From assembly GCA_016196125.1 (NCBI GenBank), contig JACPYG010000015.1, positions 22,966 through 86,965 of the forward strand: a stretch of DNA of 64,000 nucleotides, written 5' to 3'. Under the pieces are notes generated by a model. The model was given only the letters and a program-made list of their open reading frames with translations. It had not been told where the DNA came from and ran no database searches. Of this stretch, positions 1 through 64,000 are shown piece after piece (positions within the stretch are counted from its first letter, which is position 1; each line of letters begins with the position of its first letter). The DNA comes from Candidatus Staskawiczbacteria bacterium (GTDB lineage Bacteria; Patescibacteriota; Minisyncoccia; Minisyncoccales; Staskawiczbacteraceae). The translations under genes were made by a program, and so were the position numbers.

Positions 1-394
1 CGGGTTCTTGGCTTTTATTTTTTGCCGCCTGCAATATGGCATGGCCATCGCCATTTGGACTTTTTTGCATAACAAAAGAAAAAGAAATGCCCTCAAAAAT
101 CTTTTCAAAATCACGAAGCTCTTTTAAAATTTGTTCTCTTTTCATTCTCACTAAAACCTTTTCTATATTTGGCGATTTTTTAAAATAATCTAAAATCATT
201 TTTTCTTTCGGATTGACAACAAAAACTATCTCTGTAATGCCGGAATTTTTAATCTCTTCTACGATGTATTGGATAACCGGCTTATCAACCAAAGGAAGGA
301 ATTCTTTTGGCACTGCTTTTGAAAGAGGCAAAAATCTTGTGCCAAGTCCTGCAACTGGTATGATAGCTCTTTTAATTTCTAATTCTTCTTTCAT
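1..394 (-). CDS. galU: UTP--glucose-1-phosphate uridylyltransferase, N-terminal part (gene runs off the window start)
   Basis: Own translation of the minus strand from ATG at 394: MKEELEIKRAIIPVAGLGTRFLPLSKAVPKEFLPLVDKPVIQYIVEE... The AGLGTRFLP and PKEFLP motifs are typical of GalU. Absent from the ORF track because it is truncated by the window edge. Confidence 0.8.
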   Translation of the reverse strand, partial: MKEELEIKRAIIPVAGLGTRFLPLSKAVPKEFLPLVDKPVIQYIVEEIKNSGITEIVFVVNPKEKMILDYFKKSPNIEKVLVRMKREQILKELRDFEKIFEGISFSFVMQKSPNGDGHAILQAAKNKSQEP

Positions 395-409
395 GTATAA
401 AATTACTTA

Positions 410-2059
410 TTATGATTTAAATTTTACTCTCCTTAAAAAGGCGGGAATTTCCCATTCTTCTTCTTGCAGAAGTCTTTTATCTTGTTCCAAAGCTTCAGCT
501 TTTTTAATCTCTAAGGCATTTCTTCTTATGGTCTTTTTGATTTTAACATTTACAGGTTCTGCAACAATTAACTTGCCGGATGTCTCTGCCGCAACTTGGT
601 TATTATTCAAGATATGATCAAGACTGATATCAGATAATGTATTTTTAGGCAATTTTTGGGCAATTCTTGCCTGCCTGCCGGCACCTGCCTGCCGGTAGGC
701 ACGGGGTAGGCCTTTGCCCTTAGTTTTATGGCCGAAGGTTTTTTTAACTTTTTGCTCTTTTTTAGCGACAACTTTTGCATCTGCTTTAATGACTTTTTTT
801 ATTGATTCATTTGTTTTTGACGGCCCTGTTATTAGAATAGTCGTTTTAATTTTATTTTTCGCTTTTACATCTTTTGAAATCCCAAAAATTATTTTTGCTT
901 TTGGATTTAATGCGGCGATAGATTTGCTTATTTTTTCCACTTCAATCATATTCAAGCCGGACCCGCCAGAAATATTAAATAAAATCTTCTCTGCTATAAA
1001 ATTGTTGTTTTGATATAAAGGATTGATGAGAATTTTTTCGACTGTTTCTTTAACTTTATCTTTGCCAGAGGCATTAACTGTATTCAAAAAAGCAGAATTT
1101 CCAGAGCCATCTAAGATTGTGCGAAGATCGGCAAAATCAATATTTATCAATCCAGGGTTATAAATTAAATCAATCAAGCTTTCCAAAGATTCTATAAGGC
1201 TTTTATTAACGGTAGAAAATGCTTCTGTTATAGATGTATCATTGCCGATAACCTTAAAAATTCTTTCGTTTGGAATAGTAATTGAAACATTTAAAGAACT
1301 TTTAAGTTCCTTTAAGGATTTTAGGGCTATTTTTGATTTATTTTTACCTTCAAACCTAAATGGAAGCGTAAATATGCCAAGCGTGATTCCGCCGAACAAT
1401 TTTGCGGATTCGGCAAAAACCTTAGTGGCTCCAGAACCCAATCCTCCGCCCAATGAAGCGATTAAAATTACAATATCCTGATCTTTAAAGAGTTCCGTAA
1501 TTTTTTCTTTTTCGGATTCTGCGGCTGTTCTGGCTATTTCCGGATTCACTCCGGTTCCTAAACCGTGAGTAAATTCCTTGCCAAACCAAAAATATTTAAT
1601 GCCTGTTTTCTTTTTTAAAGCTCTAATATCCGTATCTGCAATGACAAATGTCGCTTTATTTACTGTTCTGCCAATTTCAGAAACAATTGACCCGCCGCCT
1701 CCGCCAATTCCAACCACCTTAATTCTGGCGCGAAACAGAGCCTCTGCCGGGAAAGCCGATATATTTTCTTTTTTAATAATTTTGAGTTTTTTTAAAACTG
1801 CTTTCTTTTCCGATTTTATTATAGTTTTTTTCTTTACGTTTTTTTTGGGTTTAACAGGTGGCTTAATTGTTTTTTTAATATGTTTTCCCTTTTTCTTTTT
1901 TGGTTTAACTAAAACTCTCTTCGGAGATTTTACCTTTTTATTTTTTTTATTTGCCCGAATAAATAATTTTGATTTTGCCGAAATTACCGCTTTGCTGTAT
2001 TTAATCGGACGAACTATTGCTTTTTTCTTCATTATTTTTTTCGGCCTCTTGGTTGTCAT
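410..2059 (-). CDS. ftsZ: Cell-division GTPase FtsZ with a Lys-rich N-terminal extension of about 100 aa
   Basis: VVGIGGGGGSIV and GGGLGSGAT tubulin/FtsZ signatures; C-terminal EIPAFLRR anchor peptide. The only Met codons before the core are residues 1 and 10. Confidence 0.95.
   Translation of the reverse strand: MTTKRPKKIMKKKAIVRPIKYSKAVISAKSKLFIRANKKNKKVKSPKRVLVKPKKKKGKHIKKTIKPPVKPKKNVKKKTIIKSEKKAVLKKLKIIKKENISAFPAEALFRARIKVVGIGGGGGSIVSEIGRTVNKATFVIADTDIRALKKKTGIKYFWFGKEFTHGLGTGVNPEIARTAAESEKEKITELFKDQDIVILIASLGGGLGSGATKVFAESAKLFGGITLGIFTLPFRFEGKNKSKIALKSLKELKSSLNVSITIPNERIFKVIGNDTSITEAFSTVNKSLIESLESLIDLIYNPGLINIDFADLRTILDGSGNSAFLNTVNASGKDKVKETVEKILINPLYQNNNFIAEKILFNISGGSGLNMIEVEKISKSIAALNPKAKIIFGISKDVKAKNKIKTTILITGPSKTNESIKKVIKADAKVVAKKEQKVKKTFGHKTKGKGLPRAYRQAGAGRQARIAQKLPKNTLSDISLDHILNNNQVAAETSGKLIVAEPVNVKIKKTIRRNALEIKKAEALEQDKRLLQEEEWEIPAFLRRVKFKS
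668..704. repeat. Two tandem degenerate copies of the CTGCCGGCAG-centred GC palindrome, in frame in the FtsZ C-terminal linker
   Basis: TGCCTGCCTGCCGGCACCTGCCTGCCGGTAGGCA, read on the minus strand as RAYRQAGAGRQA. Confidence 0.8.
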
Positions 2060-2065
2060 TGGATT

Positions 2066-2144
2066 AAGTGTACCCCGTTAGAAAATTTTTTCAAGTACTC
2101 AATAATAACAATAATCTCTTAAAATTTTCTAACGGGGTGTACTT
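2066..2144. repeat. Inverted repeat CCCCGTTAGAAAATTTT / AAAATTTTCTAACGGGG (17 bp perfect, 31-nt spacer) immediately upstream of the ftsZ start
   Basis: 2073-2089 is the exact reverse complement of 2121-2137. The same CCCCGTTAGA motif flanks tRNA-Thr and recurs near 8425, 55415 and 58931. Confidence 0.8.
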
Positions 2145-2160
2145 ATTTAAAGTAGTTTGT

Positions 2161-2195
2161 CAAAAAAAGAGCCGCGAGTTTCACCTCAACGGCCT
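2161..2195 (-). terminator. Probable intrinsic terminator after the pyrF/pyrE-like pair
   Basis: Minus strand reads GGCCGTTGAGGTGAAACTCGCGGCTC followed by TTTTTTTG. The GC stem is imperfect. Confidence 0.45.
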
Positions 2196-2248
2196 ATTTT
2201 GCTTTTAACTACCTGCAGACAGGCAATTTTAATTTAGGCAATTTGTTT

Positions 2249-3046
2249 TTACAGCCCTGTTCGAGCCAGAAATTCTTGGCCGTAGCCAAGATCGGTGCGA
2301 ACTGATTTTGGCCCTCGCTCTTTGCAAATCGGGCATTCATCTTCTGGATACATCATCATATTAATATCAAGCAGAGAAAATAATTCGGGAACTCTAAGAG
2401 TTTCGGCGGTCACTTTGCCTCCGCTTCGGTTGCAAAGCGCCCCAACTCCAACCACTTCTCCGCCTGCCTGAATAACGGCATCGCGCGTCTTAGAAACAGT
2501 TATGCCGGAATTAATAATATCATCAAGTATCAGACACTTAGCGCCTTTCACATACTTATCATAGCCGCGTTTAATAACGCGCCGGGTTCCGGTTTTAGCG
2601 GGAAACATAACCTCAATTTGCGACCCAAAGTGACCCAAAAAATCCGGCTCACCTCTAATTTTCACAAACCCATTGGCTAAAAATTCTCCGCCGCCACTAT
2701 TTAGAACAACTTCTCTTTGTTCAAAAATATCTTCTTCATCGGCGTAGATAGACAAAACTTCTGTCTGAAAATGGCGCTTGTCCAACCAAAAGGCTGTCCA
2801 CTGCGACAAAATCACGGCGCCAACAGTGGGGCCAACCACTATTTTTAGTTCAACATGACGAAAATGATTGGCTATTTCGGCGCATAAATATTTTACGAAT
2901 CTTGTATAGGGATAAATTGCATCTTTGTTGACATAGTCTGAACCATGAAACCATCCCGTTTCTTTTTTAGCATAAACAAAATGGTCGTCGGTAATAATTG
3001 CGTTCGCTTTGGAAAAAATATCCAATATTGCCTGCTGTGTTAACAT
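2249..3046 (-). CDS. Type I phosphoribosyltransferase, orotate phosphoribosyltransferase-like
   Basis: PRPP-binding loop CLILDDIINSGITVSKT. Start placed at MLTQQAILD (ATG 3046), 1 nt after the pyrF stop; the ORF-track start at 3169 overlaps pyrF. Adjacency to pyrF suggests pyrE function. Confidence 0.6.
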   Translation of the reverse strand: MLTQQAILDIFSKANAIITDDHFVYAKKETGWFHGSDYVNKDAIYPYTRFVKYLCAEIANHFRHVELKIVVGPTVGAVILSQWTAFWLDKRHFQTEVLSIYADEEDIFEQREVVLNSGGGEFLANGFVKIRGEPDFLGHFGSQIEVMFPAKTGTRRVIKRGYDKYVKGAKCLILDDIINSGITVSKTRDAVIQAGGEVVGVGALCNRSGGKVTAETLRVPELFSLLDINMMMYPEDECPICKERGPKSVRTDLGYGQEFLARTGL

Positions 3047-3047
3047 A

Positions 3048-3839
3048 TCATATCTCCTTTTGGGCTTGAGTGATTTCTTCTGCAATTCTTTTTGCGGCTT
3101 CAACTGGTCCACCAATTCCAACAGGCGGCTTGGTAATAGGCCTGCCAATAACCAGCATATCAATTCCATCTTTGATTGCTTCTGCTGGAGTCATTTGACG
3201 TTCAACATTTTGATCGTCTTTAACCCTTTCTCTTTCCTCTTTGGTAGCCGACCATTCTGGACGAATATTAGGACAAGCTATGATCAGCTTGTCAAAATAC
3301 CTGTATCGTCTTAGCATCAGGCCTTCTTTTGGCGCGCAAATCACGCCATCGGCGCCATTTTCAACCAGTATTCTTGCAAATTGGTCAACTTTTGAAACTG
3401 GATCAGCGCCAAAAATTGAAAAGCATTCGTCTTTATCAATTGATGTTAAAACAGTAACACCAAAAAGCTTTGAAACGCCTTTGTTGGCAACCGCTGTTTT
3501 AATGGCCCTCTCGCCAGCCGAAACATGAATATTAATCATTTTTACTCCCAATAGAGATAATGTTTTCACGGTATTTTCGACAGTATTGGGAATATCAGCC
3601 AGTTTTACATCCAAAAACGCTTTTTCGGGACCTATTTTTTTAGCTAAATTACGGACTCTGTTAATTAAACCAATTGATTCGTAGCTGCGCGTCAAAAGCA
3701 AATTAACCATAGTAGAATAAATTGACTCAAATCCAATCTTAAACACCCCGACATACGGAGAAAGAATATCTACTAAGTTCTCCGCTTTTTTAATATCTGA
3801 AACATCCAACGGCAAAATAATTCTTTCGTGCGGTTCCAT
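3048..3839 (-). CDS. pyrF: Orotidine 5'-phosphate decarboxylase
   Basis: IILPLDV..., FKIGFE, DVKLADIPNTV motifs; AGGAGG Shine-Dalgarno sequence upstream of ATG 3839. Confidence 0.85.
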   Translation of the reverse strand: MEPHERIILPLDVSDIKKAENLVDILSPYVGVFKIGFESIYSTMVNLLLTRSYESIGLINRVRNLAKKIGPEKAFLDVKLADIPNTVENTVKTLSLLGVKMINIHVSAGERAIKTAVANKGVSKLFGVTVLTSIDKDECFSIFGADPVSKVDQFARILVENGADGVICAPKEGLMLRRYRYFDKLIIACPNIRPEWSATKEERERVKDDQNVERQMTPAEAIKDGIDMLVIGRPITKPPVGIGGPVEAAKRIAEEITQAQKEI

Positions 3840-3944
3840 ACAAACCTCCTATTTAATTGTCAACGAACGGAATTCCTGCCAAACATGGGCAAGACCACTG
3901 GCTCTTTGTACCAAAACAAACTTCAAAAGTCAAACTTCTGCTTT

Positions 3945-4166
3945 TTATTTCAGTATTTCCACAATTTTATTTCTCGACGCATGGCCTGAAATTATTTTAA
4001 CGCAAGATGAACCAGTTTTAAAATACACTGCCAAAGCATTTTTTATGGCATTATTTGCTCGGCCTTGCAACGGCGGTTCTTTTACAAAAACAACATAATT
4101 TTGCTCATTAATTTTTTCTATCTTTTCTTCTTTTGAGTTGGGTTTTGCCTTTACAAAAATTTTCAT
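3945..4166 (-). CDS. DUF167 (YggU) family small protein
   Basis: 73 aa; G(R)ANNAIKNALAVYF ... ISGHASRNKIVEI pattern typical of UPF0235/DUF167. Confidence 0.65.
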   Translation of the reverse strand: MKIFVKAKPNSKEEKIEKINEQNYVVFVKEPPLQGRANNAIKNALAVYFKTGSSCVKIISGHASRNKIVEILK

Positions 4167-5518
4167 TCAAGTAGAGGGTTTATTGCTTTGCCTTCTCCAA
4201 CTAATGTGATTTTTTTGCCGAAAACAAACAGGGCCTGTTCGTCGGTTAGAATACGAAGTTTCTTTTTGATTCCTGAAGGTTTCTGTTTTATTATTTCGGC
4301 ATCTTCTGGCTTATAATGCACAAATATATTTGATTTTACGAGCCCCAAACCTTTTAAACTCATCAGTCCAAATTTATCCTTGTTGTTTTTCCAGCTGGCT
4401 GTTTCAATAGATTTACCAGCAACAATAGAACCTGCTGAAACCCCTATATAAATAATGCCCTTGGTAAGCAATTTTTTAATTATTTTATTAAAACCGCTTT
4501 TACGCATTTGTTTTAATAAATAAAAAACGTTTCCTCCCTGAACATAAATAATATCTACGGCCTCCAATATTTTCATTAATTGACTTTTATTCTTGCCTTC
4601 AATATCAATATCTTCCACATTAAAACCGGCTTCTTTCATAAGCTGCCTGTCTTTATCTGTATAAGAAGTATCTTCTTGGACTTTTGAGGCCGTAATAATA
4701 TGAGCAACCCTGACTTTATCTGCCGGCTTTGAAAGAACCGATAATATTTCTTCTTTGGTCCCTGCCATTCCAGATGAAGTCAAAAGCAACATTTTTGGTT
4801 TTCTGCTTTCTATTAGTTCATTAATAAAACCAATAAACACTCCGCAAGCTATAATTGACAGTAAAATAGCAATTAATCCAACAACAATTAAACCAAATGG
4901 GGTAAGGAAAAACTCCAAAACAGATGTTTTAAAAAACTCCATTTTTAACAAAGGCATTACCCAATATATATTTAATATTTCTATCAAGCTGAATTTTTCT
5001 TCCTTGCCGATAGACAAAACATACTTGCCCCTATTTTCGTAACTAAAAATAGTAATTTTATAATCTCCGGAAGAAAGATTTTTTTCAAACTCCGGACCTA
5101 AAAAATAATAATCTCTGCCAAACGGCTCATAAAATTCTTTCCATAAAAAATCTGTCTGGCCGTCAATAAAAGAGATTTCTTCATCTTCAGCCTGCCCTGA
5201 GGTTGTCGGAGTATTTTTTACTAAAAATATCTTTGCCGAATATCTTCCGTTTGAATTTGAATATGCCGGCACCAAAAGATTAATATATAAATTAAAATCT
5301 TTATCAGAGTGAATTAAATAATTTCTGGGACTTCCGCCCAGCTCGTCATAAAATACCTGTGAAACTTCCGGTTCTTTTACTTGTATGTCAGTTGATTGGT
5401 TGTAAATAATTCTCGGCAAATAAGCAGAGGCAGGCTGGGCAAAACCAAAAAACAAACAAAACGAAAAAAGAAACAAGTTCCTCGCAAAAGATAGTAAAAA
5501 TAATTTCTTAAAAACCAT
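4163..5518 (-). CDS. Membrane protein: signal peptide plus unknown extracytoplasmic domain, TM segment, and C-terminal peptidase S51 (dipeptidase E)-like domain
   Basis: N-terminal hydrophobic leader, central TM (LIVVGLIAILLSIIACGVFIGF). C-terminal IYVQGGNVFYLL...GVSAGSIVAG is the S51 nucleophile-elbow pattern. ATGA overlap with the downstream gene. Confidence 0.6.
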   Translation of the reverse strand: MVFKKLFLLSFARNLFLFSFCLFFGFAQPASAYLPRIIYNQSTDIQVKEPEVSQVFYDELGGSPRNYLIHSDKDFNLYINLLVPAYSNSNGRYSAKIFLVKNTPTTSGQAEDEEISFIDGQTDFLWKEFYEPFGRDYYFLGPEFEKNLSSGDYKITIFSYENRGKYVLSIGKEEKFSLIEILNIYWVMPLLKMEFFKTSVLEFFLTPFGLIVVGLIAILLSIIACGVFIGFINELIESRKPKMLLLTSSGMAGTKEEILSVLSKPADKVRVAHIITASKVQEDTSYTDKDRQLMKEAGFNVEDIDIEGKNKSQLMKILEAVDIIYVQGGNVFYLLKQMRKSGFNKIIKKLLTKGIIYIGVSAGSIVAGKSIETASWKNNKDKFGLMSLKGLGLVKSNIFVHYKPEDAEIIKQKPSGIKKKLRILTDEQALFVFGKKITLVGEGKAINPLLE

Positions 5519-5524
5519 GGCTGT

Positions 5525-5671
5525 CTATCCCTTTTTGCCTTTATTTTTATTTTTTACATTAATATGCTCTAATCTTGCGGCATTGCCCCAAAACCTGTCA
5601 ATGGCTCTCGATCTTAGAGGGTTGTAATTTAATTTGCTTTTTTGAGTATTTTTAGAAATATATTTCTTCAT
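5525..5671 (-). CDS. Possible 48-aa basic small protein (below the ORF-track size cutoff)
   Basis: Own translation: MKKYISKNTQKSKLNYNPLRSRAIDRFWGNAARLEHINVKNKNKGKKG*. It fills an otherwise empty 180-bp spacer; I recognise no homology. Confidence 0.25.
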   Translation of the reverse strand: MKKYISKNTQKSKLNYNPLRSRAIDRFWGNAARLEHINVKNKNKGKKG

Positions 5672-5698
5672 TTTGTTTTATTTTTGCCGTATCATATT

Positions 5699-6022
5699 TT
5701 ATTTGCAATCTTGCGGGCAATCTGTTTTGGTTTCGGCGCAAACGCAATTTATATCATTGTCTTTGCAAATAGCGCTATCTGACTGGCAAATGCCATCACC
5801 GCATTTATCTGAACAAATAGTTAAAAATCCCCGGGGTTCCGGTTGATTTTGCGTATTTTCATTCGGAGTTTCTATTTTTGCTTGGCTTTCGTTATTTTGT
5901 ATTGTTTTCTCCAAATCTTTTGAATATTTATAAATAAAAAATCCGGCGATTAAAACCACAACCAAGATAACTCCTATGATTATTAAAACTTTTTTATCTA
6001 TTTTTGGAAAGATATTCTTCAT
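5699..6022 (-). CDS. Membrane-anchored Cys-rich small protein
   Basis: N-terminal TM (VLIIIGVILVVVLIAGFFIY) and C-terminal CSDKCGDGICQSDSAICKDNDINCVCAETKTDCPQDCK (10 Cys). Confidence 0.5.
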   Translation of the reverse strand: MKNIFPKIDKKVLIIIGVILVVVLIAGFFIYKYSKDLEKTIQNNESQAKIETPNENTQNQPEPRGFLTICSDKCGDGICQSDSAICKDNDINCVCAETKTDCPQDCK

Positions 6023-6226
6023 ATTATTTTTTATTAGACCTGTTTCTTAATAATACATTACTATCTAATTTTATATCTTTTTACAATTTTTTTCAAATTA
6101 ATATCAATAAAAAAAACCTCTTCTGTTATGAAACAGATGAGGTTGATTTTTGTTGTACTTCTTTGCTTTGTTTATTTATTCTTATCCATTTATCGCCTTT
6201 CTTCACCAAAGAACAAAACCGTAATT

Positions 6227-6268
6227 TGGTGGGCCCAGAAGGAATCGGACCTTCTGCCTCTGTCTTAT
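6227..6268 (-). repeat. Orphan copy of the tRNA-Ile 3' half (anticodon position 35 to CCA), 41/42 identical to 6316-6357
   Basis: Direct comparison: TGGTGGGCCCAGAAGGAATCGGACCTTCTGCCTCTGTCTTAT versus ...CTTCTACCTC... in the full gene. Confidence 0.9.
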
Positions 6269-6315
6269 GAATCTGTTTTTACATATTTTTTATTTGAGCA
6301 AAGCTTCCATAACTT

Positions 6316-6390
6316 TGGTGGGCCCAGAAGGAATCGGACCTTCTACCTCTGTCTTATCAGGACAGCGTTCTACCAATGAACTATGGGCCC
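6316..6390 (-). tRNA. tRNA-Ile (anticodon GAU), CCA encoded
   Basis: Manual cloverleaf: GGGCCCA TA GTTC ATTGGTA GAAC G CTGTC CTGATAA GACAG AGGTA GAAGG TCCGATT CCTTC TGGGCCC A CCA. Leader and trailer form a further 12-bp perfect helix (6308-6319 / 6391-6402). Confidence 0.9.
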
Positions 6391-6405
6391 ACCAAAGTTA
6401 TGTTG

Positions 6406-6438
6406 CAGGACAGCGTTCTACCAATGAACTATGGGCCC
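6406..6438 (-). repeat. Orphan copy of the tRNA-Ile 5' half (positions 1-34), 33/33 identical to 6358-6390
   Basis: CAGGACAGCGTTCTACCAATGAACTATGGGCCC occurs twice. Identity stops exactly at the first anticodon base. Confidence 0.9.
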
Positions 6439-6470
6439 TTATACTTAAAAATTTTATCAAAAAAAATTGA

Positions 6471-6505
6471 AAAAGTCAAAAAAAAGCCACGCTTTAAGGT
6501 GTGGC
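6471..6505 (-). terminator. Intrinsic terminator (minus strand)
   Basis: GCCACACCTTAAAGCGTGGC followed by TTTTTTTTGACTTTTTC on the minus strand. Confidence 0.6.
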
Positions 6506-6555
6506 AATGAACAATTGTATTGCAGTAAAGATAGAGAAAAAAAGAGCTAAAAAAG

Positions 6556-6730
6556 CAGTTGGCAGAGGAGACCTGTCATGACGTACAGAGTCTCACAGAA
6601 TTCCGTTCTGCACTGTTCTTGAGCGACGCGCACTGGGGCACATATGCGCAGGAACGTCGTTGGCCGTTCCAGGGCTATAACCCTCCATGAAAAAGGTCAC
6701 AGCCAATCGCGAACAGTGCTCTGCCAACTG
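6556..6730 (-). ncRNA. Candidate structured RNA of unknown class (about 175 nt, GC-rich, no ORF)
   Basis: 12-bp closing helix CAGTTGGCAGAG (6556-6567) / CTCTGCCAACTG (6719-6730). Stacked 8-bp helix CACTGTTC (6611-6618) / GAACAGTG (6711-6718). Hairpins at 6568-6594, 6596-6610 and 6629-6650, plus TTGGC/GCCAA. The strand is inferred from the U-tract and the terminator downstream on the minus strand. Confidence 0.4.
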
Positions 6731-6767
6731 AACATCTATTTTGATAATATCAAAACAAAAAATCTTG

Positions 6768-7580
6768 TCAATATTTTAAGTTATGATTTTTAATTGTAAA
6801 AATAAAAATAAATATGGCAAGCATTATTAAAACTATTGCTCCTCCTGCGGATAAATTAAGATAAAAAGATAAAAAAATGCCGGTAATAACAGAAAAAATT
6901 GAAATAATTTCCGAATATAAAATAGTTTTAATGAAACTTTTTCTTAATTGCAGTGCAGAAATGACTGGAATAACTATCAAGGCCGATATTAATAAAACTC
7001 CAACAATGGGTATTGATAAAGAAACTGTTATAGCCGAAAGAAAAATTAAAATTGTGTTAATTAGTTTTGTGGGTATTCCGCTTACTTTCGCAGAACTTTC
7101 ATCAAATGTAATATATACCAATTCTTTATAAAATACTGCAAGGACAATTATAACTACAATCGCCAAAGTAAAAATAATATAAACATCGCTTACGGCAACG
7201 GTGGTAATGCTTCCAAATAGATAACTGAAAAGATTAGCATTAAATCCGCGAGCCAAACTTAACAAAACTATTGCCAGCGCCAAACTGCCAGAAAGAAAAA
7301 GAGCCAACGCCGATTCGCCATATACTCTTTTTGAAGTTCTTAATTTTTCAATTCCCAAAGAAGCAATTACCGTGGTTCCCAAAGCTGTTAAAACAGGATT
7401 TATGCCTAAAATTAATCCAATCGATATGCCTGCAAGCGACACATGGGCAAGAGTATCGGCTATCAATGAATATCTTCTCAACACTAAAAATACGCCAATT
7501 AGCGGAGCAATAATAGCAACTATAATTCCCGCTTCCAATCCCCTTACAATAAAACTATATTGAAAAATATCTAAAAACAT
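6768..7580 (-). CDS. Metal (Zn/Mn) ABC transporter permease, ABC-3 family
   Basis: 270-aa polytopic membrane protein with ZnuB/TroC-like organisation, in an operon with the ATPase and the ZnuA-like binding protein. Confidence 0.8.
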   Translation of the reverse strand: MFLDIFQYSFIVRGLEAGIIVAIIAPLIGVFLVLRRYSLIADTLAHVSLAGISIGLILGINPVLTALGTTVIASLGIEKLRTSKRVYGESALALFLSGSLALAIVLLSLARGFNANLFSYLFGSITTVAVSDVYIIFTLAIVVIIVLAVFYKELVYITFDESSAKVSGIPTKLINTILIFLSAITVSLSIPIVGVLLISALIVIPVISALQLRKSFIKTILYSEIISIFSVITGIFLSFYLNLSAGGAIVLIMLAIFIFIFTIKNHNLKY

Positions 7581-8390
7581 TTAATGGTTATGATGATGAG
7601 TGATGACTTTGATATTTTGACCGGAAATATTTAAAAATTCGCTTTGTTTTATAAATTCTTCCGATGAAGTATGGCAAACTAAAATGCGGTCAACGCAAGC
7701 AATGTGCATCGCTTCTTTTATTATTCTATCAATGTCGTGAGTCACAAGAACTAATGTTAAATTTAATTCTTTGTTTAATTTTCTCAACAAATTATAAAAT
7801 TCATTCTGGGCATTTTGGTCAACACCGGTTGTTGGCTCATCTAAAAAAATAATTTCCGGCTGTCCGGCAAGCGCTCGGGCAATAAATATGCGCTGTTGCT
7901 GGCCCGAAGACAGGTCGCCAATTAAGCGGTCTTTATAGCCCCACATATCAACATGTTTTAATGATATTTCTATTATTGCATCATCTTCTTTTGTTGCAAA
8001 ACGAAATAATCCTCTTTTGGCAAATCTTGCCATAGCCACAACTTCTCTAACGGTAGCCGGGAAATTTACATCAAAATTAGTGGCTTTTTGCGGAACATAG
8101 CCGACGCGAGACCAATCTTTGAATTTCTTAACATCCTGGCCAAATAACTTTATCGAGCCATGGGATGGATTTAAAAGTCCGAGTATGATTTTTAACAAAG
8201 TTGTTTTTCCTGCTCCATTAGGGCCGACAATTCCAAGGTAATCCCCCATGTGTATATTAAGAGTAATGTCTTTTAACACTTCTTCATCGCCATAGTTAAA
8301 AGATACATTATTAACTTCTATAATATTTTTTGAGTGGTCTACCCTGTTAGAAGTTTTGAGATTTTTTTGTATATAAGAATTATTTTCCAT
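7581..8390 (-). CDS. Metal ABC transporter ATP-binding protein (ZnuC-like) with a His-rich C-terminus
   Basis: Walker A GPNGAGKTT, signature LSSGQQQR, Walker B IIFLDEP, tail ITHHHNH. Confidence 0.85.
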   Translation of the reverse strand: MENNSYIQKNLKTSNRVDHSKNIIEVNNVSFNYGDEEVLKDITLNIHMGDYLGIVGPNGAGKTTLLKIILGLLNPSHGSIKLFGQDVKKFKDWSRVGYVPQKATNFDVNFPATVREVVAMARFAKRGLFRFATKEDDAIIEISLKHVDMWGYKDRLIGDLSSGQQQRIFIARALAGQPEIIFLDEPTTGVDQNAQNEFYNLLRKLNKELNLTLVLVTHDIDRIIKEAMHIACVDRILVCHTSSEEFIKQSEFLNISGQNIKVITHHHNH

Positions 8391-8448
8391 AATTATTTAA
8401 TAAAATAACAAATTAGCGAGAGACTTCTAACGGGGCCTACTTTCATTT

Positions 8449-9345
8449 TTATTTACATTTAAGGGCTATTTTCAAATTGTCTAAATTGTTCCTCATTTCT
8501 GTAAAATAACTCTTACCCTGTGATACTTCTTCATTGGTTAAGCCCTCTATTGGATTTAAAACCATTGTTTTTGCTCCCACTTCATTTGCTATGGTATCTG
8601 ATAATTTGGGGCTGACTAAGCTTTCAAAAAATATGTATTTTACGTTATTTTCTTTGGCAAAATTAACAATATTAGCTAACTGCTGAGACGATGGTTCGGC
8701 ATCGGGCGATAATCCTGCAATGGAAACTTGATTGAATCCGTAATCAGCAGCCAAATAGCCAAAAGCAGAGTGAGATGTAATAATATTTTTTTCTTCACAG
8801 TCAGCTAAACCCTGTTTATATTCCACATCTAAATTGTTTAATTCATTTTTAAAAATATCTGCATTTGTTTGATAATAACCTGTATTTTCTGGGTCAATTT
8901 GCGCAAATCCATTAGTAATTTTGTCTACTATTTCTTTGGCTAACTGCGGATTCAGCCAAATGTGAGGGTCCGTGGTATTATTTTCTTCTCCAACTGTTAA
9001 AATAATAGTATTTTTAGAATCTAAGTTTTGTTTTATATTACTCCCCCATGGCTCAAAACCTTCTCCAATTAATACAACCAATTTGCTGTTTTCTATTTGA
9101 GCAATATCTTTTGCAGTTGGCTCATAGTCGTGCGGTTCAGCGCCGGCAGGAGTAATATTTATAACATTTGCCTTATCTCCGCCGATTTGCCGGGCAAAAA
9201 AGTATAGCGGATAAAAACTCGCTGACACTTGAATTTTATCTGGCTGAACTTGATAATTATAGATATTATTTAAAATAATAACCAAAAAACCTATAAAAAT
9301 AAATCCAATAATAAAAAAAATAATAATTTTTGATTTTTTATCCAC
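8449..9345 (-). CDS. Metal ABC transporter substrate-binding protein (ZnuA/TroA family)
   Basis: N-terminal anchor, SFYPLYFFA, EPHDYEP, DPHIWL and HSAFGYLA motifs of cluster A-I binding proteins. Confidence 0.85.
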   Translation of the reverse strand: MDKKSKIIIFFIIGFIFIGFLVIILNNIYNYQVQPDKIQVSASFYPLYFFARQIGGDKANVINITPAGAEPHDYEPTAKDIAQIENSKLVVLIGEGFEPWGSNIKQNLDSKNTIILTVGEENNTTDPHIWLNPQLAKEIVDKITNGFAQIDPENTGYYQTNADIFKNELNNLDVEYKQGLADCEEKNIITSHSAFGYLAADYGFNQVSIAGLSPDAEPSSQQLANIVNFAKENNVKYIFFESLVSPKLSDTIANEVGAKTMVLNPIEGLTNEEVSQGKSYFTEMRNNLDNLKIALKCK

Positions 9346-9373
9346 TTTTTATATACTAAAAATTAAATTTTAA

Positions 9374-9994
9374 TTATTTTCTATTTACTGATGTCCACAA
9401 GTCATTCCACCAGTCGGAAGGATTTACATCATAAATGGCTTTGCCAAGTCTTTTGCTAATATCAGTTTTAAGTTTTTTTAATTGGGCATTTCCTCTATCT
9501 TTTCCCTTTCCATGAAGCCAAACATGGGCTTCTCTATTACCAGCCCATTCGTATTCTTTTAACAAAAGTATCTGGTCTATTAAATCAGCTTCTTTTACTA
9601 AAATCGCTTCTTTGCTTTTTCTTTCTTCGTATTCAGATATTAAATTTTTTAGGTCTTCGTACGGTAGAGTTCCCAATTGCTCTTGGATAATTTCATCGCT
9701 AAATATTTTAACGTACCTTTTGTGTATCCAATTATGGTCATTTGTTCTTACCTCTCCCATGTCGTGCAAAAGACTCATCATTACAGTTTTATAAGGGTCA
9801 ACTCTCTCTTCCTTTGCCAAAAACCAGCTTATTATTGCCACTCGGTAAGAATGAGATGCAATCGAGTCTGACATATCATCGGTCAAAAGAGTCTGCCTGT
9901 GTATGCGCATTAATTTCCGCATAGTTCCCACCTCATAAAGAAAATTAGCTATTCTTTTTTGTTTATTTTCTTTTTTGATATTATTATCTTCCAT
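9374..9994 (-). CDS. HD-domain phosphohydrolase (YfbR-like 5'-nucleotidase family)
   Basis: SHSYRVA ... LLHDMGEVRTND metal-binding pattern. Start placed at MEDNNIKK; the ORF track extends to 10084. Confidence 0.7.
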   Translation of the reverse strand: MEDNNIKKENKQKRIANFLYEVGTMRKLMRIHRQTLLTDDMSDSIASHSYRVAIISWFLAKEERVDPYKTVMMSLLHDMGEVRTNDHNWIHKRYVKIFSDEIIQEQLGTLPYEDLKNLISEYEERKSKEAILVKEADLIDQILLLKEYEWAGNREAHVWLHGKGKDRGNAQLKKLKTDISKRLGKAIYDVNPSDWWNDLWTSVNRK

Positions 9995-10131
9995 AATTTT
10001 AATTATTGTCTCCCCTAAACAAAATTTGAACTTTTTATCAAACGAACCCCAACTAAGGAAAACCAGCCCGCAAATTGCTACCACTTGCCATCCGAAAAAT
10101 TTCTTAAAAAAAATCTAATCGGAGATTTATA

Positions 10132-11340
10132 TTATTTAAAAATATTTTCTAAGAATATTAAAGTGCGCTCAAAAGCCAAATTCGCAGCTTCTTTGCTGTA
10201 GGCCATATTGGTGCCGCTTCTGTTATTTGCAAATCCGTGGCCGACGTTGGGATATATAAAAATTTCGTGGCTGCCGTTTAAATTTTTTAATTTTGCCTGA
10301 AACTCTTTTACATTGTCAATCACTATTGAAGCATCTTTTTCCCCAAAATGACCCATGATGCTGGTTTTCATATGTTCAAAATCATCATTTGGATCAAATT
10401 GCCCATAATACATTACCGATGCCTTAGTGCCTAAATTATTGAGAGCCATTTGGTATGACCATCCTCCGCCAAAGCACCATCCTACCGAAGCAATTTTTTG
10501 CGGGTCAACATCATCTCTCTTTTTTAGATAATCTAAAGCTGATTTAAGATTCAAAAAGGCCTTTTCAGTATTATCTCTCACGCTCCCAGATAATTCTCTT
10601 GCTTTTGTTTGGTCGTCAGCGCTTTCACCGTTATACAAATCAACCGCCAAAGCAACATATCCATTTGCCGCAAATTGATTTGCGATTTCTTTTATATCAT
10701 TATTTAAGCCCCACCACTCATGAATTAAAATAACTGCGGGGTGATTTTTACCTTGGCCGGGATGGGCAACATACCCCTTTACATCATTGTAATACAAAAC
10801 GCTTTTATTAATTTCTATAAGATTATTGCCAGAAACTTTAAAATACCTCGAAACTCCGACATTTGGATTTGCGGTCATTGGCTCCCCGAGATTTCTATCT
10901 GCGTAGTTGACCACAATCTCTCCATTGTTAAGTTCTGTAGTTTGCGGAGCTATTCTGTCACCCAATAAAATACCATTGGTTCCCTGGTATCCATCACCGG
11001 TTTTGATGCCCGCTACAATGTAATAAAAAGTTCCACTGCCGCCGCCCTCCTGGGTAAGCAAAAATACAATATCTGATATGCCATCATTATTAAGGTCTCC
11101 TTCTGCTTCATTTCCAAAATATTTTGTAATTATCTTAGATGCGGAACCAGGAGCTGACTCTATTTCTGAAAAACCATTAACTAGTGTAACCTGCCTTCCA
11201 TCTATGATATAAGTTGAATCTTTATATCCCTTTTGAAGTCCCTTATTGCCCTGTTTTTCAGTATAAATATAATTATTCAACCAAAAAAAACCACTCGCAA
11301 TAATTATTATTATAACGATATATAGAATTATTTTTTTCAT
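10132..11340 (-). CDS. Membrane-anchored protein with a C-terminal dienelactone hydrolase domain
   Basis: N-terminal TM; C-terminal PAVILIHEWWGLN ... GWCFGGGWS ... YPNVGHGF (alpha/beta hydrolase DLH pattern). Confidence 0.7.
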   Translation of the reverse strand: MKKIILYIVIIIIIASGFFWLNNYIYTEKQGNKGLQKGYKDSTYIIDGRQVTLVNGFSEIESAPGSASKIITKYFGNEAEGDLNNDGISDIVFLLTQEGGGSGTFYYIVAGIKTGDGYQGTNGILLGDRIAPQTTELNNGEIVVNYADRNLGEPMTANPNVGVSRYFKVSGNNLIEINKSVLYYNDVKGYVAHPGQGKNHPAVILIHEWWGLNNDIKEIANQFAANGYVALAVDLYNGESADDQTKARELSGSVRDNTEKAFLNLKSALDYLKKRDDVDPQKIASVGWCFGGGWSYQMALNNLGTKASVMYYGQFDPNDDFEHMKTSIMGHFGEKDASIVIDNVKEFQAKLKNLNGSHEIFIYPNVGHGFANNRSGTNMAYSKEAANLAFERTLIFLENIFK

Positions 11341-11363
11341 ATTATTTATAATTTTACTATCTT

Positions 11364-11702
11364 TTAAAGCGAAAAAGGAGGGTATTTATCAGTTAATCCA
11401 TACATCCAGACGCTAACTCTGTTTTGCCACCTAAGAACTCCAACTATAAAATTAAAGAAATATTTTGGATATTTTCCAGTAAAAACAACTACCCAAAACC
11501 CAAACCAAACCATTATAGAAGATGCAATTCCCAAAAACCAAAACACAATTAAGTGAGGTATAAGCAATATAATTTTAGGAAAAAACCAAAAAATTCCTAA
11601 AAAAGCCAATATACGAGAGCTTTTCTCTGGATATTTTACTTCAAACTTAACTAGATATTCTTCTTCCATATTTTGTTTTTCATTAATATAATTATTTTCC
11701 AT
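11364..11702 (-). CDS. DUF4389 family membrane protein
   Basis: Two TM segments and the FTGKYPKYFFNFIVGVLRWQNRV...LTDKYPPFSL pattern. Confidence 0.6.
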   Translation of the reverse strand: MENNYINEKQNMEEEYLVKFEVKYPEKSSRILAFLGIFWFFPKIILLIPHLIVFWFLGIASSIMVWFGFWVVVFTGKYPKYFFNFIVGVLRWQNRVSVWMYGLTDKYPPFSL

Positions 11703-11728
11703 ATTTAATTTTAATATTGAATATTTAT

Positions 11729-12316
11729 CTAATTAGTTCGGTTTATAAATAATAAAGAATTGATAATATCATTAAATGTTCTTTCTTCTAAACCTGGTGT
11801 ATAGGCAAATGAATAAAAGTAACTGGGACTATTCTGTGTTAGACGAATGTCAAGCGCCTTATGTGTAAAATTTCTCCAATCTGGCTGTCCTGAAAAATTA
11901 GGCACCCCATCTTTCTTTGTAATTTCGTATAAAATGGCTTCGTGTCCTTTTATCATCGTTTTATCTTGCTTGGTAATGTCTACCGTGCTTAAAGTTAAAA
12001 ATTTGCTTGATTTAAAAAAGCTAATATAAACTTGGGATTTTTCAATATTGTTACCACCCCGTAAAACTGGATTATATATATTTATTGCCTTAAGTTGAGA
12101 AACATACTCTGCTTCAAGTTCTTTAGGAATATATGCTGAAAATAAAAATTCTGGGTTAATTTTAGAAAAATCTATTAGTTTTACAACACTATTTGTTTCC
12201 TGAACTTGATCTAGCGACTTAATAGGAATTACTTTATCTTTTAATAAAAAATATCCTACACCACCGATAAATCCAATGACTACCACAAAAAATATAATAA
12301 TGATAAAAAATTTCAT
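11729..12316 (-). CDS. Hypothetical membrane-anchored protein
   Basis: N-terminal TM only; no motif I recognise. Confidence 0.5.
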   Translation of the reverse strand: MKFFIIIIFFVVVIGFIGGVGYFLLKDKVIPIKSLDQVQETNSVVKLIDFSKINPEFLFSAYIPKELEAEYVSQLKAINIYNPVLRGGNNIEKSQVYISFFKSSKFLTLSTVDITKQDKTMIKGHEAILYEITKKDGVPNFSGQPDWRNFTHKALDIRLTQNSPSYFYSFAYTPGLEERTFNDIINSLLFINRTN

Positions 12317-12328
12317 ACTTTAATACTA

Positions 12329-12364
12329 ACAAAAAACTACCATAAAATAAAGGTGGTTTTTGTT
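12329..12364. terminator. Bidirectional-looking hairpin terminator
   Basis: AAAAAACTACC ATAAAATAAA GGTGGTTTTTG; A-run and T-run on either side. Confidence 0.45.
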
Positions 12365-12493
12365 CTGGACATGGCGCTCTCTCCTTCGCTAAAGCTATGT
12401 ACGGGCAAAGCAACTGGTATGACCTGACTGGAACTATATGCCGGAAATATCGGCTTTTTGTGACCCTCTCTGGTCACTCGATACTTCCGACCT
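12365..12493 (-). other. GC-rich ORF-free island between tRNA-Gln and the terminator (candidate ncRNA or cluster of palindromic elements)
   Basis: Hairpins GTGACC..GGTCAC (12450s-12470s) and GCCG..CGGC (12431-12446), plus a copy of the AGCTTTAGCGAAGGAG element at 12376-12406. Confidence 0.3.
12376..12406. repeat. Intergenic copy (inverted orientation) of the AGCTTTAGCG(A/G)AGG element
   Basis: Reverse complement GCCCGTACATAGCTTTAGCGAAGGAGAGAGC versus gatC TGCCCTTCCGTAGCTTTAGCGAAGGAGGGTTG. Confidence 0.75.
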
Positions 12494-12567
12494 TGGCTGC
12501 GGGACTTGGACTCGAACCAAGATAAACAGATCCAGAATCTGTTGTCCTACCATTAGACGATCCCGCA
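12494..12567 (-). tRNA. tRNA-Gln (anticodon CUG), CCA encoded
   Basis: Manual cloverleaf: TGCGGGA TC GTCT AATGGTA GGAC A ACAGA TTCTGGA TCTGT TTAT CTTGG TTCGAGT CCAAG TCCCGCA G CCA (U1:A72 as in tRNA-Gln). Confidence 0.85.
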
Positions 12568-12589
12568 ATGTTTAATTTTTTCGCAATGA

Positions 12590-13504
12590 TTATATTCTTA
12601 AATATTTTCTTACTACAATGAAACTTGCAGCTATTCCCAATCCTATTCCAAAACCAAGCTGTATTAAAATAAAAATCCAGAAGTTAGATAAAAAATAACG
12701 AAATGCATTAAAGCCCGGCAATATCACTCCTATTTTTGAAGATAGAAAATAAGTAGATAGGATAGAAAATATAAAACAAATTATAAAGGCAATCAATCCA
12801 TAAATAGCTCCTTGCGTAATAAATGGACCGCGAATAAACCAATTTGACGCGCCGACTATTCTCATAGTGCTAATTTCATTCTTTGAACTCTCAACAGCGA
12901 GCTTTATTGTGTTAAAAACAACTAATATGGCAACAATAACTAAAATTACTCCCAAAATCAAGCCAAATGCATTGATGTTTGAGGTTATGGCAAAAACCTT
13001 TTCAATTGTATCTTTTTTCTGAGAAAAATCAACCTTGTCAATAAAGGCGCTGTAATCTTCTGTTTGTAAAATATTTGAAATCTGTTCATATTGTAAAGCC
13101 GACCCCGTTGTTGTTATATTCAACGATGGCAAAAATGGATTTTGACCCACCTCTTCCAACGCCTTTGAAAAAACACTATTGTCTTTGTGTTTTTCGGTAA
13201 ATACTTTTAAAGCATCTTCTTTTGAAACATACTCAATTTTTTTAATATCTGGAGACATTTTTAAAATTTCATCCCTGATTTTTAAGATATCTTCTTCTGA
13301 TGCATCCTCTTTGAAATAAGCCGTAATATCAATTTTGTCCTGAACCTGTGAGACCAAATATTTGGTAATTCCCTGAAAAAAGAAAAGACCCGTTGCCAAC
13401 ATAATAGTTATAACCAAAACAAAAACAGCGGCCAGGCTAATTCCTTTGTTTCGCCAAAAATCCGTAAATGCAAACTTAATAATTCTTTTAAAATTGGTTA
13501 ACAT
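12590..13504 (-). CDS. ftsX: Cell-division ABC transporter permease FtsX
   Basis: 304 aa, 4 TM with a large first extracytoplasmic loop, directly downstream of ftsE. Confidence 0.85.
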   Translation of the reverse strand: MLTNFKRIIKFAFTDFWRNKGISLAAVFVLVITIMLATGLFFFQGITKYLVSQVQDKIDITAYFKEDASEEDILKIRDEILKMSPDIKKIEYVSKEDALKVFTEKHKDNSVFSKALEEVGQNPFLPSLNITTTGSALQYEQISNILQTEDYSAFIDKVDFSQKKDTIEKVFAITSNINAFGLILGVILVIVAILVVFNTIKLAVESSKNEISTMRIVGASNWFIRGPFITQGAIYGLIAFIICFIFSILSTYFLSSKIGVILPGFNAFRYFLSNFWIFILIQLGFGIGLGIAASFIVVRKYLRI

Positions 13505-13519
13505 ACATTTTTTGCATAA

Positions 13520-14200
13520 TTAAATAATAAAACGGCCTTTTTTTTCATCTCTTACAACTTTTCCGTTTTCTATGGTAATAACCCGTTTCCCTAATTTATT
13601 TATTATTTCTCTGTCGTGAGTTGATAAAATAACTGTTTTACCGGCTTTATTTATTTTTTCTAAAAGAGAAATGACTTCATAAGTATTATAAGGGTCCAGA
13701 TTGCCGGTGGGCTCATCGGCCACAATAACGTCGGGATAATTAACCAAAGCCCTGGCAATTGCCAATCTTTGCTGTTCTCCTCCGGAAAGCTCATTGGGAA
13801 AATTATTAATTTTTTCTGAAAGCCCTATTATATCAAGAATCTTTGGTACTTCCCTGTCTATTTCTTCATTTTCTTTGCCCTCTACCGACAAGATGTAAGC
13901 AACATTTTCGTAAACAGTTTTTCCATAAAAAAGCCTGTAGTCCTGAAAAATGCTCCCTATTTTTCTTCGCATTTCTTGAAGTCTCTGGGCTGACGTTTCA
14001 TTTACATTTATATCCTGGAAATAAACCTCTCCCGATGTTGGAGTTTCGAATCCTAAAAGCAATCTGATTAAAGTTGTTTTGCCTGCTCCGGACTTGCCCA
14101 CAATAGAAACAAATTCTCCCTTTTCTACTTCAAAAGAAACATCTTGTAAAACAATCGTGTTTGGGGAATAAATTTTTGTAACATTTTTGAACCTAATCAT
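13520..14200 (-). CDS. ftsE: Cell-division ABC transporter ATPase FtsE
   Basis: GKSGAGKTT, LSGGEQQR, VIVADEPTGNLD. Confidence 0.9.
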   Translation of the reverse strand: MIRFKNVTKIYSPNTIVLQDVSFEVEKGEFVSIVGKSGAGKTTLIRLLLGFETPTSGEVYFQDINVNETSAQRLQEMRRKIGSIFQDYRLFYGKTVYENVAYILSVEGKENEEIDREVPKILDIIGLSEKINNFPNELSGGEQQRLAIARALVNYPDVIVADEPTGNLDPYNTYEVISLLEKINKAGKTVILSTHDREIINKLGKRVITIENGKVVRDEKKGRFII

Positions 14201-15300
14201 TTGATTTTATTTCCGCTTGTAAGAATTGGTCTAAATCTCCATTCAAAACCGCATCTGTATTCGAGGTCTCAACTTGAGTTCTTAAATCTTTTACTAATTT
14301 ATACGGGTGCAAAACATAAGACCTAATTTGATTTCCAAAGCCTGCTGAAATTGTATCGCCTTTTATTTCTTTCATCTCTTTTGCGCGCTGCAATTCTCCA
14401 AAGGCATAAAGCTTGGCATACAAAATCTTCATTGCGTTTTCCCTGTTTTTACCTTGTAATCTTTCTGATTGCGATGAAACGGCAATGCCTGTTTTCAAAT
14501 GAGTTATTCTTATTGCCGACTCTCTTTTATTAACATATTGGCCGCCGGGACCAGAAGCCCTAAATGTGTCTATTTTTAAATCATCTGGTTTTATTTCAAT
14601 TTTAACATCTCTTTCTTTAAGCTCCGGTAAAACCTCAACTAAAGCAAAAGAAGTGTGGCGAAGTTTTTGAGCCGAAAAAGGAGAAATTCTTACCAATCTA
14701 TGCACTCCTGTTTCTTTTTTTAAAATACCATAAGCATAACTTCCTTTTATTTCCAATGTTACTGATTTTATTCCTATTCTTCCTTCTGGCCCGCCTGCTT
14801 TTCCAAATGATTGGTGCAAAACAAATACTTCAAAACCTTTTTTAGAACAATATTTTTCATACATTCTCATAAGCATTGTCGCCCAATCTTGCGAATCCTG
14901 CCCACCTGCGCCAGAGGATATTTCTAAAATTGCATTATTTCTATCGTATTTTACGGAAAGAAAAGTTTTTGTTTCCTGTTTTTTAATATCATCTTCTAAT
15001 TGGTTATATTTTTCTTTTAACTCTAATAATATTGTTTCATCTCCTCCTGCTATTTTTTCAAGCTCCTTTATTTCATCTAACTCTTTTTTTATTTTTTCTA
15101 TATTTTCTATCTCTTCTTTTATGGCCGATATTTCCTGCTGTGTCTCCTTGGCATTTTCCGTGTCGCGCCAAAAATCGGGAGCGCTTGTTTTTTTTTCTAA
15201 AACTTTTAATCTTTTTTCTTTTTCTGCAACATCAAAGACGGTCCATCAAAAGATGGAGTTTATTTTCTAATTCTTCAATTTTACTGGTTTTTTCAGCCAT
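14193..15300 (-). CDS. prfB: Peptide chain release factor 2, expressed through a programmed +1 frameshift
   Basis: Frame 0 from ATG 15300: MAEKTSKIEELENKLHLLMDRL then TGA. The +1 frame continues DVAEKEKRLKVLEKKTSAPDFWRDTENAK... into the ORF-track fragment containing SPF and GGQ (GPGGQYVNK). Confidence 0.9.
15232..15237 (-). other. RF2 autoregulatory +1 frameshift site CTT TGA
   Basis: Minus strand reads CGT CTT TGA TGT; reading resumes at GAT GTT. Confidence 0.85.
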
Positions 15301-15426
15301 ATTATATTATTAATTCAATTTATCATAATTTTTAAAACAAAAAAAGACCCCTGGATAAAAATAAGGTTTTATAGTTTTTGAACCAGTGGTCGGATTTGAA
15401 TCGACTACCGGATTTTATCCCGTTAG

Positions 15427-15498
15427 AGCCGGAGGCGAGATTCGAACTCGCGACTTACTCTTTACGAAAGAGTTACTCTGCCTCTGAGTTACTCCGGC
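15427..15498 (-). tRNA. tRNA-Thr (anticodon CGU), no encoded CCA
   Basis: Manual cloverleaf: GCCGGAG TA ACTC AGAGGCA GAGT A ACTCT TTCGTAA AGAGT AAGTC GCGAG TTCGAAT CTCGC CTCCGGC T. Flanked by CCCGTTAGA / TCTAACGGG, which extends the acceptor helix. Confidence 0.85.
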
Positions 15499-15664
15499 TC
15501 TAACGGGGCAAGTGAAAAAGTTGCTCCCTGTCTACCGACAGGCAGGCGCCTATGAGATGCACTGGCACATAATGACTGCTTCTTTATTCCAATACTATCA
15601 CTGGAAACAGCAAAAATCAATTAGAAAATAATTACCCCACTCCTCAACTAACTATTGTTTTGCG

Positions 15665-15702
15665 TAATAAAAAAGGGAGATTGAAATTACTTCCAATCTC
15701 CC
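15665..15702 (-). terminator. Intrinsic terminator after the deoxyribosyltransferase-MazG gene
   Basis: Minus strand: GGGAGATTG GAAGTAATTT CAATCTCCC TTTTTTATT. Confidence 0.75.
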
Positions 15703-15709
15703 AGATGTT

Positions 15710-16444
15710 TCACTTCCAAGAACGCTTCTCGTTCTCTTTTTCTTTTTCGTGAAGTGCATGAAAAAGAGAAACTTGAAGTAAGTTGGCTAAATCCAAAATG
15801 TAAATCAACACATCCGCCAACTCGCCTTCAAGTGCGGGGTATTTATCCTTCTTTTCCTTATCGGTTTTTAACCCAACATACTTGCGAATTGCTTTTGCCA
15901 ATTCGCCGACTTCTTCCATCAGAAGCAGAAGAACATCACGAGGGGTTTCTTTGTCAAAACCCCGCCTTACAACCATCTCGTGAATGTAGTGTTGCAGGAC
16001 AGCTAACGAAGAGCGGTCGTTGATGTTCTCCAATGGAGACATTTTTAACAAGGCACTTTTAACTTGCTTGGGAGTTGCCAATGTCCCGCAGAAAAATTTT
16101 AGAGTGGCATCGGTCATCATTTCTTTGCAAAAAACTGGCTTGCCCAAAGCGATCGCCCATCCAAGTTCCATTTTAGACGAATCTCCTAAATACCCTTCGG
16201 GGTTGTAGAGATAAAGGGCATCTGCCTTTGTGATTGCGTTAAGATGTCCCTGTTCTAACGTCTTTGGGTCTCGTGTTTTATCTGTTTTCAGAATTGCAAA
16301 TTCTTCATCGGGGTTTATCACCTCCGATGCGGTTGGTGAAAGAACTACTACACCGAGCGACTCAAATGCAAGAACTGTCTTACTGATTTGAGGGAAGAAT
16401 CGACAAAAAGAACCAGACACTACGATTGTCAATTTTTTAGCCAT
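15710..16444 (-). CDS. Fusion protein: nucleoside 2-deoxyribosyltransferase-like N-domain plus MazG-like nucleotide pyrophosphohydrolase C-domain
   Basis: SKMELGWAIALGKPVF (NDT-like) and EEVGELAKAIRK...ELADVLIYILDLANLL (MazG EExxE/D pattern). Start at MAKKLTIVV, preceded by AAAGAGGTGAGG. The region looks GC-richer than its neighbours. Confidence 0.6.
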   Translation of the reverse strand: MAKKLTIVVSGSFCRFFPQISKTVLAFESLGVVVLSPTASEVINPDEEFAILKTDKTRDPKTLEQGHLNAITKADALYLYNPEGYLGDSSKMELGWAIALGKPVFCKEMMTDATLKFFCGTLATPKQVKSALLKMSPLENINDRSSLAVLQHYIHEMVVRRGFDKETPRDVLLLLMEEVGELAKAIRKYVGLKTDKEKKDKYPALEGELADVLIYILDLANLLQVSLFHALHEKEKENEKRSWK

Positions 16445-16589
16445 AACCTCACCTCTTTCTTGGTTGGTTTTTAAGGTGCGTAGAGAATCCAATACCCTAC
16501 CACCAAACAAGATTAAAGTCAATAATAAAAGATTCAATTATTTAATTAACCTTACTTTATATTTTTTACGACAAAAATGCAAGACAAGG

Positions 16590-17183
16590 TCAGATTTTCA
16601 ACTCTCTGATTTCTGCGGTTTCTAAATGAGGAATTTGTCTATGCTGACTTACAGGTTTTTTCGAAAAATGAGTATGTAATATCTGTAAAACATCTCCATG
16701 GGAAACAAGAAGAATTTTTTTATTTTTATATTTTTTCTCCAATTTATTGATTAAAACAAGAGTTCTTTTAAGAACTTTATTAGGGCTTTCAACTCCTTCG
16801 TGTTTATGATTGGCATTTCTTTCGTCGTATTCCCAAACCTTTATTAAGTTGTTCAAAGGAGTCTTATCAAGTTTGCCAAAATATCTTTCTCGCAAATTCT
16901 TATGAAATATGATTTTTTTAACACCAAGTAGTTTTTTAGCAATCTCTGCTGTTTCTTTTGCTCTTAGAAAATCGGAAGAATAAATAATGATACTAGAATC
17001 TAATAATTTACTTTTTTTGTTTTTTAATACAGAATCTTTAACTTGCCTGTTTCCTTTCTGCGATAAACCAAAACTAATAGTTCCATCTTTGGGATGACTT
17101 AATAAAATACCTTTAACATTGGCTTTGCTTTCCCCGTGCCTAATAATAAAATATCTGTTTTTAAGATTTTTTAAACTTTTCAT
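16590..17183 (-). CDS. Histidine phosphatase (phosphoglycerate mutase-like) family protein
   Basis: N-terminal YFIIRHGES catalytic RHG motif and late SHGD. Confidence 0.75.
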   Translation of the reverse strand: MKSLKNLKNRYFIIRHGESKANVKGILLSHPKDGTISFGLSQKGNRQVKDSVLKNKKSKLLDSSIIIYSSDFLRAKETAEIAKKLLGVKKIIFHKNLRERYFGKLDKTPLNNLIKVWEYDERNANHKHEGVESPNKVLKRTLVLINKLEKKYKNKKILLVSHGDVLQILHTHFSKKPVSQHRQIPHLETAEIRELKI

Positions 17184-17195
17184 AAATTAATTCTA

Positions 17196-17220
17196 TCAAA
17201 AAGCCGCCAAAAAGGCGACT
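17196..17220 (-). terminator. Intrinsic terminator after tRNA-Gly
   Basis: Minus strand: GTCGCC TTTTT GGCGGC TTTTTG. Confidence 0.65.
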
Positions 17221-17239
17221 ATCGGTTATAACTGCACTA

Positions 17240-17310
17240 AGCGGACAATGAGAATCGAACTCACGCCCTAACCTTGGGAAGGTTATGTACTGCCATTATA
17301 CTATGCCCGC
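17240..17310 (-). tRNA. tRNA-Gly (anticodon CCC)
   Basis: Manual cloverleaf: GCGGGCA TA GTAT AATGGCA GTAC A TAACC TTCCCAA GGTTA GGGC GTGAG TTCGATT CTCAT TGTCCGC T. Confidence 0.85.
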
Positions 17311-17314
17311 ATTT

Positions 17315-17740
17315 TTAAAATTTATCCATAATCCATTGCCAACCATTTCCAATCCATCCTAACCATATTTTAAAATTAAAAAAATTCGTATTACTGTTAT
17401 TTATCTCTTCTTTTTGTTTTACTTCCGGTGTCACAAAAGTAACTACTTTTTCGTTTTCTATTTGAAGATCTAATTCTTCTCTGGCGATTTTTTCTATATA
17501 ATCTTTATCATCAGCTTTGGCTATGCCCTGTTCCAATGTGTCGTTTTTCTTTTGAATACTCTGAATTTTTTCTTTTAAACTTTCTATTTGTAAGTTAAGT
17601 TTTTTTCTTTCTTTATAAACCTTAATATCCGCAAAAATCAAAAACCCAATTATTATTATAAAAAAAATTTTGACGAACGGAGATGAAAAAAAACTATCTG
17701 ACGTATTGCTCTTTTGTTTTTTTTTAAAATTTGCTATCAT
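17315..17740 (-). CDS. Septum formation initiator (FtsB/DivIC-like) protein
   Basis: Single TM followed by a coiled coil and the EKIAREELDL motif. Confidence 0.6.
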   Translation of the reverse strand: MIANFKKKQKSNTSDSFFSSPFVKIFFIIIIGFLIFADIKVYKERKKLNLQIESLKEKIQSIQKKNDTLEQGIAKADDKDYIEKIAREELDLQIENEKVVTFVTPEVKQKEEINNSNTNFFNFKIWLGWIGNGWQWIMDKF

Positions 17741-17945
17741 TCGTTTATGGCAAAAATATGCAAAGCATATTTTCTGCGTTCGTTCGCTAATAAAAACATA
17801 ATGCGTTATATTTTTATACGCTCACTCACTTGAGAATAAAATCAAAAACAATTTTTAAAGTAATTTGGATTATATTAATAAGCCTTGTTGCTTTAAGTAC
17901 GATTATTTGGTCGGCTTCTCCTCTTTTCTTAAGATAGGCCAAAAA

Positions 17946-18488
17946 TTAAGACGCTCCTATATTTTTAGTGGTGGCTTCATAAATTGCCAGTATTTTTTTT
18001 ACCTTATCTAAATCTATTTTATAATCCGGGTTATAAACTATGGAATTTCTGATTTCATGCGCCGCTAAAACTTCTTCTATATTTGGCAGTATGATTTTTC
18101 CCGCGTTGTTTACCAATTCTTCAAAATTTTTGCCGGCAAACCCCCTGTCTTCCAGCATCTCGTTTAAAAAATCATCGGCTTCTATTAAAGCAAGCTTATA
18201 TTCTGACTCTGCTCCGCTTTCTGTTCTTTTTTGTATTTTTTTCCAACGATTGGCAATTTCCCTGAGTCCATAAGCCTGATATGAAATAAATTCTGTAACA
18301 TCTTCAAGGAATTTATATTTTAAATAAGTTGAATTCAACATAAAATAAACAACGGCTGATAAAAAAAACATCGTAAAAAAAACAAAAACCAGCTTTACCG
18401 GAAAAAGAGCATCCTGCAGAACAGGCGAGGAAACAAAATAAATAAAGTCTTTTATCCTTAATAGATTATAAACAGATTCCCAAGTCAT
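17946..18488 (-). CDS. Hypothetical membrane protein
   Basis: One or two N-terminal TM segments; no recognised motif. Confidence 0.5.
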   Translation of the reverse strand: MTWESVYNLLRIKDFIYFVSSPVLQDALFPVKLVFVFFTMFFLSAVVYFMLNSTYLKYKFLEDVTEFISYQAYGLREIANRWKKIQKRTESGAESEYKLALIEADDFLNEMLEDRGFAGKNFEELVNNAGKIILPNIEEVLAAHEIRNSIVYNPDYKIDLDKVKKILAIYEATTKNIGAS

Positions 18489-18497
18489 ATTTGCGCA

Positions 18498-19916
18498 TTA
18501 TAACATTTTTTCAATAAAAGATGCCATACTCAAAATATTATTTTCTTGGAAATGATTGCCGATTATCTGAAGGCCTACAGGTAAATTGCCAATTTTACCG
18601 ACAGGCAAAGAAATAGCCGGAATACCTGCCAACTTTACAGGACAAGTATAAATATCCATCAAATACATTGAAAGAGGGTCATTTGTTTTTTCACCTATTT
18701 TAAAAGCCGGAATAGGAGAAACAGGACTAAAAATCAAATCTACTTTTTTAAAGGCGTTTATAAAATCCTCTCTTATTAAATTCCTGATTTCCTGGGCTTT
18801 TTTGTAATACTCATCGTAATAACCGCTTGATAAAGCATAGGTTCCCACTAAAATTCTCCTCTTGGGTTCTGGCCCAAATCCTTCTCCCCTGCTTTTTAAA
18901 TAAACTTCAAATAAATCTTTTGATGATTTATTGCTAAGTCCATATTTTATACCGTCAAATCTGGCTAAGTTTGCCGAAACTTCAGAAGGAACAATTATGT
19001 AATAACAAGCGATGGCATATTCCGTATTGGGCAAACTGATTTCTATAATTTTTACGCCTCTTTCTTTTGCTTTTTTTATTATATTTTCTATAATTTTTTT
19101 AACTTCTGGATCTATTCCATCTGTAAAATATTCTTTGGGAATTCCTATTTTTAGCCCCTCTATTTTTAAATTTGATTTTTCAAAATTATAATCTTTGCTT
19201 GTTGCATCTAGCGGATCTTTCCCTGAAATTGCTTTAAAAATAATTTCTGCATCCTCAACCGTTTTTGCTATAGGGCCTATTTGATCTAAAGAAGAAGCCA
19301 TGGCAACCAATCCAGAACGGGAAACTGCTCCATAAGTCGGATTAAGCCCTACAACACCGCAAAAAGACGCGGGCAATCTAATAGACCCCCCTGTATCAGA
19401 TCCAAGCGAATAACAGGCCTCTTTTGAGGCGACTGATGCCGCAGACCCGCCAGAGCTGCCTCCGGCGACACGGTTTAAATCGTTTGGATTTTTTGTTACT
19501 TTAAAAGCAGAATTTTCAGTAGAAACTCCCATAGCAAATTCATCCAAATTTGTTTTTCCTAAAATTACGGCTCCCTTTGATTTTAATTTTTTAATTACCG
19601 TTGCATCATAGGGAGCGACATAATTTTCTAAAATTTTAGACCCTGCCGTACATTTTTCGCCCTCAACCAAAATAGCATCCTTAACAGAGCAGGGAATACC
19701 TGCCAGAAATTCGAAATCTTTTCCTGATGAAATAATTTCATCTGCTTTTTTTGCCTGCGACAACGCCAGGTCTTCTGTCAGATTCAGGTAAGCTCCTATT
19801 TTTTTATCATTTTTTTTAATCTCCGATAAATAGGCCCGGGTAAGTTCTGTACTGGAAAAATCTTTTTTCTTCAATCCGTCATGGGCCTCTTTAATTGTCA
19901 GTTCTAAAAGATTCAT
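18498..19916 (-). CDS. gatA: Glu/Asp-tRNA amidotransferase subunit A
   Basis: Amidase signature GGSSGGSAASVA and GSDTGGSIRLPA. Confidence 0.95.
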   Translation of the reverse strand: MNLLELTIKEAHDGLKKKDFSSTELTRAYLSEIKKNDKKIGAYLNLTEDLALSQAKKADEIISSGKDFEFLAGIPCSVKDAILVEGEKCTAGSKILENYVAPYDATVIKKLKSKGAVILGKTNLDEFAMGVSTENSAFKVTKNPNDLNRVAGGSSGGSAASVASKEACYSLGSDTGGSIRLPASFCGVVGLNPTYGAVSRSGLVAMASSLDQIGPIAKTVEDAEIIFKAISGKDPLDATSKDYNFEKSNLKIEGLKIGIPKEYFTDGIDPEVKKIIENIIKKAKERGVKIIEISLPNTEYAIACYYIIVPSEVSANLARFDGIKYGLSNKSSKDLFEVYLKSRGEGFGPEPKRRILVGTYALSSGYYDEYYKKAQEIRNLIREDFINAFKKVDLIFSPVSPIPAFKIGEKTNDPLSMYLMDIYTCPVKLAGIPAISLPVGKIGNLPVGLQIIGNHFQENNILSMASFIEKML

Positions 19917-19918
19917 TT

Positions 19919-20209
19919 TTAAAGTATGGCTTTTACTTTAATATAATCATCTTTTCTGTCTGGAAAAGCATTCATTATCTTTTCTGCCAAACTATGGTTT
20001 TTAGCCGCAATTTCATCTTTTCTTGCTTGCCCTTCCGTAGCTTTAGCGAAGGAGGGTTGTCTTTTTAATTTTGAAGTATTGGCCTTTTTAAGTAAATCAA
20101 AATAATCCAAAATTGCAGAAAGCTCTTTTTGCATTTTTTCGAGTTCTCCCTCCTTTAATTCCAATCTGGCCAGCTTTGCAATATGTTTTACTTCTTCTTT
20201 TGAAATCAT
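19919..20209 (-). CDS. gatC: Glu/Asp-tRNA amidotransferase subunit C
   Basis: MISKEEVKHIAKLARLEL... Start moved to ATG 20209; the ORF-track start at 20218 is TTG and overlaps the mreB stop. Confidence 0.85.
   Translation of the reverse strand: MISKEEVKHIAKLARLELKEGELEKMQKELSAILDYFDLLKKANTSKLKRQPSFAKATEGQARKDEIAAKNHSLAEKIMNAFPDRKDDYIKVKAIL
20036..20067. repeat. AGCTTTAGCGAAGGAG element in frame in gatC (peptide PSFAKATEGQ)
   Basis: TGCCCTTCCGTAGCTTTAGCGAAGGAGGGTTG. Related copies at 45864-45896 (rpsC) and 12376-12406 (intergenic). Confidence 0.75.
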
Positions 20210-20211
20210 AA

Positions 20212-21273
20212 TTACCAAGGCGGTTCTCCGCCTTCATCTTTCGACATAACATCAAATAATGTTCCTATATTTTCTAAAGCAATTCCAGCTCCTCTTACAA
20301 CAGCTGTTAACGGGTCGTCAATAATTTTACAGGGCATTTTTGTTTCCCTTGAAATTAAAACATCCAACCCTTTCAATAAAGAACCTCCACCGGATAAATA
20401 AATGCCGCCAGACATAACATCGGCCAATAATTCCGGGGGCGTTTCCTCGATTGTTGTTTTAATAGCCGCGATAATTTGTTTTACTGATTTATCTAAGGCG
20501 CGTTGGACATCGTCGTTAAAAATAACAACTTCTTCAGGGAGTCCGGTAACTAAATTTCTGCCTCGCATTGGCATTTCTTTTTTTTCTTTTAGATTTAGCG
20601 CCGAACCTATATTTATCTTAATTAATTCTGCCGTTCTTTCTCCAATTAATAATTTATATTCTTTCTGGGCAAACTGAACAATATCATCATTAAGCTTATC
20701 GCCGGCCACTCTTATGCTTTTATAAACAACAATTCCGCCAAGTGAAATTACCGCCACTTCTGTTGTGCCGCCGCCAATATCAACTATAAAGTTGCCGCCC
20801 GCTTCCTGAATTGGAAGTTTTGCTCCAATGGCAGAAGCCAAAGGCTCTTCAATTAAAAAAACTGTCTGGGCTCCGGCTGATTTGGCGGCGTCACGGACCG
20901 CCTTTCTTTCAACTTCTGTAACTCCGCAAGGAATGCCAATAATAACTCTTGGCAAATATCCCAAACCAAATATTTTTTTACTGGAAGCAGCCGATTTCTC
21001 AATAAAATATTTTAACATCTGTTCTGTCACTTCAAAGTCAGAAATAACACCGTTTACCAAAGGCCTTGTGGCTGTAATATAGGAAGGGGTTCGGCCTACC
21101 ATTTTTTTGGCTTCTTCTCCAATAGATAAAATTTGGCCTGTTTTATTGTTAATTGCCACCACGGATGGCTCATTAATAATTATTCCCCTATCTTTGACAT
21201 AAACCAAAGAATTGGCCGTACCCAGGTCAATAGCCATATCTATTGATAAAAAAGAAAATAGTTTTTTAAGCAT
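20212..21273 (-). CDS. mreB: Rod-shape protein MreB (paralogue 1)
   Basis: IDLGTANS, DIGGGTTEVAVISLGG and GGGSLLKGLD actin-fold motifs. Confidence 0.95.
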   Translation of the reverse strand: MLKKLFSFLSIDMAIDLGTANSLVYVKDRGIIINEPSVVAINNKTGQILSIGEEAKKMVGRTPSYITATRPLVNGVISDFEVTEQMLKYFIEKSAASSKKIFGLGYLPRVIIGIPCGVTEVERKAVRDAAKSAGAQTVFLIEEPLASAIGAKLPIQEAGGNFIVDIGGGTTEVAVISLGGIVVYKSIRVAGDKLNDDIVQFAQKEYKLLIGERTAELIKINIGSALNLKEKKEMPMRGRNLVTGLPEEVVIFNDDVQRALDKSVKQIIAAIKTTIEETPPELLADVMSGGIYLSGGGSLLKGLDVLISRETKMPCKIIDDPLTAVVRGAGIALENIGTLFDVMSKDEGGEPPW

Positions 21274-21288
21274 GCTATACCGGAATTT

Positions 21289-22548
21289 TTAAATTAAAAA
21301 TTTATACAATTGTTTTATTTTCACCAGATTTGCCGAACCTTTGGTTCTTTTTTTCAGTTCAGCCGAATTGGTCTTTAAAGTTTTTTCACTGATTACTATA
21401 CGAAATGGAATACCTATTAAATCTGCTTCCGCAAATTTTTCTCCAGCTGATTTTTCTTGCCTATCGTCATATAATACTTCAATTTTTTCTTTTTTCAAAT
21501 CATTATATATTTTTTCTGCGGCTTTTTTAATTTTACCCGAGCCGATCGAATGGCTTTCAATGAAAATTAAATGGGCTAAAAACGGAGCAACTGGCTTAGG
21601 CCAAATAATACCCTTTTCATCATGATTTGCTTCAACTATGGCTCCCATTAACCTGCCAAGTCCGATTCCGTAGCATCCCATTAATACCGGCTTGTCTTGG
21701 CCATCGCGGTCGGTAAATTTTAAATCAAAAGGCAAAGAAAATTTTGTGCCGAGCTTAAATATATTGCCAACTTCAATGGCTTTTTTTTCTTCAAATTCTA
21801 CGCTTTGGCATTTTGGACATTTATTGTTTTCTGGTTTTATTTCTTTATTAATGGCTATGCCGCATTTTTTACATATATAAATCACATCTTCACCTGAGTC
21901 GGTAATTGCCTGGAACTCATCTGAATATTTTGAAAAACTTCCTCCAGATGCCAGTGTTTGATAAGTTACTTTTCCAATTCCACATTTTTTAAAAATATCT
22001 GAATAAACTTTCGTCAGTTTTTCATAATATTTATTCAAATCTTCTTGCGTCGTATGGAAAGAATACAAATCTTTCATTAAAAATTCTCTTGTTCTTAAAA
22101 TTCCCGATTTTGCCCTTAATTCGTCGCGGAACTTAGTTTGAATCTGAAAAAGAGAAATAGGCAAATCTTTATATGAGAAAATATTCTTTTTTGCCAACGG
22201 ACTGACAACTTCTTCGTGCGTGGGACCCATAGCGTATTCTTTGTCTCCGCTCCCTTTTAATTTAAAAAGTATATCCAAACTGTCCCAGCGTCCGGTTTTT
22301 TGCCAGTTTTCTTTTGGCTGTAAAACCGGCATTAAAATTTCTTGCCCATTTGCTGGAGCAGACTCCATATTTTGCCTTATAATATTTTCAATGTTTTTCA
22401 AAACTTTAAACCCCATCGGTAAAAATGTATAAACGCCTGCCATTAACTGGTCTATAAAACCAGCCCTTGTCAAAAGGTCGTGCGAAACAGATTCAGTATC
22501 GGCAGATTTTGTCTTTGATGTTTTATAAAAAAGTTTAGATTGCAGCAT
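21289..22548 (-). CDS. proS: Prolyl-tRNA synthetase, short form with a Cys4 ribbon where the INS editing domain normally sits
   Basis: Class II motifs (FRDELRAKSGILRTREF, GCYGIGLGRL). 419 aa; CKKCG...CPKCQ lies between motifs 2 and 3. Confidence 0.85.
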   Translation of the reverse strand: MLQSKLFYKTSKTKSADTESVSHDLLTRAGFIDQLMAGVYTFLPMGFKVLKNIENIIRQNMESAPANGQEILMPVLQPKENWQKTGRWDSLDILFKLKGSGDKEYAMGPTHEEVVSPLAKKNIFSYKDLPISLFQIQTKFRDELRAKSGILRTREFLMKDLYSFHTTQEDLNKYYEKLTKVYSDIFKKCGIGKVTYQTLASGGSFSKYSDEFQAITDSGEDVIYICKKCGIAINKEIKPENNKCPKCQSVEFEEKKAIEVGNIFKLGTKFSLPFDLKFTDRDGQDKPVLMGCYGIGLGRLMGAIVEANHDEKGIIWPKPVAPFLAHLIFIESHSIGSGKIKKAAEKIYNDLKKEKIEVLYDDRQEKSAGEKFAEADLIGIPFRIVISEKTLKTNSAELKKRTKGSANLVKIKQLYKFLI

Positions 22549-22562
22549 ATTTAATTATTAAA

Positions 22563-23693
22563 TTATCTTTGTAAACTAGATTTTAAAAATTCTGTAAGTC
22601 TTGGTATGTCAAATTTTATTGTTACAAAAAGAGACATTAAAATTAATAAAAAGAAAAATACAGCTGTAATGTTTTGTTCGACTCTTGTTGAAACCGGCTT
22701 TCCCCTTAATTTTTCTATGGTTAAAAATATCAGTTTTCCTCCGTCTAATGCCGGAATGGGAAATATATTGAATATGGCAACAAAAACAGAAATAGATGCT
22801 ATAAAATACAAAAAGAATCCCGGGCCAAAATCTACTGCCCTCGCTAAAAACACCGTGATACCAATAGGACCCAGCATTTCGGCTCCCTGTGGAACGCCAT
22901 TGCCTGAAAATAAATCTTTAAAAACAGCAAAAAGCCCCTGTACTGCTTTTATTGTAATTTCGCCGGTATAAAGAGTTCCCTTAATTGGCGCTTGGTACCA
23001 AGGATATTTATTAATAAGAGCGCCCATTCTTTCAAGACCTACTCCCAATGCTCCCTGGCCTTCCGGCGACAAAGCTCTGGGAGTCAATAAAGTTTCAACT
23101 GTTTTATCTTGTCTTTGAACCACCAAAGTTATCTGTTTACCGATATTTTCTTTTGTAAAATCCTGAACATCTTTTATTTTATTAATTTTTATTTCTCCAT
23201 CTTTTGTCTTAAAGCTTAGCATAACATCTCCCAACTCTAATCCTCCGGCTTTTGCCGGAGAATCTTCTGCAATCAAAATAACCTGAACTCTTGTATTTGT
23301 TAAGCCAACAACGTCTTCGTCGCCAATGGGAATATCGGCTCCTATGGCGAAAACAATGGAAAAAAGAACTATAGAAGCAATCCAAAAAGCAACCACCCCG
23401 CCTATAATAATAAGAACCCTTTTCCAAATGACTAAGTTTGAAAAACTCCTATAATCATCTACATCGCCTTCTTCTCCATATATTTTTACAAAAGCCCCTA
23501 ATGGCAAAAGATTCACGGAATAAAGAGTTTCACCGAATTTTTTGCCAAAAATCCTCGGAGGATAACCTATGCCGAATTCTTCAACTCTTACTCCAAATTT
23601 TTTAGCTATAATAAAATGGCCGAATTCATGTATAACCATCAAGCTAATCAAGCTAAGAAAAGCGATTATTAGTGTTAAAATAATAGATATCAT
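22563..23693 (-). CDS. rseP: Site-2 protease RseP (M50 with PDZ domain)
   Basis: HEFGHF zinc motif, PDZ-like middle region, NIFPIPALDGG. Confidence 0.9.
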   Translation of the reverse strand: MISIILTLIIAFLSLISLMVIHEFGHFIIAKKFGVRVEEFGIGYPPRIFGKKFGETLYSVNLLPLGAFVKIYGEEGDVDDYRSFSNLVIWKRVLIIIGGVVAFWIASIVLFSIVFAIGADIPIGDEDVVGLTNTRVQVILIAEDSPAKAGGLELGDVMLSFKTKDGEIKINKIKDVQDFTKENIGKQITLVVQRQDKTVETLLTPRALSPEGQGALGVGLERMGALINKYPWYQAPIKGTLYTGEITIKAVQGLFAVFKDLFSGNGVPQGAEMLGPIGITVFLARAVDFGPGFFLYFIASISVFVAIFNIFPIPALDGGKLIFLTIEKLRGKPVSTRVEQNITAVFFFLLILMSLFVTIKFDIPRLTEFLKSSLQR

Positions 23694-24253
23694 ATTGTTG
23701 TTAATTCATTTTTTTTATTTTCGATTAAATTTTTTATTTTTTCTGTATAATCATCAATTACTTTTTGAAGCTCGTCTTTGCCTCTAAATTTATCGTCTTC
23801 TGATATTTTTTTGTCTTTATGTGATTGTTGTATTTCATTCCAAGCCTCTTCTCTCCAATGCCTTATTGTTTTTCTTGTCTGCTCTGCCTTTTCGTTAAGC
23901 GACTTTGCAAGCGCCTGCCTATATTCTTCTGTTAAAAGAGGCAAATTTAAACGTATAATATCTTTATCAACAACAGCCGACATGCCCAGCCCAGAAAGTG
24001 AAATTGCTTTTTCTATTGGCCCGATATATGAAACATCCCATGGCTGTATCACTATTTGATTTGACTGGGGGCTTAAAATGGCTCCCAGCTGTTTTAAAGC
24101 AAATTTTGACCCAAAAGCTTCTACTTTTATATCTTCAATTAAAGCTGGAGTGGCTCTTCCGGTGTGCAATTTGGCTATTTCTGATTCCAAAAATTTAAAA
24201 GACTTATCAAGCTCCGGTTTAATTTTATCAATAGATTCTTTGTATGTAGCCAT
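23690..24253 (-). CDS. frr: Ribosome recycling factor
   Basis: 187 aa; LHTGRATPALIE..., RLNLPLLTEE; ATGA overlap with rseP. Confidence 0.9.
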   Translation of the reverse strand: MATYKESIDKIKPELDKSFKFLESEIAKLHTGRATPALIEDIKVEAFGSKFALKQLGAILSPQSNQIVIQPWDVSYIGPIEKAISLSGLGMSAVVDKDIIRLNLPLLTEEYRQALAKSLNEKAEQTRKTIRHWREEAWNEIQQSHKDKKISEDDKFRGKDELQKVIDDYTEKIKNLIENKKNELTTI

Positions 24254-24256
24254 AAT

Positions 24257-25252
24257 TTACATCTCCATTAATAATATTTCTAAAGCCAGCTTTGGATTGG
24301 CATTAGTCAAAGAAATTTGCGCATTAATAATTTCCAATAATTTTAAAACTTCTTTAATTTTTGATATGGAATAATTCTTAAAATTATCTGCAGCTTCCGG
24401 AAAAAAATCTTTGGGAGTTAAATTATCCGCTCCTGTTTTTAAAAATAATAAATGCCTCAAATATCTTTGCAAAATTTCTAAAACTCTCTTTGTATTATTG
24501 CCATCCAAATTAATTTTTTTTGTGTATTGAAACTTCAGGGCAAGATTAGAATTAATAACTTTTACCAGTTCTTGCAGTGTTGTTTGCTCTTCTTTCAATT
24601 TATCCGGATTTAAAAATAATTCTATTGCTTGGCCTGGTTTACAGGAACAAAAAGATGCAAGATCATGCGCTATTTTTTCTTGCCTGCCGGCAGGCAGACT
24701 TTCTCCCATTTTTACCAAATTATATTCAATTTCTTTCGGGTCTACAAGATAAAATTTTATTCTTTGACACCTTGAAATTATCGTAGACAATAATGTTTCT
24801 GGATGCGGAGATATTAAAATTAAAATAGTTTTTCCTTTTGGCTCCTCAAGTGTTTTTAAAAGGCAACTCTGCGCCTCAAAATTCATTTTTTCAGCTCCAT
24901 TGACAATGACTGCCTTAAAAGAACCGTAATAAGATTTATAGCTTAAAAAAAGCAAAGCCTCTCTTATTTGTGAAATATCAATTTCCTGTTTATCATTTTT
25001 CAGGTTTACCATTAAAACATCAACATAGCTTTCATTTTCTATGTCTTTGCAATTTCTGCAAATTCCGCATGATTCTTGACCGGGGCTTTTGCCTGCCTCG
25101 GCAGACAAACAATTGATTAACTTTACAAATTCTTTTGCCAAAGTTCTCTTACCTATTTTCTCCTCTCCAGAAAACAAATAAGCATGAGCCAACTGGCCTG
25201 ATTCAAGCTTATTCTTTAAAAAATCCCATTGTTTTTTGTGACCGATTAACAT
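24257..25252 (-). CDS. holB: DNA polymerase III delta' subunit
   Basis: HAYLFSGEEKIGKRTLA, Cys cluster C..C..C and LLKTLEEP motifs. Confidence 0.85.
   Translation of the reverse strand: MLIGHKKQWDFLKNKLESGQLAHAYLFSGEEKIGKRTLAKEFVKLINCLSAEAGKSPGQESCGICRNCKDIENESYVDVLMVNLKNDKQEIDISQIREALLFLSYKSYYGSFKAVIVNGAEKMNFEAQSCLLKTLEEPKGKTILILISPHPETLLSTIISRCQRIKFYLVDPKEIEYNLVKMGESLPAGRQEKIAHDLASFCSCKPGQAIELFLNPDKLKEEQTTLQELVKVINSNLALKFQYTKKINLDGNNTKRVLEILQRYLRHLLFLKTGADNLTPKDFFPEAADNFKNYSISKIKEVLKLLEIINAQISLTNANPKLALEILLMEM
24681..24696. repeat. GC palindrome TGCCTGCCGGCAGGCA in frame in holB (SLPAGRQEK)
   Basis: Perfect 16-bp palindrome inside AT-rich coding sequence. Confidence 0.9.
25090..25107. repeat. 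Degenerate copy TGCCTGCCTCGGCAGACA in holB (LSAEAGKS)
   Basis: Same half-sites with a 2-nt centre insertion and one arm change. Confidence 0.5.
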
Positions 25253-25262
25253 AAATTTAAAA

Positions 25263-26291
25263 TTACTTTTTGCTCATTACTACTTTTTTATATTCGTCTA
25301 AATGTTCTAATACAATACCTGTGCCTTTTATAACGCAAAATAATGGCTCTTCGGCAACAAAACAGGGAACCCCTGTGCTTTGAGCTACTAATTCATTGAT
25401 CTTGGGCAACATAGATCCGCCACCGGCCATAATAATACCCTTATTCATAATATCGGCCGAAAGTTCAGGAGGAGTTTCCGACAATACTTGTTTGGCCGCC
25501 TGAATAATTTCAGCCAACACGTCTGAAACTGCTTCGCAAACTTCATTGTTGGATATTTTAATGTTTCGCGGCAATCCCAAAATCAAATCTCTTCCCTGGA
25601 CTTCCAAATATCTTAACTCTTTTTGCACCAAAGCCGTGCCAACTTTTATTTTTATTTCTTCTGCGGACTGTGTCCCAATCGCTAAGTTGTATTTCTTTTT
25701 AATATATTCTGCAATGGCTATATCTATTTTATCACCGGCTACTCTTACAGAATGAGCTGTCACAATTCCGCCAAGTGAAATTACTGCCACTTCAGACGTA
25801 CCGCCGCCAATATCAATAATCATATGCCCCGAACATGAATTAATGGGAATACCAGCTCCAATAGCAGCCAAAATAGGTTCTTTGGCCACAAAAGCCTGTT
25901 TGGCTCCGGCTGAAAGGGCTGCTTCAATTACCGCCCTCTTCTCTGTGCTGGTGATTCCTGCTGGCACAGATATAACCAATTCTGGCTTAAATAACCTAAA
26001 ATTACCTGCTGTTTTTGTGATGAAATAACGCATCATTGCCTGTGTTACTTTATAATCGGCTATTACGCCATCTTTCAATGGCCTGTATACCTTAATGTCA
26101 GATGGAGTTCGGCCTATCATTTCTTTAGCGCTTTCGCCTACTGCTAAAATCTTGTTATCAGTCAAAGAAACAGCAACCACTGAAGGTTCCTGTAAAACAA
26201 TGCCTTTTCCCTGCACATAAACCAAAGAATTGCAGGTTCCAAGATCAATAGCAATTTTAGCATTAAACATAATCGCTTTGCTTAAATTCAA
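25263..26291 (-). CDS. mreB: Rod-shape protein MreB (paralogue 2)
   Basis: IDLGTCNS and DIGGGTSEVAVISLGG. The ORF-track start is TTG at 26291; an alternative ATG at 26270 gives MFNAKIAIDLGT. Confidence 0.9.
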   Translation of the reverse strand: MNLSKAIMFNAKIAIDLGTCNSLVYVQGKGIVLQEPSVVAVSLTDNKILAVGESAKEMIGRTPSDIKVYRPLKDGVIADYKVTQAMMRYFITKTAGNFRLFKPELVISVPAGITSTEKRAVIEAALSAGAKQAFVAKEPILAAIGAGIPINSCSGHMIIDIGGGTSEVAVISLGGIVTAHSVRVAGDKIDIAIAEYIKKKYNLAIGTQSAEEIKIKVGTALVQKELRYLEVQGRDLILGLPRNIKISNNEVCEAVSDVLAEIIQAAKQVLSETPPELSADIMNKGIIMAGGGSMLPKINELVAQSTGVPCFVAEEPLFCVIKGTGIVLEHLDEYKKVVMSKK

Positions 26292-26403
26292 AATTTAAAA
26301 ATCAAAAATTAAAATTTAGGTATCAAAAATTTATTTTTATAAATTTTTGATTAATTTTAAACTTTAAATTGTCATTTTGCATTTTGAAATTTGCATTTTA
26401 AAT

Positions 26404-27666
26404 TTAAGCGCTTATGCGCTTAATGTCTGCCCCTAATTTTTGCAAACGCTCTTCTATTTTTTCATATCCTCTGTCAATTTGAGAAATGTTCTCAATTGTT
26501 GTTTTTCCTTTTGCCATTAATCCTGCAATAATCAAACAAGCCCCAGCCCTAATATCCCAAGATTCTATTGTCAGACCAGAAAGCTTGGAAGGGCCAAAAA
26601 CAAAAGCCCTGTGAGGATCAACAATCTCAATATCACCGCCCATTTTTCTCAATTCTTGAACATAATTAAACCTATTTTCATATAAAGGATCATGAACTAA
26701 GCTTTTTCCTGTTGCATTTAATAAAAGAGGTATCATTACCGGCAAGAAATCAGTGGGAAATCCCGGATAAGGAAGGGCCTGCACTTTGGCGGATTTTAAG
26801 TTAGGAGAATAAGAAACTATAACACTATTGTCTCTTTTTTCAAAATTAACTCCAATTTCTGCAAGTTTTTCCAAAAATAAATCCAAATGCTGTAATATTA
26901 CATTTTTTACAGTAATTTTTCCGGGGACAACAGCTCCAATGCAAATGAAGGTTGCGGCTTCAATTGGATCTGAAATAACAGTATGAGTATTTCCTTTCAA
27001 ATGAGTTACTCCCTCAATTTCAATTGTATGAGTTCCCACCCCCTTTATTTTAGCTCCCATATTTTCCAGCATTTTACCTAAATCTTGGACATGCGGCTCA
27101 CAAGCTGCTCCTTTAATTACTGTTTTTCCCTCTGCTAAAACAGCAGCCAACATTATAGTTTCAGTGGCAGTAACTGAAAACTCTTCTAAAATAATTTCAG
27201 TTCCTTTTAAGCTATCGCAATTTATTTCATAAAAATCATCCTGCCTTTCAATTTTAGCTCCTAATTTTTCAAGGGCTCTTAAGTGCACAGAGATCGGCCT
27301 TGAACCTATTCTATCACCTCCGGGAGCCGCCATTTTAAAATGCTTTATTCTTGGTAAAAGCGAGCCAAAAAGCAATACAGAAATTCTGGTTTTTGATATT
27401 TTCTCAAAATCCATTTTTTCAGAATCCAAAGAGTCAGCAATAATCTTGACCTTTCTGTCTCCTGCCATTTTAACCTTAACTCCTATGCTTTTTAAAACTT
27501 CGATCATATTAAAAACATCTTCTATCAGAGGAAGATTATCTATAATGCACTCTTCTGCAGTCAAAAGGCATGCCGCCAAAACAGGTCCTGCGGCATTTTT
27601 TGACCCTCTAATCTCAATTTCTCCGGAAAGATTTTTTTGACCCTGGATTATAAATTTTTCTGCCAA
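26404..27666 (-). CDS. murA: UDP-N-acetylglucosamine 1-carboxyvinyltransferase
   Basis: 420 aa; RGSKNAAGPVLAA... and the EPSP-synthase-fold pattern typical of MurA. Confidence 0.9.
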   Translation of the reverse strand: MAEKFIIQGQKNLSGEIEIRGSKNAAGPVLAACLLTAEECIIDNLPLIEDVFNMIEVLKSIGVKVKMAGDRKVKIIADSLDSEKMDFEKISKTRISVLLFGSLLPRIKHFKMAAPGGDRIGSRPISVHLRALEKLGAKIERQDDFYEINCDSLKGTEIILEEFSVTATETIMLAAVLAEGKTVIKGAACEPHVQDLGKMLENMGAKIKGVGTHTIEIEGVTHLKGNTHTVISDPIEAATFICIGAVVPGKITVKNVILQHLDLFLEKLAEIGVNFEKRDNSVIVSYSPNLKSAKVQALPYPGFPTDFLPVMIPLLLNATGKSLVHDPLYENRFNYVQELRKMGGDIEIVDPHRAFVFGPSKLSGLTIESWDIRAGACLIIAGLMAKGKTTIENISQIDRGYEKIEERLQKLGADIKRISA

Positions 27667-27754
27667 TCTTTTTTTATTTATAGTTAATTATTCCTCAATA
27701 CTAATCTAAAAAAAATTTCTTGTAAAGTAGGCGAATTTGTGTAAAATTAATATA

Positions 27755-28822
27755 ATGACAAGAAAAATCCGCTTCTTAATATTAGTTATATGTGTAGCGC
27801 TGTTTTTTATTGCGGCTCCATATATTATTACCTATTCCTTGGGTTATAGGATTGATTTTGAACAAAAAAAATTGGTAATTACAGGAGGAATTTATGTAAA
27901 GGCGCTTCCGCAAGGCGCAGATATTATTGTGGATTCCAAAATCAGCAACAGAACCAGCCTTTTGTCGCCCACTGTTTTTGTGCAAAATCTTTTGCCAAAA
28001 CAACATAGCATTTTAATAAAAAAAGACGGCTATCATGATTATAAAAAAACCCTGGAAGTAAAAGAGAAAGAAGTTATAAGATTAGAAAGAGTTGTTTTAT
28101 TTAAAGAAAAGATTCCATTTGAAGATTTAACAGATAAAACTAATTCTCCATTTTTAAAAAAAGACCAAGAACAAATTTTTATTATTAAAAATGGAGACCT
28201 CTACAAAAACAGCCCGGAAAAATCTTTGGCAATTCTAAAAAAAATCATCTCTTTTGAGGTTTCCGGAAACAATATAATATGGCTAGGTTTGGACGGATTC
28301 TTATATAGCTCAAATCAAGACGGTAATAATACGGATAAATTGAGCCAAACCCCATTAAAAGTAGACAATAACAGCTCTTATAAGATTGTAATTGCCGCGC
28401 AAAATATCTTTCTTCTTGAAAACAATAATTTTTTATTGCTTAACCAAAAAACAAAAAAATTTGAAACATTTTACAGCTTGGTTAAAAATTTTAAAATATC
28501 TCCCGACGGTCAAAAAATACTTTACTATAACGAAAGCGAAATTATGTATTCTTATTTAAACTCAGACAATCCTGAAAAAATATTTTTAAACAGATTTTCA
28601 GAAAAAATCGAAGAATGTTTCTGGCTGGGCGACAACTATTTAATTTTTAATATAGGGGAAAAAATAATTATTTCTGAAATAGATAACAGAGATAATATAA
28701 ATATGATTACCCTGCAACAAACTTTGTCTCCGGGTGATAAAATATTCTTTAATCAACAAGACAAAAAGCTTTATATTTTGACAGGGAATAATATTTTAGT
28801 TTCAGAAAGATTAATTCCGTAA
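27755..28822 (+). CDS. PEGA-domain membrane-anchored protein
   Basis: N-terminal TM, then GGIYVKALPQGADIIVDSK...ILIKKDGYHDYKKTLEV (PEGA). ATG at 27755; the ORF track starts at TTG 27737. Confidence 0.6.
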   Translation: MTRKIRFLILVICVALFFIAAPYIITYSLGYRIDFEQKKLVITGGIYVKALPQGADIIVDSKISNRTSLLSPTVFVQNLLPKQHSILIKKDGYHDYKKTLEVKEKEVIRLERVVLFKEKIPFEDLTDKTNSPFLKKDQEQIFIIKNGDLYKNSPEKSLAILKKIISFEVSGNNIIWLGLDGFLYSSNQDGNNTDKLSQTPLKVDNNSSYKIVIAAQNIFLLENNNFLLLNQKTKKFETFYSLVKNFKISPDGQKILYYNESEIMYSYLNSDNPEKIFLNRFSEKIEECFWLGDNYLIFNIGEKIIISEIDNRDNINMITLQQTLSPGDKIFFNQQDKKLYILTGNNILVSERLIP

Positions 28823-28830
28823 AATAAAAA

Positions 28831-28855
28831 ATTGCCCCAAAAGGGCAATTTTTTA
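28831..28855. terminator. Bidirectional intrinsic terminator
   Basis: AAAAAATTGCCC CAAAA GGGCAATTTTTT. Confidence 0.8.
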
Positions 28856-28872
28856 TCTTTTAGACCATTGAG
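28853..28872 (-). repeat. Orphan duplicate of the last 5 codons plus stop of rpsI (QWSKR*), 17/20 identical to 28987-29006
   Basis: Minus strand reads CT CAA TGG TCT AAA AGA TAA versus the functional CT CAA TGG TCA AAA CGA TAG. Confidence 0.8.
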
Positions 28873-28986
28873 TCGTTCGCTTCCACTCGCTCTTTCAAAA
28901 CCGGGGCACCCTTTGGGTCATTTGAATAATTTCCTACACGGGGAAATACCCAATTTCCCCGACCCCCTTTTTGACAATGGTCAAAA

Positions 28987-29547
28987 CTATCGTTTTGACC
29001 ATTGAGGAGATTTTCTTGCCCTCTTTAATCCAAACTTCTTTCTTTCTCTCATTCTTGGGTCGCGGGTTAAATATCCCGCTTTTCTTAACCTTTTTCTAAA
29101 ATTATTGTTAAAATCAACTAATACTCTGGCTGTCCCGTGCCTTACTGCTTCCGCCTGGGCATGATGGCCTCCGCCTTTGACTATTATGGAAACTCTGAAT
29201 TTATCAAGACATTTCATTTTTTTCATAGATGAAGTGGCTATTTGCCTGTCTTCTTCTAAGATAAAATATTCTTGATATGGTTTGCCGTTAATCAAAAAAG
29301 CCTTGTTTCCTCTTGTAAAAAGCCTCACGCGGGCCACAGCTGTTTTTCTACGGCCAATTGCTTCAAAATAACGATCTGGCTTTGAAGCTAAATCATTTTC
29401 TATTTTAAAATCTTCAAAAGAAAAATCATCTTCCTCTTCTGTGTTTAAAACATCCTTCGGCAAGCTCAGGACAGGGGTTATTTTTATTGGGTTTATTACC
29501 TTTCGCTCTGGTTCAGGTTTTTTTGTTTTAATTTTCGTCATAATCAT
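28987..29547 (-). CDS. rpsI: 30S ribosomal protein S9 with an N-terminal extension of about 55 aa
   Basis: GRRKTAVARVRLF ... GGGHHAQAEAVRHGTARVL ... RDPRMRERKKFGLKRARKSPQWSKR. Confidence 0.95.
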   Translation of the reverse strand: MIMTKIKTKKPEPERKVINPIKITPVLSLPKDVLNTEEEDDFSFEDFKIENDLASKPDRYFEAIGRRKTAVARVRLFTRGNKAFLINGKPYQEYFILEEDRQIATSSMKKMKCLDKFRVSIIVKGGGHHAQAEAVRHGTARVLVDFNNNFRKRLRKAGYLTRDPRMRERKKFGLKRARKSPQWSKR

Positions 29548-29913
29548 TTAATTTATTTTTTCAAATTTCAATCTTTTAATTTGCATATCCCTTAGTTTAT
29601 TTTTTGTCAACATTCCATAAACAGCTCTCCTTAAAACTTCTGATGGATCTTTTTCGTGTATATCTTCTAACGATGCTTTTTTTAATCCGCCTAAATATCC
29701 TGTATGGCGATAATAAATTTTATTTTTAAATTTTTTACCGGTAAATTTTAATTTTTCAATATTTTTTATCGTAACAAAATCGCCGATATCTTTATAAGGC
29801 GCAAAAGTTGGCTTGTGTTTGCCTCTCAACAAAACAGCTATTTGAGTGGATATTCTGCCTAAAACCTGGCCTGAAACATCAACTATATGATTTTCTCTTT
29901 TTATGGTTTCCAT
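29548..29913 (-). CDS. rplM: 50S ribosomal protein L13
   Basis: VDVSGQVLGRISTQIAVLLRGKHKPTFAP. Confidence 0.95.
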   Translation of the reverse strand: METIKRENHIVDVSGQVLGRISTQIAVLLRGKHKPTFAPYKDIGDFVTIKNIEKLKFTGKKFKNKIYYRHTGYLGGLKKASLEDIHEKDPSEVLRRAVYGMLTKNKLRDMQIKRLKFEKIN

Positions 29914-29919
29914 GCTTTA

Positions 29920-30270
29920 TTATTTCACTAACTCTATTATTACCATTTTTGCCGAATCTGACCTTCTTGGTCCCAATTTTATAATTCTTGTATATCCTCC
30001 CGGTCTGTTGCCGTATTTTGGAGCAATTTCATCTACTAATTTTTTAACAATTTGCGGAGCTAAAGTTTTTGCCAGCATTCTGCGGCTAAATACGGTATTT
30101 TGCCTTGCCCTGGTAATGGATTTTTCTGCAACAACCCTTAATTCTTTTGCTTTAGCTTCTGTAGTTTTAATTTTTTCGCGCAAAAAAAGACCGCTCATTA
30201 ATGACTTTAAAAGAGCTTTTCTCTGACTTTTATTCCTTGATAACATTCTGCCTTTATTTCTTTTTCTCAT
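29920..30270 (-). CDS. rplQ: 50S ribosomal protein L17
   Basis: GRMLSRNKSQRKALLKSLMSGLFLREKIKTTEAKAKE. Confidence 0.95.
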   Translation of the reverse strand: MRKRNKGRMLSRNKSQRKALLKSLMSGLFLREKIKTTEAKAKELRVVAEKSITRARQNTVFSRRMLAKTLAPQIVKKLVDEIAPKYGNRPGGYTRIIKLGPRRSDSAKMVIIELVK

Positions 30271-31063
30271 TTGTTTTTTGTCCTCGCTTGCGAGGAACTT
30301 GTTCTTTTTTTATCTTCTTGGCTTTTGATTTAGCATTTGCTTTTGCGGGCTTTGATTCATTTTTTGTCTCTGGATTTAACGAATCTTTTGCTTGCGAAAT
30401 TATATTAAAGTGTCCCATTAATATATCACAAGCCTCAAAAAATGCAGCTTCCGGGGTAATTGTGCCATCTGTTTCTATTTCCAAATTTAGCTTATCAAAG
30501 TCTGTTCTTTCTCCTACTCTCATATTTTCAACTTCTAAATTTACATTTTTAACAGGCGTATAAATAGCGTCAAGATAGATCGTTCCTATTTCTGTTTTTT
30601 TTATTTTTCTGCGGTCTTTTGGCTCATATCCGATGCCTTTTTCAATCTGAATTTCTATATCAAGTTCTGTTTTTTTATCTGTTATGGTTGCAATATGAGT
30701 TTCTGGATTAGCAAGCTCTACTTGCGGAGACAGCTTGAAATCCGACCCTTTAACATCCTTATCCCCTTTAATTTTTAATTGAATTTTCTGCGAATCGCCC
30801 TCATAAATTTTAAATCTTAAATTTTTTAAATTCAAAATAACCATTATGGTATCTTCTAAGATTCCCGGAATTGCAGAAAACTCATGCGGGGCTCCTTTAA
30901 TTTTTACTTCTGTTACTGCAACTCCAGGCAAAGATGATAATAAAACCCTTCTTAAAGAATTACCGATAGTGGTGCCATAACCGGGATACAACCCTTCTAT
31001 TTCAAAACGAACCTGATTTTTATTTTTTTTAATTATTTTTATAGGCGATGGAAGAGGAATCAT
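30254..31063 (-). CDS. rpoA: RNA polymerase alpha subunit, N-terminal domain only, ending in a Lys-rich tail (no recognisable alpha-CTD)
   Basis: GYGTTIGNSLRRVLLSSLPGVAVTEVKIKGAPHEF. 269 aa; the last 45 aa or so are KPAKANAKSKAKKIKKEQ... Confidence 0.9.
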   Translation of the reverse strand: MIPLPSPIKIIKKNKNQVRFEIEGLYPGYGTTIGNSLRRVLLSSLPGVAVTEVKIKGAPHEFSAIPGILEDTIMVILNLKNLRFKIYEGDSQKIQLKIKGDKDVKGSDFKLSPQVELANPETHIATITDKKTELDIEIQIEKGIGYEPKDRRKIKKTEIGTIYLDAIYTPVKNVNLEVENMRVGERTDFDKLNLEIETDGTITPEAAFFEACDILMGHFNIISQAKDSLNPETKNESKPAKANAKSKAKKIKKEQVPRKRGQKTNEKKK

Positions 31064-31151
31064 AATTTTAGAATCTAGAATTTAGAAAGTAGAATCTAGA
31101 ACACGGAACGTACGCTTCTATTTTCTATTTTCTAACTTCTATTTTCTCGCT
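31064..31151. repeat. Heptad-periodic inverted repeat filling the rpsD-rpoA spacer
   Basis: (TAGAATC)x5-like arm 31068-31101, loop CACGGAACGTACG, (TTTCTAT)x5-like arm 31115-31147; about 26/32 complementary. Confidence 0.75.
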
Positions 31152-31712
31152 TTATCTTGAATAAAATTCGAAAATTAAAGAAATTTCTGCCGGAGGATTT
31201 ACTTCTTGCAAAGAAGGCTCTCCGATAGCTTTTCCTTCAAATTTATCTTTATTTAAACTTAACCACGAATGGGTTTCTTTTTTCTTTAATGAAACTGATA
31301 AATCTTTAAAGACCGGCTTTGATTTCTTAGATTCTTTTATTGCAACAATATCGCCTTTTTTTAATTCAAAAGATGGAATATTTACAGGTTTACCGTTTAC
31401 CAAAAAAATACCATGAGAAACAAGCTGTCTTGCATGCGCGCGAGTTAAAGCAAATCCCAAACGAAATACTGCATTGTCTAATCTTTTTTCTATTCTTCTG
31501 ATAAGCTCATTAGCCACATCTTCAACCTTGCCCATTCTCAACAAAGTTTCTTTAACGTATTTTTTAAACTGGCGTTCTGAAAGACCATAAAACCTTTTGA
31601 GTATTTGTTTCTCTTGCAGTGATTTTTTATATTCTGAAGCAGTTCCACCCCTTCTTTTTTTTTGGGGCCCTATTTGGGGTCCTGGCGGATTGGCTTTCTT
31701 TTCTATTGGCAT
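31152..31712 (-). CDS. rpsD: 30S ribosomal protein S4
   Basis: LSERQFKKYV ... TRAHARQLVSHGIFLVNGKPVNIPSF. Confidence 0.95.
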   Translation of the reverse strand: MPIEKKANPPGPQIGPQKKRRGGTASEYKKSLQEKQILKRFYGLSERQFKKYVKETLLRMGKVEDVANELIRRIEKRLDNAVFRLGFALTRAHARQLVSHGIFLVNGKPVNIPSFELKKGDIVAIKESKKSKPVFKDLSVSLKKKETHSWLSLNKDKFEGKAIGEPSLQEVNPPAEISLIFEFYSR

Positions 31713-31737
31713 ATAATTAAATAATAATGTTAAATTA

Positions 31738-32193
31738 TTAAACTCTCCTTATTTTTTTAGGCCTGCAACCATTATGAGGAATTGGCGTTATATCTTTAAT
31801 CGAAATAACATTCAACCCTTGAGAAACCAAAGTTCTTACCGCTGATTCTCTGCCGGCTCCTATCCCTTTTATAAAAATACTAATTTTTTCTATTCCTATC
31901 TTTTTACAAATATTAGATATCGCTTCTGATACCCTTGAGGCGGCAAAAGAAGTGGCCTTTTTTGTTCCTTTAAAACCAACCGATCCGGCTGACTTCCAAG
32001 CCAAAACCTGACCTGAAACATTGGTAAGAGTTATTAAGGTATTATTATAAGAAGAAGATATATAAATATTTCCATGAAGGACTTTATCCGCTGATGACCG
32101 CACTTTTAATTCTTTTTTAAGAGTGCCATCAACTTTTTCTTTTTCTTTTATCAATTCTTCTTGATTGACTTGGATAATATGTTTTTTTCCCAT
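31738..32193 (-). CDS. rpsK: 30S ribosomal protein S11
   Basis: GNIYISSSYNNTLITLTNVSGQVLAWKSAGSVGFKGTKKATSFAA. Confidence 0.95.
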   Translation of the reverse strand: MGKKHIIQVNQEELIKEKEKVDGTLKKELKVRSSADKVLHGNIYISSSYNNTLITLTNVSGQVLAWKSAGSVGFKGTKKATSFAASRVSEAISNICKKIGIEKISIFIKGIGAGRESAVRTLVSQGLNVISIKDITPIPHNGCRPKKIRRV

Positions 32194-32214
32194 TGTTTAT
32201 TATCTTTAATTTAA

Positions 32215-32604
32215 TTAAGTTGGCGTTGCCGCTGGCTTTCTTCCAGACCCTATTGTTTTTCTTACGTTACCCCTTACTGTCCTATTGTTAGTTTTTGTTC
32301 TTTGGCCCCTGGTCGGCAATCCCTTGGCATGGCGGGAACCCCTAAAAGACCCTATATCTTTTAATCTTTTGATATTTATCATAATCTGTCTTCTTAAATC
32401 TCCTTCAATCTTATGATTCTTTTCAATAATGTCTTTTAAAATATTAACTTCTTCTGAAGTCAAATCTTGAGACTTTTTATTTATATCAATCTTTGCTATT
32501 CCTAAAATTTCTGCACTTAAAGGCCTGCCTATTCCGTAAATATAAGTTAAAGCTATTTCTATTCTTTTATTTTCAGGAATATTTACTCCTGCGATTCTTG
32601 GCAT
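32215..32604 (-). CDS. rpsM: 30S ribosomal protein S13
   Basis: [26 protein letters not shown]. The ORF-track extension [12 protein letters not shown] is read-through of the upstream repeat. Confidence 0.95.
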
Positions 32605-32695
32605 AACTTCATGAAACATACAACATGGAACATGGAACAAAACTACGACGAAACGTTTTTTTGTTATGTGTTCTATGTTATGTGTTATGTGATTT
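32605..32695. repeat. Heptad-periodic hairpin element (CATGRAA arm / GTTATGT arm), copy 1, filling the rpmJ-rpsM spacer
   Basis: The arm at 32610-32643 is 30/34 identical and the arm at 32661-32695 is 33/35 identical to the copy at 49647-49727. Confidence 0.85.
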
Positions 32696-32810
32696 ACCCT
32701 TGTCTTTGTTTATGTTTTGGATTCTTTTTACAAATAACATAAACGCGACCCTTTCTTTTGACGATTTCACAATCTTTACAAATTTTTTTAACCGATGGTT
32801 TTACTTTCAT
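32694..32810 (-). CDS. rpmJ: 50S ribosomal protein L36
   Basis: Own translation: [38 protein letters not shown] (below the ORF-track cutoff). Confidence 0.95.
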
Positions 32811-32838
32811 GATTATGAGATAAACAAATAGAACACGA

Positions 32839-32904
32839 ACCCCGCCCCAAAAGCTATTAAACATTACATTAGCATAGAGGGCGGGGTAAGTTCGCTTCGC
32901 TCGC
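32839..32904. repeat. GC hairpin element ACCCCGCCC...GGGCGGGG(T/C)AAG(T/C)TCGC, copy 1, abutting the infA stop
   Basis: About 80 percent identical over roughly 68 nt to 50302-50370, which abuts the tuf stop. Confidence 0.85.
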
Positions 32905-33150
32905 TTATTTTAAACGATAAACTATTCTGCCTTTACTGTCATCATAAGGACTCATTTCTAAAGTCACTTTATCGCCAGGTAAAATAGTAATTCTATTAAG
33001 CCTCATCTTTCCAGACAAAAAACCTGTTATTTCTTTTCCGTCGTCTAATAATACCCTAAAGAAGGCATTTGGTAAAGCCTCCACTATTCTCCCCTCTATT
33101 CTGATAACTTTTTTTGGATCTTTATTCTCTTCGTTTTTGACCATTAGCAT
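32905..33150 (-). CDS. infA: Translation initiation factor IF-1
   Basis: [45 protein letters not shown]. Confidence 0.95.
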
Positions 33151-33251
33151 TTATCCCGTGACTCTGTGATATTAACAAATTAACTTATTTTAGTCAACTC
33201 TTCACCCAAAATTTAGACATTTTGAGCGAAGAGTCAATACCATTATACTCA

Positions 33252-34559
33252 TTACTCAAATTTTAAATCAATTTTAATTTTGTTTTGGTCTCTTGGAGCT
33301 TTTGTTGTCCAAAAAGGCCACAAATTTACCTTGACACGCGATATGCTGTCTCCCATCCTATTATTTATAGTTTCTTTTATTTCGTCAGACGATTTTTCTC
33401 TGAATAAAGCAATCAAATCATTTTTGTCGACTGATTGATATGTCTTAACAGAAAAATCCAAATTAATCACTATTTTTTTATCTTTAATGTCTATTGTCTC
33501 TGGATTATAATTAACAGTTAAGCTATCTTCTAATAGGGTTTTCTGGTAAGACACATTAGAGTTAATATATTCTTTAATGAAATTTTCCATGTCGGATTTT
33601 TTAAAAAACAAGGCAGTTGCTCGAGCTTTAGCCTGATAACCAAACTTATCTACAACAGCTCCCGCCTTCACGGCAGAAGCAGATTCTGTAATCTCCGAAA
33701 AAATAGATTTATCCAATAAAATATATTCTGAACTAATTTTTCCCTTTAAAGATTCTTGTATATTATTTAAAAGATTTTTTTGCAAAATATTTTTTGCAAT
33801 TTTAATATCGTCTTCTGTAACTTTTTTTATCGTACTCGAAAATCCTCCAGTCATCGCATTTGATGATTCGGCATAAATACTATAATAATACGGAGTACCG
33901 ACCAGCTTTGGCACAGAAAACTTAGCTGGTTTTATATTATATTCTTCTCCCGGATCCGTGGCTTGAACTTTTACTTCTATTGATCCCGGGATAGTTTTAT
34001 TATTTTGTTTTTTTGCGGCAGGAACAACAACTCTTTGCAATGTTATAAAATATTTTCCTGAATCAGACAAAAAATGAGTTCCTATTTTTAAAGTAATATC
34101 GCTTGCCGGGCTGTAGCTATTGTAAATTACAATTAAACCCTCTGCTTTACCGTCGTTAGAAGCGTTGCCGGTTGCAGAAAATTCCTGCCAAAGATCTTTT
34201 TCTTCATTTAAATATTGAGCGGGGATAGTTTTACTGCCATAATCAATCGTATCTGCAGAATTATCTGCCATCACTTGTTCTTTGAAATTTAATATTTCTG
34301 TTTTAGGCCAAATTTCCACATTGACTTTTTGCAATTTAAAATACAAAACACCGGCTAAAATCAAAAATAAAATACAAGACACCGATAAAACCTCTCTTAG
34401 AGGAAATCGCCTTCGTTTGTGAGAACCCAAACCCTTGCTATGTTTTTTATTTACCCTGCCATTAGAGTGTTTTTCTTCTCCTTTTGCCAAAGACTTTACT
34501 CCATGTTCCACTTTATGGGCAATCTTGGGCGGTAAAATATCAAATATTTTTTTTGCCAT
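33252..34559 (-). CDS. Hypothetical membrane-anchored protein
   Basis: Start placed at MAKKIFDILPP (ATG 34559), because the ORF-track N-terminus overlaps the inverted repeat at 34575-34594. One TM; no recognised domain. Confidence 0.5.
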   Translation of the reverse strand: MAKKIFDILPPKIAHKVEHGVKSLAKGEEKHSNGRVNKKHSKGLGSHKRRRFPLREVLSVSCILFLILAGVLYFKLQKVNVEIWPKTEILNFKEQVMADNSADTIDYGSKTIPAQYLNEEKDLWQEFSATGNASNDGKAEGLIVIYNSYSPASDITLKIGTHFLSDSGKYFITLQRVVVPAAKKQNNKTIPGSIEVKVQATDPGEEYNIKPAKFSVPKLVGTPYYYSIYAESSNAMTGGFSSTIKKVTEDDIKIAKNILQKNLLNNIQESLKGKISSEYILLDKSIFSEITESASAVKAGAVVDKFGYQAKARATALFFKKSDMENFIKEYINSNVSYQKTLLEDSLTVNYNPETIDIKDKKIVINLDFSVKTYQSVDKNDLIALFREKSSDEIKETINNRMGDSISRVKVNLWPFWTTKAPRDQNKIKIDLKFE

Positions 34560-34574
34560 TTTATTTTTGAGCGA

Positions 34575-34707
34575 GGACATTGCTTTTAAAAGTAGTTTTC
34601 GCAGGCAGTTTAGCATGGTTCTTGCGAAGCGAGATAAACTGCCGAGAATGCAGATAGCGAAATTACGCTGGTAATTTCGACTATCGGTACTTTTGAAAGC
34701 AATGTCT
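34575..34707. repeat. Three-helix inverted-repeat element in the alaS / hypothetical-gene spacer
   Basis: Outer 20-bp helix 34575-34594 / 34688-34707 (18 Watson-Crick pairs plus 2 G-T on the plus strand). Inner hairpins GGCAGTTTA/TAAACTGCC (34604-34643) and CGAAATTAC GCTG GTAATTTCG (34658-34679). Confidence 0.8.
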
Positions 34708-34712
34708 GAACA

Positions 34713-36386
34713 CTATTTTAATATTGCTTTAATTCTTCTGATGCCTGAACCTAAAGATTCTTCTTTTATAATTTTAAATGGTCCCCGCCCAGATTCTGGG
34801 CGAGGCTCGCCCACTTTTGAGTGGGCGGCTAACTCATCAGTGCTGTTAACATGGGAGCCTCCGCAGAATTCTTTGCTAAAAACATTCCCCTTTTTATCTT
34901 GTATAAAATATACCGATACCGTATTACCGTATTTTACACCAAATTCCATTTCTGCGCCAATTTTTTGGGCTTCTTCTTTTGGCATTTCTCTTTTTACCAC
35001 CAAAAACCCTTCTTTGATTTTTTCATTTACAATATCTTCAACTTTCTTTTTTTCTTCATCGGTAAGTTTCCTGTCAAAAGAAAAATCAATCCTCAAACGC
35101 TCTGAAGTTATATTGCTACCCCTTTGTTTTATTGTTTTTCCAAAAACTTCCTGCAAAGCGGCTAAAAGCAAATGATGAGCAGTATGCAATTTTATAGTTT
35201 CTGGCTTATCATCGGCCAATCCTCCCTTAAACATACCGGCCGAAGCAGTTTTGGACAATTCTTGATGTTTCTTTAATTCTTTATTAAATTCTTTTTCGTT
35301 AATATTTGGAAAAAATTCCTTAATAATATCATAGGGCAGGCCATAACTTTGGTATAACAGAAAAGTTGATTTTATGTCTGCATTTTTCACTTTCCCAGAT
35401 TCTGCAATACCTCTTTCTAATGTCTCCAGAAACTTCTTTTTTTCGCTATCAAACTCTGTATCTATAATACTCCATCGTAATTTATAATCATCTCCAATTT
35501 TTCTTATTAATTTTTCAAAAAAACTTACTTTACTAATAAATTCATAAGCCACTATTCGTCTAATTAATCTTCTTAATATATAACCTTGTTCCTTGTTTGA
35601 TGGCTTTACCCCATCAGAAATTAAAAATGAAATAGCTCTTGCATGGTCGGCAATGATTCTTTTCTTTCTCTCATCAAATTCTTCGGGAATTAATTTAATG
35701 ATCGGCTCAAACAAATCAGTTTCAAAAACAGTCTCTTTTTTTTGAACTACCATTGCCAATCTTTCCAAACCCATTCCGGTATCAACTCCAGGAGTTTCCA
35801 GTTTAGTTAATTTTTTATTTTTATCGCAAAAAAATTCATTAAAAACTATGTTCCATATTTCAATGCCGGAAACATAAATTTCGGTTGTAGGCCCGCAAGG
35901 CCCTTCTTCGCCTGTCGGTCCCCAAAAGTTATCAATTCCTTCTCTTTTTATTTTAATTTTAAGGTCTATCTCTTTCCAAATTTTTTCTGATTTCTCATCA
36001 GGAGGAACATTTTTGTCTCCCTTAAAAACAGTTACATAATCAATTTTCAATCCCAGTTCTTTTACAATAAATTCATGCGCCAATTTTATGGCTTCTTCCT
36101 TGAAATATCCGCCGAAAGAAAAGTTTCCCAACATTTCAAAAAAGGTCAAATGCCTCTCGTCTCCCACTTCATCAATATCCGATGTTCTTATGCATTTTTG
36201 GCAAGAAACGACATTTTTACCATAGGGAGATTCCTCGCCCAAATAATATGGCTTAAACTGCTGCATTCCGGCAGTAGTGAATAAAACAGATGAATCCGAT
36301 GGCAATAAAGACGAAGAAGGCACTATTTTGTGCCCATTTTTTTTAAAAAATTGTAAAAATTTTTGTCGTAATTCGTCTGATTGCAT
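34713..36386 (-). CDS. alaS: Alanyl-tRNA synthetase, minimal 557-aa form (catalytic plus editing core, no C-Ala domain)
   Basis: N-terminal FLQFFKKNGHKIVPSSSLLP, editing HTAHHLL and CGGSHV motifs. The protein ends shortly after GIRRIKA. Confidence 0.9.
   Translation of the reverse strand: MQSDELRQKFLQFFKKNGHKIVPSSSLLPSDSSVLFTTAGMQQFKPYYLGEESPYGKNVVSCQKCIRTSDIDEVGDERHLTFFEMLGNFSFGGYFKEEAIKLAHEFIVKELGLKIDYVTVFKGDKNVPPDEKSEKIWKEIDLKIKIKREGIDNFWGPTGEEGPCGPTTEIYVSGIEIWNIVFNEFFCDKNKKLTKLETPGVDTGMGLERLAMVVQKKETVFETDLFEPIIKLIPEEFDERKKRIIADHARAISFLISDGVKPSNKEQGYILRRLIRRIVAYEFISKVSFFEKLIRKIGDDYKLRWSIIDTEFDSEKKKFLETLERGIAESGKVKNADIKSTFLLYQSYGLPYDIIKEFFPNINEKEFNKELKKHQELSKTASAGMFKGGLADDKPETIKLHTAHHLLLAALQEVFGKTIKQRGSNITSERLRIDFSFDRKLTDEEKKKVEDIVNEKIKEGFLVVKREMPKEEAQKIGAEMEFGVKYGNTVSVYFIQDKKGNVFSKEFCGGSHVNSTDELAAHSKVGEPRPESGRGPFKIIKEESLGSGIRRIKAILK
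34781..34830. repeat. GC double-hairpin element in frame in alaS (AAHSKVGEPRPESGRG)
   Basis: GTCCCCGCCCAGATTCTGGGCGAGGCTCGCCCACTTTTGAGTGGGCGGCT; shares about 32 nt with 41671-41723 in rplR. Confidence 0.85.
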
Positions 36387-36402
36387 TACTACATTTTATT
36401 AT

Positions 36403-36927
36403 TTATGTATACCTGTCGGCTACAACCGATGCGGCAAATGACTGCGGTTTTATTCTTGGCTCAAAACCGTTGCTTCTTATCAAGCCAGTTACTTCTTTTA
36501 CCATTTCTTTTGTTTTGCCCTGCTCGCCCACATCGGCATGAATATATTGGAATTGGTAATTAAAAGTCGGGGTGGCTTTGCCGAATTCTTTTTCTAGTGT
36601 TTCTCTTAAAGACAAAGCCAACTCGCAAGACAAATAAACTTCTTGTAAAATTCTGTTTTTCCAATTAACGAATCTTTTTAAAAAAGAGTCGGGATAATGC
36701 ATTTTCTTTAAAAAGAACCTGCCCCCGGCTCCTGTTCTTAACACAACAATGGCTATTGGAAAAAATGGCTTAGTGGAAGAAGGCGAATCGCATCCCACAA
36801 CAATATCATAAAAAAATTCCGGCTGTTCGTTAATATAGTTATAGATTTCTCTTATAACATCATTAAACTCCAGGTTTCCCATGCTGGGGCTGTAAAAATG
36901 ACCGCTGTTTATGATTTCCTCATTCAT
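36403..36927 (-). CDS. DUF458 (YkuK-like, RNase H-fold) family protein
   Basis: VVGCDS ... IHADVGEQGKT ... IKPQSFAASVVADRYT pattern. Start at MNEEII (ATG 36927), just after the tpiA stop. Confidence 0.65.
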   Translation of the reverse strand: MNEEIINSGHFYSPSMGNLEFNDVIREIYNYINEQPEFFYDIVVGCDSPSSTKPFFPIAIVVLRTGAGGRFFLKKMHYPDSFLKRFVNWKNRILQEVYLSCELALSLRETLEKEFGKATPTFNYQFQYIHADVGEQGKTKEMVKEVTGLIRSNGFEPRIKPQSFAASVVADRYT

Positions 36928-36928
36928 T

Positions 36929-37687
36929 TTATGCAACAGATTTAACAATTTTTAGAAATTTTTCTGCGTAAAGCGAAGCCCCGCCGACTAAAAGCCCGTT
37001 AGCCCCGGTATTTTTAATATAGAGAGCCGAGTTGTCTGAATCTACGCTGCCGCCATAAAGAACTTTCATATTATCGGCTATTTTTCTATTATACAATTTT
37101 AAAACAACTCTTCGTATAAATAAAATAGAACTCATCGTTTCGTCTTGTGAACAATTATTTCCGGACCCAATTGCCCAAATTGGCTCATAAGCAATAACAA
37201 TATTTTTTACTTCTTTTACGATAATGCCTTTTAAATCTTCTGTAATTTGCCTTTCTAAAACTTCAACTTTTTTGCCTGTCTTTTTTTCCTCATTAGTTTC
37301 ACCTATGCACAAAATCGGTTTTAATTTTTCGTGCAAGCATTCTTTTATTTTTTTATTGATAACGGTGTCTGTTTCGTTTAAATATTTTCTGGACTCTGAA
37401 TGGCCTATTATAACATATTTTACTTTTGAATCACGAAGCTGTGAAGCTGAAACCTCTCCGGTAAACGCGCCTTTTCCCCTTACCTGCCTGCCGGCAGGCA
37501 GGTAAAAAACATTCTGGGCGCCCAAAGTCAATCCTTCCAATAAGTTCAAATAAACAAAAGGCGGGCATATAACAACTTCAACCTTCTTTTCATTTTTTAA
37601 CCCTTTTTTTATTGCTTCAAAAAGAGCTTTGGCTTCTTTTTGATTGGCAGGATTCATTTTCCAGTTGGCAACAATAAGATTTTTCAT
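36929..37687 (-). CDS. tpiA: Triosephosphate isomerase
   Basis: ANWKMN, GAFTGEVS, IIGHSESR, AYEPIWAIGSG, GGASL. Confidence 0.95.
   Translation of the reverse strand: MKNLIVANWKMNPANQKEAKALFEAIKKGLKNEKKVEVVICPPFVYLNLLEGLTLGAQNVFYLPAGRQVRGKGAFTGEVSASQLRDSKVKYVIIGHSESRKYLNETDTVINKKIKECLHEKLKPILCIGETNEEKKTGKKVEVLERQITEDLKGIIVKEVKNIVIAYEPIWAIGSGNNCSQDETMSSILFIRRVVLKLYNRKIADNMKVLYGGSVDSDNSALYIKNTGANGLLVGGASLYAEKFLKIVKSVA
37482..37503. repeat. Perfect 22-bp palindrome ACCTGCCTGCCGGCAGGCAGGT in frame in tpiA (YLPAGRQV)
   Basis: Read directly from the sequence; the two halves are exact reverse complements. Confidence 0.95.
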
Positions 37688-37691
37688 AATT

Positions 37692-38438
37692 TTACAACTC
37701 GGTTAATATTTTAACTCCCTCTTTTGTAACCGCCATTGTGTGCTCAAAATGGGCCGAGAGAGAACCGTCTTTTGTCGCGTATCCATAACCGTCTTGCGCT
37801 TTCTTTAAATGCCAGTCTCCAATTGTTACCATAGGTTCCAAACAAATAACCATGCCTTCTTTTAGAACTTCTCCTTTATGCCTTGTGCCAAAGTTTGGAA
37901 TTCTGGGGTCTTCGTGAAGCTCTTTTCCAATGCCATGCCCGCAAAGATCGCGAACAACCCCAAATCCCTGGTCTTCAATATATCTTTGAATGGTATTTCC
38001 AATATCGCCAATTGTATTGCCCGGCCTTACTTTTTTAATGCCTCTTTTTAAAGCTTTTTTTGTAACCATTATCAACCTTTTAGCTTCAAAAGAAATATTG
38101 CCAACAGGAACTGTAATTGCCATATCGGTGTTGTAGTTTTTATATAAAACACCCAAATCCAATCCGATTATGTCCCCTTCTTTTAATATTCTTTCAGAAG
38201 GAAATCCATGAACTATTTCTTCGTTTACGGAAGCGCACAAAGAATAGGGAAATTTTTCGTATCCTTTAAAAGCAGGGGCGGCTCCGTGTTTTAAAATAAG
38301 GGCCTCTGCGGCCCTGTCTAACTCTATAGTGGTAACACCCGGTTTTACCATTTTTTCTATTTGGCTCAAAACATTAGCAAGGATTCTGCCGCCTTCCCTC
38401 ATTATTTTAATTTCTTCTTCTGATTTTATCTTAGTCAT
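37692..38438 (-). CDS. map: Methionine aminopeptidase type I
   Basis: 248 aa, HGIGKELHE, pita-bread metal ligands. Confidence 0.95.
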   Translation of the reverse strand: MTKIKSEEEIKIMREGGRILANVLSQIEKMVKPGVTTIELDRAAEALILKHGAAPAFKGYEKFPYSLCASVNEEIVHGFPSERILKEGDIIGLDLGVLYKNYNTDMAITVPVGNISFEAKRLIMVTKKALKRGIKKVRPGNTIGDIGNTIQRYIEDQGFGVVRDLCGHGIGKELHEDPRIPNFGTRHKGEVLKEGMVICLEPMVTIGDWHLKKAQDGYGYATKDGSLSAHFEHTMAVTKEGVKILTEL

Positions 38439-39127
38439 TTAAGTTTCTCTAATATCTCTTTGAACACATCCGAAACTGATTGCTCTCCGTTTGCCTTCCT
38501 CACCAAAATACCTTCTTTTTCAATATGGCGAGTTACAGGATAAGTTTGTTCTTTATAAATTATCAAACGATTTTTTATTGTTTCCGGATCGTCTAATTTT
38601 TTTCTCTTTATAAGCATGGAGCCGTCTAATGGACATAATTTTAAACTTTCTGTTTCTTTGGTAAATAAAATTGAATGTCGGATTAGTTCGCAAATTCTTC
38701 TGTGGGAGTTTCTAAAAATTGTCGTCTCTGCGCTAATTTCCAATAAAACAAATTTTATATTTTCTTTGCCATAAAGCTTTGTTAAAAGAGGTATTTCTTT
38801 CTCTGCTTCATAAATAGTTCTTGGCGAGCCGGAAAATATAATGCTTTTTTCATCTTTTGCCAAATCTTTTATTTTTTCTGTCATTAGAAAAACAACAAAG
38901 GGAGGACTGTTTAAGTCTCCCGATTCCCATTTTTTTATTTCATCGGCCACTTTATAATCTGTGCCTTCAATATTAAAAACTTTTTCCGGCTTTTCGTTTC
39001 TAAAACAGAATTCTATAATTTTACTTGATTCAAAATGATAATAGCCCAATTTATCGGCTAAAAGTTCTGCTTGAGTTCCCTTTCCGGCTCCCGGAGGGCC
39101 GAATAAAATAATAATTTTTTTTTCCAT
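38435..39127 (-). CDS. adk: Adenylate kinase
   Basis: P-loop GPPGAGKGTQA; position between secY and map. Confidence 0.85.
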   Translation of the reverse strand: MEKKIIILFGPPGAGKGTQAELLADKLGYYHFESSKIIEFCFRNEKPEKVFNIEGTDYKVADEIKKWESGDLNSPPFVVFLMTEKIKDLAKDEKSIIFSGSPRTIYEAEKEIPLLTKLYGKENIKFVLLEISAETTIFRNSHRRICELIRHSILFTKETESLKLCPLDGSMLIKRKKLDDPETIKNRLIIYKEQTYPVTRHIEKEGILVRKANGEQSVSDVFKEILEKLK

Positions 39128-39131
39128 ACAA

Positions 39132-40409
39132 TTAATTCGTCTCGTACTCTCTCATTTGGAGTTGAGAATTAATCTGCCGCAATGTGTCTAAAACCACACT
39201 GACAACAATTAAAAGCGACGTGCCGCCTATTAGAAAAGCGAATCCGGTAACTCCAGTGACGCCAGATACAATAGAGGGCAAAATGGCAATCAAGCCCAAA
39301 GAGATGGCGCCAGTGAATAAAACTCTATTTAAAATATGACTTAAAAAATCAGTTGTGGATTTACCCGGCCTTACTCCGGGAATAAACCCTCCCATTTTTT
39401 GCAGGTTTTCTGAAATTGTTTTCGGATCAAATGTAATTGCCGTATAAAAATAAGTAAAGATAATAACTAATAAAAAATATAATATTCCATGCACCCAAAT
39501 GTTGTTGAAAAATGCATTTGCGGCGTTTGCGATATTTCCAATAATTCCCGGGCTTCCTCCTAAAAATCCTGCTATCATGCCAGGAAATAAAAGTATGGAA
39601 AGCGCAAAAATAATAGGAATAACTCCGGCCGGATTAACGTTTAAAGGCAGATAAGTTGAAACTCCTCCGTACATCTTCATGCCCCTCACTCTTTTTGCAT
39701 ATGAAACTGGAATATTCCTGCGCGCTTCTGTAATCAAAACAACCCCGGCAATTATTGCTATAGACAGAATAAAGAACAAAAAATAAGAAGGGATTTTAGA
39801 CGGATCCCAAGCAACAAATGTTTGAAATATATTTGACGGAAGGCTGGCAACAATACCGGCAAAAATCAAAAGAGAAATTCCGTTTCCCATTCCCTGCTCT
39901 GAAATAATTTCGCCCAGCCACATTAAAAACATCGCTCCTGCCGCAATTGTTAAAATTGAGCTAAAAAGCATCAAAGGTTCTAAAGGAGCAATAATTCCCT
40001 GCCTTTGAAACAAAGTTAACATTCCATAACCTTCAAAAACAGCCAAAGGAATTGTTGCCAATCTTGCATACTGGTTAAATTTTTGGCGTCCGGCCTCGCC
40101 TTCTTCTTTATATAATTTTTCCAATGCTGGAAAAATCATTGTTAAAAGCTGGAATATAATTGTGGCTGTAATATAAGGTCCGAGTCCGAGCAATACAATA
40201 GAAAAATTACTCAACGCGCCTCCGGAAAAAAGATTCAAAAGGCCGAAAACCTGATTTTGAGCAAAGAATTTTCTTAATTCATCAAGCCCAATTCCAGGAA
40301 TAGGTATATTGGCCGCTATTCTAAAAATAATAAACAAAAAAATAACAAACAAAAACTTATTCCTAAGTTCCTTATTTTTAAAAAGAAATAATATTTTATC
40401 GTACCACAT
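39132..40409 (-). CDS. secY: Preprotein translocase subunit SecY
   Basis: 425 aa, 10 TM, position after rplO. Confidence 0.95.
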   Translation of the reverse strand: MWYDKILFLFKNKELRNKFLFVIFLFIIFRIAANIPIPGIGLDELRKFFAQNQVFGLLNLFSGGALSNFSIVLLGLGPYITATIIFQLLTMIFPALEKLYKEEGEAGRQKFNQYARLATIPLAVFEGYGMLTLFQRQGIIAPLEPLMLFSSILTIAAGAMFLMWLGEIISEQGMGNGISLLIFAGIVASLPSNIFQTFVAWDPSKIPSYFLFFILSIAIIAGVVLITEARRNIPVSYAKRVRGMKMYGGVSTYLPLNVNPAGVIPIIFALSILLFPGMIAGFLGGSPGIIGNIANAANAFFNNIWVHGILYFLLVIIFTYFYTAITFDPKTISENLQKMGGFIPGVRPGKSTTDFLSHILNRVLFTGAISLGLIAILPSIVSGVTGVTGFAFLIGGTSLLIVVSVVLDTLRQINSQLQMREYETN

Positions 40410-40417
40410 AATAGTTT

Positions 40418-40849
40418 TTACTTGATCGTACCTCCGGCTTTTTCAATTGCCTCTTTTGCCGTTTTTGACACTTTGCAGTTTTCAATAATCAACTGCTTTG
40501 ATAACTTTCCCCTGCCCAATATTTTAACTTTCGGCATCTTATTATCTATCATACGAATAATTCCTTTTTTAATCAAATTGCCGGGATTTATAATTTCTCC
40601 ATTTTTTGAAGTTTTTTCTAAAGTATCTATATTCACAATAGCAGAATTATCTTCTAAAACAAAACTCCTATACCCTTTTAATTTCGGGTATCTTTTGATC
40701 AATTCTCTGATAATCGGCACCATTTTTCTGCCAGACCTTGCGCTTTGTCCCTTGTTGCCTCTTCCGGAGTATGTGCCCTTTTTGCCGCCTCTGCCAACTC
40801 TTTTTTTTCTTTTTAATTTATGTTTTGGTTTTAATTCGTGTAATTGCAT
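40418..40849 (-). CDS. rplO: 50S ribosomal protein L15
   Basis: MQLHELKPKHKLKRKKRVGRGGKKGTYSGRGNKGQ. Confidence 0.95.
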   Translation of the reverse strand: MQLHELKPKHKLKRKKRVGRGGKKGTYSGRGNKGQSARSGRKMVPIIRELIKRYPKLKGYRSFVLEDNSAIVNIDTLEKTSKNGEIINPGNLIKKGIIRMIDNKMPKVKILGRGKLSKQLIIENCKVSKTAKEAIEKAGGTIK

Positions 40850-40863
40850 GATGATATTACGAA

Positions 40864-41472
40864 CTAAGTTCGTTTTAGTTTTTTTAAGGCCTCCATTGTT
40901 GCTCTGGCATTATTTAGCTTATTTTTGGAACTTGAAAGGATCTTTGAAGAAATATTTTTAATGCCGGCCAACTCGCAAATAAACCTTACCGCTCCTCCGG
41001 CAACCAAACCTCTCCCCTTCTTTTGCGGTTTTAACAAAATTCTTGCCGGTCCAAATTTTGCTTCTACTTCATGGGAAATAGTGCCATCTACGATAACAAC
41101 ACTTACGAGTGACTTTTTTGCCTTGTTGGTGGCTTTTTCTATAGCTTGAGAAACATCTTTTCCTTTATCTACTCCTATGCCTATCTTGCCTTTTTTATTG
41201 CCGGCAATAACAACTGCCCTAAATCTTAAACGCTTGCCTCCGCCTGTAACCCTGACAACTCTAGCCAAATCTAAAAGTTTTGATTCAAATTCATCGCTTG
41301 CTTTGTTTTTATTTCCAAAACCACGCCCGGAACCGCGACCTGCGCCATAACCACGGCCGGAATCTCTGCCTTTTTGCATGCTATCGCCAAACGGTTTAAA
41401 GCTGAATTCTTTATTCATAACTTTTGGCGCTGGCGAGGAATTAACATCTTTTTTTTCTATTTTTTCTTCCAT
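40864..41472 (-). CDS. rpsE: 30S ribosomal protein S5 with an RG-rich N-terminal extension
   Basis: VVRVTGGGKRLRFRAVVIAGNKKGKIGIG. rplO follows directly with no L30 gene between them. Confidence 0.95.
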   Translation of the reverse strand: MEEKIEKKDVNSSPAPKVMNKEFSFKPFGDSMQKGRDSGRGYGAGRGSGRGFGNKNKASDEFESKLLDLARVVRVTGGGKRLRFRAVVIAGNKKGKIGIGVDKGKDVSQAIEKATNKAKKSLVSVVIVDGTISHEVEAKFGPARILLKPQKKGRGLVAGGAVRFICELAGIKNISSKILSSSKNKLNNARATMEALKKLKRT

Positions 41473-41499
41473 TTTTATAATTTAAAATAATTTAATTTT

Positions 41500-41910
41500 T
41501 TAAAATTTTAATCCTCCTTCTCTGGCTCCATCGGCCAATGCTTTTACTCTGCCATGAAAAACAATTCCCCCTCTGTCAAAAACAATTTTTTCTATATTTT
41601 GAGCTTCCGCCTTTTTAGCAATTAACCTACCCACCATAAATGCAGATAATACTTTGCTGGTCATTTTTTCATCCCGCCCAAATTCATTTGGGCGAGGCTC
41701 GCCCGCCTTTTTAGGCGAGGCGGCTTTTCCAATTTTTATTTCTTTATCAAAAGCAGAAACCAAAACTTTGGCAGTATCATCATTAATTAACTGAGCATAA
41801 ATATGAGATAAAGACCTAAAAACGCAGAGACGTGGCCTGTCTTTTGTGCCATGGCATTTTATTCTTATTTTTTTATGGCGCCTTATGCGTTTTAACTTTT
41901 TTGGTAACAT
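41500..41910 (-). CDS. rplR: 50S ribosomal protein L18 (136 aa, carries an internal GC-element insertion)
   Basis: [18 protein letters not shown] ... [27 protein letters not shown]. Confidence 0.95.
41671..41723. repeat. GC double-hairpin element in frame in rplR ([18 protein letters not shown])
   Basis: ATCCCGCCCAAATTCATTTGGGCGAGGCTCGCCCGCCTTTTTAGGCGAGGCGGCT. Confidence 0.85.
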
Positions 41911-41914
41911 GATA

Positions 41915-42469
41915 TTATTTTTTAGCCGAAACTACTTTTTTACCTTCTTTTCTTCTGATTTTTTCTCCTTGATATTTAATACCTTTGCCTTTATATGGCT
42001 CTGCCTTTTTTGCCTTTCTAATTACAGCCGAAACTTGGCCAACGGCCTGCTTATTTATGCCAGAAACAGTAATCACATTTTTTTCTACAGAAAAATTAAT
42101 TCCCTCCGGCTTTTTAATTTTAATCGGATTTATAAAACCAACATTTAGGACTAAATTTTCTCCGTCAACCATAGCTTTATAACCAACTCCCTCTATTTCT
42201 AACTTTTTCTCAAATCCTTTGCTGACCCCACAAACCATATTAAAAATAAGAGCCCTGTATAATCCCCAAAGACTTTTTGCTTTTTTTGATGGATTATCTT
42301 CTCTTTTGAGAGAAACTAAAATCTCGTTATCTTTTAATTCAACTTTAATATCTCTTTGCAGTTCTATTTGCAATTCTCCTTTGGATCCTAAAACTTTGAG
42401 ATTTTCATCCCCAATTTCTATTTTTACACCCTCTGGAATCTGAATTGGTTTTTTGCCTATTCTTGACAT
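41915..42469 (-). CDS. rplF: 50S ribosomal protein L6
   Basis: [19 protein letters not shown]. The ORF-track N-terminal 16 aa are read-through of the hairpin element arm. Confidence 0.95.
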
Positions 42470-42494
42470 AAAATTGTATTTATTTTTGGTTATA

Positions 42495-42610
42495 GCGGAA
42501 ATAAGGATATTTTTCAATTCGGGCTCGGGTCGCGAGAGCTTCCCGCTGTGCGGGAGCTCCCGACATAGGCCGTGGGTTTGGCGGGCGTTGAAAAATATCC
42601 TTATTTCCGC
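42495..42610. repeat. MITE-like hairpin element, 116-bp form with a nested 43-nt palindrome (rpsH-rplF spacer)
   Basis: 23-bp perfect arms GCGGAAATAAGGATATTTTTCAA / TTGAAAAATATCCTTATTTCCGC. Core TTCGGGCT[43 nt]GCCGTGGGTTTGGCGGGCG. Confidence 0.9.
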
Positions 42611-42619
42611 TTAATACTA

Positions 42620-43009
42620 CTACCATACTTCGCAAATTATTTCCCCTCCTAATTTTAATTTATTGGCTTTTTTACTTGTCATTAATCCTTTTGAAGTTGA
42701 AATAACCGATATTCCATGACCTCCTTTGACCCGTTTTATTTCTGAAACTTTCGCATAAATTCTTTGGCCAGGTTTGGAAACTCTTCTTAAATCTGATATT
42801 TTAGAAACTCCATTATCATATTTTAGAATAATTTTCATCGTCTTTACTTTACCTTTAACTACTGTTTTTACTTCTCCTATAAAATTTTCCTGCATCAAAA
42901 TTTTAGCAACTTCGTATTTTACTTTTGAAAAAGGAATGGATACTTCTGGCTTGACAACAGCTTTCGCATTCCTTATTTGATTTAACATGTCTGTTATTGG
43001 ATCTGTCAT
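42620..43009 (-). CDS. rpsH: 30S ribosomal protein S8
   Basis: MTDPITDMLNQIRNA. The ORF-track N-terminal 20 aa are repeat read-through. Confidence 0.95.
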   Translation of the reverse strand: MTDPITDMLNQIRNAKAVVKPEVSIPFSKVKYEVAKILMQENFIGEVKTVVKGKVKTMKIILKYDNGVSKISDLRRVSKPGQRIYAKVSEIKRVKGGHGISVISTSKGLMTSKKANKLKLGGEIICEVW

Positions 43010-43100
43010 TTGTGTGAGTATTAAGTATTGAGTATTTTGTATTAGGTATTTGACGTTTCGCATACTCAATACTTCATACTTTATGCTTAATGCTTCATAA
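43010..43100. repeat. Heptad-periodic inverted repeat filling the rpsN-rpsH spacer
   Basis: (NAGTATT)x5 arm 43014-43050, loop TGACGTTTCG, (NATACTT)x5 arm 43061-43098, with a 12-bp perfect pairing AGTATTGAGTAT/ATACTCAATACT. Confidence 0.8.
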
Positions 43101-43286
43101 TTACCAGGATGATTTTTTAACTCCTGGGATTTCTCCTTTATTGGCTAATTCTCTAAAACATATTCTGCAAAGGCCAAAAGCTCTCATGAACCCTCTTCTC
43201 CTGCCGCATTTAAAACAACGTCTAATAATTCTTGAAGAATATTTCGGTTTCTTTTTTGCTTTTGCTATTTGTGATGTCTTTGCCAT
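43101..43286 (-). CDS. rpsN: 30S ribosomal protein S14, short zinc-binding (type Z) form
   Basis: 61 aa, [23 protein letters not shown]. Confidence 0.95.
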
Positions 43287-43287
43287 G

Positions 43288-43851
43288 TTATTTATCTTCT
43301 TTAATAGGAAATCCTAATAATTTATATAATTCTAATCCTTCTTCTTTGTTTTTTGCATTTGTAACAATTGTTATTTCTAATCCAAAAATAGTTTTTTCTT
43401 TTTCGGCAAAAATTTCAGGAAAAGAAATGTGTTCGCGAAAACCGATATTTAAATTGCCTCTCTTGTCTATTGCTTTTTGTGAGACACCCTTAAAATCGCG
43501 AGACCTCGGAAAAGACAAATAAACCAATCTCTCTAGAAAATCCCACATTTTGCTTTTTCTCAATGTTACCATTGAAGCAATCTCCAATCCTTCCCTTAAC
43601 TTAAAACCGGCAATTGATTTTTTGGATTTTACTAATTTTGGCTTTTGTCCAGAAATAGAAGCTAAATCTTGCATAATAAGATTCTGTATTTTTTCCCTTT
43701 CTCCTGATGTTTTGGTTACGGCTGTCTTTCCGAAACAAGTATTTATAACCACTTTTAAAATCTTCGGAACGGCCATTGTATTTTTGTAACCAAAAATCTT
43801 TTGCATTTGCGGCACTACTTCTTTATTATATTTTTCTTTTAAACTAAACAT
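43288..43851 (-). CDS. rplE: 50S ribosomal protein L5
   Basis: Position plus ...[16 protein letters not shown]... Confidence 0.95.
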
Positions 43852-43870
43852 ATTTTATAATCTCTTTTTT

Positions 43871-43944
43871 GCGGAAATAAGGATATTTTTCAATTCGGGC
43901 TGGCCGTGGGTTTGGCGGGCGTTGAAAAATATCCTTATTTCCGC
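43871..43944. repeat. MITE-like hairpin element, minimal 74-bp form (rplX-rplE spacer)
   Basis: Same 23-bp arms as 42495-42610; core TTCGGGCTGGCCGTGGGTTTGGCGGGCG without any nested palindrome. Confidence 0.9.
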
Positions 43945-43954
43945 ATAGATAACT

Positions 43955-44260
43955 TTAAATTTTCGATTTGCATTTCTTACAAATTCTATTCTTTTCTCCT
44001 TTTTCCATATTATATGCTATTCTTGTTGCTTTTCCGCATTTTGGACAAATAATTTTTATATTGGAAATATTTAAAGGAGAAGGAGAAGAAACAACTTGGC
44101 CTTTTTCACCTTGTTTTTTTGCTTTAACATGTTTTTTCTTTAAATTAATTCCTTCAACCAAAACAGTGCCTTCTCTTAAAAGAGATTTTATTATTTTTCC
44201 TGTTCTGCCTTTGTCTTTTCCGGATATTATTAAAACTTTATCGCCTTTTTTAAATTTCAT
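43955..44260 (-). CDS. rplX: 50S ribosomal protein L24 with a C-terminal Cys4 ribbon
   Basis: MKFKKGDKVLIISGKDKGRTGKI (KOW); CPKCG...CKKCK at the C-terminus. Confidence 0.95.
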   Translation of the reverse strand: MKFKKGDKVLIISGKDKGRTGKIIKSLLREGTVLVEGINLKKKHVKAKKQGEKGQVVSSPSPLNISNIKIICPKCGKATRIAYNMEKGEKNRICKKCKSKI

Positions 44261-44263
44261 TTT

Positions 44264-44632
44264 TTACAATAATTCTGTTACCATCATGGCTATTTTATCG
44301 AAACCCTTATCTTTTAATTCTTTGGCTGTTGGTCCAAAAACTCTTCCGCCTCGAGGTAATTTGCCCTCGCCCAATATCACAACTGCGTTATCATCAAATC
44401 TTATATATGAACCATCGGTTCTTCTGTACGCTTTTTTTTGTCTAATAATTACTGCTTTAACTTTCTCATGCTTTTTAACTAACTTTCTCGGTTCTGCCTT
44501 TTTAACAGCAGCCACAATTATATCGCCCAGCTCGGCATATTTTTTACGCGTTCCGCCAAGCAAGCCAATACATTGGATAATTTTTGCTCCGCTATTGTCT
44601 GCGACTTTTAACATTGATCTTGGTTGAATCAT
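44264..44632 (-). CDS. rplN: 50S ribosomal protein L14
   Basis: MIQPRSMLKVADNSGAK. Confidence 0.95.
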   Translation of the reverse strand: MIQPRSMLKVADNSGAKIIQCIGLLGGTRKKYAELGDIIVAAVKKAEPRKLVKKHEKVKAVIIRQKKAYRRTDGSYIRFDDNAVVILGEGKLPRGGRVFGPTAKELKDKGFDKIAMMVTELL

Positions 44633-44641
44633 AGTATTGCC

Positions 44642-44875
44642 TTAAATCTTTCTAATTACTTTCCACTTTTTATCTTTGGAAATGGGCATGGTTTCTTCAA
44701 TAATAACACTGTCTCCTATATGGTATTCTTTATTTTCATCGTGGGCTTTGTATTTCTTATGGACTTTATACCTTCTTTTGTATTTTGGATGTTCTTTAAC
44801 CCTTTCAACATTTACCACTACGGTTTTTTCCATCTTATCTGAAATCACAATACCTTTTAATTTTTTCTTTGGCAT
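44642..44875 (-). CDS. rpsQ: 30S ribosomal protein S17
   Basis: GIVISDKMEKTVVVNVERVKEHPKYKRRYKVHKKYKAHD. Confidence 0.95.
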   Translation of the reverse strand: MPKKKLKGIVISDKMEKTVVVNVERVKEHPKYKRRYKVHKKYKAHDENKEYHIGDSVIIEETMPISKDKKWKVIRKI

Positions 44876-44910
44876 ATTATTCTATTTCTTTTAGTATATC
44901 GCTACGTTAA

Positions 44911-45093
44911 TTACTCGTTAATTATAGTTAAAATTCTCGCTATTTCTTTTTTCGATTGGCTGATTTCTTTTACATTTTTCAATTTATTTGAAGAAAACTT
45001 AAACCTAAGTTCGCTTAATTTCTTTTTGATATCTTGGACTGATTTTTCTAATTCTTTTCTGTTTTTTTTACGAAGCTCTTTTGCAGTGTTCAT
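44911..45093 (-). CDS. rpmC: 50S ribosomal protein L29
   Basis: 60 aa; ELRKKNRKELEKSVQDIKKKLSELRF. Confidence 0.9.
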   Translation of the reverse strand: MNTAKELRKKNRKELEKSVQDIKKKLSELRFKFSSNKLKNVKEISQSKKEIARILTIINE

Positions 45094-45094
45094 A

Positions 45095-45511
45095 TTAATC
45101 TCCTTTTTTAATAAATTTAGTTTTAATAGGCAATTTAATCCCTGCTCCTTTAAAAGCGGCTCTGGCTTCTGTTTCTTTTATGCCGTCTAATTCAAATATA
45201 ATGCGTCCTGGTCTAATAGGATAAACATAATGGTCAACACCGCCCTTGCCTCCGCCCATTCCAATTTCGGCTCCCTTGAAAGTTACTGGTTTGTCTGGAA
45301 AAATTCTTATCCAAAGCTTGCCTCCTTTTTTAAGATAGCGAATTATATATCTTCTTGAAGCTTCAAGCTGTCTGGCTGTAATCCATTTTGTACCCAAAGA
45401 TTTTAATCCAAAACTGCCAAAAACAATATCGGTGGCCCTGGTTTCAATTCCTTTTGACTTTCCTTTATGTTGCTTGCGGTGTTTAACTTTTTTTGGCATT
45501 AATATGCTCAT
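45095..45511 (-). CDS. rplP: 50S ribosomal protein L16
   Basis: LMPKKVKHRKQHKG ... ARQLEASRR ... GMGGGKGG. Confidence 0.95.
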   Translation of the reverse strand: MSILMPKKVKHRKQHKGKSKGIETRATDIVFGSFGLKSLGTKWITARQLEASRRYIIRYLKKGGKLWIRIFPDKPVTFKGAEIGMGGGKGGVDHYVYPIRPGRIIFELDGIKETEARAAFKGAGIKLPIKTKFIKKGD

Positions 45512-45523
45512 ATATAGAATAAC

Positions 45524-46207
45524 TTAATCAAATTTCTCTCCTTTATATATCCAAACTTTTACCTCAATAGCTCCATATGTACAATGAGCTTCTGTTTGAC
45601 TGTAATCAATATCTGCCCTAATGGTGTTTTTTGGCAATCTACCCTCTCTTAACCATTCTTTTCTGGCAATTTCAACTCCATTTAATCTTCCAGACAACTC
45701 TACTCTAACGCCTTTTGCTTCTTTGTTGCCCATAACTCTTTCTATGGATCTTTTCAAAACCTGACGAAATGGCACGCGCCTTTCAATTTGTTGAGCGGCC
45801 CATTGGGCCACAAGAGGAGCTGAAATCCATGGATTTTTTATTTCTTTAATTTCTATTTTTACCTCCCTGCCCGCCGAAGCTTTAGCGGAGGCGGGTCTTT
45901 TTGTACCACTAGTTTTTATCTCAAATATTTTTTTCTCTACCATCTGCCTTAAAACCTCTGCTCCGCTTCCTCCCCTGCCAATAATTATTCCCGGCCTGGC
46001 CGTTTCAATAATAATGCCCAGTTTACTGGCCGAATGCTCTATTTCAATATTAGCCACCGAAGCTTCCACTAACTTTTTTCTCAAAAAATCTTTAATTAGA
46101 AAATCTTCTTGAAGGAATTGAGACATTTTTTTGCCATAAAAACCCCTGATATTCCAATCTTCGGTTCCTCTTATCCTAAATGATTTTGGATGGACTTTAT
46201 GTGTCAT
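45524..46207 (-). CDS. rpsC: 30S ribosomal protein S3 (carries an internal GC-element insertion)
   Basis: MTHKVHPKSFRIRGTEDW ... KH domain ... RADIDYSQTEAHCTYGAIEVKVWIY. Confidence 0.95.
   Translation of the reverse strand: MTHKVHPKSFRIRGTEDWNIRGFYGKKMSQFLQEDFLIKDFLRKKLVEASVANIEIEHSASKLGIIIETARPGIIIGRGGSGAEVLRQMVEKKIFEIKTSGTKRPASAKASAGREVKIEIKEIKNPWISAPLVAQWAAQQIERRVPFRQVLKRSIERVMGNKEAKGVRVELSGRLNGVEIARKEWLREGRLPKNTIRADIDYSQTEAHCTYGAIEVKVWIYKGEKFD
45864..45896. repeat. AGCTTTAGCGGAGG element in frame in rpsC (RPASAKASAGRE)
   Basis: CCCTGCCCGCCGAAGCTTTAGCGGAGGCGGGTC; GC-rich patch in AT-rich coding sequence. Confidence 0.75.
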
Positions 46208-46232
46208 GATTATTCTAAAAATTTTTCTTGGC

Positions 46233-46688
46233 TTATTTTTTCGTTTTTATTTTTTTCTTAACTGATTTTTTCTGTTTTTTATATGTTGTTTCGGTTTTTG
46301 TTTCAGTTAATTTTTTTCCTCCAGACGGAGGATTGGCTGGACCCTCTTTTACAGGGCGAATCTCGCTTAAAACAATCGTTATGTGGGCGCTTCTTTTCAT
46401 TATGGGATAAGCTCTGCCGCGAGACATTGCGTGCCATCTTTTAAGAGTTGGGCCTTCGTCCACTGTGGTTTTTGATACATAAAGATTTTCTTCACCTATT
46501 TGAAAATCATGCTTTGCCGAAGCTGTGGCTGAATTCAAAAGTTTTAAAATCGGAGTAGCTGATTTTCTTGTGGCAAAAGAAAGCAAGACCTTGGCATCAA
46601 CTGCTGTTTTGCCTCTAATCAAATCAACAACCTCTCTGGCTTTTCTTGCTGTTACTCTTAAATGATTTAGCTTTACTGTTATTTCCAT
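46233..46688 (-). CDS. rplV: 50S ribosomal protein L22 with a Lys-rich C-terminal tail
   Basis: LRVTARKAREVVDLIRGK... Confidence 0.95.
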   Translation of the reverse strand: MEITVKLNHLRVTARKAREVVDLIRGKTAVDAKVLLSFATRKSATPILKLLNSATASAKHDFQIGEENLYVSKTTVDEGPTLKRWHAMSRGRAYPIMKRSAHITIVLSEIRPVKEGPANPPSGGKKLTETKTETTYKKQKKSVKKKIKTKK

Positions 46689-46694
46689 AAATTT

Positions 46695-47030
46695 TTATTT
46701 CTTTATTGCTGTCTTTGCCGCTTCCGTTTTTACCGCTTCACCATCTCCTTTTTTCTGTTCTATTTCTCTTTGCATTTTTCCTCCGTGTCTTACGAATTTT
46801 GTTGTGGGGGAAAATTCTCCAAGCTTGTGACCCACCATATCTTCTGAAATATTAACCGGCACAAACTCTTTTCCGTTATGCACTCCAAAAATATAGCCTA
46901 CCATTTCCGGAGAAATTGTGGAATATCTTGCCCATGTTTTAATAATTAATTTTTCGTCCTTTCTGAGTTTTAATATCTTATCTATTAATTTTGGGTCAAC
47001 ATAAGGACCTTTTTTAAGACTTCTTGGCAT
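46695..47030 (-). CDS. rpsS: 30S ribosomal protein S19
   Basis: [15 protein letters not shown] ... [13 protein letters not shown]. Confidence 0.95.
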
Positions 47031-47034
47031 ATTT

Positions 47035-47060
47035 TTTACTTTTTCCTCCTTTGAATTATA
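47035..47060. repeat. 26-bp perfect direct repeat, copy 1 (upstream of rpsS; duplicates the rplB 3' end)
   Basis: TTTACTTTTTCCTCCTTTGAATTATA is identical at 47121-47146. Confidence 0.95.
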
Positions 47061-47120
47061 TTATTAATTTTGTTATTCATATAATTCTGCACTCGGTCAA
47101 AGTAAATAATTAACAAATTA

Positions 47121-47146
47121 TTTACTTTTTCCTCCTTTGAATTATA
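47121..47146. repeat. 26-bp perfect direct repeat, copy 2 (last 8 codons plus stop of rplB)
   Basis: Encodes FIIQRRKK* on the minus strand. Confidence 0.95.
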
Positions 47147-47970
47147 AACTTATTTGTCCACTTTTTTGTATTTCTTGTTTTTACCCCCAAGGCTGGTTTT
47201 CCCCATGGAGTTTTTGGATGTTTTAAACCAATTGGCTGTCTGCCCTCTCCTCCTCCATGCGGATGGTCAACTGGATTCATAGCCGAACCCCTAACATGAG
47301 GCCTTCTCCCTTTTAATCTTGATTTACCTGCCTTACCAACCCTATAATATCTGTTTTCTGGATTTGAAACCATTCCTATGGAAGCAAAGCACTCGCTTAT
47401 AAATTTTCTTACTTCGGTTGACGGCATTTTCAGGTTAACGTAATTTCCCTCCTGAGCTAAAACCTGAGCCGAAGATCCTGCAGATCTTACTAACTTTCCT
47501 CCTTTGCCAGGCTCTAATTCAATATTATAAACCATTGTTCCAACCGTTATATTTTTTAACTTTACTCTATTTCCTGGTTTTAAAGGAGCTTTCTCGGAAA
47601 ATATAATCTCATCTCCAACTTTCAGGTCTTGTGGCGCAATAATATATTGCCTATATTTGCTATGCCTGCCGGCAGGCATGCCTAAATATTCTATCAGAGC
47701 GATAAAGGCCGTTCTGTTTGGATCATATTCCAAAGCAACAACTCGGGCTGGCGAATCTATTCTTGTTTGTGAAAATTCAATCATTCTATAAAGTTTTTTT
47801 ACTCCGCCTCCTTTGTGTCTTACCGTAATCCTGCCAGAAGACTTCGATCTGCCAACATGTCTTTTTATATTTGCCAAAAGACTCTTTTCTGATTTATCTT
47901 TTGAAAGCAATGAAAAATCGATTCCTGTCATTCCTCTTCTGCCTGACGTTGTTGGTTTATAATGTTTCAT
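47122..47970 (-). CDS. rplB: 50S ribosomal protein L2
   Basis: EYDPNRTAFIAL ... GSAMNPVDHPHGGGEGR. Confidence 0.95.
   Translation of the reverse strand: MKHYKPTTSGRRGMTGIDFSLLSKDKSEKSLLANIKRHVGRSKSSGRITVRHKGGGVKKLYRMIEFSQTRIDSPARVVALEYDPNRTAFIALIEYLGMPAGRHSKYRQYIIAPQDLKVGDEIIFSEKAPLKPGNRVKLKNITVGTMVYNIELEPGKGGKLVRSAGSSAQVLAQEGNYVNLKMPSTEVRKFISECFASIGMVSNPENRYYRVGKAGKSRLKGRRPHVRGSAMNPVDHPHGGGEGRQPIGLKHPKTPWGKPALGVKTRNTKKWTNKFIIQRRKK
47662..47679. repeat. Perfect 18-bp palindrome ATGCCTGCCGGCAGGCAT in frame in rplB (GMPAGRHS)
   Basis: Read directly from the sequence. Confidence 0.95.
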
Positions 47971-47972
47971 AA

Positions 47973-48389
47973 TTACAAAATTTCAATTTTCTGGCCGTTT
48001 TGTATTTTTACAATCGCTTTTGAATATCCCGCCTTGAACCCCTGAACCCTTCCTAATCTTCTTTTCTTTTTTGGTATTTTTATCATATTTACCGAAATAA
48101 CATTTACTCCATAAACGCCTTCTACCGCTTTTTTAATATCTATTTTGTTTGTGTTTGGATAAACTTTAAAAACATACTGATTGCCTTCTGATGACATTGT
48201 TGATTTTTCAGAAATATGAGGCTCTTTAACGGCGTCATAAGAAAAAAACGCAGTTTTTTTACTTTTAGGCAACACGACCGAAGCCTTGACAGGTTTATCT
48301 GCTTTCTTTAACTGCTTTTCTGCCTCTTTTACGACTGCCTTGGGTTTGGTAAAAGATGGTTTCTTTTTTAAAAAATCAAATAAAGCCAT
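47973..48389 (-). CDS. rplW: 50S ribosomal protein L23 with an N-terminal extension of about 45 aa
   Basis: C-terminal part YVFKVYPNTNKIDIKKAVEGVYGVNVISVNMI. Confidence 0.9.
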   Translation of the reverse strand: MALFDFLKKKPSFTKPKAVVKEAEKQLKKADKPVKASVVLPKSKKTAFFSYDAVKEPHISEKSTMSSEGNQYVFKVYPNTNKIDIKKAVEGVYGVNVISVNMIKIPKKKRRLGRVQGFKAGYSKAIVKIQNGQKIEIL

Positions 48390-48416
48390 AAATTTATTTA
48401 ACGTAGCGACATATTT

Positions 48417-49046
48417 TTATTTCAAAAATGTTTTTTCTAAAGTTTTAATTGTGTCTTTTGACATTAACAAATACTTAAATGCCATTAAATCTATAACGTT
48501 CAAATTTCTCGCTTCGACTATGCCTGTTTTTTTTATATTTCTGGAAGATAAAAATAAATTTTTGTCATACTCCGGCAAAGCAATCAAACAACTATTTTCT
48601 TTGCATGGCAGTTTGTTTAAAGTTTTTGCTATCTCTTTTGTTTTTGGCTTATCTGCCTGGATTTTATCTAAAACAACCAACAAGTCGCCTTTGGCTTTTT
48701 CTGAAAGAACCATAAACAGCGCCTTTCTCCTCATTTTTTTAGGAACGTCTTTTTCGAACACCCTTTCTTTTCTTGGACCAAAAGTGATGCCTCCGCCTCT
48801 CCAAATAGGCGACCTAATTGAGCCATGTCTTGCCCTGCCTGTTCCTTTTTGCCTCCATGGCTTTTTGCCTCCGCCTCTTACTTCGCTTCTATCTTTTGTA
48901 TGGGCTGTAATTTGCCTCTTATTTGCCATTTGTGAAACAACAACCTGGTGCAATAAATCAGAGTTCAATTTAACATCAAAAATCCCCTTTGGCAAGGAAA
49001 CTGAATCAACTTCTTTTCCTTCTTTATTGTAAACTGTTGCTTTCAT
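48417..49046 (-). CDS. rplD: 50S ribosomal protein L4
   Basis: RGGGKKPWRQKGTGRARHGSIRSPIWRGGG. Confidence 0.95.
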   Translation of the reverse strand: MKATVYNKEGKEVDSVSLPKGIFDVKLNSDLLHQVVVSQMANKRQITAHTKDRSEVRGGGKKPWRQKGTGRARHGSIRSPIWRGGGITFGPRKERVFEKDVPKKMRRKALFMVLSEKAKGDLLVVLDKIQADKPKTKEIAKTLNKLPCKENSCLIALPEYDKNLFLSSRNIKKTGIVEARNLNVIDLMAFKYLLMSKDTIKTLEKTFLK

Positions 49047-49058
49047 AATAATAAAATT

Positions 49059-49649
49059 TTATCCTCTAATCTCAAGCAAAGTTCCCCTATGTCCCGGTAT
49101 TGCTCCTTTTACTGCCAACAAGTTATTTTCTTTATCAATTTTGGCTATTTTTAAATTTTTTACAGACACTCTTTCATAGCCCATTCGACCTGGCATTCTT
49201 CTTCCTTTAATAACTCTCTGCGGAAAACGGCTTCCCGTAGATCCTATTGTTCTTTGTTCGTGTTTTACTCCATGAGTGGCATTTCTTCCGGAAAAACCGT
49301 GCCTTTTTACTCCACCCTGAAATCCTTTTCCTTTTGAAATTCCCGAAACTTTTATCTTGTCGCCCTCATTAAATATTGAAACATTTATTTCATCACCGGT
49401 ATTATATTTTGAAATATCTATGTCTCCTTTAAATTCTTTAACAAACTTATATTCTTTCCCTTTCATAGATTTTTTAATTTTATTTTTTTTCTCTAACCTT
49501 TTCATGCCAACCTGAATAGATTCATATCCATCTCTTTTTTTCTGTAAAACATAACAAGGGCCTCCCAAAATTAAAGTAACCGGTATTACCTTGCCATCAT
49601 TATCAAATATTTGCGTCATTCCTATTTTTTGTCCTAAAATAAACTTCAT
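49059..49649 (-). CDS. rplC: 50S ribosomal protein L3
   Basis: MKFILGQKIGMTQIFD. The start codon lies inside the first heptad of the repeat; the ORF-track MFYVSCF is repeat read-through. Confidence 0.95.
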   Translation of the reverse strand: MKFILGQKIGMTQIFDNDGKVIPVTLILGGPCYVLQKKRDGYESIQVGMKRLEKKNKIKKSMKGKEYKFVKEFKGDIDISKYNTGDEINVSIFNEGDKIKVSGISKGKGFQGGVKRHGFSGRNATHGVKHEQRTIGSTGSRFPQRVIKGRRMPGRMGYERVSVKNLKIAKIDKENNLLAVKGAIPGHRGTLLEIRG

Positions 49650-49727
49650 GAAACATGAAACATAAAACATGGAACAAAACGAAGATATATTATTGTTATG
49701 TGTTCTATGTTGTGTGTTATGTGATTA
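49647..49727. repeat. Heptad-periodic hairpin element (CATGRAA / GTTATGT), copy 2, in the rpsJ-rplC spacer
   Basis: CATGAAACATGAAACATAAAACATGGAACAAAAC ... TTGTTATGTGTTCTATGTTGTGTGTTATGTGATTA. Confidence 0.85.
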
Positions 49728-49738
49728 ATAATGAAAAA

Positions 49739-49789
49739 CTGGGCGATTGCCCAGCTTCGGCAATGTTGTTACCCCCGCAATGGCGGGGG
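49739..49789. repeat. Two short GC hairpins in the rpsJ-rplC spacer
   Basis: CTGGGC GATT GCCCAG (49739-49754) and CCCCCGC AATG GCGGGGG (49772-49789). Confidence 0.8.
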
Positions 49790-49828
49790 AAGTTAACAAT
49801 TGAACGATTTTTAATATATTTGCTTGTA

Positions 49829-50146
49829 TTATATTTTAATCGCAATATCAACTCCAGAAGGTAAATTCAAATCCCTTAGAGCTTCTATAATCTCTTGGTT
49901 CGGAGTTAATATATCAATCATTCTTTTATGTACCCTCATCTCAAACTGTTCTCTGGCGTTTTTATGAACAAAAGTCGATCTGTTTACGGTAAATTTTAAA
50001 ACTTCTGCAGGCAAAGGAACAGGACCTATCACTTCAACTCCATAACGATTTGCTATATCAATTATCTGCCTGGCCGAATTATCTATAATCTTATGATCAT
50101 AAGACCTAAGCTTTATCCTAAGTTTAGGTTTTACATCTTCAGACAT
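49829..50146 (-). CDS. rpsJ: 30S ribosomal protein S10
   Basis: KLRIKLRSYDHKIIDNSARQI. Start placed at MSEDVKPK (ATG 50146, preceded by GAAGGAAAG). The ORF stays open to 50266, which would add 40 aa including MPAGRQ. Confidence 0.9.
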   Translation of the reverse strand: MSEDVKPKLRIKLRSYDHKIIDNSARQIIDIANRYGVEVIGPVPLPAEVLKFTVNRSTFVHKNAREQFEMRVHKRMIDILTPNQEIIEALRDLNLPSGVDIAIKI

Positions 50147-50208
50147 ATTCTTTCCTTCTTCTAGAAGAATATTTGCTTTAATACCCGTTTCTTTAGATGG
50201 CTTTTTTA

Positions 50209-50230
50209 CTGCCTGCCTGCCGGCAGGCAT
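50209..50230. repeat. GC palindrome CTGCCTGCCTGCCGGCAGGCAT in the tuf-rpsJ leader (or the rpsJ N-extension)
   Basis: The core TGCCTGCCGGCAGGCA at 50214-50229 is a perfect palindrome. Confidence 0.9.
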
Positions 50231-50301
50231 TGCTTTCTTTCGAATTGCTGGTTTCTTGACTGGCATCTTATGATTTTATGAACGAAGTGAATAATATCAT
50301 G

Positions 50302-50370
50302 ACCCCGCCCTCCAAGCTTTTGATTTTATTCATTTAGCATAGAGGGCGGGGCAAGCTCGCCATCGCTCAC
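50302..50370. repeat. GC hairpin element ACCCCGCCC...GGGCGGGG, copy 2, abutting the tuf stop
   Basis: See 32839-32904. Confidence 0.85.
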
Positions 50371-51564
50371 TTACTTTATAATTTTTGTTACTACTCCGGC
50401 TCCTACTGTTTTACCGCCTTCACGGATTGCAAATCTTTTGCCTTCTTCTAAAGCGGCTGGAGCTATCAACTTTACTTTCAAATTAGCCGTATCACCTGGC
50501 ATTACCATTTCGGTTCCCTCTTTCAATGAAACATCTCCGGTAATATCTGAAGTTCCTATAAATAGCTGGGGTTTGTATCCAGTGAAAAATGGCGTGTGAC
50601 GACCTCCTTCTTCTTTTGTTAAAACATAAACTTCTCCCTCAAACTCTGTATGAGGAGTAAGAGAACCTGGCTTTGCCAATACCTGGCCTCTTTCAACATC
50701 ATCTTTTTTCAATCCTCTTAGCAAAATACCGACGTTCTCGCCTGCGCGTCCTTCGTCTAAGCTCTTTTGGAACATTTCAACAGAAACTACCACTGTTTTT
50801 TGTGTTGGCCTGATACCCACTATTTCAACTTCATCATTTGGATGGATAATTCCTCTTTCAATTCTGCCGGTAACAACTGTTCCCCTTCCTTCAATTGAAA
50901 AGACATCTTCAATAGACATGGCAAATGGCTTATCCAATTCCCTTACTGGTTCTGGAATATAATTATCCACCGCATCAAGTAATTCTGTTATGCATTTTGT
51001 GCTTTGGTCATCAATGGAAGTGGCTTCTAACGCCTTTAATGCAGAACCTCTGATTATAGGGATTTCGTCACCTGGGTATCTGTATTTTTTTAATAATTCC
51101 CTGACTTCTGATTCAACTAAATCCAAGATTTCCGGATCATCAACCATATCAACTTTATTCATAAATACAACCAACGATGGCAATCCTACCTGGCGGGCCA
51201 AAAGAATATGCTCTTTAGTTTGAGGCATTGGTCCATCTGGGGCTGAAACTAACAAAATTCCACCGTCCATTTGAGCGGCTCCCGTAATCATATTTTTAAT
51301 ATAATCAGCGTGGCCTGGACAATCAATTAAAGCATAATGCCTTTTTGCTGTTTCAAATTCCAAGTGTGTAATTGAAATAGTCACGCCTCTTTGTTTCTCT
51401 TCCGGAGCCGAATCAATCTGGTCTACTCCTTTTTCAGAAGACCTAAAACCTCGCAATTGTGAAACTTTCATAATTGCGGCAGACAAAGTGGTTTTGCCGT
51501 GGTCAACATGACCGATAGTGCCGATGTTTACATGAGGTTTGGACCTCTCAAATTTTTCTGCCAT
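50371..51564 (-). CDS. tuf: Elongation factor Tu
   Basis: [22 protein letters not shown]. Confidence 0.98.
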
Positions 51565-51648
51565 TTTTTTATATTGAATTAATTAATATTATTTTATATG
51601 TTTGTCATTGTATTACAATTATTTAAACAAGTCAAGGTTTTTTGAAAA

Positions 51649-53724
51649 CTATTGTCTCTTTCCATCAACAATTTCCTGCGCTATGTTTTCTGGCACTTTT
51701 TCATAACTGTTGAATTCCATCGTAAACGATGCCCTTCCTTCTGTAAGCGACCTTAATGATGTGGCGTAGCCAAACATTTCGGATAAAGGAACTATGGCAT
51801 CAATTACTTTCATGCCAACTCTTTCTTTTGTTTCTTCAATTTTACCTCTTCTTGAAGAGATATCTGAAATAGCTTGGCCGAAAAAGTCAGGCGGCGTTAT
51901 AACTTCGGTTTTCATAACCGGTTCCAGTATAATAACTTTTGCTTTTTTGGCGGCTTCTTGCAAAGCCATAGACCCTGCAATTTTGAAAGCAAACTCCGAA
52001 GAATCAACATCGTGGAAACTTCCGTCAAATAAGGTAACTTCTATATCAACCAAAGGATATCCCGCTAAAATACCTTTATCCATTGCCTCAACAACGCCTT
52101 TTTCTACCGGCTTTATAAACTCTTTTGGAATAGTTCCTCCTTTAATTTCATCAACAAACTCAAAACCAGCCCCTCTTTCTTTTGGCTTGACTCTTAACAA
52201 TACGTGGCCGTATTGGCCTTTGCCTCCCGATTGGCGGATATATTTTGATTCTGCCTCTGCTTCTCCTAAAATAGTTTCTTTGTATGCAACCTGAGGCCTG
52301 CCATAATTAGCATCAACCTTAAATTCTCTCTTCAACCTGTCTGCTATAATATCCAAATGTAATTCTCCCATGCCAGAAATAATTGTCTCTCCGGTTTCCA
52401 AATCTTCTTTTATTCTAAATGTCGGGTCTTCTTCGGTAAGCTTTCTGATAGACATAATAAGCTTTTCCTGGTCAGCTTTAGTTTTTGGCTCAACTCTAAT
52501 TCCAATAACTGGCTCTGGAAATACGATTTTTTCAAGCATTATTGGACTAGCTTTATCGCAAAGCGTATGGCCGGTGCTTGTGGCTTTTAGCCCGACAGTG
52601 GCTCCAATTTCTCCTGCATACAGCACATCCACATCCTGCCTTTCATCGGCATGCATTCTTAAAATACGGCTGATTCTCTCTTGTTCTCCAGTATTTGCAT
52701 TTAAAACATAAGACCCCTTAGTTAAACTCCCGGAGTATACTCTAAAATAGGTTAAAGTTCCAACATATGGGTCTGTGGCAATTTTAAAAACTAAAGCAGA
52801 AAAAGGTTCAAAATCTTGGGGTTTCCTTTCAATAGCGGCTCCTGTTTTAAGATCAGTTCCTACTGTCGCTAAAACTTCTGATGGCGAAGGCAAATAATCA
52901 ATAATTGCGTCTAAAACCGACTGGATCCCTTTGTTTTTTAAAGCGCTGCCGCAAAAAACAGGAACTAATTTATAAGCCAGAGAAGCTTTTCTTAAGGTAT
53001 TTTTTAATTCATCTTCTGATATTTCTTTTTTTTCTAAAAATTTCTCCACAAGTTCATTGTCTTCCGAGGCAATTCTTTCTACCATTTTTGCTCTCCATAT
53101 TTCGGATTTTTCTTTCATATCGTCTGGAATATCTTTCTCAACAACATCTTTGCCCTTTTCTCCTTCAAAATAAAGCGCTTTCATTTTTATTAAATCAATT
53201 ATGGCAGAAAGCTTTTCTTCTTCTCCTATTGGAATCTGCAAAGCCACCGCGTTTGGAGTTAATTTGTCCAAAATTGATTGGAAACTCTTTTCAAAAGAGG
53301 CCCCCATTCTATCTAATTTATTGATCAAACAAATTCTGGGAACCATGTATTTGTCTGCCTGCCGCCAAACCGTTTCTGATTGGGGTTCCACTCCGGCGAC
53401 TCCGTCAAAAACAACAACTGCTCCGTCTAAAACCCTTAAAGACCTTTGAACTTCGGCAGTAAAATCAATATGGCCGGGGGTGTCAATTAAGTTCATTTGG
53501 ACGCCTTTCCAATACATAGTTGTGGCGGCGGCTGTAATTGTGATTCCTCTTTCTCTTTCTTGCACCATCCAATCCATCACGGTATCGCCTTCGTGTACCT
53601 CTCCAATTTTATGAGAAATTCCCGTATAAAACAAAAGCCGCTCGGAAACCGTTGTTTTCCCGGCGTCAATATGGGCTATAATTCCGATGTTTCTTAATTT
53701 TTCTATTGGATATTGTCGTGCCAT
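51649..53724 (-). CDS. fusA: Elongation factor G
   Basis: [17 protein letters not shown], 691 aa. Confidence 0.98.
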
Positions 53725-53726
53725 AT

Positions 53727-54191
53727 CTATCTCGCAAAATGCGCAAATGCTTTGTTTGCTTCGGCCATTCTATGGGTATCGTTTTTCTTTTTTAGGGCTA
53801 GACCTTCATTATTTGACGCATCAATTAACTCTTGGCTAAGCCGTTCAGCCATTGGCTTTCCTTTTTTTGACCTGGCGCCCAAAAGTATCCATCTTATGGC
53901 CAAAGCCAACCTTCTTTCTCCTCTTACTTCTATTGGCACCTGATAAGTAGCCCCTCCAATTCTTTTTGCCTTTACCTCTAAAAGAGGAGAGGCATTTTCA
54001 ATTGCCAAACGAAACACCTCCAATGGCTCTTTTTTTGTTTTTTCCCTGATTATATCAAAAGCGCCATAAACAATTTTTTGGGCAATTGTCTTTTTGCCTT
54101 TTTCCATTACCTTATTTATAAACTGTGAAATTACAACATCGTTATAAACTCGGTCTGGGGCTATTTTGTGTTTTTTATATACTCTGCGCAT
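53727..54191 (-). CDS. rpsG: 30S ribosomal protein S7
   Basis: Position plus ...[17 protein letters not shown]... Confidence 0.95.
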
Positions 54192-54237
54192 TCTAATTAT
54201 CTTTTAATATTATAGAGAGGAAATAATGATAAAAATT

Positions 54238-54657
54238 TTATTTATTTTCTTTTGGAGCTTTTGTTCCGTATCTGCTTCTGCCTTGCTTTCTATTTTCAAC
54301 TCCGGCTGTATCTAAAATACCCCTGACAATATGGTATCTTACTCCTGGTAAATCTTTTACTCTTCCGCCTCTAATCATAACTACAGAGTGTTCTTGCAAA
54401 TTATGACCTTCTCCTGCAATATATGCCGTAACTTCCATTCCATTAGAAAGTTTAACTCTGGCTACTTTTCTTTGAGCTGAATTTGGTTTTCTGGGAGTTC
54501 TCGTAAAAACTTTAATACAAACGCCTCTCTTAAACGGAGAAGAATAATGCGATGGCCTGTTTTTTAAAACGTTAAAACCAAAACCAAGCGCAACTGTTTT
54601 TTTGGCTTTTTTAACTTTTTTTCTTCCTTTTTTAATAAGTTGGTGAATTGTTGGCAT
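54238..54657 (-). CDS. rpsL: 30S ribosomal protein S12
   Basis: [13 protein letters not shown] ... [19 protein letters not shown] ... [13 protein letters not shown]. Confidence 0.95.
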
Positions 54658-54673
54658 GACTTTTTACCGCTCT

Positions 54674-54700
54674 GTTAAAAAATAAAGCGCTAAGCGCTAT
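54674..54700 (-). terminator. Intrinsic terminator after the M50 protease gene
   Basis: Minus strand: AGCGC TTA GCGCT TTATTTTTTAAC. Confidence 0.55.
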
Positions 54701-54746
54701 TAGTAATGGTCAGCTTATCAAATATTTTAAAAATAGTCAACTATTT

Positions 54747-55391
54747 TTACAAACCAGTTATTATTCTAAATAAAAAATCTGAAATTGACGAAAACCACTG
54801 CAAACCGCCGAAAACAATTAAGAACATTAATATAGCAAAACCATATTGCTTTAAAAATATTTTAACATTAGAAAATCTTTCAGGCAAAAGACTAAAAAGA
54901 ACCCAAGATCCATCAAGAGGAGGAATTGGAATAAGATTAAATATCGCCAACCATATGTTAATAGAAATAATATAACTGAATGCTATTAGAATTCCTTGAT
55001 TATTTATAAATATTTCTTCAGGTATGAACCTTAATATTAATCCGAAAAAAACAGCCAATAATATGTTGGATGCAGGACCCGCTAAAGAAACTTTAATATC
55101 GCCGTATTTTTTATCTTTGAAATTGTATGGATTAATAGGAACTGGTTTTGCCCAACCAACAATAATCCAATTTCCTGTTTTAATGGCAAGAATTAAAAGG
55201 AGAATCGGCAAAAGGATAGAACCAACAAGGTCTAAATGCTTTAATGGATTTAAAGTAAGGCGTCCGGAATACTTTGCAGTGGGGTCGCCAAGCGAATAAG
55301 CCACACTTCCGTGAGCCAGTTCATGTATTACAACAGAAAAAAGCAATACTACCAAAACTAAAACAAAAGTAATAATTGTAACGATTTCCAT
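54747..55391 (-). CDS. Site-2 protease family (M50B) membrane metalloprotease
   Basis: HELAHG zinc motif in TM1, NLIPIPPLDGS late motif, 214 aa. Confidence 0.8.
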   Translation of the reverse strand: MEIVTIITFVLVLVVLLFSVVIHELAHGSVAYSLGDPTAKYSGRLTLNPLKHLDLVGSILLPILLLILAIKTGNWIIVGWAKPVPINPYNFKDKKYGDIKVSLAGPASNILLAVFFGLILRFIPEEIFINNQGILIAFSYIISINIWLAIFNLIPIPPLDGSWVLFSLLPERFSNVKIFLKQYGFAILMFLIVFGGLQWFSSISDFLFRIITGL

Positions 55392-55517
55392 TATTTAATA
55401 CTAACACGTATTGACCCCGTTAGAAATAGCCAATCTTAAAAATACTTAAATAACGTTATTATGGACGTGATTTTTAACGGAGTTGAAAAAAATAAAAGAA
55501 AGTGTTAGAATGCACCA

Positions 55518-55615
55518 AAGTGGAAATAATAATATTTTTCAACGTCCGCCCTGCCTGCCGGCAGGCAGGCAAACCCACGGCCAGCCCGAATTGAAAAATA
55601 TTATTATTTCCACTT
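55518..55615. repeat. MITE-like hairpin element with the nested 20-bp palindrome (upstream of rpmB)
   Basis: 25-bp perfect arms AAGTGGAAATAATAATATTTTTCAA / TTGAAAAATATTATTATTTCCACTT. Core CGTCCGCC CCTGCCTGCCGGCAGGCAGG CAAACCCACGGCCAGCCCGAA. Confidence 0.9.
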
Positions 55616-55625
55616 GTATAATTTT

Positions 55626-55811
55626 ATGGAAAAAATTTGTTCAATTTGTAAAAAAAAATCAGGAATGTCATGGTCTCTCATAAAACTGAGGGGTAAATAT
55701 AATCCTACTCAAAAAATAAGAAAGCGCCCAAATTTACAATGGGTTCGTTTATTTTCGGGCAAAAGAGTTCTCGCCTGCGCCAAGTGCATAAAAGCAATGG
55801 CGAAAGTATAA
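55626..55811 (+). CDS. rpmB: 50S ribosomal protein L28 (Cys-containing form)
   Basis: MEKICSICKKKSGMSWSLIKLRGKYNPTQKIRKRPNLQWVRLFSGKRVLACAKCIK. ATG at 55626; the ORF track starts at an upstream TTG. Confidence 0.85.
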   Translation: MEKICSICKKKSGMSWSLIKLRGKYNPTQKIRKRPNLQWVRLFSGKRVLACAKCIKAMAKV

Positions 55812-55814
55812 ATT

Positions 55815-56195
55815 TCAAACAATGTTTTCATAGTGATTTAAACGCTTAACACTATAATCGGAATTCAAAACAATACATATGGCATCTATCCTTAAAGCGC
55901 CATTCCATTTTTTAAAAGCCGTGTAAGCCAAAGCGTTTCCTGTGAGTTTTCTCATTTTCTTTTTATTAATTGTTTCTTCCGGTGTTCCAAAATTATCTCC
56001 TACTTTTGTTCTTACTTCAACAAAAACCAAATCTATTTTTCCTGCCCTGAGCCTGCCGAAGGGTTTTTTGGCAATTAAATCTATTTCAGCATATTTTGTT
56101 TTATAATTTTGTTCTATTATTTTATAACCTTGTTTTATCAAAAATCTCTTGGCAATCTCTTCCCCTATTTTTCCGACTTCGTTATGCTGACTCAT
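55815..56195 (-). CDS. yraN: YraN family (UPF0102) endonuclease-like protein
   Basis: GEEIAKRFLIKQGYKIIEQNYKTKYAEIDLIA...LVFVEVRTK. Confidence 0.8.
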   Translation of the reverse strand: MSQHNEVGKIGEEIAKRFLIKQGYKIIEQNYKTKYAEIDLIAKKPFGRLRAGKIDLVFVEVRTKVGDNFGTPEETINKKKMRKLTGNALAYTAFKKWNGALRIDAICIVLNSDYSVKRLNHYENIV

Positions 56196-56206
56196 AGCTA
56201 TGATAA

Positions 56207-56306
56207 GGTCAGAAAATAAAAATATTTTTCAACGCCCGCCCTGCCTGCCGGCAGGCAGGCAAACCCACGACCAGCCCGAATTGAAAAATATTTTTATTTT
56301 CTGACC
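56207..56306. repeat. MITE-like hairpin element with the nested 20-bp palindrome (yraN-comM spacer)
   Basis: 26-bp perfect arms GGTCAGAAAATAAAAATATTTTTCAA / TTGAAAAATATTTTTATTTTCTGACC. Core identical to 55543-55590 except for 2 nt. Confidence 0.9.
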
Positions 56307-56311
56307 TAAAT

Positions 56312-57847
56312 TTACACAGTATCATAAATTTTAGGCTTATACTGCAATGCCTCTGCCATATGGGAAATAGTTATTTCTTCTGCCCCATCCAAATCGGCGA
56401 TTGTTCTGGCAACTTTTATTGTTTTCATATAAGACCTGGCTGAAAGCTGGAATTTTAAACTTGCTGTTCGCAAAATCCCTTCTATATCTTTTGTCAGTTT
56501 GCAGTATTTCTTAATGTGGCTATTTTTCATTTGGGCGTTTGACTGAATTGAATCTTTTATAAAACGCTCCTCCTGTTTTTCTTTGGCTAAAACAACTCTT
56601 TGTTTGATTATTTTTGATGACTCTAATAGTTCGGAATTTTTCTGATTATCTGAAAACTCTGCCGTATCAACCGGCAAAATGGCGATATGCAAATCAATTC
56701 TGTCTAAGATAGGGCCAGAAATTCTTTTTTGATATTTTTTAATCTGGTTTTGCGTGCAAACACAATTTTTCTTGGGATGATTTAAATAACCGCAAGGACA
56801 AGGGTTTGCCGAAGCCACCAACATAAAATCGGCCGGATATATTACTCTTTGTTTACTTCTTGAAATAGTTAAATATCCATCTTCCAAAGGCTGCCTCATT
56901 GCTTCCATAACATTGTGGGGAAATTCATTAAACTCATCCAGAAAAAGAACACCTCTGTGGGCTAAACTTATTTCGCCAGGATGCGGTTTTGCTCCGCCTC
57001 CGACAAGACCAACTAACGAGGCCGAATGATGAGGCGCCCTGAATTGCCTCTCCGTTATCAGCGAACCGCCTGGCGGGATGCTTCCTGCCACTGAATATAT
57101 TTTAGTTACTTCCAACGACTCTGTTTCATTTAATGGAGGCAATATGCCTGGCAGAGCCCGGGCCAACATAGTTTTTCCCGAACCGGGAGAACCCACCATA
57201 ATAATATTGTGGCCTCCGGCTGCCGCAATTTCCATTGCTCTCTTTGCCTGTTCCTGTCCTAAAACTTCTCTCATGTCAAATTCGGCTGACGAGGGCAGGC
57301 CGCTTAAAATTTTCTGATAAACAACCGGTTCAATATTTCTTTTTTTTAAAAAATATCCTGCTATCTGGATCAAATTTTCAACAGGAAAAACTTTTACCCC
57401 TTTTACTACTCCGGCTTCATTGGCTGAATCCTTGGGAACAAAAAGGTTTGAAAATCCAAATTCTTTGGCAAAAAGAGCCATTAAAAGAGCTCCTTTTGTA
57501 TGCCGAAGAGAACCGTCAAACGATAACTCCCCTAAAAATAATGATTTTTCTGGTATGGGAAACTGCAATACACTGCTCAAAATTCCAACAGCAATGGGTA
57601 AATCATAAAGAGAACCTTCTTTTTGAATATCGGCCGGAGCTAAATTGACTGTGATTTTTTTTGCCGGAAAATCAACTCCCGAACTTGAAATTGCCGCCCT
57701 GACCCTTTCTTTGCTTTCGTCAACCGCCTTGTCTGGCAATCCAACAATTTCAAAACCGGGCAATCCTCTGTTTGCCAAATTTACTTCCACATCCACCTTT
57801 ATTGTTTCAAGGCCCAAATTTACAACAGAAGGCACTTTAATTAACAT
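56312..57847 (-). CDS. comM: Mg-chelatase-like AAA+ protein ComM/YifB
   Basis: GSPGSGKTMLA, VLFLDEFNEF, 511 aa. Confidence 0.9.
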   Translation of the reverse strand: MLIKVPSVVNLGLETIKVDVEVNLANRGLPGFEIVGLPDKAVDESKERVRAAISSSGVDFPAKKITVNLAPADIQKEGSLYDLPIAVGILSSVLQFPIPEKSLFLGELSFDGSLRHTKGALLMALFAKEFGFSNLFVPKDSANEAGVVKGVKVFPVENLIQIAGYFLKKRNIEPVVYQKILSGLPSSAEFDMREVLGQEQAKRAMEIAAAGGHNIIMVGSPGSGKTMLARALPGILPPLNETESLEVTKIYSVAGSIPPGGSLITERQFRAPHHSASLVGLVGGGAKPHPGEISLAHRGVLFLDEFNEFPHNVMEAMRQPLEDGYLTISRSKQRVIYPADFMLVASANPCPCGYLNHPKKNCVCTQNQIKKYQKRISGPILDRIDLHIAILPVDTAEFSDNQKNSELLESSKIIKQRVVLAKEKQEERFIKDSIQSNAQMKNSHIKKYCKLTKDIEGILRTASLKFQLSARSYMKTIKVARTIADLDGAEEITISHMAEALQYKPKIYDTV

Positions 57848-58709
57848 AATATTTGCCTGATTCTTGGTTAATAAATCCTTTTAACTGCATTAAAGAAAGA
57901 GTCGTGCCGACTTTGGCGGCAGATATGCCAAGCGTTCTGGATAATAAATCTGCCTCCATCGGTTCTCTTTTTAATTGCTCAATTATTGTTTTTTCCTCTT
58001 TGCTAAGAATCGAACTTTGCTTTGCTTGACTTTCGGAATTAGATAAATTAGCTGGAGAAACATTATAGTACTTTAAAATATCACTTGCTTCTGTTACAAC
58101 AAAAGCCCCCTCTTTTATTAGTTTTATCGTTCCTTTTGAAACATCGCTGGTAATTTGGCCTGGCACGGCAAATATTTTTCTGCCATATTTTTTGGCATAT
58201 TTTGCCGTTATCAGTGTGCCGCTATTTAAACCGGCTTCTACAACTAAAATTGCTTTTGATAAGCCGGCTACTATTCTATTTCTTCTTGCATATGTCCAGT
58301 TAACTGGTGAAAATTTTCCTTCAAGCTCTGAAATAATCAAGCCTTTATTTTCTAAAATTTCGTAATAAAGTTTTTCCTGATATTCCGGGTGTATCATATC
58401 TATCCCGCATGGCATTACGGCAATAGTTTTACCGCCAATCCTTACTGTTGCGCTATGGGCGGCTTCATCTCCGCCATACATAAATCCAGAAACAATAGTT
58501 ATGCCAGAGGCCGCTATTTCGGTTACAAGTTGTTCTGTTATTTTTTTTCCGTAACCAGTCAAATGCCTTGAACCCACCACTGCCAGGCAATTTTCAAAAA
58601 TTTCTTCTTTCCATTCTCCTTTGTAATATAATTTTTTTGGCGCCTCCCTGCCAATTTCTTTTAATGATTTTGGATATTTTTTATCTTCTATTTTAACGGC
58701 CTTCTCCAT
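57837..58709 (-). CDS. dprA: DNA processing protein DprA
   Basis: AVVGSRHLTGYGK ... GIDMIHPEY ... winged-helix tail. Confidence 0.9.
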   Translation of the reverse strand: MEKAVKIEDKKYPKSLKEIGREAPKKLYYKGEWKEEIFENCLAVVGSRHLTGYGKKITEQLVTEIAASGITIVSGFMYGGDEAAHSATVRIGGKTIAVMPCGIDMIHPEYQEKLYYEILENKGLIISELEGKFSPVNWTYARRNRIVAGLSKAILVVEAGLNSGTLITAKYAKKYGRKIFAVPGQITSDVSKGTIKLIKEGAFVVTEASDILKYYNVSPANLSNSESQAKQSSILSKEEKTIIEQLKREPMEADLLSRTLGISAAKVGTTLSLMQLKGFINQESGKYYVN

Positions 58710-58732
58710 ATTTTTTTCATTCTAACATTTTA

Positions 58733-58759
58733 ACTAAAAAAAGCGACACATTCATCGCT
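58733..58759 (-). terminator. Intrinsic terminator upstream of dprA
   Basis: Minus strand: AGCGA TGAATGTG TCGCT TTTTTTTAG. Confidence 0.65.
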
Positions 58760-58768
58760 TCTTTAGCG

Positions 58769-58895
58769 CTCTGACCTTTCCTTAGATTTCTAGTAGAATC
58801 AAAGTGGGTGTTCTCATGTTAAAACCACGGTCTTAACTAATATTGAACTCCCGTAAAAAAGTTCGTATAGAATCTAATATTGGAAATATCAGAGC
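58769..58895 (-). other. Rod-like imperfect long hairpin (candidate ncRNA or inverted-repeat element)
   Basis: Nested helices GCTCTGA..TTTCC / GGAAA..TCAGAGC, TTAGATTCTA / TAGAAATCTAA, GGGAGTTC / GAACACCC and GTTAA / TTAAC, followed by the terminator at 58733-58759. Confidence 0.35.
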
Positions 58896-58925
58896 TGATT
58901 TCATTTTAACTCTTTTAAAACAGCG

Positions 58926-59001
58926 GTCAACCCCGTTAGAGATGAGATTCTTAAACATCTGTTAATTAGTTTTTGCATAGGACTTCTAACGTGGTCAATG
59001 G
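58926..59001. repeat. Imperfect inverted repeat carrying CCCCGTTAGA / TCTAACGTGG
   Basis: GTCAACCCCGTTAGAG ... TTCTAACGTGGTCAATGG. Confidence 0.6.
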
Positions 59002-59005
59002 ACTT

Positions 59006-60103
59006 TTAAATACCGAGGGCTTTGACTAATTGTTTTATTAAAGAAACCACAACTGGCGGCGGCATTAGGCTGTTTGAAACAACGCCTTGGTCATCTAAAA
59101 CTTCCCAAGGTTTTTCATTGGCTTTGACTTTACTTCCGCCAGCTGGCGGATTTTCATTAAATGTATAACTGTACTCTGGAGTAATTTCATAATCATCAAC
59201 AAAATCTTTAACTATTTGCACTGGAATGCAATTTCTTAAAAAAACTTTTGGTATGCCCTGCAGGGACTCCGCTTGTTTTATTAAAAGCTCGTCTTTATTT
59301 AGCCTTTCTCTAATTGGTTCAATGCCTAATTCATCACCCTCTTTTGTTGTCATTCTAAAACCCTTGCAATTTGGATTATCGCAAATTAGATAAAATTTAT
59401 CATCCTTTGCGTCATATTCAACATTTTTTGTCGGCAAAAGCTTTAAGCTCCTTGATGTTTGGCAAGAAGGGCAAATTACCCTGTACTTTACTCTCTGGTC
59501 AATAACTGATGTCGGAACATCTATTAAAACAAAAATATCCGGGTCTTCTCTGTATCCAATTAAATCCCTAAAAAACAACGAATAAGAAATTTGATCCAAA
59601 TCCCTCGGAAAGCCATCAATAAAAATCGCTTTCCTGCCAAGCTTTGCTATTTCTCTTTTAGCTAATACTAGAATCAACTCGGAAGGCAAAAGAGTCTTTG
59701 TAGACCTTGCCTTTAAAGATTTAATTATGTCTTCTAATGGCAAATATCCCCTGTAATTATTCTCTAAAAAAACAACGAGTTCCTTTGTTTTATCTTCGTC
59801 GCCGATAATTTCATCAAATGACCTTACCATATCTCCAATGGAAAAATGGGCGATTTTATCACCACCAACCGCTTCGGCCAGCATTTTTGCATAAGTTCCT
59901 TTGCCAGAACCTTTTTTACCAAGCAAATAAGCCACGAATGTATTATTTTTGCTCTCTTCTCGGGAATTAACTCCCAAATATTCTCTTAATTTTTTAAGTT
60001 CAGGGCCTGCTTTATATTCAAAATAAGCCTGCCTTTGATTGAAATCAGTCAGGTCAAATTTTTTATAAACATCGCTTTTTGTTTTAAATATAGGAAAATC
60101 CAT
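59006..60103 (-). CDS. Adenylate/nucleoside-monophosphate kinase-like protein with long N- and C-terminal extensions
   Basis: P-loop GKKGSGKGTYAK and a Cys4 LID (CPSCQ...CDNPNCKG). Confidence 0.6.
   Translation of the reverse strand: MDFPIFKTKSDVYKKFDLTDFNQRQAYFEYKAGPELKKLREYLGVNSREESKNNTFVAYLLGKKGSGKGTYAKMLAEAVGGDKIAHFSIGDMVRSFDEIIGDEDKTKELVVFLENNYRGYLPLEDIIKSLKARSTKTLLPSELILVLAKREIAKLGRKAIFIDGFPRDLDQISYSLFFRDLIGYREDPDIFVLIDVPTSVIDQRVKYRVICPSCQTSRSLKLLPTKNVEYDAKDDKFYLICDNPNCKGFRMTTKEGDELGIEPIRERLNKDELLIKQAESLQGIPKVFLRNCIPVQIVKDFVDDYEITPEYSYTFNENPPAGGSKVKANEKPWEVLDDQGVVSNSLMPPPVVVSLIKQLVKALGI
59135..59150. repeat. Perfect 16-bp palindrome TCCGCCAGCTGGCGGA in frame (NPPAGGSK)
   Basis: Read directly from the sequence. 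Confidence 0.9.
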
Positions 60104-60104
60104 A

Positions 60105-60272
60105 CTATTGTTTATTTACTATTTTCAAATTATTTCCGTCAGACACTATTTTTATGCCGCCGGATTCGCCTGTTCTCAATGTATGTATACCAAAATTTTC
60201 TAATCTTTGCAAAGTTTCAAAAGCGGGATGTCCAAATGTGTTCAATAAAAATAATACGGCTTTATTTTTCAT
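60105..60272 (-). CDS. Possible 55-aa small protein (below the ORF-track cutoff)
   Basis: Own translation: MKNKAVLFLLNTFGHPAFETLQRLENFGIHTLRTGESGGIKIVSDGNNLKIVNKQ*. Its stop is 1 nt before the kinase-like gene start. Confidence 0.35.
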   Translation of the reverse strand: MKNKAVLFLLNTFGHPAFETLQRLENFGIHTLRTGESGGIKIVSDGNNLKIVNKQ

Positions 60273-60290
60273 TAATCTATTATAATATAA

Positions 60291-60321
60291 AAAACGCCCC
60301 GGCCAACGGCGGAGGCGTTTT
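60291..60321. terminator. Bidirectional GC hairpin terminator
   Basis: AAAACGCC CCGGCCAACGGCGGA GGCGTTTT. Confidence 0.7.
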
Positions 60322-60329
60322 CAGAAATT

Positions 60330-60494
60330 CTATTTCTTCGACATACCCATTATCCTAAACATCTTTGTTCCGCACTTTACACAAGTGCCGGTCATAGCTG
60401 ACCTCTTATGACCACCCTTTCCTTTCATTGCAACCTCTTTTGGATCTTTCATTTCTCTTTTTGCCTTACATTTTACACAATAAGCTTCTGTCAT
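60330..60494 (-). CDS. DUF5679-type small zinc-ribbon protein
   Basis: Own translation: MTEAYCVKCKAKREMKDPKEVAMKGKGGHKRSAMTGTCVKCGTKMFRIMGMSKK*. Confidence 0.7.
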   Translation of the reverse strand: MTEAYCVKCKAKREMKDPKEVAMKGKGGHKRSAMTGTCVKCGTKMFRIMGMSKK

Positions 60495-60537
60495 TTTATT
60501 ATAATTTTATTTATATATTGTTAATAATCTGCGGATT

Positions 60538-60662
60538 TACCCAGTCAAATAATTTTAACTTTTAAGAAAGTTAAAATTAAAATCTGAAAGATTTTATTTG
60601 ACTAGGGTGAATTTTAATATCGACCTTGTTCCTGCAAAATTATACAATCTCGCAGGAACAAT
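60538..60662. repeat. Cluster of AT-rich nested hairpins in the divergent spacer
   Basis: CCCAGTCAAATAA / TTATTTGACTAGGG encloses TTTTAACTT/AAGTTAAAA and AAAATCT/AGATTTT. It is followed by the 10-bp stem TTGTTCCTGC / GCAGGAACAA (60626-60661). Confidence 0.7.
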
Positions 60663-60801
60663 TTAATACTTTAATCTATTGTACCCTTTAAGATAGTCGG
60701 GGTCAACTCTTTTGTCAATGGTTGACTTGTATTTTATATTATTTTAAAATTAAGCAATCAGTTCTTTTCACTTTTAAATTGATTAAACTGGAGGTCAAAC
60801 C

Positions 60802-61302
60802 ATGCATGCCACTTATGATTACAGGGAAAAAGAGACTTCTGTAAATATAAGGCCTATGACAAGAAATGATTTACCAGAAGTCCTTTCTGTTGAACTGGGA
60901 AGTTTTGAGTTCCCTTGGAAAAAAGGTTACTTTGTTCATTGCTTAAAACAACAAAATTATGTCAACCTGGTGGTTAAATATGAAGAAGAAATAATAGGGT
61001 TTATGATTAAATCAGGAATACGTTTGCTTAATCTTGCTGTCCGCCCCGATTGGAGGCGACGCGAAATAGGCACAAAAATGATAGAAGAGCTGATTGGCAG
61101 ATTGTCTCTGCAAAAAATACGGAAAAGAATTATTACAGTTAAAGTTAGAGAAGGAAATTTGCCGGTTCAGTTATTTTTTCGCAAATGCGGATTTAGGGCA
61201 ATAAATGTTTTTCATGGATGTTATGACAAAACACAAGAAGATGCCTATTTATTTTATTATGAATATAAGGTATCAGATTTTTTGACCAGAATAACTAAAT
61301 AA
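60802..61302 (+). CDS. GNAT acetyltransferase (RimI-like)
   Basis: IRPMTRNDLPEVLSVELGSFEFPW ... LLNLAVRPDWRRREIGTKM; GGAGG lies 7 nt upstream of the ATG. Confidence 0.75.
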   Translation: MHATYDYREKETSVNIRPMTRNDLPEVLSVELGSFEFPWKKGYFVHCLKQQNYVNLVVKYEEEIIGFMIKSGIRLLNLAVRPDWRRREIGTKMIEELIGRLSLQKIRKRIITVKVREGNLPVQLFFRKCGFRAINVFHGCYDKTQEDAYLFYYEYKVSDFLTRITK

Positions 61303-61334
61303 ATACAAAACCTCAAAAATAATCTTTAATAGAC

Positions 61335-63575
61335 CTAAGGCAACAAACCTATGGTCTTTTTTTTAAGTAAAAGAGAATTTAATACAACCGAAATTGAACT
61401 GGTTGCCATTGCCATTGAGGCAAAAATCGGATTTAAAAGTATTCCGAAGAATGGGTATAGCACCCCCATTGCAACCGGAATTAAAATGATATTGTATCCA
61501 AAAGCCCAAAAAAGATTCTGTTTAATGGTTTTCATGGTTTTTTTAGACAGCACAATTGCAGTTGCTACCGATTTTAAATCTTTGTTGATTAAAGTTATAT
61601 CGGCAGACTCAATCGCCACATCCGTTCCGCTTCCCATGGCAATGCCAACATCGGCAGCTGCAAGAGCCGGAGCATCGTTAATGCCGTCTCCCACCATTGC
61701 AACCACTTTTCCTTCTGCCTGTATTTTTCTGACTTCGGCTTCCTTTTGATCCGGTAATACTTCTGCTAAAATTCTTTTAATGCCCAAGCTATTTCCTATA
61801 GCGCTTGCGGTTCTTTGGTTATCGCCGGTAATCATTACTATTTCTATGCCAAGGCTTTGCAATGCTAAAAGCCCCTCTTTTGCGCTTTCCTTAATAATGT
61901 CGGCAACCGCAATTAGCCCGGCGAGTTTTCCTTGGGCGGCAAGCATCATTACCGTTTTTCCATTAATTTCCATTTCGCTGATTTTATCGCTGGCAGAAAC
62001 AATGGCAATATTTTCTTTATCCATTAGCCGCTTATTGCCAAAAATAATCCTTTTGCCGTCAACAGTACCCTCAACTCCATGGCCGGGAATGGCTCGGAAT
62101 TTTTCAACTTTGAATAAAGCAAGATTTTTTGCTTCTGCCGATTTGACAATCGCTTCAGCTAAAGAATGCTCTGAACCTTTTTCAATTGACCCTGCCAATA
62201 TCAATAATTCATCTTTATTTGCTGAATTAACCGGAATAATGTCTGTCACTTCTGGCTGGCCCTTGGTAAGAGTGCCTGTTTTATCGAAAATAATAGTATT
62301 AATCTTGTGGGCGGTTTCTAAACTTTCCGCATCTTTAATTAAAATACCGTGTTCTGCCCCCTTGCCAGTTCCTACCATGATTGCCGTTGGAGTTGCCAGG
62401 CCCATAGCGCATGGGCAGGCGATAATTAACACCGCAATCATATTAAGCAATGCAAATGTTATTGCGGGAGGGTTGCCAAAGATATACCAAACCACAAATG
62501 TTGCGATGGCAAGCATCAACACTGCAGGCACAAAATAAGAAGAAACTAAATCTGCCAAGCGCTGAATGGGAGCCTTGCTTCCCTGGGCCTCCTGCACTAA
62601 TTTAATAATTTGGGCCAACATTGTTTCTTGCCCTATTTTTGTGGCTTTAAATGTAAATGTTCCGGTTTTATTCATAGTTGCGCCAATCACATTGGCTCCT
62701 TTGGATTTATCAACCGGAATGCTTTCTCCCGTAACCATAGATTCATCAATTGAAGATTCACCCTCAATAATAATTCCATCAACCGGGATTTTTTCCCCGG
62801 GCCTTACGCGGATAACATCTCCTATTTGCACCTGATCAATGGCAATATCATGTTCCTTTCCATCTTTTATTATTCTGGCAGTTTTGGCCTGCATCCCAAC
62901 AAGTTTTTTAATCGCTTCCGAAGTTCCTGCTTTTGCTTTTGCCTCAAAATATCTTCCCAAAAGTATGAGGCCAATAATAATAGTGGACACATCAAAGTAA
63001 GGGGCGGCTTCAATGCCAATGTTTTTAATCATATTTGGAAATAACGCAACGAAAGCGGAATAGCCATAAGCCACGGTAGTGCCTATGACTACAAGCGTGT
63101 CCATATTTGCCGTCCTGTGCCTTAATGCCAATATAGTTGCCCGATAAAATCCCCATCCTGCCCAAAATTGCACTGGTGTGGCTAAAAGCAATTGAATAAA
63201 GAAATTTTGGAGAATCTCCGGAGAAGTATCCATTAGTACGGGAAAACTGCCCCATAAAATAAGTCCTCCTAAAAATAAACTCACCATGACTCTTGCTTTT
63301 AAATCATGCAATTCTTTTTGTTTTTCTGCTTTTTCATCAGCTTCGTGCCTCTCTTCGCCGCTAATTAGAGCTTTATATCCCACATTTGATACCGCTCCCT
63401 CAAGATGCTGATCGGTAACTTTTTCTGAATCATACAATACCGTAGCTTTTTCGGTAGCCAAATTAACAGTCGCCTTTTTTACGCCATCTATTTTATTAAG
63501 AGAGTTTTCCAGCAATGTTACGCACGAGGCGCAATGCATTCCCTTAATTGGAAATGTTTTTTTAGTTTCTGTCAT
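61335..63575 (-). CDS. copA: Copper-translocating P1B-type ATPase
   Basis: HMA domain [11 protein letters not shown] motif [26 protein letters not shown]. Confidence 0.95.
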
Positions 63576-63583
63576 AATATTTC

Positions 63584-63937
63584 TTATTTAACTATTATTT
63601 TTCCATGAAACATATTCATGGCGCATGAGTAGCCAAACTCGCCGCTTTGCTGCGGAGTCAATTCAATAGTTACTTTTTGGTTAAGCGGCAGGTATTTGCG
63701 GATTTTAAAATCGCCCAGCACCACTTCTTCCAAACAACTATTTGAATCTTGACGTATGAAATTAATTTTAGTGGTTTTTCCTTTTGGGATAGATATTACC
63801 TCTGGAGAATAACCGCCTTTTACAATAATGTCTATTTGACCTGAAACCGCAACTTCTTTTTCTTTTTTTATAAAGAAAAACCAATAAGTAAAAGCAATTG
63901 CGGCAAAACCTATTACGGTAATAATTATTTTGTCCAT
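63584..63937 (-). CDS. Membrane-anchored cupredoxin-like protein
   Basis: N-terminal TM plus C-terminal [14 protein letters not shown] (Cys/His/Met ligand pattern), upstream of copA. Confidence 0.6.
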
Positions 63938-64000
63938 ATATTTGAATTTCTATTTAATTTTGACGCCATCATAAAAATTATAATGAGCAAAAAGACGGTA

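Follow-up and report, generated by a model that had tools for sequence, protein, structure and literature searches.

The window analysed here, a 64,000-nucleotide stretch of the genome of a Candidatus Staskawiczbacteria member, a tiny bacterium from groundwater, contains repeated copies of CCTGCCTGCCGGCAGGCAGG, a perfect GC-rich palindrome of 20 bases that is fully self-complementary and has a GC content of 80%, compared with 32-40% for the window. Matches to CTGCCTGCCGGCAGGCAG with up to three mismatches number 11 in the window, overlaps included, against 0.00 in 100 dinucleotide-preserving shuffles, and eight perfect GC-rich palindromes of at least 12 nt are present where Markov shuffles yield 0.8. 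The 12-mer core CCTGCCGGCAGG, with at most one mismatch, starts at positions 688, 24683, 37487, 47665, 50216, 55554, and 56244. All eight of the loci listed in the original prediction carry the palindrome or a near derivative, with a chance expectation of 0, although one of them (25090-25110) proves to hold merely a degenerate derivative, which reads TTGTCTGCCGAGGCAGGCAA on the strand of the gene. The form (CCTG)2CCGG(CAGG)2 is found in 163 of 164 exact sites, so the length of the palindrome is fixed at 20 nt.

The copy in tpiA (36929-37687, minus strand) is a perfect 20-mer at 37483-37502 that is read as Y-LPAGRQ-V; what had been described there as a perfect 22-mer is in fact a perfect 26-mer (37480-37505; TTACCTGCCTGCCGGCAGGCAGGTAA). 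The insert is absent from the closest orthologues, found at four other loci, and the nearest homologues, which are 80-82% identical outside the insert, read NVFY/KEKGAF (the slash marks the junction) where the window reads NVFY-LPAGRQV-RGKGAF. Two non-sister lineages are filled at the identical nucleotide of this site, the window copy being still perfect and that of the other lineage decayed. Mapping of the TpiA insert onto a structure, as had been suggested, places it in a predicted coil of low confidence (residues 62-79 of an AF2 model). In rplB (47122-47970, minus strand), a decayed copy at 47661-47680 that matches 17 of 20 positions is read as GMPAGRH, and the perfect 18-mer claimed at 47662-47679 is present. 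The syntenic L2 orthologue at locus L170 reads EYF-DKE-RQY and the window reads EYLGMPAGRHSKYRQY, a net gain of 21 nt and seven amino acids; the Pfam L2_N domain covers 84 amino acids in the window and 77 model positions.

Two sites occur in holB (24257-25252, minus strand). The copy at 24679-24698 matches 18 of 20 positions, is read as SLPAGRQ directly after the delta′ domain, and lies in a region that is 100% identical in two other assemblies; homologues read GA-KEKIAH here, a net gain of 18 nt for the window, and the gain of six amino acids holds against at least 40 HolB homologues. The second site is the 21-nt degenerate derivative at 25090-25110, which lies in a hypervariable loop separating NC from CGxCxxC, is translated as LSAEAGK, appears in the decayed form LSAQAGL in other Staskawiczbacteria, and is absent from P0242/L294. 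In ftsZ (410-2059, minus strand), two abutting copies occupy 666-707, one partial (666-683) and one matching 18 of 20 positions (684-703); they fall in the C-terminal linker (amino acids 451-465), past the FtsZ_C domain (amino acids 323-412). A further copy, lengthened by a single TGCC unit (ACTGCCTGCCTGCCGGCAGGCATT), is located at 50208-50231, between tuf and rpsJ. This copy is placed outside the coding sequence because the likely start codon of rpsJ is the ATG at 50146, which is preceded by GAAGGAAAG, with the upstream part representing an extension of the ORF; the copy thus probably resides in the 5′ leader and is not translated.

The expectation that the palindrome would lie mostly in frame inside genes holds for four genes of the window, the rpsJ copy being the probable exception. 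Likewise, the single reading frame proposed for coding copies is used in tpiA, rplB, holB, and the partial ftsZ copy, whereas translation of the full ftsZ copy follows a different frame and gives RAYRQAG. Among copies in Pfam-identified genes, 11 of 13 use the LPAGRQ frame, and in-frame copies also occur outside the window in GatB, FtsK, and others. The ORFs read straight through the coding copies. Empty orthologous sites are known for TpiA, L2, HolB, and GatB, and the net gains of the coding copies (+21, +21, +18, and +12 nt) are each the sum of the 20 nt and a small indel that restores the frame. The original proposal of an in-frame insertion of about 20 nt is thus correct as to insertion, but the unit is exactly 20 bp, and it is the extra small indels, not the length of the unit, that keep the frame. 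The bare +20 state is never seen in coding copies; each of them requires two or more changes, or else a single imprecise event, which counts against an insertion element as their origin.

Two other interpretations of the coding copies were rejected. A hidden gene interruption, resolved by translational bypass or splicing, is not supported, since the ORFs are in most cases disrupted, and not restored, when the 20 nt are removed in silico. An ancestral conserved peptide is ruled out by at least 100 TpiA and at least 40 HolB homologues that lack the insert. Distant orthologues carrying PAGRQ in unrelated codons would have refuted the insertion of a DNA unit, and there are no such orthologues; that identical DNA was inserted as a unit, and does not reflect conservation at the protein level, is borne out by the empty-site comparisons for TpiA, L2, HolB, and a hairpin repeat.

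This hairpin repeat, of about 70 nt, is present in four copies in the window, and the palindrome accounts for exactly 20 additional nucleotides in two of them, as anticipated from its presence in some members of the larger repeat and absence from others. Perfect 20-mers occupy the loops of the repeats at 55518-55615 (palindrome at 55550-55569) and 56206-56307 (palindrome at 56240-56259). In the empty paralogue at 43866-43947 (minus strand), alignment reveals that precisely 20 nt are missing at the junction GCCCGC/CAAACC; the loop of the other empty paralogue (42494-42613, minus strand) harbours a different insert at another position, a GC-rich hairpin of 42 nt. Filled and empty paralogues thus differ by precisely 20 nt, without target duplication. 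Among metagenome members of the family, one of 61 is filled (+20 nt) and 60 are empty, and in a second hairpin-repeat family, found at a phage locus, the junction TTTTTG/CAAGGG has gained exactly 20 nt, again without duplication. A tRNA gene (15427-15498, minus strand) has the variant CCTGTCTACCGACAGGCAGG some 30 nt upstream, at 15527-15546; the TpiA insert of Parcubacteria GWA2_33_14 belongs to this variant type as well. In an Rfam scan of the window, only four tRNAs were matched, and neither the palindrome nor the hairpin repeat gave a match. Separately, we observed an unrelated perfect palindrome, TCCGCCAGCTGGCGGA, at 59135-59150 within an adenylate-kinase-like gene (59006-60103, minus strand), where it is read in frame as NPPAGGS; it represents a separate palindrome family that behaves like the 20-mer.

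The palindrome had been noted as a feature of this AT-rich genome, where it is indeed present, but it is peculiar neither to the genome nor to the phylum. In GTDB contigs sampled at one genome per species, the identical 20-mer is found in at least 120 species genomes, compared with an expectation of about 0.5 by our own arithmetic under equal base frequencies. The carriers among the matches listed include Patescibacteria, Bacteroidota, Omnitrophota, Planctomycetota, and others, labelled as about nine phyla. Unrelated genomes that share the 20-mer range from 30 to 72% GC, and the carriers include megabase-scale contigs, isolate and long-read genomes, and the cultured Bacteroidota Winogradskyella echinorum KCTC 22026, Flagellimonas yonaguniensis, and Longitalea luteola. 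In viral contigs, 42 of 55 16-mer matches extend to the exact 20-mer, and bona fide phages, which have genes for terminase and portal proteins, are among these contigs. Curated phage and plasmid records totalling 9.6 Gb do not contain the 20-mer. The density of copies in the window is about 35-fold higher (eight in 64 kb) than in loci not selected for the palindrome (three in 842 kb).

The sites at which the 20-mer resides include hairpin loops, tRNA D-loops, short tandem repeats, and its own centre. Perfect flanking stems of at least 6 nt are present at 9.9% of the 162 unique sites versus 2.8% (p = 3.5e-5), and flanking direct repeats of at least 6 nt, many of which are 7-9-nt arrays, at 7.4% of sites versus 1.4% of controls (p = 1e-5). 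Minimum free energy calculations gave no enrichment for hairpin context, although that test is too blunt, and the stricter test for a perfect stem at the junction was positive. Self-nested copies, inserted at CCG/G, are present at three loci. The tRNA sites comprise five D-loop cases at an identical position and two cases in the variable loop of tRNA-Met. An intron of tRNA genes was considered and rejected: in just two of 167 cases does a canonical tRNA result when the 20 nt are removed, and several of the D-loop cases are tRNA fragments. Among 162 unique sites, the flanking pair A/T is found 40 times versus 12 expected, and the pairs C/C and G/G 19 and 20 times versus about 8.5 and 10.5; adenosine occupies position -1 in 41% of sites, and GA precedes the junction in 25% versus 12%. 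There may thus be a preference for particular target sequences (A/T, and A or C followed by GA before the junction), albeit a weak one. No target-site duplication beyond chance was detected in the 162 sites, and apparent duplications of 7 nt are pre-existing tandem repeats.

The best explanation for these observations, to which we assign a probability of roughly 60%, is that CCTGCCTGCCGGCAGGCAGG is an ultra-small, non-autonomous insertion element, 20 bp long and perfectly self-complementary. As far as sequence comparison alone can establish, the palindrome enters DNA as an exact 20-bp unit without a target-site duplication. It lands preferentially in DNA that is able to unpair, namely the loops of hairpin repeats, the D-loop/3′-stem junction of tRNAs, tandem repeats of 7-9 nt, and the hairpin tip of the palindrome itself. 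Its copies have undergone a burst in the Ca. Staskawiczbacteria genome of the window, and copies subsequently decay through point mutation. We infer that an enzyme acting in trans would recognise the hairpin form on single-stranded DNA and join the palindrome into exposed loops, with a HUH/RAYT-like or other structure-specific nuclease-ligase as the nearest precedent for such a mover, and that the element may spread horizontally between lineages, possibly via phages. Because a 20-nt insert shifts a coding frame, presumably only those events survive that are accompanied by a nearby compensating indel and fall in a tolerant surface loop or linker; selection might afterwards favour the cysteine-free frame LPAGRQ. 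The palindrome itself would probably have no function for the host.

Several points weigh against this reading, among them size and the lack of an identified mover. To our knowledge, no element as small as 20 bp has been experimentally shown to transpose. Pfam annotation of the 64-kb window revealed housekeeping genes only, with no RAYT and no mobilising enzyme. An all-against-all comparison of the ORFs around 164 sites likewise identified no transposase-like family; proteins with ParB domains were the sole recurrent close neighbours and constitute a weak lead to the mobilising gene. Literature searches by sequence and by concept, which did not cover the SDR sequences of Elhai et al. (2008), found no description of the palindrome. 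A broader proposal, which we put forward only tentatively, is that this is a pan-bacterial mobile element, the smallest so far observed and the same in sequence from Patescibacteria to Bacteroidota, Planctomycetota, and phages. It would rely on a horizontally shared and unrecognised hairpin-specific cutting-joining activity that places it in unpaired loops, among them tRNA D-loops, other repeats, and the element itself, and, together with sisters such as TCCGCCAGCTGGCGGA, would keep adding short peptide loops to essential proteins of reduced genomes.

Of the competing explanations, break repair fares best, though we consider it unlikely. A structure-specific nuclease would cut hairpin tips or slipped repeats, the 3′ ends would gain a templated tail (CCTGCCTGCC-GG) and pair via CCGG, and a palindromic scar would remain; two identically tailed ends would, by inference, yield a palindrome composed of a sequence joined to its own reverse complement. 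The enrichment of fragile structures at the sites fits such a process, as does the variable loss or gain of target bases in the coding copies (+1, +1, -2, and -8 nt). One copy (position 2824 of locus L148) also sits at a 66-nt rearrangement, on the junction of a duplication that includes a gene end, and in its apparent structure is closer to break repair than to clean transposition. However, tailing would be expected to vary, and 163 of the 164 cases are exactly 20 nt; moreover, the insertions in non-coding hairpins are clean, with all target bases kept, and self-nesting and bursts in single genomes are more typical of a self-copying element. We know of no bacterial enzyme that adds a defined tail of 10-12 nt, which also counts against this mechanism.

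It is more doubtful still that the palindrome is a selected functional motif, such as a ParB-like or methyltransferase site (centre GCCGGC/CCGG) or an RNA hairpin signal, that recurs through a HIP1-like mutational ratchet. Genes for ParB or ParB-domain proteins lie within 200 nt of the palindrome at four loci, although the association rests on no more than two chromosomal cases. HIP-type palindromes have been tied to methyltransferases (Elhai 2015, cited in PMC5861425), and this link can be counted in its favour, as can the perfection of the window's TpiA copy beside the decay of its counterpart at that site in a second lineage. Yet what separates a filled from an empty site is a clean indel of 20 nt and not substitutions, the majority of copies decay, and no shared logic of position links the copies, which are distributed over tRNA genes, other repeats, and essential coding sequences.

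Marginally less credible again is the possibility that the 20-mer is an excision footprint, or the solo terminal repeats, of a larger transposon with 10-bp ends CCTGCCTGCC and GGCAGGCAGG. Formally, the 20-mer does equal two abutted 10-bp inverted ends, and eukaryotic cut-and-paste elements leave footprints derived from their ends. Footprint lengths are normally heterogeneous, however, and the 20-mer has no flanking target duplication; in addition, all isolated half-sites in 2.16 Mb of fetched loci are point-mutated full copies, and no pair of half-sites surrounds a gene-sized segment in those loci. Finally, an artefact of sequencing or assembly, such as a chimera junction or an adaptor that is palindromic, is suggested only by the resemblance of an identical 20-mer in unrelated genomes of 30-72% GC to a technical contaminant, and is effectively refuted, as essential genes keep their frame through the palindrome, mutated and orthologously decayed copies exist (one of the latter keeps its frame across 23 contigs of JGI, NCBI, and ENA origin), carriers span isolates, long-read assemblies, and different centres and assemblers, and a common library artefact is at odds with the lack of the 20-mer in the curated records of phages and plasmids.

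If the 20-bp palindrome truly moves as an insertion element, the known size limit of mobile DNA drops, and the 20-mer becomes a candidate for one of the smallest known mobile DNA elements; an unidentified enzyme or a self-templated mechanism would then be common to very distant bacteria and phages. Such insertion would also provide a route by which new surface loops arise in conserved essential proteins (TIM, L2, clamp-loader delta′, GatB, and FtsK) of streamlined CPR genomes, would explain odd insertions of the LPAGRQ type in many metagenome-derived proteins, and would make the palindrome a flag for DNA that is unpaired in vivo, such as hairpin loops, slipped repeats, and the D-arms of tRNA genes. 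Since cultured Bacteroidota carry the 20-mer, the question is open to experiment.

In its features, the 20-mer appears closest to the cyanobacterial SDR elements and the GC clusters of yeast mitochondria, an analogy drawn without comparison to any SDR sequence. SDR1-8 of Nostocaceae, reported by Elhai et al. in Genome Res in 2008, are said to be hairpin-forming sequences of 21-27 nt that encode no enzyme and were proposed to be mobile, and reportedly often occur within tandem heptamers and nested in themselves and in other small elements. They have been found only in the Nostocaceae lineage (PMC5861425). The 20-mer resembles them in its heptamer context, its self-nesting, and its insertion into other repeats, and at 20 nt lies just under their published size range; unlike SDRs, it has one and the same sequence in about nine phyla and in phages, is a perfect palindrome, and is translated within essential genes. 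The yeast GC clusters, which are longer than the 20-mer, offer a second parallel. These short GC-rich palindromic sequences of an AT-rich genome are regarded as transposable, include in-frame insertions in var1, form tandem arrays, merge, and accumulate substitutions quickly, and their flanking AG/TAG repeats are taken as target duplications (PMC8811140). Like them, the 20-mer is GC-rich in an AT-rich genome and has in-frame coding copies opposite empty orthologues, whereas the clusters are organellar and heterogeneous in sequence and the 20-mer, found in bacteria and phages, has a fixed length and no terminal repeats.

Rickettsia palindromic elements (RPEs), the likeness drawn in the original prediction, are genus-restricted sequences of about 100-150 bp that lie in frame in protein genes, at tolerated surface positions, and are translated. 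This in-frame behaviour is the only trait shared with the 20-mer, which is 20 bp long and has hosts of other phyla, and SDR elements and GC clusters are nearer analogues. Elements of the IS200/IS605 type and PATEs move by hairpin-guided single-strand transposition without target duplication, with seamless excision possible, and have two different subterminal hairpins, insertion 3′ of a set tetra- or pentanucleotide, and a length of at least 100 nt. The 20-mer likewise inserts without target duplication; in contrast, it is a single perfect palindrome of 20 nt with only a weak flank preference, the TpiA site nonetheless having been hit twice at one nucleotide. It also lacks the fixed-length target-site duplication of MITEs, its empty and filled pairs differing by exactly 20 nt, and this indel also sets it apart from HIP1-type motifs, which are short (8 nt) and enriched via substitution bias, not by insertion.

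In Neurospora mitochondria, highly conserved short GC-rich PstI palindromes flank tRNA genes (Yin et al. 1981, cited in PMC8811140). The 20-mer is similarly GC-rich, sits in AT-rich DNA, and is associated with tRNA genes, but the Neurospora palindromes are organellar and intergenic and are not known to sit in frame inside genes. REP/REPIN sequences are high-copy GC-rich hairpin palindromes of 20-40 bp thought to be moved in trans by the hairpin-specific HUH enzyme RAYT; they are imperfect, carry a GTAG/CGTC head at one end, are extragenic, and are specific to a species or genus (PMC3733652, PMC3116915). The 20-mer is perfect, starts with CCTG, and has the GTAG/CGTC head in none of 162 sites, and it is neither extragenic, being found in four genes of the window and in GatB, FtsK, and others, nor confined to a species or genus. 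The REP/RAYT system nevertheless supplies the mechanistic precedent for the proposed mobilisation of the 20-mer.

The window is AT-rich (32-40% GC) and carries nearly all of its genes on the minus strand. A search with CTGCCTGCCGGCAGGCAG at up to 3 mismatches yields 11 overlapping matches, compared with 0.00 in shuffled sequence, and the 12-nt core CCTGCCGGCAGG is found at positions 688, 24683, 37487, 47665, 50216, 55554 and 56244. GC-rich perfect palindromes of at least 12 nt number 8, where 0.8 would be expected. The recurrence of the palindrome across the window, as claimed in the original prediction, is thus real, with corrections of detail. Pfam annotation identifies the host genes as ftsZ, holB, tpiA, rplB and rpsJ. 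The proposed location within essential genes holds for the first four, but the rpsJ copy occupies an ORF extension upstream of an ATG with a good Shine-Dalgarno sequence (position 50146), and for this reason it probably belongs to the leader.

Insertion of the palindrome as a unit is supported by two hairpin families in which filled and empty members differ by exactly 20 nt, with nothing duplicated. Two of the four hairpin repeats in the window (42494-42613, 43866-43947, 55518-55615 and 56206-56307) carry the palindrome, whereas the other two read GCCCGC/CAAACC (slash, junction), with exactly 20 nt absent and no duplicated bases. A metagenome scan using the conserved arm of the repeat recovered 61 distinct further members, 60 of them empty; the sole filled member (L280) bears the 20-mer at the same position as the window copies. 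In an unrelated hairpin family on phage contig L025, the empty form is CCCATCCTTGC-GGTTTTTG-CAAGGGTGGG, and one copy is filled between the loop and the 3′ stem.

The window's hairpin repeat is itself a family, its members ~70-100 nt long and sharing a 28-nt loop (CGCCCGCCAAACCCACGGCCAGCCCGAA) that is strongly conserved, with an outer stem that exhibits compensatory changes from copy to copy. It is found in either orientation relative to genes, and the 61 further members (among L171-L290) come from groundwater CPR metagenome contigs. Rfam contains no match for this repeat, whose possible identities are a MITE-like element and a structured RNA or terminator. At a different position of the same repeat, a 42-nt GC-rich imperfect hairpin, TATGTCGGGAGCTCCCGCACAGCGGGAAGCTCTCGCGACCCG (42526-42567), recurs with variations in three metagenome copies (L196, L203, L208) and resembles a nested element, the third of this small GC-rich kind. 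Another perfect palindrome, TCCGCCAGCTGGCGGA (59135-59150), is read in frame as NPPAGGS within an adenylate-kinase-like gene (59006-60103, minus strand). The identical 16-mer occurs at 10 sites in nine other fetched loci, none chosen for it (L055, L059, L060, L076, L084, L152, L154, L247, L264), and in 55 viral-contig stretches (L299-L353), where some copies form the tips of flanking inverted repeats; the 16-mer probably represents a sister family of palindromic inserts, likewise ultra-small.

An in-frame insertion of approximately 20 nt had been proposed for the coding genes. Empty relatives bear this out for TpiA, L2 and HolB, but the frame is owed to extra indels. TpiA reads NVFY-KEKGAF in relatives that are 80-82% identical and NVFY-LPAGRQV-RGKGAF when filled (net +21 nt); L2 changes from EYF-DKE-RQY in the syntenic locus L170 to EYLGMPAGRHSKYRQY (net +21 nt), and HolB from GA-KEKIAH to GESLPAGRQEKIAH (net +18 nt). 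In GatB of locus L148, a Shapirobacteria MAG as judged by its closest named homologues, DD-GQT-VYT of a 94% identical relative becomes DD-LPAGRQV-VYT (net +12 nt). All four net changes are multiples of 3 and none equals 20; each represents 20 nt plus a small indel adjoining the insert, with several of these indels in A-rich runs. In TpiA of Parcubacteria GWA2_33_14, the GTA AAG AAA following the insert is the empty-site TATAAAGAAAA shifted one base out of frame. Since the net changes comprise 20 nt and a small adjacent indel, the sequences indicate that selection, rather than the length of the unit itself, makes the in-frame state.

Of 13 copies in genes that Pfam can identify, 11 are read in the LPAGRQ frame (TpiA, L2, HolB twice, a partial FtsZ copy, GatB, FtsK, a dehydratase, a PMT_2 glycosyltransferase, a BNR protein and an AAA_24 protein), for which our own binomial calculation gives a chance probability below 1e-3. 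The exceptions are the full FtsZ copy and an HsdS/GIY-YIG fusion. Both remaining frames encode cysteine (PACRQAG, CLPAGR), and by inference the bias is most simply explained as selection on the peptide. The suggestion of a single frame stands for PAGR in tpiA, rplB, holB and the partial ftsZ copy, and fails for the full ftsZ copy, which reads RAYRQAG. Eleven tandem repeats of a 21-nt unit, CCATGCCTACCGGCAGGCAGG, lie at the end of viral contig L043 (3916-4142). The unit corresponds to the palindrome with 1 nt added and 2 mismatches, and the array supplies an ORF with an in-frame N-terminal (LPAGRHG)n.

In an AF2 model of TpiA (pLDDT 90), the insert lies within an unstructured, lower-confidence stretch (residues 62-79) that we assign, by its position between beta-3 and alpha-3, to the predicted loop 3 of the TIM barrel. 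In both ftsZ and holB, the copies fall outside the Pfam domains. Other assemblies are identical to the window across the holB copy, and the window matches a Ca. Staskawiczbacteria MAG in which HolB is 100% identical. The HolB loop between NC and CGxCxxC (window ~25090-25130) is hypervariable among Staskawiczbacteria, and some homologues (P0246, P0249, P0263) carry there (P)RLRQG(F/Y)GGQA, which is encoded by another GC-rich repeat, CTTCGCCAAGGCTTCGGCGGGCAGGCC, found in phage contig L025 (3021-3100) as well. This loop has apparently been struck repeatedly by different GC-rich elements. Elsewhere in the window, the PCRF domain of a release-factor gene (14193-15313) is represented in the ORF at 14193-14876 by its C-terminal part alone; the N-terminal part presumably lies upstream in another frame, as the programmed frameshift of prfB would lead one to expect.

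No target duplication was found across the 162 unique sites on which our target statistics rest. The flanking base pair is strongly non-random (A/T at 40 sites versus 12 expected, C/C at 19 and G/G at 20), with T avoided at -1 and A at +1. The sites show an excess of perfect stems of at least 6 nt adjoining the junction (9.9% versus 2.8%, p = 3.5e-5) and of direct repeats of at least 6 nt flanking it, many of them 7-9-nt tandem arrays (7.4% of sites versus 1.4% of controls, p = 1e-5). Three copies are self-nested, all at CCG/G of another copy; five occupy the same place in tRNA D-arms, between the loop and 3′ stem; and two reside in variable loops of phage tRNA-Met. Despite the insert, one of these two is still called by ARAGORN as a tRNA of 92 nt. 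TpiA is filled at the identical nucleotide in two non-sister lineages, the second of which carries the variant CCTGTCGGCAGACAGGCAGG, a type found also at window 15527. The form (CCTG)2CCGG(CAGG)2 is present in 163 of 164 exact sites, and thus length is fixed; as a single strand, the unit folds as a hairpin, its stem 8 bp long and its loop CCGG (-8 kcal/mol). On either side of a tRNA gene in the window (6319-6390, minus strand) are copies of the gene's two halves (6225-6438), with 6225-6268 repeating 6314-6357 (98%) and 6406-6438 repeating 6358-6390 (100%), and partial tRNA 5′ halves form the context of several palindrome copies elsewhere (L041, L059, L081, L143).

The element is not confined to the genome represented by the window. 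The exact 20-mer occurs at more than 120 loci at the least in GTDB (one genome per species), where approximately 0.5 matches in 596 Gb would be expected by our arithmetic under equal base frequencies. Among the 80 matches listed, 24 are from Patescibacteria of many classes and 22 from Bacteroidota, including the cultured Winogradskyella echinorum, Flagellimonas yonaguniensis, Longitalea luteola and Flavivirga; the others include Omnitrophota, Planctomycetota, Gammaproteobacteria, Bdellovibrionales, 'delta proteobacteria', Thermodesulfovibrionales and Chloroflexi. Several listed matches lie on contigs of 0.36-4.4 Mb. In viral contigs, the 16-nt core has 55 matches in 44 DNA stretches, 42 of which extend to the exact CCTGCCTGCCGGCAGGCAGG; terminase and portal genes mark some of these contigs as true phages, and several are interrelated. 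No perfect 20-mer is present in curated records of phages (2.3 Gb) or of plasmids (7.3 Gb). Copy density is ~35-fold higher in the window (8 per 64 kb) than in 842 kb fetched regardless of the palindrome (3 copies).

These data establish discrete 20-bp insertion without duplication, a preference for DNA able to become unpaired, self-nesting, bursts, decay and a cross-phylum range. The main rival explanation is that each copy is a scar of break repair. In its favour are the variable indels accompanying coding copies and one copy in L148 that sits at the junction of a 66-nt duplication; against it are the fixed length of the unit and the clean insertions in non-coding hairpins. The L148 copy (2780-2880, compared with L291 5440-5720) is perfect, lies just 3′ of gatB between two diverged direct copies of the gene's last ~45 nt, and is flanked by short inverted homology. 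A relative with 88% nucleotide identity lacks the whole 66-nt segment, and the copy may mark a junction left by recombination or break repair. Three further readings, namely a transposon footprint, a selected binding motif and an artefact, are each less probable.

We conclude that the palindrome is a real, non-random, inserted 20-bp unit that is very probably mobile; its host range is wider than expected, and its mechanism is unknown. We infer that its hairpin form is mobilised in trans by a structure-specific cutting-and-joining enzyme, for which REP/RAYT and IS200/IS605 are the nearest precedents. No gene for a structure-specific mobilising enzyme is present in the 64-kb window, the content of which is entirely housekeeping. 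When neighbouring genes were compared around 164 sites, ParB-domain proteins were the only recurrent close neighbours, a weak lead to a mobilising gene. Genes for ParB or ParB-domain proteins are found within 200 nt of a copy in L045 (2446-3539), L092 (7455-8000), L031 (1417-3471) and L017 (1-1157); two of the four encode chromosomal ParB, and in the phage cases ParB_N is fused to an N6/N4 DNA methylase. This proximity may be chance, or a hint of a site-recognising protein. In Parcubacteria GWA2_33_14 (L167/L168, 7847-9632), a diversity-generating retroelement (reverse transcriptase and bAvd) and a GIY-YIG gene lie directly upstream of the tpiA that bears a decayed palindrome.

The palindrome is undescribed in the literature that we searched by sequence and by concept. 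Its closest behavioural counterparts are the small dispersed repeats of Nostocaceae, which in the original study are reportedly very small, situated inside heptamer arrays and self-nested, all features shared with the 20-mer. The paper on those repeats is cited in PMC5861425. The GC clusters of yeast mitochondria are also a close likeness, which likewise are GC-rich and palindromic within AT-rich DNA and have inserted in frame, in their case in var1 (PMC8811140). The palindrome does not fit the definitions of REPs, MITEs, RPEs or HIP1.

Follow-up and report, generated by a model that had tools for sequence, protein, structure and literature searches.

ERIC elements (IRUs, 127 bp) are imperfect palindromes that lie in transcribed intergenic regions in either orientation and fold in the mRNA. 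They are conserved along their whole length, and their long variants arise from insertions at fixed internal sites. The Correia elements of Neisseria (CREE/NEMIS) have inverted arms of about 26 bp, occur in a short and a long form, the difference being an internal segment, and are often co-transcribed inside operons, where their RNA stems are substrates of RNase III. They have conserved termini, a TA duplication, an IHF site and outward promoters. Integron attC sites conserve their structure while the sequence drifts and are recognised as a folded single strand. They carry conserved R and L boxes at the stem base and extrahelical bases, and they lie in cassette arrays beside an integrase gene. 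Rickettsia palindromic elements (RPEs, about 100-150 bp) and yeast-mitochondrial GC clusters (30-60 bp) are short palindromes of AT-rich reduced genomes that sit in-frame in essential protein genes and also inside other repeats. REPINs, hairpins formed by REP doublets and mobilised by RAYT Y1 transposases whose single-copy gene is flanked by the repeats, are non-coding extragenic elements of about 70-100 bp, present in tens of copies and without a classical target-site duplication. The two terminal REP 16-mers are conserved around a variable spacer. Compensatory changes often occur across the hairpin, and mobilisation is thought to take place as single-stranded DNA (Bertels & Rainey 2011, PMC3116915). 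MITEs carry a target-site duplication of fixed length, 2-10 bp (PMC11602168). A large prokaryotic MITE survey does not mention the Patescibacteria phyla, and a literature search for MITE, REP or palindromic repeats in Patescibacteria/Parcubacteria found nothing relevant.

The window, which is the whole 64-kb stretch of Candidatus Staskawiczbacteria DNA analysed here, contains four copies of a hairpin repeat, numbered below by position.

42494-42611, minus strand: copy 1, long form (118 bp) in the rpsH/rplF spacer, with perfect 24-bp arms at 42494-42517 and 42588-42611
42526-42567, minus strand: 42-nt internal module of copy 1, an imperfect, bulged GC hairpin
42551-42562: 12-nt perfect palindrome CGGGAGCTCCCG within the 42-nt module
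43870-43945, minus strand: copy 2, short ("bare") form (76 bp) in the rplX/rplE spacer, with perfect 24-bp arms at 43870-43893 and 43922-43945 around a 28-nt centre at 43894-43921
55518-55615, plus strand: copy 3, 11 nt upstream of the rpmB start (ATG at 55627), with 25-bp perfect arms
56206-56307, plus strand: copy 4, between a yraN-like gene (55815-56195) and a comM-like gene (56312-57847), with 27-bp perfect arms

Copies 3 and 4 had been overlooked in the sequence-only reading of this DNA.

The genes flanking copies 1 and 2 are rpsH/rplF and rplX/rplE, all on the minus strand. Reading the sequence confirms what had been described for these two hairpins, namely identical arms around the same core, and the arms can be extended to 24 bp. 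The 23-nt arm GCGGAAATAAGGATATTTTTCAA occurs exactly four times in the window (at 42495 and 43871, and on the minus strand at 42588 and 43922) and is expected zero times from 100 shuffles. One further complementary base per arm extends the palindromes to 42494-42611 and 43870-43945. The core segment GCCGTGGGTTTGGCGGGCG shows no difference between the copies, and the centre of the short copy reads CGCCCGCCAAACCCACGGCCAGCCCGAA on the minus (mRNA) strand. The sole difference is the 42 extra nucleotides that interrupt the centre of the long copy; the earlier description, 43 nt in place of a single G (42526-42568), is equivalent to this 42-nt insertion. RNA folding of whole elements gives -38 to -66 kcal/mol (z -7 to -10), and the 42-nt insert folds into a GC hairpin of its own within the larger one. 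The short copy folds at -38.1 kcal/mol (z -10.2) and scores 106.9 bits with covariance model R1. The statement that neither copy contains an ORF was a fair one, as just TTG-start ORFs of 51-53 aa, purely mechanical, overlap the long copy.

The repeat is dispersed well beyond the window. A genome-collection scan gave 16 true copies in Patescibacteria MAGs and a metagenome scan gave 67 loci; combined, they amount to about 65 distinct copies outside the window, in related genomes and groundwater metagenomes, a sample that was gathered by an exact 19-nt word and thus under-represents the diversity of the family. The proposal of a multi-copy, non-coding, hairpin-forming interspersed family is borne out by these copies and the four in the window, further copies having been found in window, genome collection and metagenomes alike. 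The repeat unit is about 74-80 bp long and consists of two AT-rich arms of 23-27 bp, with GCGGAAATAAGGATATTTTTCAA as their consensus, around an asymmetric GC-rich centre, CGCCCGCCAAACCCACGGCCAGCCCGAA, whose length is exactly 28 nt in 45 of the 59 matches of the first regex pass. The centre is about 75% G+C in a genome of 34% G+C, and the density is about one copy per 16 kb. The genes adjoining the copies share no common theme and include ribosomal genes, an ABC transporter, efp and comM. At the gathering threshold Rfam 15 yields tRNAs only across the whole window, and at E<=10 the two operon hairpin regions give nothing beyond miRNA precursor models that match as generic long hairpins and stay far short of the threshold. 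With no matching Rfam family or paper, the hairpin family is previously undescribed. A phage origin was considered separately and rejected, no match to the family having been found in viral contigs.

In the ribosomal operon the hairpins fill spacers that are tight in relatives. The rplX/rplE spacer is 103 nt in the window and 3-37 nt in relatives whose RplE is 88-93% identical (3-10 nt in L093, L095 and L097; 37 nt in L091, where a 12-nt arm remnant, GATATTTCCGCC, is retained). The rpsH/rplF spacer is 149 nt in the window and 26-32 nt in L091, L093 and L097, and in L095 the two genes overlap. At rplC/rplD, rplO/secY and rplR/rpsE the situation is reversed: the same relatives carry copies and the window has none. 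The presence/absence differences expected between close relatives are therefore seen at both sites, as is the claimed occupation of normally tight operon spacers, and for these two sites the alternative of a structured operon leader conserved in relatives is refuted by the short or empty spacers. Copies have been gained and lost in short intergenic spacers, including many of the S10-spc operon, on the time-scale of close relatives. No excision or insertion intermediate of the family was observed. Other copies are shared: L042 has a long-form copy orthologous to copy 1, and L088 has a copy orthologous to copy 3 in the same promoter-hairpin-rpmB layout, with flanking DNA roughly 70-80% identical. 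Such orthologous copies are kept, with the centre intact, between genomes about 68-83% identical in DNA (L088 with copy 3; L042 with copy 1), and their retention fits a host function at least as well as selfish persistence. An S8 or other ribosomal-protein autoregulatory site at rplE was also considered; it was rejected because the element lies at unrelated loci as well and is missing in relatives.

The part of the element that stays the same is its middle. A C-rich stretch of about 20 nt in the centre is nearly invariant, and the arms drift, their changes compensating each other even where the sites are orthologous. Of the 20 centre positions that the 19-mer query does not cover, most are conserved at 90% or more. 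Three copies that the model detected and that lack the query word (L003 at 3840, L069 at 4960 and L085 at 2789) keep CCCAC(G/A)GCCA(A/G)CCCGAA between arms that are wholly different in sequence yet paired. Covariation across the arms is strong: 108 cells have two-sided changes, against 30 +/- 5 after shuffling, where none of 500 shuffles comes up to 108, and 11-41 in slid controls. Compensated changes set the arms of copy 3 apart from those of copies 1 and 2. In orthologous pairs, four of the five differences are compensated in L088 versus copy 3 and both differences in L025 versus L055, and L059 and L073 differ by one compensated transversion. Conservation is lowest at the outermost positions of the arms, where pairing fades out (columns 3-4 of A1). 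Mismatches in the arms comprise 30 A.C, 16 G.T and 19 transversions; in copies whose C-rich loop is in mRNA sense, 10 mismatches are wobble and 16 are A.C. An RNA-specific tolerance of G.U pairs is absent both overall and relative to the transcribed strand, which fits pairing maintained at the DNA level. We infer that the centre, CCCACGGCCAGCCCGAA above all, and the capacity of the arms to pair are maintained, and that the arm sequence and the termini are not.

Two kinds of smaller palindrome are nested in the centre, at different core positions. The 42-nt module of copy 1 is an insertion relative to the majority 28-nt centre, and to that extent the operon copies are the filled and empty pair that the sequence-only reading made of them. 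The pair is not a clean one, as the module is bulged, turns up again in three other copies at an unchanged place in the core (L006/L045, with 2 substitutions, and L042, with the tip replaced) and was not found outside the hairpin family in the 64-kb window and the related loci searched. It looks like a subfamily module rather than an independent mobile element, and the 116-118-bp form would be the same element plus a 42-nt accessory hairpin whose fixed core position defines a subfamily. For the 42-nt module the nesting idea is thus borne out in part. It holds for a perfect 20-nt GC palindrome in copies 3 and 4, which has free-standing relatives in protein genes.

55550-55569, unstranded: nested perfect 20-nt GC palindrome CCTGCCTGCCGGCAGGCAGG inside copy 3
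56240-56259, unstranded: the same 20-nt palindrome inside copy 4, at the core position it has in copy 3
37480-37505, unstranded: free-standing family member in the triose-phosphate isomerase gene (tpiA), encoding an extra LPAGRQV
47662-47679, unstranded: free-standing palindrome ATGCCTGCCGGCAGGCAT in rplB, encoding MPAGRH
24681-24696, unstranded: free-standing palindrome in a DNA polymerase III delta'-like gene (..SLPAGRQE..)
50214-50229, unstranded: free-standing palindrome in ORF 49829-50266, probably rpsJ from its position beside rplC (..AMPAGRQAV..)

The hairpin of L088 orthologous to copy 3 has a bare centre, without the 20-nt palindrome. Likewise, the 7-aa insertion in TpiA is missing from the L098 and L099 orthologues, and the rplB palindrome is a 7-aa insertion relative to the RplB of L099. 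The palindrome occurs in-frame in rplB, tpiA, ftsZ and the polymerase III delta'-like gene, so far in this lineage only, and a literature search on PAGRQ gave no relevant result. The palindrome is a member of a dispersed family distinct from the hairpins, and this family enters protein genes in-frame as well. In this it resembles the Rickettsia palindromic elements and the yeast-mitochondrial GC clusters, including its occurrence inside other repeats of an AT-rich reduced genome. It differs from both in being much shorter (18-26 bp), perfect and known so far from one lineage.

Taken together, the hairpins are probably lineage-specific, non-coding interspersed repeats, a "small mobile sequence" of Staskawiczbacteria-type Patescibacteria comparable to REPIN, ERIC and Correia elements. 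Since the centre and the pairing are maintained and the arm sequence and termini are not, the entity that is propagated and recognised would probably be the folded hairpin with its sequence-specific apex, either as single-stranded DNA or as an extruded cruciform. The enzyme acting on it would be supplied in trans from another part of the genome, as in REPIN/RAYT or other systems that recognise hairpins, and the symmetry of the arms may be kept by quasipalindrome template-switching or by selection. Copies inside operons are co-transcribed, and they would then form double-stranded RNA stems of 23-27 bp in the mRNA, a size suited to RNase III. Effects on mRNA processing or stability are likely to be side-effects, and some old copies may have been co-opted.

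REPINs share with the family their size range, copy number, non-coding nature, lack of a classical target-site duplication and compensatory evolution across the hairpin, and in both the likely unit of selection is a folded single strand. The placement of conservation is opposite, as here the apex is conserved and the ends are variable. In addition, a GTAG-type REP motif was not found, the 50 ORFs scanned include no RAYT gene, and the stems are AT-rich, not GC-rich. ERIC elements are alike in being transcribed intergenic palindromes that lie in either orientation and have long variants with an insertion at a fixed internal site. They have no sequence relationship to the family, are conserved over their full length, lack such arm covariation and belong to another phylum. 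Correia elements are alike in arm length, in having short and long forms and in their co-transcription inside operons; unlike them, the hairpins have no conserved termini and no target-site duplication. Outward promoters were looked for in the arm motif TTGAAA as a possible -35 element and rejected: -10-like hexamers are no more frequent 16-18 nt beyond it than at other offsets, and a promoter scanner finds none that uses the arms. A role as an intrinsic terminator was likewise rejected, as the elements have no T-run and no scanner matches, the stems are AT-rich and the flanks heterogeneous. attC sites resemble the family in keeping their structure while the sequence drifts. They differ in that the stems here are perfect, the apex rather than the stem base is conserved and the copies are dispersed.

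It is rather unlikely, though far from negligible, that the hairpin is instead a domesticated cis-acting RNA element whose main role lies in the transcript, with copies maintained by the host and dispersal secondary. It could serve as an RNase III processing site, an exonuclease barrier or a protective 5'-terminal stem-loop, or its C-rich apical loop could bind a protein. The stem length of 23-27 bp agrees with the length of double-stranded RNA required by RNase III. All copies lie in transcribed spacers, typically about 5-30 nt from the upstream stop and the downstream start. Copy 3 has a sigma70-like site (55483-55511, with a TG-extended -10) that ends 6 nt before the hairpin base, in the order that L088 keeps, and pairing is preserved in orthologous copies through compensated changes. 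The C-rich centre is in mRNA sense in 32 copies and in the opposite sense in 15, a ratio of about 2:1 that comes from crude gene calls and in which replication direction is confounded with gene direction; such a bias is not predicted by a purely DNA-level selfish model unless it is tied to replication direction. Against an RNA role, both orientations occur even inside co-directional operons, and in about a third of transcripts the loop is G-rich, as in copy 4, both neighbours of which are on the minus strand so that the G-rich strand of the centre is in mRNA sense. On the transcribed strand G.U is not favoured among the mismatches, the closest relatives lack copies at the same spacers and have them elsewhere, and the neighbouring genes are unrelated in theme.

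The family was at first called MITE-like, and part of that label stands: the elements are small, non-coding, multi-copy, flanked by inverted arms and polymorphic in insertion. A classical MITE, that is, a deletion derivative of a DDE-transposase IS that moves by cut-and-paste via its terminal inverted repeats, is nevertheless improbable. The suggested check for target-site duplications came out negative: flanking direct repeats are no commoner than in shuffled flank pairs, and none appears when filled and empty sites are compared. In place of conserved terminal inverted repeats, the termini are the most variable part, with pairing that fades out, and divergent members share only the centre without any common arm sequence. 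Neither the window nor about 0.6 Mb of related loci yielded an IS or longer element with matching ends, and none of the arms flanks a coding element; whole hairpins aside, the stray arms are fragments at contig ends and a single truncated copy (L026). Pfam searches revealed no transposase, HUH or recombinase domain, Y1_Tnp included, among 50 ORFs, namely 40 of the window and 10 that adjoin paired copies in L055, L059 and L069; all that they found were housekeeping genes. This lack of a mobilising enzyme in the ORFs scanned also weighs against the preferred mobile reading. The lack of viral-contig matches also speaks against this reading.

Slightly less probable still is a cellular DNA or RNA signal whose functional part would be the GC-rich centre, displayed on a cruciform, for example a C-rich patch that loads Rho, a signal for DNA uptake or recombination, or a binding site of a nucleoid or replication protein. 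The high G+C content of the centre, the most conserved part of the element, the preference for its C-rich strand in mRNA sense and the presence of the competence genes dprA and comM in the window agree with such a signal. This evidence is purely circumstantial, and the motif is tied to no protein. Known uptake sequences are far denser than the one copy per 16 kb seen here, and 28 nt is short for a rut site. Finally, misassembly is common at repeats and a separate assembly (L090, an independent Logan contig assembly of SRR12113416) breaks exactly within both operon hairpins, but an assembly or chimera artefact of the metagenome-assembled genome has a negligible chance of being correct, as L090 confirms the gene-side junctions of both elements, its breaks inside them mean that the hairpins are not a product of this one assembly, and dozens of independent assemblies from several projects carry the family with site-specific flanks and individually diverged arms.

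A wider proposal, which we hold tentatively and consider doubtful, is that the hairpin is more than selfish and acts as a structure-plus-sequence signal used by Staskawiczbacteria, its apex displayed on a 23-27-bp stem that co-varies freely, with the ultra-short GC palindrome spreading in parallel as a bacterial counterpart of the mitochondrial GC clusters. The C-rich apex of about 20 nt could be recognised by an RNA-processing, Rho-like or single-stranded-DNA-binding factor. If this were true, copies would be retained at orthologous positions across genera, as in the rpmB leader, and a perfect palindrome of 18-26 bp would be colonising hairpin apices as well as the frames of essential genes (rplB, tpiA, ftsZ, the delta'-like gene and probably rpsJ).

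Under the preferred reading of a small mobile sequence, the family matters for how these genomes are viewed. Patescibacteria/CPR genomes are small and usually considered poor in mobile DNA. In this streamlined genome a hairpin repeat that looks active comes and goes repeatedly between the genes of the operon that is the most conserved in bacteria. The nested palindrome adds 6-7 residues to essential proteins and is a tractable case for studying how very short palindromes spread and how coding sequence tolerates them. The hairpin repeats break short-read assemblies, as in L090, and are usable as strain-level markers for CPR populations. Their inverted conservation, with the apex fixed and the arms free but paired, points to recognition of a folded structure and not of transposon ends, and following it up could reveal a new enzyme specific for hairpins, or a new RNA-binding factor, in this uncultivated lineage.

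The ribosomal operon carries two hairpins with the same arms and an identical 28-nt GC-rich centre. The 23-nt arm GCGGAAATAAGGATATTTTTCAA and its complement are found with zero mismatches at 42495/42588 and 43871/43922, while 100 dinucleotide-preserving shuffles give an expectation of no occurrences. One extra complementary base per palindrome sets the extents at 42494-42611 and 43870-43945. The long copy exceeds the short copy by 42 nt, at 42526-42567/8. The hairpin elements fold as RNA at -38 to -66 kcal/mol (z-scores -7 to -10), and the 42-nt insert folds into a GC hairpin of its own. On the minus strand, the gene order is secY, rplO, rpsE, rplR, rplF, long copy, rpsH, rpsN, rplE, short copy, rplX, rplN and so on. 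L090, a Logan assembly made independently from this organism, ends within both elements, which confirms both junctions and shows that the repeats break short-read assemblies. The observation of this pair in the sequence-only reading is confirmed, and both hairpins are seen in 42300-44100 exactly as it claimed. A covariance model of the family finds exactly four copies in the window and no other convincing match.

Hairpin copies in the window
42494-42611, long copy, rpsH/rplF spacer
43870-43945, short (bare) copy, rplX/rplE spacer
55518-55615, copy 3, upstream of rpmB, orientation opposite to the short and long copies
56206-56307, copy 4, beside a comM-like gene, orientation opposite to the short and long copies

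The competence-type genes comM-like (56312-57847) and dprA (57837-58709) directly adjoin copy 4.

Public collections were scanned with a 19-nt word common to all four window copies. The species-representative genome collection holds 16 true copies, in Patescibacteria MAGs, besides six chance matches in unrelated bacteria. Metagenome contigs gave 67 loci, most of them from groundwater, and viral contigs gave zero matches. Removing duplicates leaves about 65 distinct copies. The exact 28-nt centre occurs in 45 of the 59 matches of a first regex pass, and uncommon variants carry inserts of +20, +26, +40 or +42 nt. The window RplE is 100% identical to a protein encoded on an 89.9-kb contig of a 'Candidatus Staskawiczbacteria bacterium' MAG. 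Some MAGs labelled 'Saccharibacteria' encode an RplE 93% identical to that of the window, so by sequence identity the family looks confined to Staskawiczbacteria-like organisms. The records CAYHHX01, CAYIVF01 and CAYXRV01 (loci L002-L022), deposited as 'uncultured Candidatus Saccharibacteria', have ribosomal proteins 93% identical to the window and their label looks wrong. At 4960-5121 of L069, a related locus, two family members adjoin head-to-head, one highly diverged and the other near consensus.

An alignment of 57 bare copies separates a near-invariant inner stem (ATATTTTTCAA / TTGAAAAATAT, its invariance being partly ascertainment), a highly conserved centre and variable outer arms. The arms co-vary strongly: two-sided changes fill 108 cells, where shuffling gives 30 +/- 5 (none of 500 shuffles attains 108) and slid controls give 11-41. 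Judged by seven orthologous pairs, recognised by their flanks, compensation occurs in place. Four of the five arm differences between L088 and window copy 3 are compensated, as are both of those between L025 and L055, and the L059/L073 pair shows one compensated transversion. The model also detects three copies that lack the search word (L003 3840, L069 4960 and L085 2789). Their arms are wholly different but still paired, and their centres retain CCCAC(G/A)GCCA(A/G)CCCGAA. The conserved entity would therefore be a specific apex on any stem. Taken together, the mismatches (A.C 30, G.T 16, transversions 19) lack an RNA-type preference for wobble pairs, and so they do when scored by transcribed strand, which mildly favours pairing upheld in DNA. 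One known mutational process that keeps arms paired is quasipalindrome template-switch correction. The same compensated pairing is seen in REPINs (PMC3116915).

Relatives whose RplE is 88-93% identical to that of the window were compared spacer by spacer.

Spacers in the window and in related loci
rplX/rplE: window 103 nt; L091 37 nt; L093 4 nt; L095 3 nt; L097 10 nt
rpsH/rplF: window 149 nt; L091 30 nt; L093 26 nt; L095 genes overlap; L097 32 nt
rplC/rplD: hairpin in L098 and L099; window 12 nt, empty
rplO/secY: hairpin in L098; window 8 nt, empty
rplR/rpsE: hairpin in L097; window 27 nt, empty

Spacers are filled or empty in both directions, so hairpins are gained and deleted over a short evolutionary time-scale. 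In L091, the closest relative (RplE 93%), the rplX/rplE spacer (2464-2500; the same region as L099) holds the 12-nt GATATTTCCGCC, the end of the right arm. This is a decayed copy, so the hairpin was lost there by imprecise deletion. The scenario set against a mobile repeat in the sequence-only reading, a family without further copies that serves as a conserved operon leader, does not apply, as these spacers are short or empty in relatives and copies occur elsewhere.

Three further hairpins, AT-rich, occupy ribosomal spacers.

AT-rich hairpins
43017-43080, rpsN/rpsH spacer
31075-31142, rpsD/rpoA spacer
32614-32687, upstream of rpsM

All three have a central ACGTT(T/C)CG between unrelated, heptamer-like arms of low complexity, and their folding energies lie between -19 and -25 kcal/mol, with z between -3 and -5. 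The rpsN/rpsH spacer is only 9-10 nt in L093 and L097, so these too are insertions; in L091 it is 132 nt.

Copies 3 and 4 contain a 20-nt insert, CCTGCCTGCCGGCAGGCAGG, which is a perfect palindrome at a core position other than that of the 42-nt module. It belongs to a family of perfect GC palindromes of 16-26 bp with the core GCCTGCCGGCAGGC, of which the window has seven sites with at most one mismatch.

GC palindromes
55550-55569, nested in copy 3
56240-56259, nested in copy 4
about 665-704, in ftsZ
24681-24696, in a pol III delta'-like gene
37480-37505, in tpiA
47662-47679, in rplB
50214-50229, in an ORF adjoining rplC

The palindrome is thus a dispersed repeat independent of the hairpins. 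The free-standing ones sit in-frame within essential genes and are translated as PAGRQ-type peptides. The window TIM has an extra LPAGRQV, missing from two orthologues, and its RplB carries seven inserted residues when compared with that of L099. The palindromes are absent from orthologues, and 614 kb of related loci contain zero exact matches to GCCTGCCGGCAGGC and a single variant, so the spread looks like a lineage-specific burst. Where the window RplB has its GC-palindrome insertion, the RplB of L098 (3053-3901) shows another one, of 6 residues (SIISGQV) when compared with L099, perhaps the decayed trace of an older event at this hotspot. The L088 hairpin orthologous to copy 3 lacks the nested palindrome, and the two form, on this comparison, a genuine filled/empty pair. 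The proposed nesting of a second palindrome thus holds for this 20-nt element, which had gone unseen, and is unproven for the 42-nt module to which it was applied. L006/L045 have that module at an identical place in the core, with two substitutions. So does L042, where the tip of the module is replaced; the L042 copy lies in the same rpsH/rplF spacer and is orthologous to the window long copy. The L042 genome is more distant (RplE 79% identical), and nearer relatives are without the rpsH/rplF copy. Because the module keeps its core position and was never found outside the hairpin family in the window and related loci, we treat it as an accessory hairpin defining a subfamily.

No Rfam family matches the hairpin elements, which carry neither a terminator signature nor a promoter, and we found no relevant literature on such a family. 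The term 'MITE-like' fits in a loose sense only. No target-site duplication was found at the copies, no hairpin arm was found flanking a coding element, and the 50 ORFs scanned include no transposase, HUH or recombinase gene. A transposon is defined by its ends; here the pattern is reversed, with a fixed apex on any paired stem.

The main rival is a cis-regulatory RNA, which does not exclude a selfish repeat. Between co-directional genes, crude ORF calls put the C-rich strand of the centre in mRNA sense in 32 cases and the G-rich strand in 15 (about 34 vs 14 with two window gene calls corrected). In these genomes gene direction is confounded with that of replication: nearly all window genes lie on one strand and GC skew is uniformly negative. 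At rpmB, a TG-extended sigma70-like promoter (TTGAAA-17-TAGAAT, 55483-55511) has a counterpart in L088 (TTGCAA-17-TAGTAT, about 8545-8575), and the promoter-hairpin-rpmB arrangement is kept there. In both, the promoter ends 6-7 nt before the hairpin base, so the rpmB transcript is predicted to begin with the hairpin. Close to this promoter region in the window and L088 is a recurrent motif, CCCCGTTAGAAA / TTCTAACGGGG (2065-2145; 55417-55430; 15419-15434/15492-15507; L088 about 8535-8550). Downstream of ftsZ it makes up an inverted pair of 25 bp, and elsewhere it flanks a tRNA; it is a candidate for a protein-binding or terminator-like signal.

Most economically, the hairpins can be read as a new lineage-specific bacterial small interspersed palindromic repeat. 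The family would join the class of REPIN, ERIC and Correia elements, from which it differs by its apex-centred conservation. What is propagated or maintained would be its folded form, a single strand or a cruciform, with the apex recognised by a factor encoded elsewhere. Each copy lies in a transcribed spacer and must therefore place an RNase III-sized duplex in mRNA, and old copies may since have taken on a role, for instance the one with which the rpmB leader begins. A functional signal in the apex, or an established mechanism for the GC palindromes, would make the family more interesting.

Follow-up and report, generated by a model that had tools for sequence, protein, structure and literature searches.

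Three sites in a 64-kb stretch of Candidatus Staskawiczbacteria DNA (35% GC; hereafter the window), one within the ribosomal protein gene rpsC, one within gatC and one in an intergenic spacer, carry the same 30-nt GC-rich unit. We favor, with moderate confidence, the view that they are copies of a palindromic repeat of the repetitive extragenic palindrome (REP) or Rickettsia palindromic element (RPE) kind, a non-autonomous selfish element that moves, or recently moved, as a unit. The family is not peculiar to this genome, as it also occurs across Patescibacteria, in at least one Acidobacteriota contig and in viral contigs. We could not find a description of it, and it seems to be undescribed: literature searches for palindromic repeats of CPR, Parcubacteria or Patescibacteria, for the core DNA string and for four of the encoded peptides returned nothing relevant.

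A shared 30-nt hairpin unit

Exact copies of the core AGCTTTAGCGRAGG lie at 45878-45891 (+), 20039-20052 (+) and 12383-12396 (−) of the window, and a covariance model of the family (R1) places the full 30-nt units at 45866-45895 (+), 20027-20056 (+) and 12379-12408 (−), returning these three sites only. A further core match with two mismatches (10463-10476, −) falls within a G-W-C-F-G-G-G hydrolase-type motif, is missed by the family model and was taken as chance. A chance origin of the three-way match is excluded. Among 50 shuffles of the window (25 with composition kept in 20-nt blocks and 25 global), none yielded a three-copy family matching at 13 of 14 positions with at least 50% GC, compared with four such families in the real window, and the 30-mer of the gatC copy agrees with the intergenic copy at 26 of 30 positions, the best among 200 local shuffles being 21 of 30. 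The initial annotation had proposed a GC element shared by rpsC, gatC and an intergenic island and had named significance against a composition-matched background as its test; with three exact core sites that no shuffle reproduces, the proposal is borne out.

The unit has the consensus C[CT]TG-CCC[GT]CC-G[AT]A-GC-TTTA-GC-G[AG]A-GG[CA]GGG, in which an unpaired 5′ tag (CYTG) precedes a 6-bp GC outer stem, a conserved 3 × 3 purine internal loop (GWA opposite GRA) and, inside this loop, a 2-bp inner stem (GC/GC) followed by a variable apex. In a position matrix of 132 copies, conservation begins at the CYTG tag and ends abruptly after position 30, and the flanks from position 31 on are at background level. 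The stems covary: at positions 8/27, 60 copies have G-C, 53 have T-A and 19 have a mismatch, while overall 96.5% of cells are paired and double (compensatory) changes occur in five of the eight pairs, which none of 500 shuffles reaches. This agrees with the GC-rich hairpin family of differing yet complementary stems that had been annotated initially. Stems do differ between copies as claimed, but the gatC stem given as CCTTC/GAAGG is actually CCCT(T)CC/GGAGGG, and the “conserved centre” holds locally only: across the family, variation is greatest in the apical loop, and it is the 5′ tag and the triplets of the internal loop that are conserved. The other GC-palindrome families of the window begin with the same CYTGCC.

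The copies in rpsC, gatC and downstream of tRNA-Gln

The rpsC gene (45524-46207, −) is an ORF encoding ribosomal protein uS3 (227 aa), whose product aligns to PDB S3 chains with E of about 1e-52, apart from an extra loop at query residues about 91-113, and whose homologues carry the name S3 of Candidatus Staskawiczbacteria. The copy within it (CCTGCCCGCCGAAGCTTTAGCGGAGGCGGG, 45866-45895, + for the top-strand consensus; 47.6 bits with R1) is intact, lies antisense to the gene and encodes RPASAKASAG; as RNA it folds into a 7-bp stem, the 3 × 3 loop, 2 bp and a tetraloop (−17 kcal/mol). Compared with its closest relative (L003/P0002, about 89% amino acid identity, alignment A1), the window gene differs by exactly 30 nt, CCCGCC...GGGCAGG, set between AAAAGA and GAG, and the edges of this indel are those of the consensus from the independent 132-copy matrix. 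The ORF remains intact despite this clean insertion, so that orthologue comparison reveals an in-frame palindrome, as it does for RPEs. This is the one clean filled/empty pair, and no target-site duplication is visible in it, nor consistently across the family. In several S3 genes the core is flanked by AGA/AGG, but this holds neither for gatC nor for the family as a whole. The S3 loop is longer than that of E. coli S3, as annotated, by 18 rather than about 20 residues, and the element itself contributes exactly ten relative to the closest relatives. An AlphaFold model of S3 was unusable for placing the insert (mean pLDDT 50.7).

The element is also found in the S3 loop of several other lineages, and S3 loops such as KKFALVKNLAVRE beside KRPASAAKAPAGRE resemble relics. 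In bootstrapped neighbor-joining trees with the loop masked, the window S3 groups with an element-less clade of 217-aa S3 proteins in 98% of replicates, and that clade is monophyletic without the window S3 in only 1%. Because the window S3 nests with the element-less clade in these trees, we propose that its lineage gained the rpsC copy secondarily.

The gatC gene (19919-20218, −; with the database start, 96 aa and 19919-20209) encodes Asp/Glu-tRNA amidotransferase subunit C, as judged from the ORF and PDB GatC chains, and a protein 100% identical to its product (P0121) bears the name GatC. Its copy (TTGCCCTTCCGTAGCTTTAGCGAAGGAGGG, 20027-20056, +; 46.3 bits with R1) is intact, belongs to the T-A subfamily, has a 1-nt bulge and, again antisense, encodes PSFAKATEGQ. 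Both coding copies are read in one frame and give the peptides initially annotated (TKRPASAKASAGRE in rpsC, RQPSFAKATEGQ in gatC). The gatC gene of locus L086 carries the same element with one difference in 36 nt and diverged flanks, and in that of L085 the element is decayed. The copy is not a net insertion and occupies a variable GatC loop of ordinary length; the orthologue indel comparison suggested by the annotation gives a clean 30-nt indel for rpsC but not for gatC. The element occurs in GatC loops of other loci too; the window gatC copy is inherited within a clade, and we propose that it is an older one.

The third copy (TTGCCCGTACATAGCTTTAGCGAAGGAGAG, 12379-12408, −) is matched by R1 but is non-coding and degenerate, with a mutated left arm. 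It lies 86-115 nt downstream of a tRNA-Gln(CTG) gene (12494-12567, −; ARAGORN and Rfam), an upstream neighbor that is outside the element and serves as context only, and has the same direction as the flanking genes. Its stem is lost: it forms no hairpin, its fold is no better than that of shuffles (z = +0.75), and no T-run accompanies it. Furthermore, the spacer holding it is not conserved in the relative L085. We propose that this copy is a decayed relic. An SRP-like small RNA suspected at 12317-12493 gave only noise in Rfam at permissive thresholds.

Spread of the family and competing explanations

An exact 22-nt pattern of the element matches at least 120 metagenome stretches, where about one would be expected by chance according to our own estimate, and the contigs range from 33 to 72% GC among the matches listed. 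One of them is assigned to Vicinamibacterales (Acidobacteriota) by its GlnRS (84% identity). The pattern additionally hits 14 viral contigs. Besides S3 and GatC, the element is inserted in frame, with the ORF intact, in C-terminal tails of uL22 (L031, L036 and L064), and it is present in dozens of other ORFs. Related S10-operon loci contain about 12 copies in 1.3 Mb. The window contains three in 64 kb, two of them intragenic, a low number that counts against the favored reading. Extra copies occur in the same contigs, with inverted doublets in L209, L212, L213 and L214. Two loci that looked like CRISPR-like or tandem arrays (L104 and L176) turned out to be single local duplications including the flanks. 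In contigs of at most 45% GC, 25 of 59 copies (42%) lie in ORFs of at least 150 aa, compared with 74% of random positions, and these 25 coding copies use the frames PxxAKAxxG (18), xALAxxG (6), PPxLKLR (1) and RSFSxGG (0). This intragenic deficit and frame bias are signs of selection against harmful insertions.

In the explanation we favor, the unit would probably be recognized as a single-stranded DNA hairpin by a trans-acting enzyme, as REPs are by RAYT or the ends of IS200/IS605 elements by their enzymes. Two features would allow it to persist in coding DNA: its length is divisible by three, and stop codons are absent from four of the six frames; survival would therefore be possible even in the essential uS3, uL22 and GatC. 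Insertion into a surface loop or tail would add just about ten small or hydrophilic residues (P-A/S-S/F-A-K-A-S/T-A/E-G), presumably with neutral effect. Copies would afterwards be inherited, decay under AT pressure or be deleted, and the decay series seen in the gatC gene of L085 and in S3 loops behaves like a set of relics. Some intergenic copies beside T-runs may serve as terminators.

An alternative, which we consider unlikely, is that the unit is a functional structured nucleic-acid motif under selection rather than a mobile one, whether an RNA terminator, a stabilizer, a processing or protein-binding site, or a hairpin in DNA that a host factor binds, and that coding copies mark where the motif is needed or tolerated. 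Such a motif would account for the conserved purine triplets of the internal loop and the covarying stems. It would also account for the behavior of synonymous sites, which are more conserved than the rest of the gene between deeply diverged orthologues: in the comparison of rpsC between the window and L222 they are identical in nine of nine codons within the element and in 80 of 157 elsewhere (GC3 0.67 in the element, 0.29 in the rest of the gene); this conservation would fit a selected function too and counts against the selfish reading. Furthermore, of 34 non-coding copies in AT-rich contigs, 14 have a T-run directly behind the top-strand hairpin and just 2 have one on the opposite strand, and tmRNA or tRNA genes are directly followed by copies in L097, L099, L115 and L204. 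The T-run enrichment is real, but the non-coding copies have no consistent position relative to neighboring ORFs (3 are located 3′ of a co-directional gene and 8 of a convergent one), and a terminator role for them was rejected. Within the window, the hairpin and T-run of rpsC and gatC are antisense to the genes, the T-run is already present in the empty site and, for both coding copies, belongs to the host (Lys/Arg codons), a simple terminator scan calls neither coding site, and the intergenic copy, having neither hairpin nor T-run, does not resemble an intrinsic terminator. Coding copies occur in both orientations (19 antisense, 6 sense) and in three of the four stop-free frames, the closest S3 relatives lack the element, decayed copies are common in the family, and Rfam gives no match to the element at gathering or permissive thresholds in the window and 21 loci.

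The distribution in S3 and GatC could instead reflect homologous recombination, with short gene-conversion patches of an old loop variant acquired by DNA uptake from other Patescibacteria. In favor of this, several S3 lineages carry the element at one and the same site, and the window and L222 share an identical 27-nt core although their proteins are just 77% identical. The insert is followed by V in the window, as in several element-bearing S3s, but by I in the element-less clade. A point against the favored reading is that repeated precise loss, or gene conversion in short patches from one lineage to another, could likewise produce the presence and absence seen in S3. The window loop is nevertheless of the element-less clade type in its upstream part (FEIKTSGTK), so that any converted tract would need to coincide almost exactly with the 30-nt unit, and recombination cannot explain the unit in unrelated genes, intergenic sites, viral contigs and another phylum; we regard this explanation as improbable. 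Least probable by far is that the likeness arose at the peptide level, an Ala/Lys/Gly-rich flexible linker being favored in exposed loops and the DNA similarity a by-product, or that it is pure chance; shuffles never reproduce the match. The encoded peptides are similar, one frame serves 18 of the 25 coding copies and the host sites are variable loops or tails, but the third codon positions are conserved and rich in GC although GC3 in the genome is just 0.23-0.29, the non-coding copy of the window is a close match, and other frames and intergenic copies are common. Both the non-coding copies and the conservation of synonymous sites already contradict the peptide-level reading.

Relation to known repeats and implications

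The mobile hairpin we favor most resembles the REP families, especially those of the GTAG-3/GTAG-14 type (Di Nocera et al., 2013, PMC3733652), which are associated with RAYT/TnpAREP proteins (PMC8266576). REPs have outer stems with alternative complementary residues, non-complementary trinucleotides and GC-flanked variable loops, and they form dimers and have intragenic copies (PMC3733652). The 30-nt unit is likewise a small imperfect palindrome with a GC-rich stem-loop, within the REP size range of 20-40 bp; an unpaired tetranucleotide tag stands at one end of its stem, sub-families differ by alternative complementary stem residues, and trinucleotides that cannot pair with each other lie between the stem and a GC-flanked loop whose length varies. 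Further likenesses are inverted dimers, which are occasional, copies within genes, and the occurrence of some families in distant taxa. The tag, however, is CYTG rather than the GTAG or CGTC that defines REPs; GTAG is found solely inside the unit, in its W=T variant (CCGTAGC), and GAAG takes its place in about half of the copies. The family further differs from REPs in that about 40% of its copies in AT-rich contigs fall within genes, in its hosts, which are Patescibacteria, at least one Acidobacteriota contig and viral contigs, and in that no RAYT or other Y1 transposase was seen. With an IS200 TnpA sequence as query, tblastn over 2.7 Mb of loci gave nothing convincing, its sole signal being weak (E 0.36, in L135) and away from the element; Pfam detected no HUH domain or transposase around the densest viral cluster (L213), and these searches around the copies yielded neither a transposase nor an HUH/Y1 gene. 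Plasmids of cultured bacteria gave chance-level partial matches only (Thermus and Ralstonia, E 0.07 or worse).

The RPEs (Ogata et al., 2000, 2002), as far as they are described in PMC3733652, share with the element palindromes set in frame within still-functional genes of a small AT-rich genome, inserted peptides at tolerated positions, and copies in RNA genes and intergenic DNA. RPE-1, however, is 100-150 bp long, RPE-4 and RPE-6 are CGTC-tagged REPs, and RPEs are not known outside Rickettsia. The unit described here has 30 nt and its family crosses phyla; unit length and host phylum set it apart. The GC clusters of yeast mitochondria (PMC4464245 and references therein) are also short GC-rich palindromes in a very AT-rich genome, mostly non-coding, and include in-frame insertions in a uS3 homologue (rps3/VAR1) whose length varies between strains, but they are organellar, belong to other sequence classes, are thought to spread by recombination or gene conversion, and have no sequence relation to the element. 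Miniature inverted-repeat elements such as Correia/NEMIS, RUP and ERIC are non-autonomous hairpin-folding repeats that overlap ORF ends and can give terminators; they measure 70-300 bp, have terminal inverted repeats derived from an IS and duplicate their target site, and so differ from a 30-nt element that shows no such duplication. Rho-independent terminators and inverted uptake pairs show a GC hairpin, often followed by a T-run, with a fixed sequence at many gene ends, and uptake sequences can lie inside genes in preferred frames. The uptake sequences of Neisseria (DUS) and Haemophilus (USS), which also occur as inverted pairs, are species-specific and very dense, at about one per kb. The element, in contrast, has a low density and a sequence that crosses phyla, and in its coding copies the hairpin and T-run are antisense.

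A bolder version of the preferred reading, which we put forward only tentatively, is that the CYTG tag and GWA/GRA loop mark an undescribed cross-phylum superfamily of structure-specific hairpin elements with its own putative mobilizing or binding protein. It would have repeatedly hit the same uS3 codon, and also uL22 and GatC, in candidate-phyla bacteria, spreading between Patescibacteria, Acidobacteriota and phages and making in-frame changes to the surface loops of essential proteins; the other CYTGCC families of the window might then be branches of it.

Together, these observations point to a REP-like hairpin that is probably mobile and tolerated in protein loops. What appears to be new is the CYTG-tagged cross-phylum family, and what is known is the behavior of REPs, RPEs and yeast GC clusters, which it resembles. 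Because the unit is sharply defined in structure, its tag and internal loop being conserved while stems and apex are free, a search for the recognizing enzyme is directly testable, and a near-identical 30-nt unit across organisms of 33-72% GC offers a tractable marker of horizontal exchange. Peptides encoded by such GC-rich units (PASAKASAG, SFSEGG, EALAKAG and LKLRRA) are expected to recur in predicted proteomes of uncultured bacteria, where they can lead alignments, marker-gene phylogenies and ORF calling astray. If the favored explanation is true, small and supposedly streamlined genomes would hold active or recently active selfish hairpin DNA that edits surface loops of core translation proteins in frame, as documented until now mainly for Rickettsia and the VAR1 gene of yeast mitochondria.

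Three copies of the element in the window

The window, which has a GC content of 35% and belongs to Candidatus Staskawiczbacteria in the Parcubacteria/Patescibacteria, going by ribosomal protein S3 and GatC, contains the exact motif AGCTTTAGCGRAGG at three sites. Two lie within genes, at 45878-45891 (+) inside rpsC (45524..46207, minus strand; peptide RPASAKASAG) and at 20039-20052 (+) inside gatC (19919..20218, minus strand; peptide PSFAKATEGQ), in identical orientation and frame. The third, at 12383-12396 (-), lies in the 177-nt spacer from tRNA-Gln (12494-12567) to the next ORF, opposite in chromosome orientation to the coding copies and co-directional with the neighbouring genes. The GC core that the initial annotation had described as common to rpsC, gatC and an intergenic island, read in one frame in both genes, is therefore real, and a covariance model of the family (R1) finds exactly these three copies in the window. 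The three-way similarity exceeds chance: the real window has four repeat families with a 14-mer present three times (≥50% GC, 13/14 positions), compared with none in 25 shuffles keeping 20-nt-block composition and none in 25 global shuffles, and the gatC 30-mer and the intergenic copy agree at 26/30 positions, compared with 21/30 in the best of 200 local shuffles. A fourth site at 10463, with two mismatches and within a G-W-C-F-G-G-G motif, was taken as chance.

Relative to solved S3 structures, window S3 is 18 residues longer in the loop that follows the KH domain, so that the extra loop first noted stands and its estimated length of about 20 residues is corrected. The closest S3 relatives (217 aa, ~89% identical in alignment A1) lack exactly RPASAKASAG, and ortholog comparison establishes the rpsC copy as a clean 30-nt insertion: the window reads ACAAAAAGA followed by CCCGCCTCCGCTAAAGCTTCGGCGGGCAGG and GAGGTA, and the empty site of the relative L003 reads ACAAAAAGA followed directly by GAAATA. 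More distant S3 lineages (L001, L004 and L222) carry the same GC-rich palindrome at the identical codon, and in L221 and L223 a second small hairpin, CCCAAAGGG (RPKGYP/VPKGNP), is nested in the apex of the element. Across 120 S3 homologues, the loop forms a graded series, with an intact form (KRPASAKASAGRE, peptide KPASAKASAGE), a variant form (KRPISAKAPAGRD, KPSSAKATAGE), a shortened form (KRPASGRE) and an AT-drifted, apparently decayed form (KKFALVKNLAVRE). Since this region varies in length among the homologues, the insert probably occupies a surface loop; an AlphaFold model of S3 was of too low quality to place it. In bootstrap neighbour-joining trees with the loop masked, window S3 grouped with the element-less clade in 98%, and the element-less clade excluded window S3 in only 1%, which argues for secondary gain of the rpsC copy, unless several precise losses occurred in the clade.

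Sequence comparison indicates that the gatC copy, by contrast with this insertion, is inherited, with no net insertion. GatC is of ordinary length and the element fills its variable central loop; the 36-nt stretch of L086 gatC (78% protein identity) differs from that of the window by a single change, amid differing surrounding codons, L085 gatC has a drifted version (CCC GAC TTC ACT AAA GTT ACG GCG AGC), and many other GatC proteins of the group read PAFAKASAGE, PASAKASAW and the like at this position. The intergenic copy is a relic. It differs from the gatC copy at four positions, three of them in the left arm, folds no better than shuffled sequence, and lies in a spacer with no conservation in L085.

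A purely peptide-level explanation of the coding copies is ruled out. Between the window and L222 S3 (77% protein identity), the core codons are identical at 9/9 sites, compared with 80/157 same-amino-acid sites elsewhere in rpsC, and GC3 is raised in the element relative to the rest of the gene in both rpsC (0.67 versus 0.29) and gatC (0.56 versus 0.23). This pattern would be expected if copies of a conserved master sequence had been inserted recently and independently, or if the hairpin were under selection.

Anatomy and distribution of the family

The metagenome collection was scanned with the 22-nt pattern CCGWAGCTTTAGCGRAGGMGGG, for which about one chance match is expected from its estimated ~41 bits. 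At least 120 stretches match, and the abundance and taxonomic range obtained in this way are lower bounds. In a position matrix of 132 distinct copies among the matches listed, conservation reaches beyond the left edge of the search pattern, across C[CT]TGCCC[GT], and ends abruptly after position 30, giving the same edges as the rpsC indel. Furthermore, positions 8 and 27 covary in these copies (G-C in 60, T-A in 53, mismatched in 19), position 8 being free in the search pattern. Among 52 matches aligned by fitting to the model, about half of them picked by exact pattern, 96.5% of stem cells are paired and five of the eight stem pairs show compensatory double changes, values matched in none of 500 shuffles. 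The apex is variable (TTTA, CTTG, or longer self-complementary inserts), and almost no variation occurs in the facing triplets G-W-A/G-R-A or in the GC/GC inner stem, so that the unit consists of a CYTG tag, CCCKCC stem, GWA, GC, apex, GC, GRA and GGMGGG stem.

The covariance model, trained on 90 sequences, finds ~12 copies in 1.3 Mb of Patescibacteria S10-operon loci and additional ones, including closely spaced inverted pairs, in metagenomic and viral contigs. Extra copies in related GTDB loci occupy the uL22 C-terminal tails of L031, L036 and L064, where they always translate as P-A/S-S/F-A-K-A-S/T-A-G; in the window, the uL22 tail (46321-46344; rplV 46233..46688, minus strand) has another GC island, PVKEGPANPPSGGKK, in the part of the tail occupied by the 30-nt element in other lineages. 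Contigs with copies range from 33 to 72% GC among the matches listed, and one of them (L203, 63% GC) is assigned to Vicinamibacterales (Acidobacteriota) from its GlnRS, which shares 84% identity with named proteins, so the family is not confined to Patescibacteria; this contig and the GC range together point to a cross-phylum distribution. Fourteen IMG/VR contigs contain the family, one with six copies in 2.3 kb, and plasmids of cultured bacteria (7.3 Gb) gave nothing beyond chance-level partial matches.

ORF statistics were limited to contigs of ≤45% GC, since ORF calls in GC-rich contigs are unreliable. Here, 25/59 copies lie within ORFs of ≥150 aa, compared with 74% of random positions, and they are read as PxxAKAxxG (18), xALAxxG (6), PPxLKLR (1) and RSFSxGG (0), the two other frames having stop codons. 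The frame test suggested at the outset thus shows that one of the four open frames is strongly preferred, as is antisense over sense orientation (19 versus 6). Non-coding copies have no consistent position relative to neighbouring ORFs. Some lie directly 3′ of tmRNA genes (L097, L099, and probably L115, which has the same left flank), and others after, between or abutting tRNA genes (L127, L164 and L206 by Rfam; probably L204, L142 and L156, from flanking sequence). In contigs of ≤45% GC, a T-run stands just past the top-strand hairpin in 14/34 non-coding copies, and on the other strand in 2/34. In the three unrelated tmRNA contigs (L097:11-434, L099:1962-2361, L115:5854-5883), the element begins 3-8 nt past the tmRNA 3′ end (...CTCCACC, then TTCGCCCTCCG...), and in two of them a T-run follows, resembling an ssrA terminator.

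Other repeats in the window and its relatives

Long near-perfect palindromes, with arms GCGGAAATAAGGATATTTTTCAA...TTGAAAAATATCCTTATTTCCGC and a GC-rich centre GGGCTGGCCGTGGGTTTGGCGGGCG, occur in the ribosomal-protein operon spacers L24/L5 (43871-43944) and S8/L6 (42495-42610; ORFs as read here), with related pieces at ~55537-55591 and ~56226-56279; those at 42.5, 55.5 and 56.2 kb have extra GC hairpins nested in the centre. By sequence, the operon-spacer palindromes look MITE-like. A second family, the perfect palindrome GCCTGCCGGCAGGC (687, 24682, 37486, 47664, 50215, 55553 and 56243), is usually preceded by C[CT]T and so starts with CYTGCC, as does the 30-nt element. Its copy at 47664 lies within rplB (peptide GMPAGRH), where L003 has unrelated AT-rich sequence of equal length and L004 is 7 aa shorter. 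Two copies of a third GC palindrome, GGGCGAGGCTCGCCC, are present (34798 and 41690), the latter followed by a second hairpin, GCCTTTTTAGGC... The small hairpin (A)GACCCAAAGGGTAC (RPKGYP/RPKGVA/VPKGNP), nested in the S3-element apex in two lineages (L221:1501-2187, L223:1215-1898), is found again in the GatC loop of further relatives (proteins P0142, P0153, P0171, P0183 and P0210), and thus seems to represent one more family of in-frame elements.

Partial tRNA repeats were also seen. The 3′ half of tRNA-Ile (6316-6390) is repeated ~50 nt downstream of the gene and a 15-nt piece of its D/anticodon region just upstream (repeats at 6223-6267 and 6406-6420); partial duplications of this type are a trace left by integrating elements. 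At L176:9589-9796, where tRNA genes are densely clustered, a stretch of 104 nt is perfectly duplicated in tandem; it includes the element, one more GC motif and a 5′ piece (13 nt) of the neighbouring tRNA gene. Upstream of tRNA-Gln in the close relative L085 (16220-16450), a tRNA-Gln-like sequence is interrupted by stretches with repeated GAGAGTCATCAGACTCGA; it may represent a tRNA copy that has been disrupted or that bears an intron.

Relation to known repeats and proposed mode of spread

The architecture of the element corresponds closely to that of REP families, which have an unpaired terminal tetranucleotide, alternative complementary stem residues in different sub-families, non-complementary trinucleotides between stem and loop, a GC-flanked loop of variable length, inverted dimers and intragenic copies (Di Nocera et al., PMC3733652). 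It differs from REP proper in its tag (CYTG, rather than GTAG or CGTC) and in that no RAYT-like or other transposase was found for it: a tblastn search of 2.7 Mb of loci with an IS200 TnpA sequence as query yielded no convincing candidate, and Pfam around the densest viral cluster none. Neither the filled and empty S3 sites nor the position matrix reveals a target duplication. Rickettsia has in-frame palindromes inside functional genes (RPE; cited in PMC3733652), and GC clusters are present in VAR1, the yeast mitochondrial uS3 homologue (PMC4464245). Rfam has no matching family for the window and 21 loci, and full-text searches by sequence, encoded peptides and keywords, outside subscription journals, returned no such elements in candidate-phyla bacteria, which is absence of evidence only.

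The best-supported reading, and to us a probable one, is that the family is a REP/RPE-like small palindromic repeat behaving as selfish DNA. A role under selection for the RNA or DNA hairpin, such as termination at tRNA and tmRNA genes, is supported by covariation of the stems, conservation of the internal loop and the T-run counts; however, such a function leaves unexplained the occurrence of both orientations inside ORFs, the close relatives without the element and the decay series, and we regard it as unlikely, although it is the main rival. Part of the S3 pattern may stem from short-patch gene conversion, which is unable to account for the whole family.

As a selfish repeat, the element would be gained and lost as a 30-nt unit and would land at many unrelated places, with inserted copies decaying afterwards. 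Spread might proceed through a single-stranded DNA hairpin recognised by an enzyme in trans, as for REP sequences and RAYT (PMC8266576); given the CYTG tag and the negative searches for a transposase and a target duplication, this mechanism is proposed by analogy only. The survival of coding copies is presumably due to a length that is a multiple of three, to four open frames out of six, and to a favoured frame whose product, placed in a loop or tail, is a small hydrophilic peptide. Together, these comparisons suggest a REP-like family that is new in its different tag and apparent cross-phylum distribution, and whose in-frame copies seem unusually frequent in core translation genes.
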